NCBI GenBank assembly: GCA_031431875.1
Contig: JANPEF010000044.1
Span: forward strand, 1 to 12,018
Source of the DNA: Candidatus Eiseniibacteriota bacterium
GTDB lineage: Bacteria > Eisenbacteria > RBG-16-71-46 > DASYSL01
Direction of reading: 5' to 3'
Length of the DNA: 12,018 nucleotides
Both the position numbers and the translations under genes were made by a program. How positions within the stretch are numbered: position 1 is the stretch's first letter; each line of letters starts with the position of its first letter. The notes beneath the pieces are model-generated. The model made no database searches. It worked only from the letters and a program-made list of their open reading frames with translations, and was not told the origin of the DNA. Shown here piece by piece: positions 1-12,018 of this stretch.

Positions 1-2382
1 CTACCGCACGTCGGTCCCCTCGGGCAGCCCCGATTCGATCTTCACCTCGCGGAACAGCTTGAAGCGCGCGCGATCGATCATCGGCGCCTCGAGCGGCCAG
101 ACCAGCGTGACGTCCCACTTCCGCGGCGCGAACGGCGGAAGGTCGGCGAGGGAATAGAGGGACGAAACGAGCCGCACTTCGGTCGAAGCCAGATCGGCCA
201 TGAGGGGGCGGGTCATCAGGTCGACGGCGACCTCCGGCCGGCCCAGCCGCACGGCGGTGGCGGCGAGTGAAATGAATCCGCCAACTCCCAGCCCGGGGGC
301 GCCCCCCAACTCGTCGAGCAGTCGCCCGGCCTCGACCGTGCGACCGGCCATCACCGCGAGCAGCGCCTCGTAGCCGCGGACGCTGATTCCGGGATTCCCC
401 TCCTGTCGCAGCCGTTCGAGTACCCGCCCGGCCATGTCCAGGTCGCCCCGCTGGACGTGGGAGCCGAGTTCGAGCGTGTCGGCCGCGACGCCGTAGAAGG
501 GATCCGTGGTCGCCGCGCGAATCCGCTCGGCGAGGCGAAGGGTCTCGTCGAACCGCCCGGTTCCCATCATGATCGTGGCGAGCCACGTCATGGCGAATGC
601 TTCCTGTGGATCGATCTCGAGAACACGGCGGGAGAAGCGCTCCGCGCCGGCCAGGTCCGCGATCGAGTACGCGTCGACACCCAGGTTGATGAGCGCCGGC
701 GTGTAGCGTGGGTCCGCCTCGACGGCCTTGCGCAGGGAGGCCCGCGCCATGTCGAGATCACCGCTGAAGCGCAATGCGAGCGCCTCGGCCTTGTAGCCGT
801 CGGGCAGTTGCGGCGCCAGCTCGATCGCCTTGCGCGCCGCTTCGAGCCCACGCCGCACCAACTCGTCGCGATCGAGCGTCCCGCCCCATTGCACCATCTG
901 CCCGTAGCAATCGGCCGCGCCGGCCCAGGCCCGCGCGTAGCCCGGATCGAGCGCGATCGCCTGCTGGAACAGCTCGAGCGCCTCGGCCAGCGACGCGGCC
1001 GTGTAGTGCCCGTAGCGCTCGCGTCCCTTGAGGTACAGGTCGTAGGCGCGGACGTCGTCGGGCTTGGCCTGCGCGATCTTCGCCGCCTCGCTCGGCGTGA
1101 GCGCGACTGCGAGCGCCTTCGCGATCGACGCGGCGATCTCCTCCTGCACGGCGAACACGTCCTCGAGCGTGCGGTCGTAGCGCTCGGCCCAGAGCTGAAA
1201 TCCGTCGGTCGCGTTCACCAGCTGCACCGTGATGCGCACGCGGTCGCCGGCGCGGCGCACGCTGCCCTCGAGCACGGCGGCGACGCCCAGTTCCTGCGCC
1301 ACCCGCGCCGGCTCGATTGTCTGCCCGCGGTAGCGGGCGACCGCGTTGCGCGAGGCGACGCGGAGGCCCTTGATCTTCGACAGGTCGGTGAGGATGTCCT
1401 CGGTGATGCCGGCGCAGAAATACTCGTTCTCGGGGTCCTTCGCCAGGTTCTCGAAGTAGAGGACGGCCAGCGACGGCGTCATCGCGAAGCTCGAGGCGCC
1501 CACGCCCGACGCCTGCGACAGTTCGCGACCGATCGCCGCGATCTCGCGGCCCAGGTCGCCGATGTCGCGCGGCCGGGACTCGGCGTCCTTGGTCAGGCAT
1601 CGGCGGACGAGTTCGCGCAAGCGCGGCGGGACGCCCGCCGGGAGCGCGTTCCACTCGGGCTCGCGCTCGAGGATGCGCCCGATCACGTCCGACGGCGTGC
1701 CCCCGGCGAACGCGGGCTGGCCGCTCAGGCACTCGAAGGCGATGCAGCCGAACGCCCACACGTCGGTGCGGCGATCCACCACTTGGCCGCGCGCCTGCTC
1801 CGGGCTCATGTAGCCGGTCGTGCCCAGGACGAGCCCGGCCGCCGTGCCCCCCGCCACCGTCGCCGAGGCGGCGAAGTCGGGTGTGGACGTCGCACCCTCG
1901 AACGCGCCGCCGCGGGCCAGGCCGAAGTCGAGCACCTTGATCGTGCGCGACGGCCCGATCATCACGTTGGCGGGCTTCAAGTCGCGGTGCACGATGCCCC
2001 GCTCGTGGGCGGCGGCCATCGCGGCGGCGATCGGTGCGAGCAGCTCGATCGTCTCGCGCACGGGGACGGCGCCGCGGGCGAGACGCTGCGAAAGCGATTC
2101 ACCCTCGACCAGCTCGAGCACGAGGAACGGGGTGCCGTCGAGCTCCTCGAGCCCGTACAGGGACGCGATGTTCGGGTGATTGAGCGAAGCGAGGAGCTTC
2201 GCCTCGCGCTCGAAGCGGCCCAGACGATCGACGTCGCGGGCGAACGCCGCCGGCAGGCCCTTGATCGCGACCTCGCGACCGAGCCGCACGTCGCGCGCGC
2301 GCCACACCTCGCCCATACCGCCGGCGCCGAGCGGGGCGAGAACTTCGTAGGGGCCGATGCGCGTTCCGGGGGCGAGGCTCAC
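1..2382 (-). CDS. Hanks-type Ser/Thr protein kinase with TolB-like/FlgO domain and TPR repeats (paralog 1, 793 aa)
   Basis: All kinase motifs are present: LGAGGMGEV, VAIK, HRDLKPAN, DFG, GTTGYMSPEQ, DVWAFG. These are followed by SLAVLYFENL...EYFCAGITEDILTDLSK...LEGSVRRAGDRVRI...LWAERYD (TolB-like) and TPR-like helices (AYDLYLKG, FQQAIALDPGYARAWAG, RVLEIDP). GTG start at 2380-2382 overlaps the upstream TGA (GTGA); TAG stop at 1-3. No TM segment is evident, so it is likely cytoplasmic. Confidence 0.93.
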   Translation of the reverse strand: MSLAPGTRIGPYEVLAPLGAGGMGEVWRARDVRLGREVAIKGLPAAFARDVDRLGRFEREAKLLASLNHPNIASLYGLEELDGTPFLVLELVEGESLSQRLARGAVPVRETIELLAPIAAAMAAAHERGIVHRDLKPANVMIGPSRTIKVLDFGLARGGAFEGATSTPDFAASATVAGGTAAGLVLGTTGYMSPEQARGQVVDRRTDVWAFGCIAFECLSGQPAFAGGTPSDVIGRILEREPEWNALPAGVPPRLRELVRRCLTKDAESRPRDIGDLGREIAAIGRELSQASGVGASSFAMTPSLAVLYFENLAKDPENEYFCAGITEDILTDLSKIKGLRVASRNAVARYRGQTIEPARVAQELGVAAVLEGSVRRAGDRVRITVQLVNATDGFQLWAERYDRTLEDVFAVQEEIAASIAKALAVALTPSEAAKIAQAKPDDVRAYDLYLKGRERYGHYTAASLAEALELFQQAIALDPGYARAWAGAADCYGQMVQWGGTLDRDELVRRGLEAARKAIELAPQLPDGYKAEALALRFSGDLDMARASLRKAVEADPRYTPALINLGVDAYSIADLAGAERFSRRVLEIDPQEAFAMTWLATIMMGTGRFDETLRLAERIRAATTDPFYGVAADTLELGSHVQRGDLDMAGRVLERLRQEGNPGISVRGYEALLAVMAGRTVEAGRLLDELGGAPGLGVGGFISLAATAVRLGRPEVAVDLMTRPLMADLASTEVRLVSSLYSLADLPPFAPRKWDVTLVWPLEAPMIDRARFKLFREVKIESGLPEGTDVR

Positions 2383-4739
2383 GACTCGGGCATCCCGGAC
2401 TCGATGCGCACTTCTCGGAAGAGGCGCAGGAGCGAACGGTGCATCATCGGCGATTCGACCGGCCAGACCAGCGTCGCCTCGCTGCGCCGGGGCGCAAATT
2501 CGGGCCGATCGAGCAGAGGGTGAAGTTCCGGTTCGATTCGCACGCGAGTGTGCGCATCCGGGTGGACGAGCGGCCGATGGACGAGCCCGGCGGCCCGATC
2601 GAGGTCGCCCAGGCGGACCGCGAGCTGGGCGAGGATCATGAACGAACGAAAGACAAGCGGGAGCTCTTCATCGAACTCGATCAGGGCACGCCGCGCCTCC
2701 TCGAGATTCCCCGCGCGGAGCGCGAGCATCGCATCGAATGACCTGAGCGAATTGTCGTCCGCGCCTCGCGCCCGCGCCGAGTGCAGCGCCTCGGCGGCCC
2801 GTCCGTCCTCCCCACGCTTGAGCAACGCGGTCGCTTCGATCAACGCCTCGGTCGTCACCTGGAACGAGCCGGTGGCGATCGTCGCCACGCGGCGAAGAAT
2901 GTCGAGCGCCTCCTGCGTCCGGCCGGTGTCGACGAGGAGGCCGGAGAGCCAGAGCATGGCGAACGCATCCTGCGGATCGGCCTCGAGGGTGCGCCGGAGA
3001 TACCGTTCGGCGCCCGCCAGGTCCGCCCGTCTGAAGGAGTCCACGCCCAGGTTGTTGAGCGCTGGCGTGAATCGTGGGTCGGCTTCGACCGCCTTGAGCA
3101 GAGAGGCGCGCGACGCGTCGTGCTCGCCGAGACAACTCAGGACCAGCGCCTCGGCCTTGTATCCGTCGGGCAGGCGGGGGTCGAGCTCGAACGCCCGCCG
3201 GGCCGCCGCGAGACCGCGTGCCGCAGCTTCGTCGCGACCGCCTTCCAGCCCGACCTGCATGAGCTGCCCGATGCAATCGCCCACGCCGGCCCACGCGCGC
3301 GCGTATTCCGCGTCGATCGCGATCGCCTGCTCGAAGAGTCCCAAGGCTTCGCGCAGGGATTCTGGCGTGTACTTGTCGTATGCTTCGCGGCCCTTGAGCA
3401 ACAGGTCGTAGGCGCGGACGTCGTCGGGTCGCCCGGCGGCGAACTGCACCGTGTCGCCCGGCGCGAGCGTCACCTTGAGGGCCGCGGCGATCGACGAGGC
3501 GATCTCCTCCTGCACCGCAAAAACGTCCTCGAGCGTTCGGTCGTAGCGCTCGGCCCACAGGTGGAAACCGTCGGCGCCGTTGACCAGCTGGGCGCTGATC
3601 CGCACTCGTTCGCCCGCGCGTCGCACGCTTCCCTCGAGCACGGCGACGACACCCAGCTCTTCGGCCACGCGCATCGGCTCGACCGAAGCGCCACGGTAGC
3701 GGGCCACGGCGTTGCGCGATGCCACGCGAAGCCCGCGCAGCTTCGACAGGTCGGTGAGGATGTCCTCGGTGATCCCGGCGCAGAAGTACTCGCTTTCCGT
3801 GTCCGCCCCCAGGTTCTCGAAGTAGAGCACGGCGAGCGAGGGCAGGGATGTCCCCGGCGATGAGCCGGTGGGACGACTCCCACCGGCCGAGATCTCCTGC
3901 CCGATCGCCGCCAGCTCGCGGCGGAGCTCGGTCATGTCGGCCGGGCGCTCGGCCGCATCCTTCGCGAGGCAGCGGCGCACCAGCGCGCGAAGGCGCTTCG
4001 GCGCGTGCATGGGCAAGGCGTTCCAGTCCGGATCGCGCTCGAGGATTCGGCCGATCACGTCCGACGCCGTCTCGCCGCTGAACGCCGACACGCCTGCGAG
4101 GCACTCGTAGAGGATGCAGCCGGTCGACCAGATGTCCGTGCGCGCGTCGACAACCTTTCCGCGCGTCTGCTCCGGGCTCATGTACAGCGTCGTGCCGAGG
4201 ACGAGGCCGGTGGCGGTCATGGTCGGGGCGATCGTGGCGGATCCGTCCTCCACCGGGTCCGCGGTCCCGCGCGCGAGACCGAAGTCGAGCACCTTGACCA
4301 TGCGAGCGGGTGTGAGCATGACGTTCCCGGGCTTGAGGTCGCGGTGCACGATCCCGCGCGCGTGCGCGGCCTCGATCGCCACCGCAATCTGGACGCCGAT
4401 CTCGATCGTCTCGCGGGCGGAGAGCACGCCGCGCGCGAGTCGTGTCGACAGGGCCTCGCCCTCGACCAGCTCGAGCACCAGACACGGCGTGCCGCCGGCG
4501 TCCTCGAGTCCAAAGATGCCCGCGATGTTTGGATGGCTGAGCGAGGCGAGGAGCCGGGCCTCGCGTTCGAATCGTGCGAGACTCTCCGCATTCCGGGCGA
4601 ACGCTTCCGGGAGCGCCTTGATCGCAACGTCGCGCTCGAGCCGCGGGTCGCGGGCTCGCCACACTTCTCCCATGCCGCCGGCGCCGAGCGGGGCGACGAT
4701 TTCGTAGGGGCCGATGCGCATTCCGAGGGTCAGGGACAT
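2379..4739 (-). CDS. Hanks-type Ser/Thr protein kinase with TolB-like/FlgO domain and TPR repeats (paralog 2, 786 aa)
   Basis: Motifs LGAGGMGEV, VAIK, HRDLKPGN, DFG, GTTLYMSPEQ, DIWSTG, then the same TolB-like/TPR region as paralog 1. Start placed at ATG 4737-4739 (MSLTLGMRIGPYEIV) because it aligns with MSLAPGTRIGPYEV of paralog 1. The 94 extra codons in the ORF track overlap the divergent peptidase gene. Confidence 0.93.
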   Translation of the reverse strand: MSLTLGMRIGPYEIVAPLGAGGMGEVWRARDPRLERDVAIKALPEAFARNAESLARFEREARLLASLSHPNIAGIFGLEDAGGTPCLVLELVEGEALSTRLARGVLSARETIEIGVQIAVAIEAAHARGIVHRDLKPGNVMLTPARMVKVLDFGLARGTADPVEDGSATIAPTMTATGLVLGTTLYMSPEQTRGKVVDARTDIWSTGCILYECLAGVSAFSGETASDVIGRILERDPDWNALPMHAPKRLRALVRRCLAKDAAERPADMTELRRELAAIGQEISAGGSRPTGSSPGTSLPSLAVLYFENLGADTESEYFCAGITEDILTDLSKLRGLRVASRNAVARYRGASVEPMRVAEELGVVAVLEGSVRRAGERVRISAQLVNGADGFHLWAERYDRTLEDVFAVQEEIASSIAAALKVTLAPGDTVQFAAGRPDDVRAYDLLLKGREAYDKYTPESLREALGLFEQAIAIDAEYARAWAGVGDCIGQLMQVGLEGGRDEAAARGLAAARRAFELDPRLPDGYKAEALVLSCLGEHDASRASLLKAVEADPRFTPALNNLGVDSFRRADLAGAERYLRRTLEADPQDAFAMLWLSGLLVDTGRTQEALDILRRVATIATGSFQVTTEALIEATALLKRGEDGRAAEALHSARARGADDNSLRSFDAMLALRAGNLEEARRALIEFDEELPLVFRSFMILAQLAVRLGDLDRAAGLVHRPLVHPDAHTRVRIEPELHPLLDRPEFAPRRSEATLVWPVESPMMHRSLLRLFREVRIESGMPES

Positions 4740-4747
4740 GAGGCGCC

Positions 4748-4777
4748 AGTCTAGTCGTTCGGGCCCGTGTTTGTCAG
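4748..4777 (-). promoter_or_regulatory. Putative sigma70-type promoter for the kinase pair (likely leaderless)
   Basis: On the minus strand: CTGACA (4777-4772; 5/6 match to TTGACA), an 18-nt spacer, TAGACT (4753-4748; TAnnnT), then 8 nt to the ATG at 4739. No Shine-Dalgarno sequence precedes that ATG. Confidence 0.5.
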
Positions 4778-4789
4778 CAGCGGGTGCGG

Positions 4790-4818
4790 TGGAAAGCGGG
4801 GGCGCTGCGGCGTATGCT
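4790..4818 (+). promoter_or_regulatory. Putative sigma70-type promoter for the M13 peptidase
   Basis: TGGAAA (4790-4795; 4/6 match to TTGACA), a 17-nt spacer, TATGCT (4813-4818; TAnnnT). GGAG RBS at 4854-4857 lies 9 nt before ATG 4867. Confidence 0.4.
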
Positions 4819-4866
4819 CCCGGAATCCGATCGTTTTTCCCCCTTCCTCCGACGGAGTCCCCGCCC

Positions 4867-6915
4867 ATGCTCACCCGGCCCGTGAACCGCTTCACGCTCG
4901 CGCTGTTCGTCTTCGCCCTCGCCGGGTGCATTGCGGGCGCGACTCCCGCCGCCGCCGGGGCGCCGCCTGCGCTCTCGCTTGCCAACCTGGACACGACGTG
5001 CGCGCCGTGCCGCGACTTCAATCGCTACGCCAACGGCGGCTGGCTTGCCGCCGCGACGATCCCGGCTGCGCTGCCGAGCTGGGGCAGCTTCGACGAGCTG
5101 GCCGAGCGCAACCAGGATGCCCTGCACACGATCGTCGTCCGTGCCGCAGCCGACACGAAAGCCACGCCCGAGTCGGACACGGGCCGCCTGGGAGCATACT
5201 GGTGCGCGTGCATGGACTCGGCGACGACGGACCGGCTGGGTGCGAGGCCGCTCGAGCCTCGCCTGGCCGCCATCGAAGCACTCGCATCGACCCGCGCGCT
5301 TGCCGGCCAGGTCGCCGTGCTGCACGCGGCACCCATCCCGGCCCTCTTCTCGTTCCAGTCGCGGCAGGACCCGAAGCACAGCGAGCAGGTGATCGCGTTC
5401 GCCGGCCAGGGTGGCTTGGGCCTGCCTGATCGCGACTACTACCTGCGCGACGATTCGGCATCGGTCGAGACCCGCGCCCGCTACCTGGCGCACATCGCCC
5501 GCACGTTCGAGTTGCTGGGCTCCGGGCCGGCCCCGGCGCGGGATGCGGCCGACCGCGTTCTTGCACTCGAGACCGCGCTCGCCCGCGCCTCGATGACGAA
5601 CGTCCAACGGCGCGACCCACGGGCCACCTACAACAAGATGGCCGTCGACTCGCTTGCCCGACTCGCGCCTCGCTTCGACTGGACCGCCTACCTCGCGGCC
5701 CGCGGCCTCGCCGCGCTCGACTCGATCAACGTCACGCAGCCGGGATTCCTGCGGGCGGTCGACAGCCTGGTCGCGGCCGTACCGGTCGCCGACTGGAAGG
5801 CATACCTGCGGTGGAAGGCGGCCGACACCGCCTCCGCCGACCTCAGCCGTCCCTTCGTCGACGAGAGTTTCAGCTTCGAGCAGGTCCTGACCGGTGCCGA
5901 GGCCATGCTTCCGCGCTGGAAGCGCTGCCTGCGCTCCCTTGATGCCGACCTCGGCGACCTTCTCGGCCGCGTCTACGTCGCTGAGCACTTCTCGCCCGAA
6001 GCGCGCGCCCGGGCGCTCCGCCTGGTCGACGACCTCGAGGCCGCGCTCGGCGAGCGCATTGCGGAGCTCGACTGGATGGGACCCGAGACTCGCCGGCGAG
6101 CGATCGAGAAGCTGCAGGCCTTCGAGGACAAGATCGGCTACCCGAACACCTGGCGCGACTACGCGGGGGTCTCGCTCACGCGGACGACGCACTTCGCCAA
6201 CCGCGCTGGTGCGCGTGCATGGGAGGCCCGGCGCAACCTGAAGAAGATCGGCCGGCCGGTGGACCGCGGCGAGTGGTCCATGACGGCGCCGACGGTGAAT
6301 GCCTTCTACAGCTCGTCGTTGAACAGCATCAACTTCCCGGCAGGGATCCTGCAGCCGCCGTTCTTCGATCCTTCCTGGGACGACGCGATGAACTACGGCG
6401 GCATCGGCACCGTGATCGGACACGAGATGTCGCACGGCTTCGACGATCGCGGACGCCAGTTCGACGCGCGGGGCAACCTGAGCGACTGGTGGACGGCGGA
6501 GGACGCGGCCCACTACAAGGAGCGCGCCCAGAAGGTCGTCGCACAGTTCGACGGCTACACCGTGCTCGACTCGCTGCACCTCAACGGGAAGCTCACGTTG
6601 GGCGAGAACATCGCGGACCTCGGTGGGATCGCGGTGGCGTACTTCGCGCTGCAGAAGGCGCAGGCGGGGCAGCCGGTGACCAGGATCGACGGGCTCACCC
6701 CGGGGCAGCGCTTTTTCCTCTCCTACGCACAGGTCTGGCGCGAGGCGGTGCGCCCGGCCTCGCTGCGCACGCAGGTCCAGACCGATCCGCATTCACCGGG
6801 GGTCTGGCGCGTCAACGGCCCGCTGTCGAACCTGCCCGAGTTCGCCCGCGAGTTCGGCTGCAAGGACGGCGACGCGATGGTGCGCCCCAAGGAGCAGCGC
6901 GCACGCATCTGGTGA
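4867..6915 (+). CDS. M13 family zinc metallopeptidase (neprilysin/endothelin-converting enzyme/PepO-like), exported, possibly a lipoprotein (682 aa)
   Basis: Motifs PCRDFNRYANGGW, GLGLPDRDYY, KIGYP, VNAFY (6295-6309), FPAGILQPPFF, NYGGIGTVIGHEMSHGFDD (HExxH at 6421-6435), GENIADLGG (6601-) and DPHSP..RVNGPLSNLPEF. N-terminal basic-plus-hydrophobic signal ending in LAGC (Cys21). GGAG RBS supports the start at 4867 rather than 4714. Confidence 0.95.
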   Translation: MLTRPVNRFTLALFVFALAGCIAGATPAAAGAPPALSLANLDTTCAPCRDFNRYANGGWLAAATIPAALPSWGSFDELAERNQDALHTIVVRAAADTKATPESDTGRLGAYWCACMDSATTDRLGARPLEPRLAAIEALASTRALAGQVAVLHAAPIPALFSFQSRQDPKHSEQVIAFAGQGGLGLPDRDYYLRDDSASVETRARYLAHIARTFELLGSGPAPARDAADRVLALETALARASMTNVQRRDPRATYNKMAVDSLARLAPRFDWTAYLAARGLAALDSINVTQPGFLRAVDSLVAAVPVADWKAYLRWKAADTASADLSRPFVDESFSFEQVLTGAEAMLPRWKRCLRSLDADLGDLLGRVYVAEHFSPEARARALRLVDDLEAALGERIAELDWMGPETRRRAIEKLQAFEDKIGYPNTWRDYAGVSLTRTTHFANRAGARAWEARRNLKKIGRPVDRGEWSMTAPTVNAFYSSSLNSINFPAGILQPPFFDPSWDDAMNYGGIGTVIGHEMSHGFDDRGRQFDARGNLSDWWTAEDAAHYKERAQKVVAQFDGYTVLDSLHLNGKLTLGENIADLGGIAVAYFALQKAQAGQPVTRIDGLTPGQRFFLSYAQVWREAVRPASLRTQVQTDPHSPGVWRVNGPLSNLPEFAREFGCKDGDAMVRPKEQRARIW

Positions 6916-6936
6916 GACGGCTTCGTCAGCGCCGCC

Positions 6937-9288
6937 TCAGCCCTTCCTGACGCTGCCCACGACCACCGTGATGTTGTCCGGGCCGCCGCGGGCGCGGGCC
7001 AGCTCGATCAGCGCATCGCAGGCCTGCGCCGGCTCGTGCGCCGCGATCAGCTCGACGATGTCCTCCTCCTCGACGACGTTGCTCAGGCCGTCCGAGCAGA
7101 TCACGATCGTCATCCCGTCCTCGAGCTGGATCGGCTTCGTCGTCAGGTCCACCTGCACGTCCGGGTGGACTCCGATGCAGCGCGTGAGCACGTGGCTCGA
7201 GACCGCCGGCACCGCGGAGCCGCGGGCGCCGGCGACGCGCGCCATCTCCTCGGCCAGCGTGTGGTCCTGCGTGAGCTGCTCGATCGTGCCGCGACGGACC
7301 AGGTAGGCGCGGCTGTCGCCGACGTGCCCGAGCGTCAGCTCGAGCCCGACGATTGCCGCGGCCGTGCAGGTCGTCCCCATGCCGGCGAGCGTCTCGTCGC
7401 CCGACGCCTTCTCGTGCACGGCGCGGTTCGCCGCCTGGAACGCGTGCGCCAGCGCGTCGCGCGGCTGGCCGCGCTTCTTCCCGTGCTCGTAGGTGTCGCT
7501 CACCGTGTCGACGGCCAGGCGGCTCGCCACCTCGCCGGCGGCGGCGCCGCCCATCCCGTCGGCGAGCACCAGCATGCAACCGCGCGCGGAGTCGGCGAAG
7601 CGGTAGACGCCGAATGCATCCTCGTTGTTCCGCCGCGTGCAGCCGACGTCGGTCTGCCCGGCGACGACTAGGCTCCACGTGCCCTTGGCCTTGAGCGCGA
7701 TCGTCTCCTCCATCCGCTGCGCGACCGGCCCGGCGACGACCAGTGGAACCATCGGGGTTGCCTGCGCTTCCGGTGCCGCCCCCGGCAACTCGAGGACGGG
7801 AACGGCCGCGAGCCGCCGCTTGCCCGCCGTCCCGGCGACGCCGGCCTTCTCCGGCACGCCCGTGACTGCGCTCTGGGCCTTCAGGTAGGTCTCGACCGCG
7901 CGCGAGTGCTCGGCCCCGTCGCGGTAGCGCTCGAGGTGCGCCTCGTCGAACTCGGCGAACAACGTGCCCGCGGCGTACAGGTGGATCACCGCCTCGACCA
8001 CGTCGGGGAAGAACTGCGTCCCGGCGTGGGTCAGCATCTCCTCGAACGCCTCCTCGGGAGCAAGGCCGCGGCGGTACGGGCGATCCGACGTCATCGCGTC
8101 GAACGCCGCGACGACCATGATGATCCGGCTGCCCAGCGGGACGGCTTCGCCCACGAGTCCGTTCGGGTAACCCGCGCCGTCCGGCTGCTCGTGGTGCGCC
8201 AGCACGATCTCGGCCGCACCCGGGAAGAAGCGCTGGCCGGCCATCAGCTCGGCGCCGATCCGGGGATGCGCGTGCAGCAGCAGCATCTCCTGCTCGTTGA
8301 GCTTGCCACGCTTCATCAGCACGTCGCGCTGGATCGCAGTGCGCCCGATGTCGTGCAGCAGTGCGGCGAACTCGAGCTCCTCGAGCGCTGCGTCGCGCAG
8401 GCCGAAGTGCCGGCCCAGGCGCAGGCTCATGCGCGAGATGCGGTACGAGTGATCGCGCGTGAACGGATCGGCGGCGTCGACCGCCGACATGAGCGCGCGC
8501 ACCATGTGCAGGTGCCCGGCCCGCGTCTGCGACCACAGGTTGAACGCGTAGCGCGCGAACAGGAGCGGCAGCAGGAACAACGCCACGCCCGCCGGCCCGA
8601 TGCGCACCTGCGTCAGGGCGAGCAGCGGCCCGATCGGCAGGAGGACGAGGTCGCCCGGCAGGTGTTCGGCGAACCATGCGCGGAACGCCCGCGCGTGATC
8701 GCTTCCCGCGGCGAAGGCCTGCCCCACACCGCCGAGGATGCCCTTGACCGCCAGGTACGTGCCGGCGGCGGCAAGCAGCGGAACGAGCTGGTCGACGCTC
8801 ACCGTGAGCGCGTCGCCGTAGCGTCCGCCGAGCTTGCCGTAGACCAGGCCGCCGGAGCCCAGCGCGAGGACGATCTGCCCCAGGCCCTGCACACCGGGCA
8901 GAAACGGATTCCAGCGCTGGGTCGCGTTGGCGACCATGCGCGAGAGGAAACCCACCCAGCACGCGACGGCCGGGCCGAACAGCAGCAATGCGGCGAGATC
9001 GAGGGCGGTGGTCAGGCTCGCGGTGGCGCGACCCCACGGCAGCGGCAGCGGCGACATGGCAGCGACGAGGATCATGGCCGCCCACAGCACCACGTACGAG
9101 CCGCTGTCGATGGTCGTGCCGAGGCCCCCCATGCCGCCGCTCAGCGAGAACAGCAGCGACATCCCGCCGGCGAACACGGTCCAGGCGTAGAGCCGGTAGC
9201 TCGAATGCGTGGTTCTGGGATTCAAGATCCATCCTCCTGCCGGCGCCGCCGGTGCGGGGGTCGAGGTCGAACTGGGGCGGCGGCTCAT
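6937..9288 (-). CDS. Membrane sensor (MASE9-like multi-TM) - HD-GYP - PP2C/Stp1-type Ser/Thr phosphatase fusion protein (783 aa)
   Basis: ATG 9286-9288 overlaps the pilT-like TGA (ATGA). About 9200-8545: several hydrophobic helices (e.g. ASLTTALDLAALLLFGPAVACWVGF). About 8500-7980: HD-GYP (DPFTRDHSYR, LLHDIGR, HPRIG, HHEQPDGAGYP, FDAMTSDRPYR). About 7680-6937: PP2C (TDVG..RRNNED, ADGMGG, GMGTT, HVGDSRAY, LTQDHT, CSDGL, GGPDNIT). One uninterrupted frame. The MASE9 label comes from recalled similarity and was not searched. Confidence 0.88.
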   Translation of the reverse strand: MSRRPSSTSTPAPAAPAGGWILNPRTTHSSYRLYAWTVFAGGMSLLFSLSGGMGGLGTTIDSGSYVVLWAAMILVAAMSPLPLPWGRATASLTTALDLAALLLFGPAVACWVGFLSRMVANATQRWNPFLPGVQGLGQIVLALGSGGLVYGKLGGRYGDALTVSVDQLVPLLAAAGTYLAVKGILGGVGQAFAAGSDHARAFRAWFAEHLPGDLVLLPIGPLLALTQVRIGPAGVALFLLPLLFARYAFNLWSQTRAGHLHMVRALMSAVDAADPFTRDHSYRISRMSLRLGRHFGLRDAALEELEFAALLHDIGRTAIQRDVLMKRGKLNEQEMLLLHAHPRIGAELMAGQRFFPGAAEIVLAHHEQPDGAGYPNGLVGEAVPLGSRIIMVVAAFDAMTSDRPYRRGLAPEEAFEEMLTHAGTQFFPDVVEAVIHLYAAGTLFAEFDEAHLERYRDGAEHSRAVETYLKAQSAVTGVPEKAGVAGTAGKRRLAAVPVLELPGAAPEAQATPMVPLVVAGPVAQRMEETIALKAKGTWSLVVAGQTDVGCTRRNNEDAFGVYRFADSARGCMLVLADGMGGAAAGEVASRLAVDTVSDTYEHGKKRGQPRDALAHAFQAANRAVHEKASGDETLAGMGTTCTAAAIVGLELTLGHVGDSRAYLVRRGTIEQLTQDHTLAEEMARVAGARGSAVPAVSSHVLTRCIGVHPDVQVDLTTKPIQLEDGMTIVICSDGLSNVVEEEDIVELIAAHEPAQACDALIELARARGGPDNITVVVGSVRKG

Positions 9289-10358
9289 GCGGCATCCCGC
9301 AGCGGCGGGTTCGTGTCGAGCGGCGTCCGGTCGAGGCCGTTCAGCGCGGCTTCCTCCGGGTCGATGAGCTTCTTGCGCACGAGGTCGCGGAGCACCGCAT
9401 CGAGGCCCTGCATGCCGAGGCTGCCGCCGGCCTGGATCACCGACTCGAGCTTGTGGCTGTTGCCGGCGCGGATCATCGCGGCTGCGGCGTGCGTGTTGAC
9501 CAGGATCTCGGCTGCGGCAAAGCGCTTGGCCCCCTCGGCGGCGCGCACCAGTCGCTGCGAGACGACCATGCGCAGGCTCTCGGCCAGCATGGCGCGGATC
9601 TGGTCCTGCCGCCGCGCCGGGAAGACGTTGATGACGCGGTCGATCGTCTTGGCCGCGCTCGCCGTGTGCAGCGTGGCCAGCACCTGGATGCCGGTCTCGG
9701 CTGCGGTCAGCGCGAGCGAGATCGACTCGAGGTCGCGCAGCTCGCCGACGAGGATCACGTCGGGGTCCTCGCGCACGGCGTTGCGCAGGGCCTCGGCGAA
9801 AGTTGGCGCGTGCGTGCCGATCTCGCGCTGGGTGACGACACACTTCTTGACCGGGTGGACGTACTCGATCGGGTCCTCGATCGTGATGATGTGCCCGCGC
9901 CGGGTCTCGTTGAGCAGGTCGACCATGGCGGCCAGCGTCGTCGACTTGCCGGATCCCGTGGGGCCGGTGACGAGGATCAGTCCCTTGGGCTGCAGCGCCT
10001 GCTGGCGGATCACCGGCGGCAGGCCGAGGTCGTCGAGGGTCGGCACGTTCGACGAGATGATCCGCAGCGCCGCGGCAAGTCCCTGCGCATGCCGGTAGAC
10101 GTTGGCGCGGAAGCGCCCCATCCCAGGCACGTCGTAGGCGAAGTCGACGGCGCACTTCTCGTTCAGCTCGGCGATCTGCCGCTCGTTCATGAACTCGAGC
10201 AGGATCGACTCGACGTCCTCGAGTGACAGCTCGCGGAAGCGCACCCGATGCAGGACACCCGCGATCCGGATGCACGGCATCTGCCCGGTCACCAGGTGGA
10301 GGTCGGATCCGCCCTGCTGCATGGCCAGCTCGAGGAACGTGTGGAGGCGTGTCGACAT
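9285..10358 (-). CDS. pilT: PilT/PilU-family type IV pilus retraction-type ATPase (copy B, 357 aa)
   Basis: GSDLHL N-terminus, RFRANVY, Walker A GPTGSGKST, Asp box TIEDPIE, QREIG, Walker B REDPDVILVGELRD, His box variant AAETGIQVLATLH. ATG 10356-10358 starts 1 nt after the upstream stop. Confidence 0.9.
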   Translation of the reverse strand: MSTRLHTFLELAMQQGGSDLHLVTGQMPCIRIAGVLHRVRFRELSLEDVESILLEFMNERQIAELNEKCAVDFAYDVPGMGRFRANVYRHAQGLAAALRIISSNVPTLDDLGLPPVIRQQALQPKGLILVTGPTGSGKSTTLAAMVDLLNETRRGHIITIEDPIEYVHPVKKCVVTQREIGTHAPTFAEALRNAVREDPDVILVGELRDLESISLALTAAETGIQVLATLHTASAAKTIDRVINVFPARRQDQIRAMLAESLRMVVSQRLVRAAEGAKRFAAAEILVNTHAAAAMIRAGNSHKLESVIQAGGSLGMQGLDAVLRDLVRKKLIDPEEAALNGLDRTPLDTNPPLRDAA

Positions 10359-10359
10359 G

Positions 10360-11469
10360 TCAGGCTCCCGCCGGCCGCGCCGGCCCCTTCTCGAGCGTGG
10401 CGAGCAGTTCCGGCCGGGTCACGAACATGACGAACTCCGACTTGTCCGCGGCGCACAGGAACGCCTCGTTGGGATCGATGTCGCCGGAGCGCACGTAGCT
10501 GAGCAGCGCCTGGTCCATGAGCTGCATACCGAGCCGGCGCCCCGTGCCGATCGCGCCGGCGATCAGGTGCGACTTGCCCTCGCGAATGAGCTGGGCGATC
10601 GCCGGGGTCACGATCATGACCTCGCAGACGACGCGCCGCCCGCGGCCGTCGGCCACGTGCACCAGCTCCTGGCTGACCACCGCGCGCAGGTTGTCCGCCA
10701 GCGTGTGGCGGACCTGCGCCTGCGCCTCCGCGGGGAACGCGTCGACGATGCGATGGATCGTCTGCGCGGCGCTGCGGGTGTGCAGCGTGCCGAACACCAG
10801 GTGTCCCGTCTCGGCCGCCTCGATCGCGGCGGTCATGGTCTCGCTGTCGCGCATCTCGCCGATCAGGATCACGTCGGGGTCCTGCCGCAGGCACGAGCGG
10901 ATGCCCTCGTGGAAGCTGCGTGCGTGCACCCCCACCTGGCGCTGCATGACCAGCGCCTTGTTCGACTCGTGCACGAACTCGACCGGATCCTCGAGCGTGA
11001 TGATGCTGCAGTTGCGGTTGGCGTTGATCTCGCCGATCAGCGCCGCCAGCGTGGTCGTTTTCCCGGTGCCCGGCCCACCGGTGACGAGCACGAGCCCGGA
11101 ATCGAGATTGGCCAGCTCGGAGAGCACGGCGGGAAGCGCCAACTCCTGCGGGCGCGGCACCTGGTCCGGCACGACGCGACAGATCGCCGCCATGCCCAGG
11201 CGCTGGCGGAACACGTTGATGCGGAAGCGTCCGCCGTTCGGGCAGGCATAGCTCAGGTCGACCGAGCCGTTGCGTCCCAGGTCCTCGACGGTCGCGGGAT
11301 CGAGGATCTCGAGCAACAAACCTTCGGTCTCGTCCGCGGTGAGCGCGCGATGCGGGAGCTCGGTCAACTGGCCGTCGAGGCGAACCAGCGGCGGACGCCC
11401 GATCGTGAAGTGGATGTCGGAGCCGCCCTGGTCGCGGCCGAGCTGGAGGAACGCGTCGAGTTGGGCCAT
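10360..11469 (-). CDS. pilT: PilT/PilU-family type IV pilus retraction-type ATPase (copy A, 369 aa)
   Basis: GSDIHF, RFRINVF, Walker A GGPGTGKTT, TLEDPVE, RQDPDVILIGEMRD, His box AAETGHLVFGTLH, AIRNLIRE-like AIAQLIREGK, GMQLMDQAL. Strong SD GGAGGT 7 nt upstream of the ATG, overlapping the kinase stop codon. Confidence 0.92.
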   Translation of the reverse strand: MAQLDAFLQLGRDQGGSDIHFTIGRPPLVRLDGQLTELPHRALTADETEGLLLEILDPATVEDLGRNGSVDLSYACPNGGRFRINVFRQRLGMAAICRVVPDQVPRPQELALPAVLSELANLDSGLVLVTGGPGTGKTTTLAALIGEINANRNCSIITLEDPVEFVHESNKALVMQRQVGVHARSFHEGIRSCLRQDPDVILIGEMRDSETMTAAIEAAETGHLVFGTLHTRSAAQTIHRIVDAFPAEAQAQVRHTLADNLRAVVSQELVHVADGRGRRVVCEVMIVTPAIAQLIREGKSHLIAGAIGTGRRLGMQLMDQALLSYVRSGDIDPNEAFLCAADKSEFVMFVTRPELLATLEKGPARPAGA

Positions 11470-11474
11470 GGCGG

Positions 11475-12018
11475 TTACCTCCCGACCTCGAGGGCTTCGA
11501 GGGCTTGGTCGATCGTGGCGCGGAGCGCTCCGGCATCCGCCGGCCGCTGGTTCGGATCGCGGGCCATCGCGCGCATGACGAGCTCCGCGACGGAGTCCGG
11601 AATCCCGGGAACAGCCTGGGCCAGCGGCACGGCGTTCCCCTCGAGGTGCTGAAACAGGACCTTCACCGGCGTCTCGGCGGTGAACGGCTTGATGCCCGAC
11701 AGCGCCTCGTAGAGGACGACGCCGAGCGAGTACAGGTCGGCCCGATGATCCACGGCCTCGCCCGAGATCTGCTCGGGCGCCATGTACTCGGGCGTGCCGA
11801 TCAGGAGCCCGCTCTTGGTCAAGCGCGAGGCATCGGCGCCTCCCTGCTGCGCCGAGGCGAGGCCGAAATCGACGATGCGGGTCTCGTCGTCGGCGCCGAC
11901 CAGGATGTTCGGAGGCTTGATGTCGCGATGAACCACTCCCTCGGCGTGGGGCGCGGGCCCGCCCGGGCCTAACAGGGCGGGGGTGGGCAGGGCGCGGCGC
12001 CCGGCGAGCGGACCGCCC
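11475..12018 (-). CDS. Hanks-type Ser/Thr protein kinase, C-terminal part (5'-truncated by the window edge)
   Basis: [44 protein letters not shown] and RP (subdomain XI). TAA stop at 11475-11477. The frame stays open from 11936 to the window end, so the ORF-track start at 11936 is not the real start. Confidence 0.9.
11477..11482 (-). promoter_or_regulatory. Shine-Dalgarno for pilT copy A embedded in the kinase 3' end
   Basis: The minus strand reads ...GGGAGGTAACCGCCATG. GGAGGT overlaps the last codons and the TAA of the kinase gene. Confidence 0.75.

Follow-up and report, generated by a model that had tools for sequence, protein, structure and literature searches.

Gene layout and extent of the locus

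The window analysed here (the whole stretch of DNA, 12,018 nt) is the entire contig C44 of a Ca. Eisenbacteria genome. Its minus strand carries four genes, encoding the C-terminal part of a Hanks kinase, two PilT relatives (PilT-A and PilT-B) and a fusion of transmembrane (TM), HD-GYP and PP2C domains; the operon extends past the window onto a second contig, C20, which holds the HEAT half of the kinase and, upstream, a gene for a membrane-anchored FHA protein:

C20, 2632..1961, minus: FHA gene with a C-terminal membrane helix, directly before the HEAT half of the kinase
C20, 1957..about 92, minus: HEAT repeats and N-lobe of the kinase (tblastn)
C44, 11475..11948 (ORF to 12017), minus: C-lobe of the HEAT-repeat Hanks Ser/Thr kinase (Pkinase, 96 bits)
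C44, 10360-11469, minus: PilT-A, PilT/PilU-family ATPase, 369 aa (TIGR01420, 419.7 bits)
C44, 9285-10358, minus: PilT-B, PilT/PilU-family ATPase, 357 aa, ending in -AA (TIGR01420, 430.9 bits)
C44, 6937-9288, minus: fusion of a putative membrane sensor, a degenerate HD-GYP domain and PP2C, 783 aa, or 762 aa from TTG 9225 (HD_5, 110.6 bits; PP2C_2, 67.7 bits)
C44, 8524..9207, minus: MASE9-like multi-pass membrane domain of the fusion, aa 28-255 (hydropathy peaks, homology to PF20972-bearing proteins)
C44, 7969..8493, minus: HD-GYP domain of the fusion (alignment to 4MCW)
C44, 6949..7671, minus: PP2C/PPM Ser/Thr phosphatase domain of the fusion (NF033484, 218.6 bits)

The four co-directional genes with minimal gaps described in the sequence-only reading were confirmed: the kinase stop, overlapped by a GGAGG, lies 5 nt from the pilT-A ATG, the two pilT genes are 1 nt apart, and pilT-B meets the fusion at an ATGA. 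The start of the fusion is uncertain, as this ATGA can come merely from the C-terminal Ala codon of pilT-B plus TGA, and translation might instead begin at TTG 9225, which is in frame and preceded by GGAGG (the database call is 762 aa); this would leave a gap of 59 nt. Two unrelated kinases are also encoded in the window. Neither the window nor any of the 125 related loci contained a pilB, pilC, yggS or prepilin-like gene, which bears out the earlier remark on the absence of such neighbours; the host pilB-pilT-pilC-pilS-pilR-pilin genes sit on contig C132.

The upstream sequence, whose recovery had been proposed as a check, was obtained from C20. A full-length kinase query from a genome of the same genus (G001) divides between C20 (aa 1-626) and C44 (aa 616-795) in tblastn, the ends of both contigs decay at the same codons, and the gene is unbroken in the same-genus genomes G001 and G002. 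The window finishes in ~70 nt (11949-12018) of low-quality contig end, and among the pieces listed the contigs from four runs stop at 11948-11956 or earlier. The full-length kinase is about 790 aa long, including a 450-aa HEAT domain. Contrary to what had been supposed, the circuit is not self-contained within the window, because the FHA gene and the HEAT domain, which belong to it, lie outside.

Conservation of the kinase-PilT core

Because this genome contains at least 44 kinase motifs, the adjacency of a kinase to pilT genes is by itself weak evidence. A chance meeting of widespread signalling genes, in a genome rich in kinases, would fit its kinase and PP2C motifs (at least 44 and 5) and the two further kinases of the window. 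On the other hand, the HEAT-kinase, PilT-A and PilT-B form an invariant core over two distant lineages, Eisenbacteria/Krumholzibacteria and Gammaproteobacteria: of 104 distinct kinases, 15 are cut off by contig ends, and 88 of the 89 loci that could be assessed have the trio. Among 206 genomes of the phylum, 65 have the kinase, 65 the PilT-A clade, 63 both and 139 neither (joint presence 63/67). The kinase lies directly upstream of the PilT pair, with gaps mostly below 25 nt, and every gene tested is under purifying selection. These conservation counts refute chance adjacency, whose probability we consider negligible. The kinase-PilT link is breakable, since in one genome (G082) a second, divergent A/B pair adjoins an HD-GYP gene but lacks a neighbouring kinase, and the kinase L165 is without PilTs.

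The proposed conservation of gene order held for this trio but not for the phosphatase: the PP2C fusion occurs in 21 of the 206 phylum genomes (versus 65 with the kinase) and in none of 29 gammaproteobacterial loci, and is a lineage add-on outside the core. Similarly, the proposed operon stands as a dedicated and conserved one, but co-transcription of the whole set is not general, because in 19 of 40 Eisenbacteria-type loci pilT-B is followed by an antisense HD-GYP gene, which in most cases separates it from the HD(-PP2C) gene. Of 46 Eisenbacteria-type loci, 43 have the FHA gene immediately upstream; in gammaproteobacterial loci it is found downstream, in 12 of 29. The variable partner genes are nucleotide enzymes (FHA-GAF-HD-GYP, cyclase-FHA, GGDEF-EAL), several of them FHA-fused, and many gammaproteobacterial loci (Woeseiaceae type) have the trio alone, with no FHA, HD-GYP or PP2C nearby. 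Flanking genes vary by locus, and none among those scanned is a T6SS part. Comparison with the PADLOC anti-phage families gave a match limited to the kinase domain (aa 512-788), the other four proteins matching 0 families. Type IVa pilus genes are present in all hosts examined; as PilB-like genes occur in 198 of the 206 phylum genomes, co-occurrence of the trio with pili proves nothing.

Features of the encoded proteins

Both PilTs score above the curated TIGR01420 cut-off (319.1 bits) and have intact Walker A, Asp box, Walker B and His box motifs, which are conserved in both clades; the closest solved structure is 3JVU. In the tree, A and B form two separate clades, each spanning the Eisenbacteria and Gammaproteobacteria lineages (SH-aLRT 99). 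Neither could be assigned as canonical PilT, the yggS-linked and pilB-linked PilT groups falling outside both clades, nor as canonical PilU, the gammaproteobacterial PilU clade (7 rows) being separate from both. The hosts possess an ordinary PilT elsewhere (plus PilU in the gammaproteobacterial ones), and A and B are additional copies. They share N-terminal residues missing from other PilTs (F7, Q14, R41, E54, Y74), and PilT-A ends in a short, conserved tail. The AIRNLIRE site, a motif at the predicted PilC interface, reads AIAQLIRE in PilT-A (6/8 letters) and AAAAMIRA in PilT-B (3/8); mean scores in Eisenbacteria are 4.6/8 for A and 3.1/8 for B, the host-type pilB-linked PilT group itself reaching only 4.4/8.

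A and B are paralogues that fall outside both the PilT and the PilU clade, and pilus retraction is a candidate role for them. The pair could also have left the pilus and turned into an ATP-powered scaffold or remodelling factor that serves the kinase complex or a different machine, its motor likeness reflecting ancestry only. This would agree with the absence of pilB, pilC, yggS and prepilin genes from the 125 loci, with the separate clades in hosts that own other PilTs, and with the erosion of AIRNLIRE, chiefly in the Eisenbacteria B proteins; it is at odds with the type IVa pilus genes of all hosts examined, the six AIRNLIRE letters held by PilT-A of the window and the motility effects of M. 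xanthus PilT paralogues outside the main locus, and we regard it as unlikely.

The Hanks kinase is intact as judged by its motifs. Invariant in 68 kinase rows are G527, G529, K549, E568, H641-R642-D643, K645, N648, D661-F662-G663, T678 and P692-E693, and the Gly loop, beta-3 Lys, alphaC Glu, HRD-K-N, DFG, activation-loop Thr and APE/SPE motifs are all in place, the C-lobe motifs within the window itself. Four HEAT repeats in it bear an invariant Trp/Arg/Glu/Asp face (R271, E275, W298, W299, R303, R333, E337, W360, W361, E364 and R365 are invariant in 68/68 kinases), whereas in alphaRep binders the equivalent positions differ from repeat to repeat. No Pfam sensor domain besides the HEAT repeats was detected in the kinase.

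The FHA partner carries phosphothreonine-binding motifs in 49/49 Eisenbacteria-type and 16/17 gammaproteobacterial sequences. Its tail has a T-x-x-L motif (Thr with a hydrophobic residue at +3) in 49/49 of the former, and Thr with a hydrophobic +3 occurs twice in 17/17 of the latter. The closest solved FHA domains are GarA and OdhI, with which it shares the combination of a phosphothreonine-binding FHA domain and its own conserved Thr motif, though the motif is C-terminal and not N-terminal. This T-x-x-L is the best predicted kinase substrate, as the clearest conserved, GarA-like phospho-acceptor candidate.

The kinase and PP2C might instead reversibly phosphorylate PilT-A and/or PilT-B, switching an auxiliary retraction motor, with FHA proteins as adaptors. 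The kinase is always immediately upstream of the pair, two residues are enriched in the PilT-A clade, S169 (88%/97% versus 21% in other PilTs) and T309 (86%/100% versus 39%), and a precedent exists in the Thermus extension motor PilF, which is reportedly phosphorylated. However, PilT-B has few clade-specific Ser/Thr, most of its conserved ones being catalytic residues common to the family, it is the FHA tail that carries the acceptor motif with the clearest conservation, and PP2C is absent from most carriers. Direct kinase phosphorylation of the PilTs has no specific support, and this reading appears rather unlikely.

The fusion has 139 homologues at E<=1e-100. Its membrane domain is 42-47% identical to the N-terminal domains of 17/17 PF20972-bearing HD-GYP proteins (E<=1e-47); the PF20972 (MASE9) model itself gave no match on C44 and just a sub-threshold match on a paralogue on C95. 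The PP2C metal-binding Asp motifs (NED, DGMGG, GDSR, SDG, DN) are each found in 102/103 homologues and in the window. Both the Hanks kinase and the PP2C of the sequence-only reading stand. Assignment of the PP2C domain to the Stp1/IreP equivalog (NF033484) was rejected, 218.6 bits falling below the cut-off of 230.

The HD-GYP domain of the window retains its HD, HHE, GYP and RxY motifs, D308 and R314; PmGH K225 is replaced by Arg (8341-8343) and D305 by Ala (8107-8109). Throughout the fusion family K225 is Arg (103/103) and D305 is Ala, Gly, Ser or Thr (103/103), GYP, R314 and D308 are invariant, H221, H250, H276 and H277 essentially invariant, and a third metal ligand, H189, is altered in about a fifth. 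Both K225 and D305 are kept in 17/17 unfused MASE9 relatives. The family thus departs from active PmGH-type phosphodiesterases at the catalytic Lys and at a metal-ligand Asp. HD-GYP is the most conserved domain of the fusion (66% identity versus 56% for PP2C; dN/dS 0.066). With K225 and D305 lost, and GYP and the guanine contacts kept under strong selection, it is probably a nucleotide sensor rather than catalytic, in line with the nucleotide-sensing role first ascribed to it. It may still be a slow enzyme, as K-to-R is conservative and PmGH D305A is partly active: in PMC4159591, K225A abolishes activity, and D305A markedly reduces it with a detectable remainder. If it were an active phosphodiesterase with an altered metal centre or substrate, the fusion would be a bifunctional eraser (phosphodiesterase plus phosphatase) and not a nucleotide-gated phosphatase. 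The retained histidines, D308 and GYP, the residual activity of D305A and the occurrence of the same domain alone, without PP2C or membrane part, are consistent with such an enzyme; the two independent catalytic positions substituted in 103/103, the changes at H189 and, by contrast, the Asp retained in 23/23 antisense HD-GYP partners make it rather unlikely.

A candidate phosphorylation relay and its relation to known systems

The five-gene set (FHA, kinase, two PilT relatives, PP2C fusion) likely forms a phosphorylation circuit linking motors to second-messenger signalling. Our preferred model, held with slightly less than even confidence, is a relay of threonine phosphorylation through which the PilT pair would be coupled to cyclic-nucleotide signalling. 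The kinase, with no other sensor domain, would dock on PilT-A/PilT-B via its invariant HEAT face; the pair would engage the host's type IVa pilus machinery in trans and gate the kinase, which would phosphorylate the FHA tail Thr in a GarA/OdhI-like manner and, where present, recruit FHA-bearing nucleotide enzymes. PP2C would erase the phosphothreonine mark, its activity set by the MASE9-like domain and by c-di-GMP (or a related dinucleotide) on the degenerate HD-GYP, as a lineage feedback loop. The FHA-tail, PP2C and HD-GYP steps are not universal, because Woeseiaceae-type loci have the trio alone. The breakable kinase-PilT link and the incomplete AIRNLIRE sites of A and B also weigh against the model, although the hosts' pilB-linked PilT group scores low at this site too. 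In a bolder and fairly doubtful version, the PilT pair would report pilus state or load to the docked kinase, FHA proteins would convert phosphothreonine into c-di-GMP or cAMP changes, and the dead HD-GYP-PP2C would be a new class of c-di-GMP receptor feeding back on the phosphatase; if true, it would be a surface-sensing route from PilT-type motors in hundreds of species of at least two distant lineages.

Literature searches gave no description of a kinase-PilT-PilT-phosphatase module, in agreement with the initial impression of novelty, or of a degenerate HD-GYP joined to a Ser/Thr phosphatase, a wiring that would directly link c-di-GMP and phosphothreonine signalling. The module offers a small defined set of mostly soluble proteins for addressing two open questions, the regulation of retraction ATPases and the conversion of pilus activity into second-messenger signals, with candidate residues in the HEAT face (W298/W299/W360/W361), the FHA tail (Thr) and HD-GYP (R316/A394).

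Like the PilT/PilU tandem motors (V. cholerae; P. aeruginosa PDB 3JVU/3JVV; bioRxiv 10.1101/2025.10.30.685630), A and B are neighbouring TIGR01420 ATPases whose catalytic motifs are complete, and the PilT-A tail loosely resembles the PilU tail that binds PilT; unlike them, A and B belong to neither clade, are never beside yggS or pilB/pilC, and stand behind a HEAT kinase. Additional, partly tandem PilT copies that lie away from the main pil locus and have intact motifs, likened here by description only, are M. xanthus MXAN_6705/6706 and MXAN_0415 (PMC13584747) and those of G. sulfurreducens (PMC5065972); some give motility phenotypes (PMC13584747), and the available text of both sources mentions no kinase linkage.

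The T6SS threonine phosphorylation pathway (PpkA, Fha, PppA; PMC3953482, PMC5995506) likewise combines a Hanks kinase, an FHA reader and a PP2C eraser in one locus (here, Eisenbacteria-type loci with the fusion), and both would control an envelope machine. Our locus differs in that two PilT-like ATPases are the partner, the kinase has HEAT repeats but lacks any Pfam sensor domain, the FHA protein is anchored in the membrane at its C-terminal end, and the phosphatase is fused to MASE9-like and degenerate HD-GYP domains. With GarA/OdhI and PknF-Rv1747 (PMC8339232), where Rv1747 is an ATP-driven transporter under FHA-linker phosphorylation control, the FHA partner shares the GR, SxxH and NG motifs and its own conserved Thr motif outside the domain, and differs from GarA/OdhI in the C-terminal position of that motif, its membrane anchor and being encoded with PilT-like ATPases. 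Finally, the fusion resembles PmGH (PDB 4MCW; PMC4159591) and MASE9-HD-GYP proteins (PF20972) in its HD, HHE, GYP and RPY motifs and in its membrane domain, and is set apart from them by Arg at K225, Ala/Gly/Ser/Thr at D305 and a C-terminal PP2C.

Operon layout and its upstream continuation

The window, which is the entire contig C44 of a host genome of 3.75 Mb and 70% GC, was read from sequence alone as carrying four co-directional genes with minimal gaps, and this layout stands: all four are on the minus strand, with 5 nt between the kinase and PilT-A, 1 nt between PilT-A and PilT-B, and an ATGA overlap between PilT-B and the fusion gene.

Features of the window (coordinates, strand, description)
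1-2382 and 2379-4739, minus: two tandem kinase-TPR genes
4867-6915, plus: M13 peptidase gene, converging on the fusion gene with a 21-nt gap
6937-9288, minus: membrane/HD-GYP/PP2C fusion, 783 aa
9285-10358, minus: PilT-B
10360-11469, minus: PilT-A
11475-12017, minus: kinase fragment

The claimed ATGA overlap is present, but the translational coupling of pilT-B to the fusion is uncertain because the fusion could instead begin at 9225, where a TTG lies in frame behind a GGAGG; this start gives the 762 aa of a database call. A scan of promoters and terminators gave no signal exceeding shuffles. The kinase-TPR genes and the peptidase are placed outside the module because the flanking genes differ in relatives; the host genome holds at least 44 kinase motifs.

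The full-length kinase of a same-genus relative (G001) splits between two host contigs, with aa 1-626 on C20 (87% identical) and aa 616-795 on C44, the ends of which decay across identical codons. In four DNA runs of one study, possibly the source, contig depths are alike on either side of the break and fit one genome. Since both ends degrade and no bridge occurs among the contigs listed from these runs (which also end there), we infer the join from the unbroken kinase genes in G001 and a second relative, G002. The kinase N-terminal part thus traced to C20 carries HEAT repeats of ~450 aa, and the gene ahead of it encodes an FHA protein with a hydrophobic helix at its C-terminus. The proposal of a circuit self-contained within the window therefore fails, as the FHA gene and the HEAT half of the kinase lie on C20, and the operon order is FHA, HEAT-kinase, PilT-A, PilT-B, fusion.

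Conservation of the kinase and the PilT pair

A search with the HEAT region retrieved 1771 protein clusters (E<=1e-20) and, in GTDB genomes, at least 583 confirmed stretches, the best 80 of which come from Eisenbacteria/Krumholzibacteria and many Gammaproteobacteria. These 80 loci and 45 further regions of relatives were annotated with a heuristic gene caller (some starts are short), owing to which the motif counts of the locus partner census are lower bounds. Gene order proved conserved, as the sequence-only reading required: both PilTs follow 88 of 104 distinct kinases, 15 others being cut by contig ends. At the sole clear exception among 89 (L165:10001-12300), the gene after the HEAT kinase is ribosomal-protein-like and the PilT pair is missing. 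Across 206 genomes of the phylum, the kinase occurs in 65 and the PilT-A clade (set apart by a score gap above 410 bits) also in 65; both are found in 63 and neither in 139, the four discordant genomes all being fragmented, figures that are a count rather than a test given the non-independence of kin. The module is real and widespread.

In Woeseiaceae-type loci (L176, L177, L180-L182, L184, L187, L195) the bare trio sits amid housekeeping genes, with FHA, HD-GYP and PP2C absent nearby. A small protein with a weak DUF6812 match (E 0.0015) is encoded upstream of the kinase in 9/32 gammaproteobacterial loci (e.g. L145:9476-9943, L146:6024-6521).

PilT-A and PilT-B both exceed the TIGR01420 cut-off and keep all catalytic motifs, the His box included. 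In a quick maximum-likelihood tree of 88 rows (26 of 90 PilT-A, 27 of 87 PilT-B, 33 other paralogues from 11 genomes and two PilB outgroups), each forms one clade spanning both lineages (SH-aLRT 99), and canonical PilT and PilU fall outside. Two "other" rows within these clades represent a second, divergent pair of genome G082 (L251, contig C1, 8682-11973), after which comes an HD-GYP gene that retains the Lys and has lost the Asp. That pair adjoins neither kinase nor FHA gene and is a counter-example to the kinase-PilT link.

The sequence-only reading had also noted the absence of pilus genes nearby, which extends from the window to all 125 annotated loci: none carries pilB, pilC, yggS or a prepilin-like gene. 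The host's ordinary motors are encoded on contig C132 (pilB-pilT-pilC-pilS-pilR-pilins, named from TIGR matches and ORF reading), and yggS-pilT-pilU lies elsewhere in the two gammaproteobacterial hosts examined. Such isolation could point to a non-pilus role for the PilT pair, which we consider rather unlikely. PilB-like genes occur in 198/206 genomes, so that co-occurrence with pili is uninformative. The AIRNLIRE motif, modelled at the PilC interface and missing from PilU according to a preprint (bioRxiv 10.1101/2025.10.30.685630), is partly kept in both PilTs; host-type pilB-linked PilTs reach similar scores, so the motif has no discriminating value. PilT-A and PilT-B have N-terminal residues in common that other PilTs lack, which suggests that the two share a new surface for a partner. 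Near a Tad pilus locus on contig C91 (14900-24600) lie two short pilT-like fragments, both within a single small ORF region (6751-7035; L029, L030) and possibly a remnant.

Across 68 kinase rows, neither the Hanks motifs nor an activation-loop Thr varies. In a run of four HEAT repeats, certain helix positions are fixed as Trp, Arg, Glu and Asp; in the closest solved structures, the alphaRep binders, the same positions vary from repeat to repeat and form the binding surface. Candidate ligands of this face are PilT-A/B, a peptide and a small molecule. A protein atlas search with the HEAT domain returned generic HEAT clusters only, and inter-protein covariation over 68 paired rows (effective number 46, no valid control) gave no interpretable signal.

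FHA, HD-GYP and PP2C partners

The FHA gene lies directly upstream in 43/46 Eisenbacteria-type loci and downstream in 12/29 gammaproteobacterial ones. Its tail contains a Thr that never varies, and the residue at +3 from it is always hydrophobic (49/49, and twice 17/17); FHA domains show a pT+3 preference. The phosphothreonine-binding motifs, as defined in PMC8339232, are kept, and the nearest solved relatives are GarA/OdhI, for which that source describes self-inhibition via tail phosphorylation.

The sequence-only reading had a kinase and a phosphatase bracketing the PilT pair. The fusion is real in the window; its bracketing role is not general, since it occurs in 21/206 genomes (19 also with the kinase, the other two having contigs that end just upstream) and in 0/29 gammaproteobacterial loci. 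Of the 40 Eisenbacteria-type loci whose sequence reaches 6 kb downstream, the fusion is found in 13 and a co-directional PP2C of any kind in 15; a degenerate HD-GYP occurs in at least 28, and 19 carry an HD-GYP gene in antisense orientation. The gammaproteobacterial loci have an upstream PP2C in 4/32 and an FHA-GAF-HD-GYP in 7/32. By these counts the phosphatase is an add-on and HD-GYP the more constant partner.

Aligned with the phosphodiesterase PmGH, the fusion has Arg at the K225 site and Ala at the D305 site, and in 103/103 family members (among 120 listed of 139 matches) the first is Arg and the second is Ala, Gly, Ser or Thr, whereas 17/17 unfused MASE9-HD-GYP relatives retain both the Lys and the Asp. 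Among HD-GYP domains of the loci, the Asp is lost in 35/36 co-directional and retained in 23/23 antisense ones. According to PMC4159591, K225A abolishes and D305A markedly reduces PmGH activity, and GYP and R314 act in substrate recognition; both are invariant in the fusion family. HD-GYP is also the best conserved part of the fusion (66% vs 56% for PP2C; dN/dS 0.066 against G001). The simplest reading is a binding role, though residual activity may persist. The PP2C domain has preserved its metal ligands. The membrane domain shares 42-47% identity with proteins bearing PF20972 (MASE9) but does not itself match that model; an ECF S-component, its only Pfam match (E 0.23), was rejected.

In 19/40 loci (L033:13408-14664, L083:8225-9490, L090:7514-9091 and similar), an (FHA-)GAF-HD-GYP gene lies antisense beyond pilT-B, on its downstream side. 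It keeps the catalytic Lys and Asp, with GTGP[F/Y] replacing GxGYP; no close copy was found in the host genome (best 35% over the HD part).

PilT-B ends in -AA (window 9285-9293). In Eisenbacteria-type loci L031-L144 this ending occurs in antisense HD-GYP (23/23), PilT-B (40/48), HD-only (16/20), PilT-A (30/49) and kinase (26/52) proteins, and in none of 49 membrane-anchored FHA or 14 fusion proteins (genome background 40/1215); many other Eisenbacteria PilT paralogues have it, gammaproteobacterial PilTs do not. It resembles an ssrA/ClpX-type degron, and by this analogy suggests possible proteolytic control of the soluble members.

A putative relay and its relation to known systems

The reading we favour, tentatively, is a relay: the kinase, which has no sensor of its own, would dock on the PilT pair, phosphorylate the FHA tail and recruit FHA-linked nucleotide enzymes, and a nucleotide-gated membrane PP2C would reset it, the steps from binding onward being inferred. 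Direct switching of the PilT motors is a less likely reading. The motor-to-messenger direction is consistent with the census of locus partners. A defence-system reading was rejected.

The sequence-only reading knew of no description of such a module, in agreement with a literature search (covering few subscription papers), which found no description of a PilT with HEAT repeat, threonine kinase and FHA, nor of the retraction ATPase PilT being phosphorylated by a Ser/Thr kinase; the matches on PilT and HEAT repeats appeared off-topic, and those on degenerate HD-GYP-PP2C fusion receptors comprised only a general survey. Apparently undescribed as a module, it is built of known parts, and its logic is that of the kinase-FHA-PP2C switches, as in the T6SS pathway (PMC3953482).
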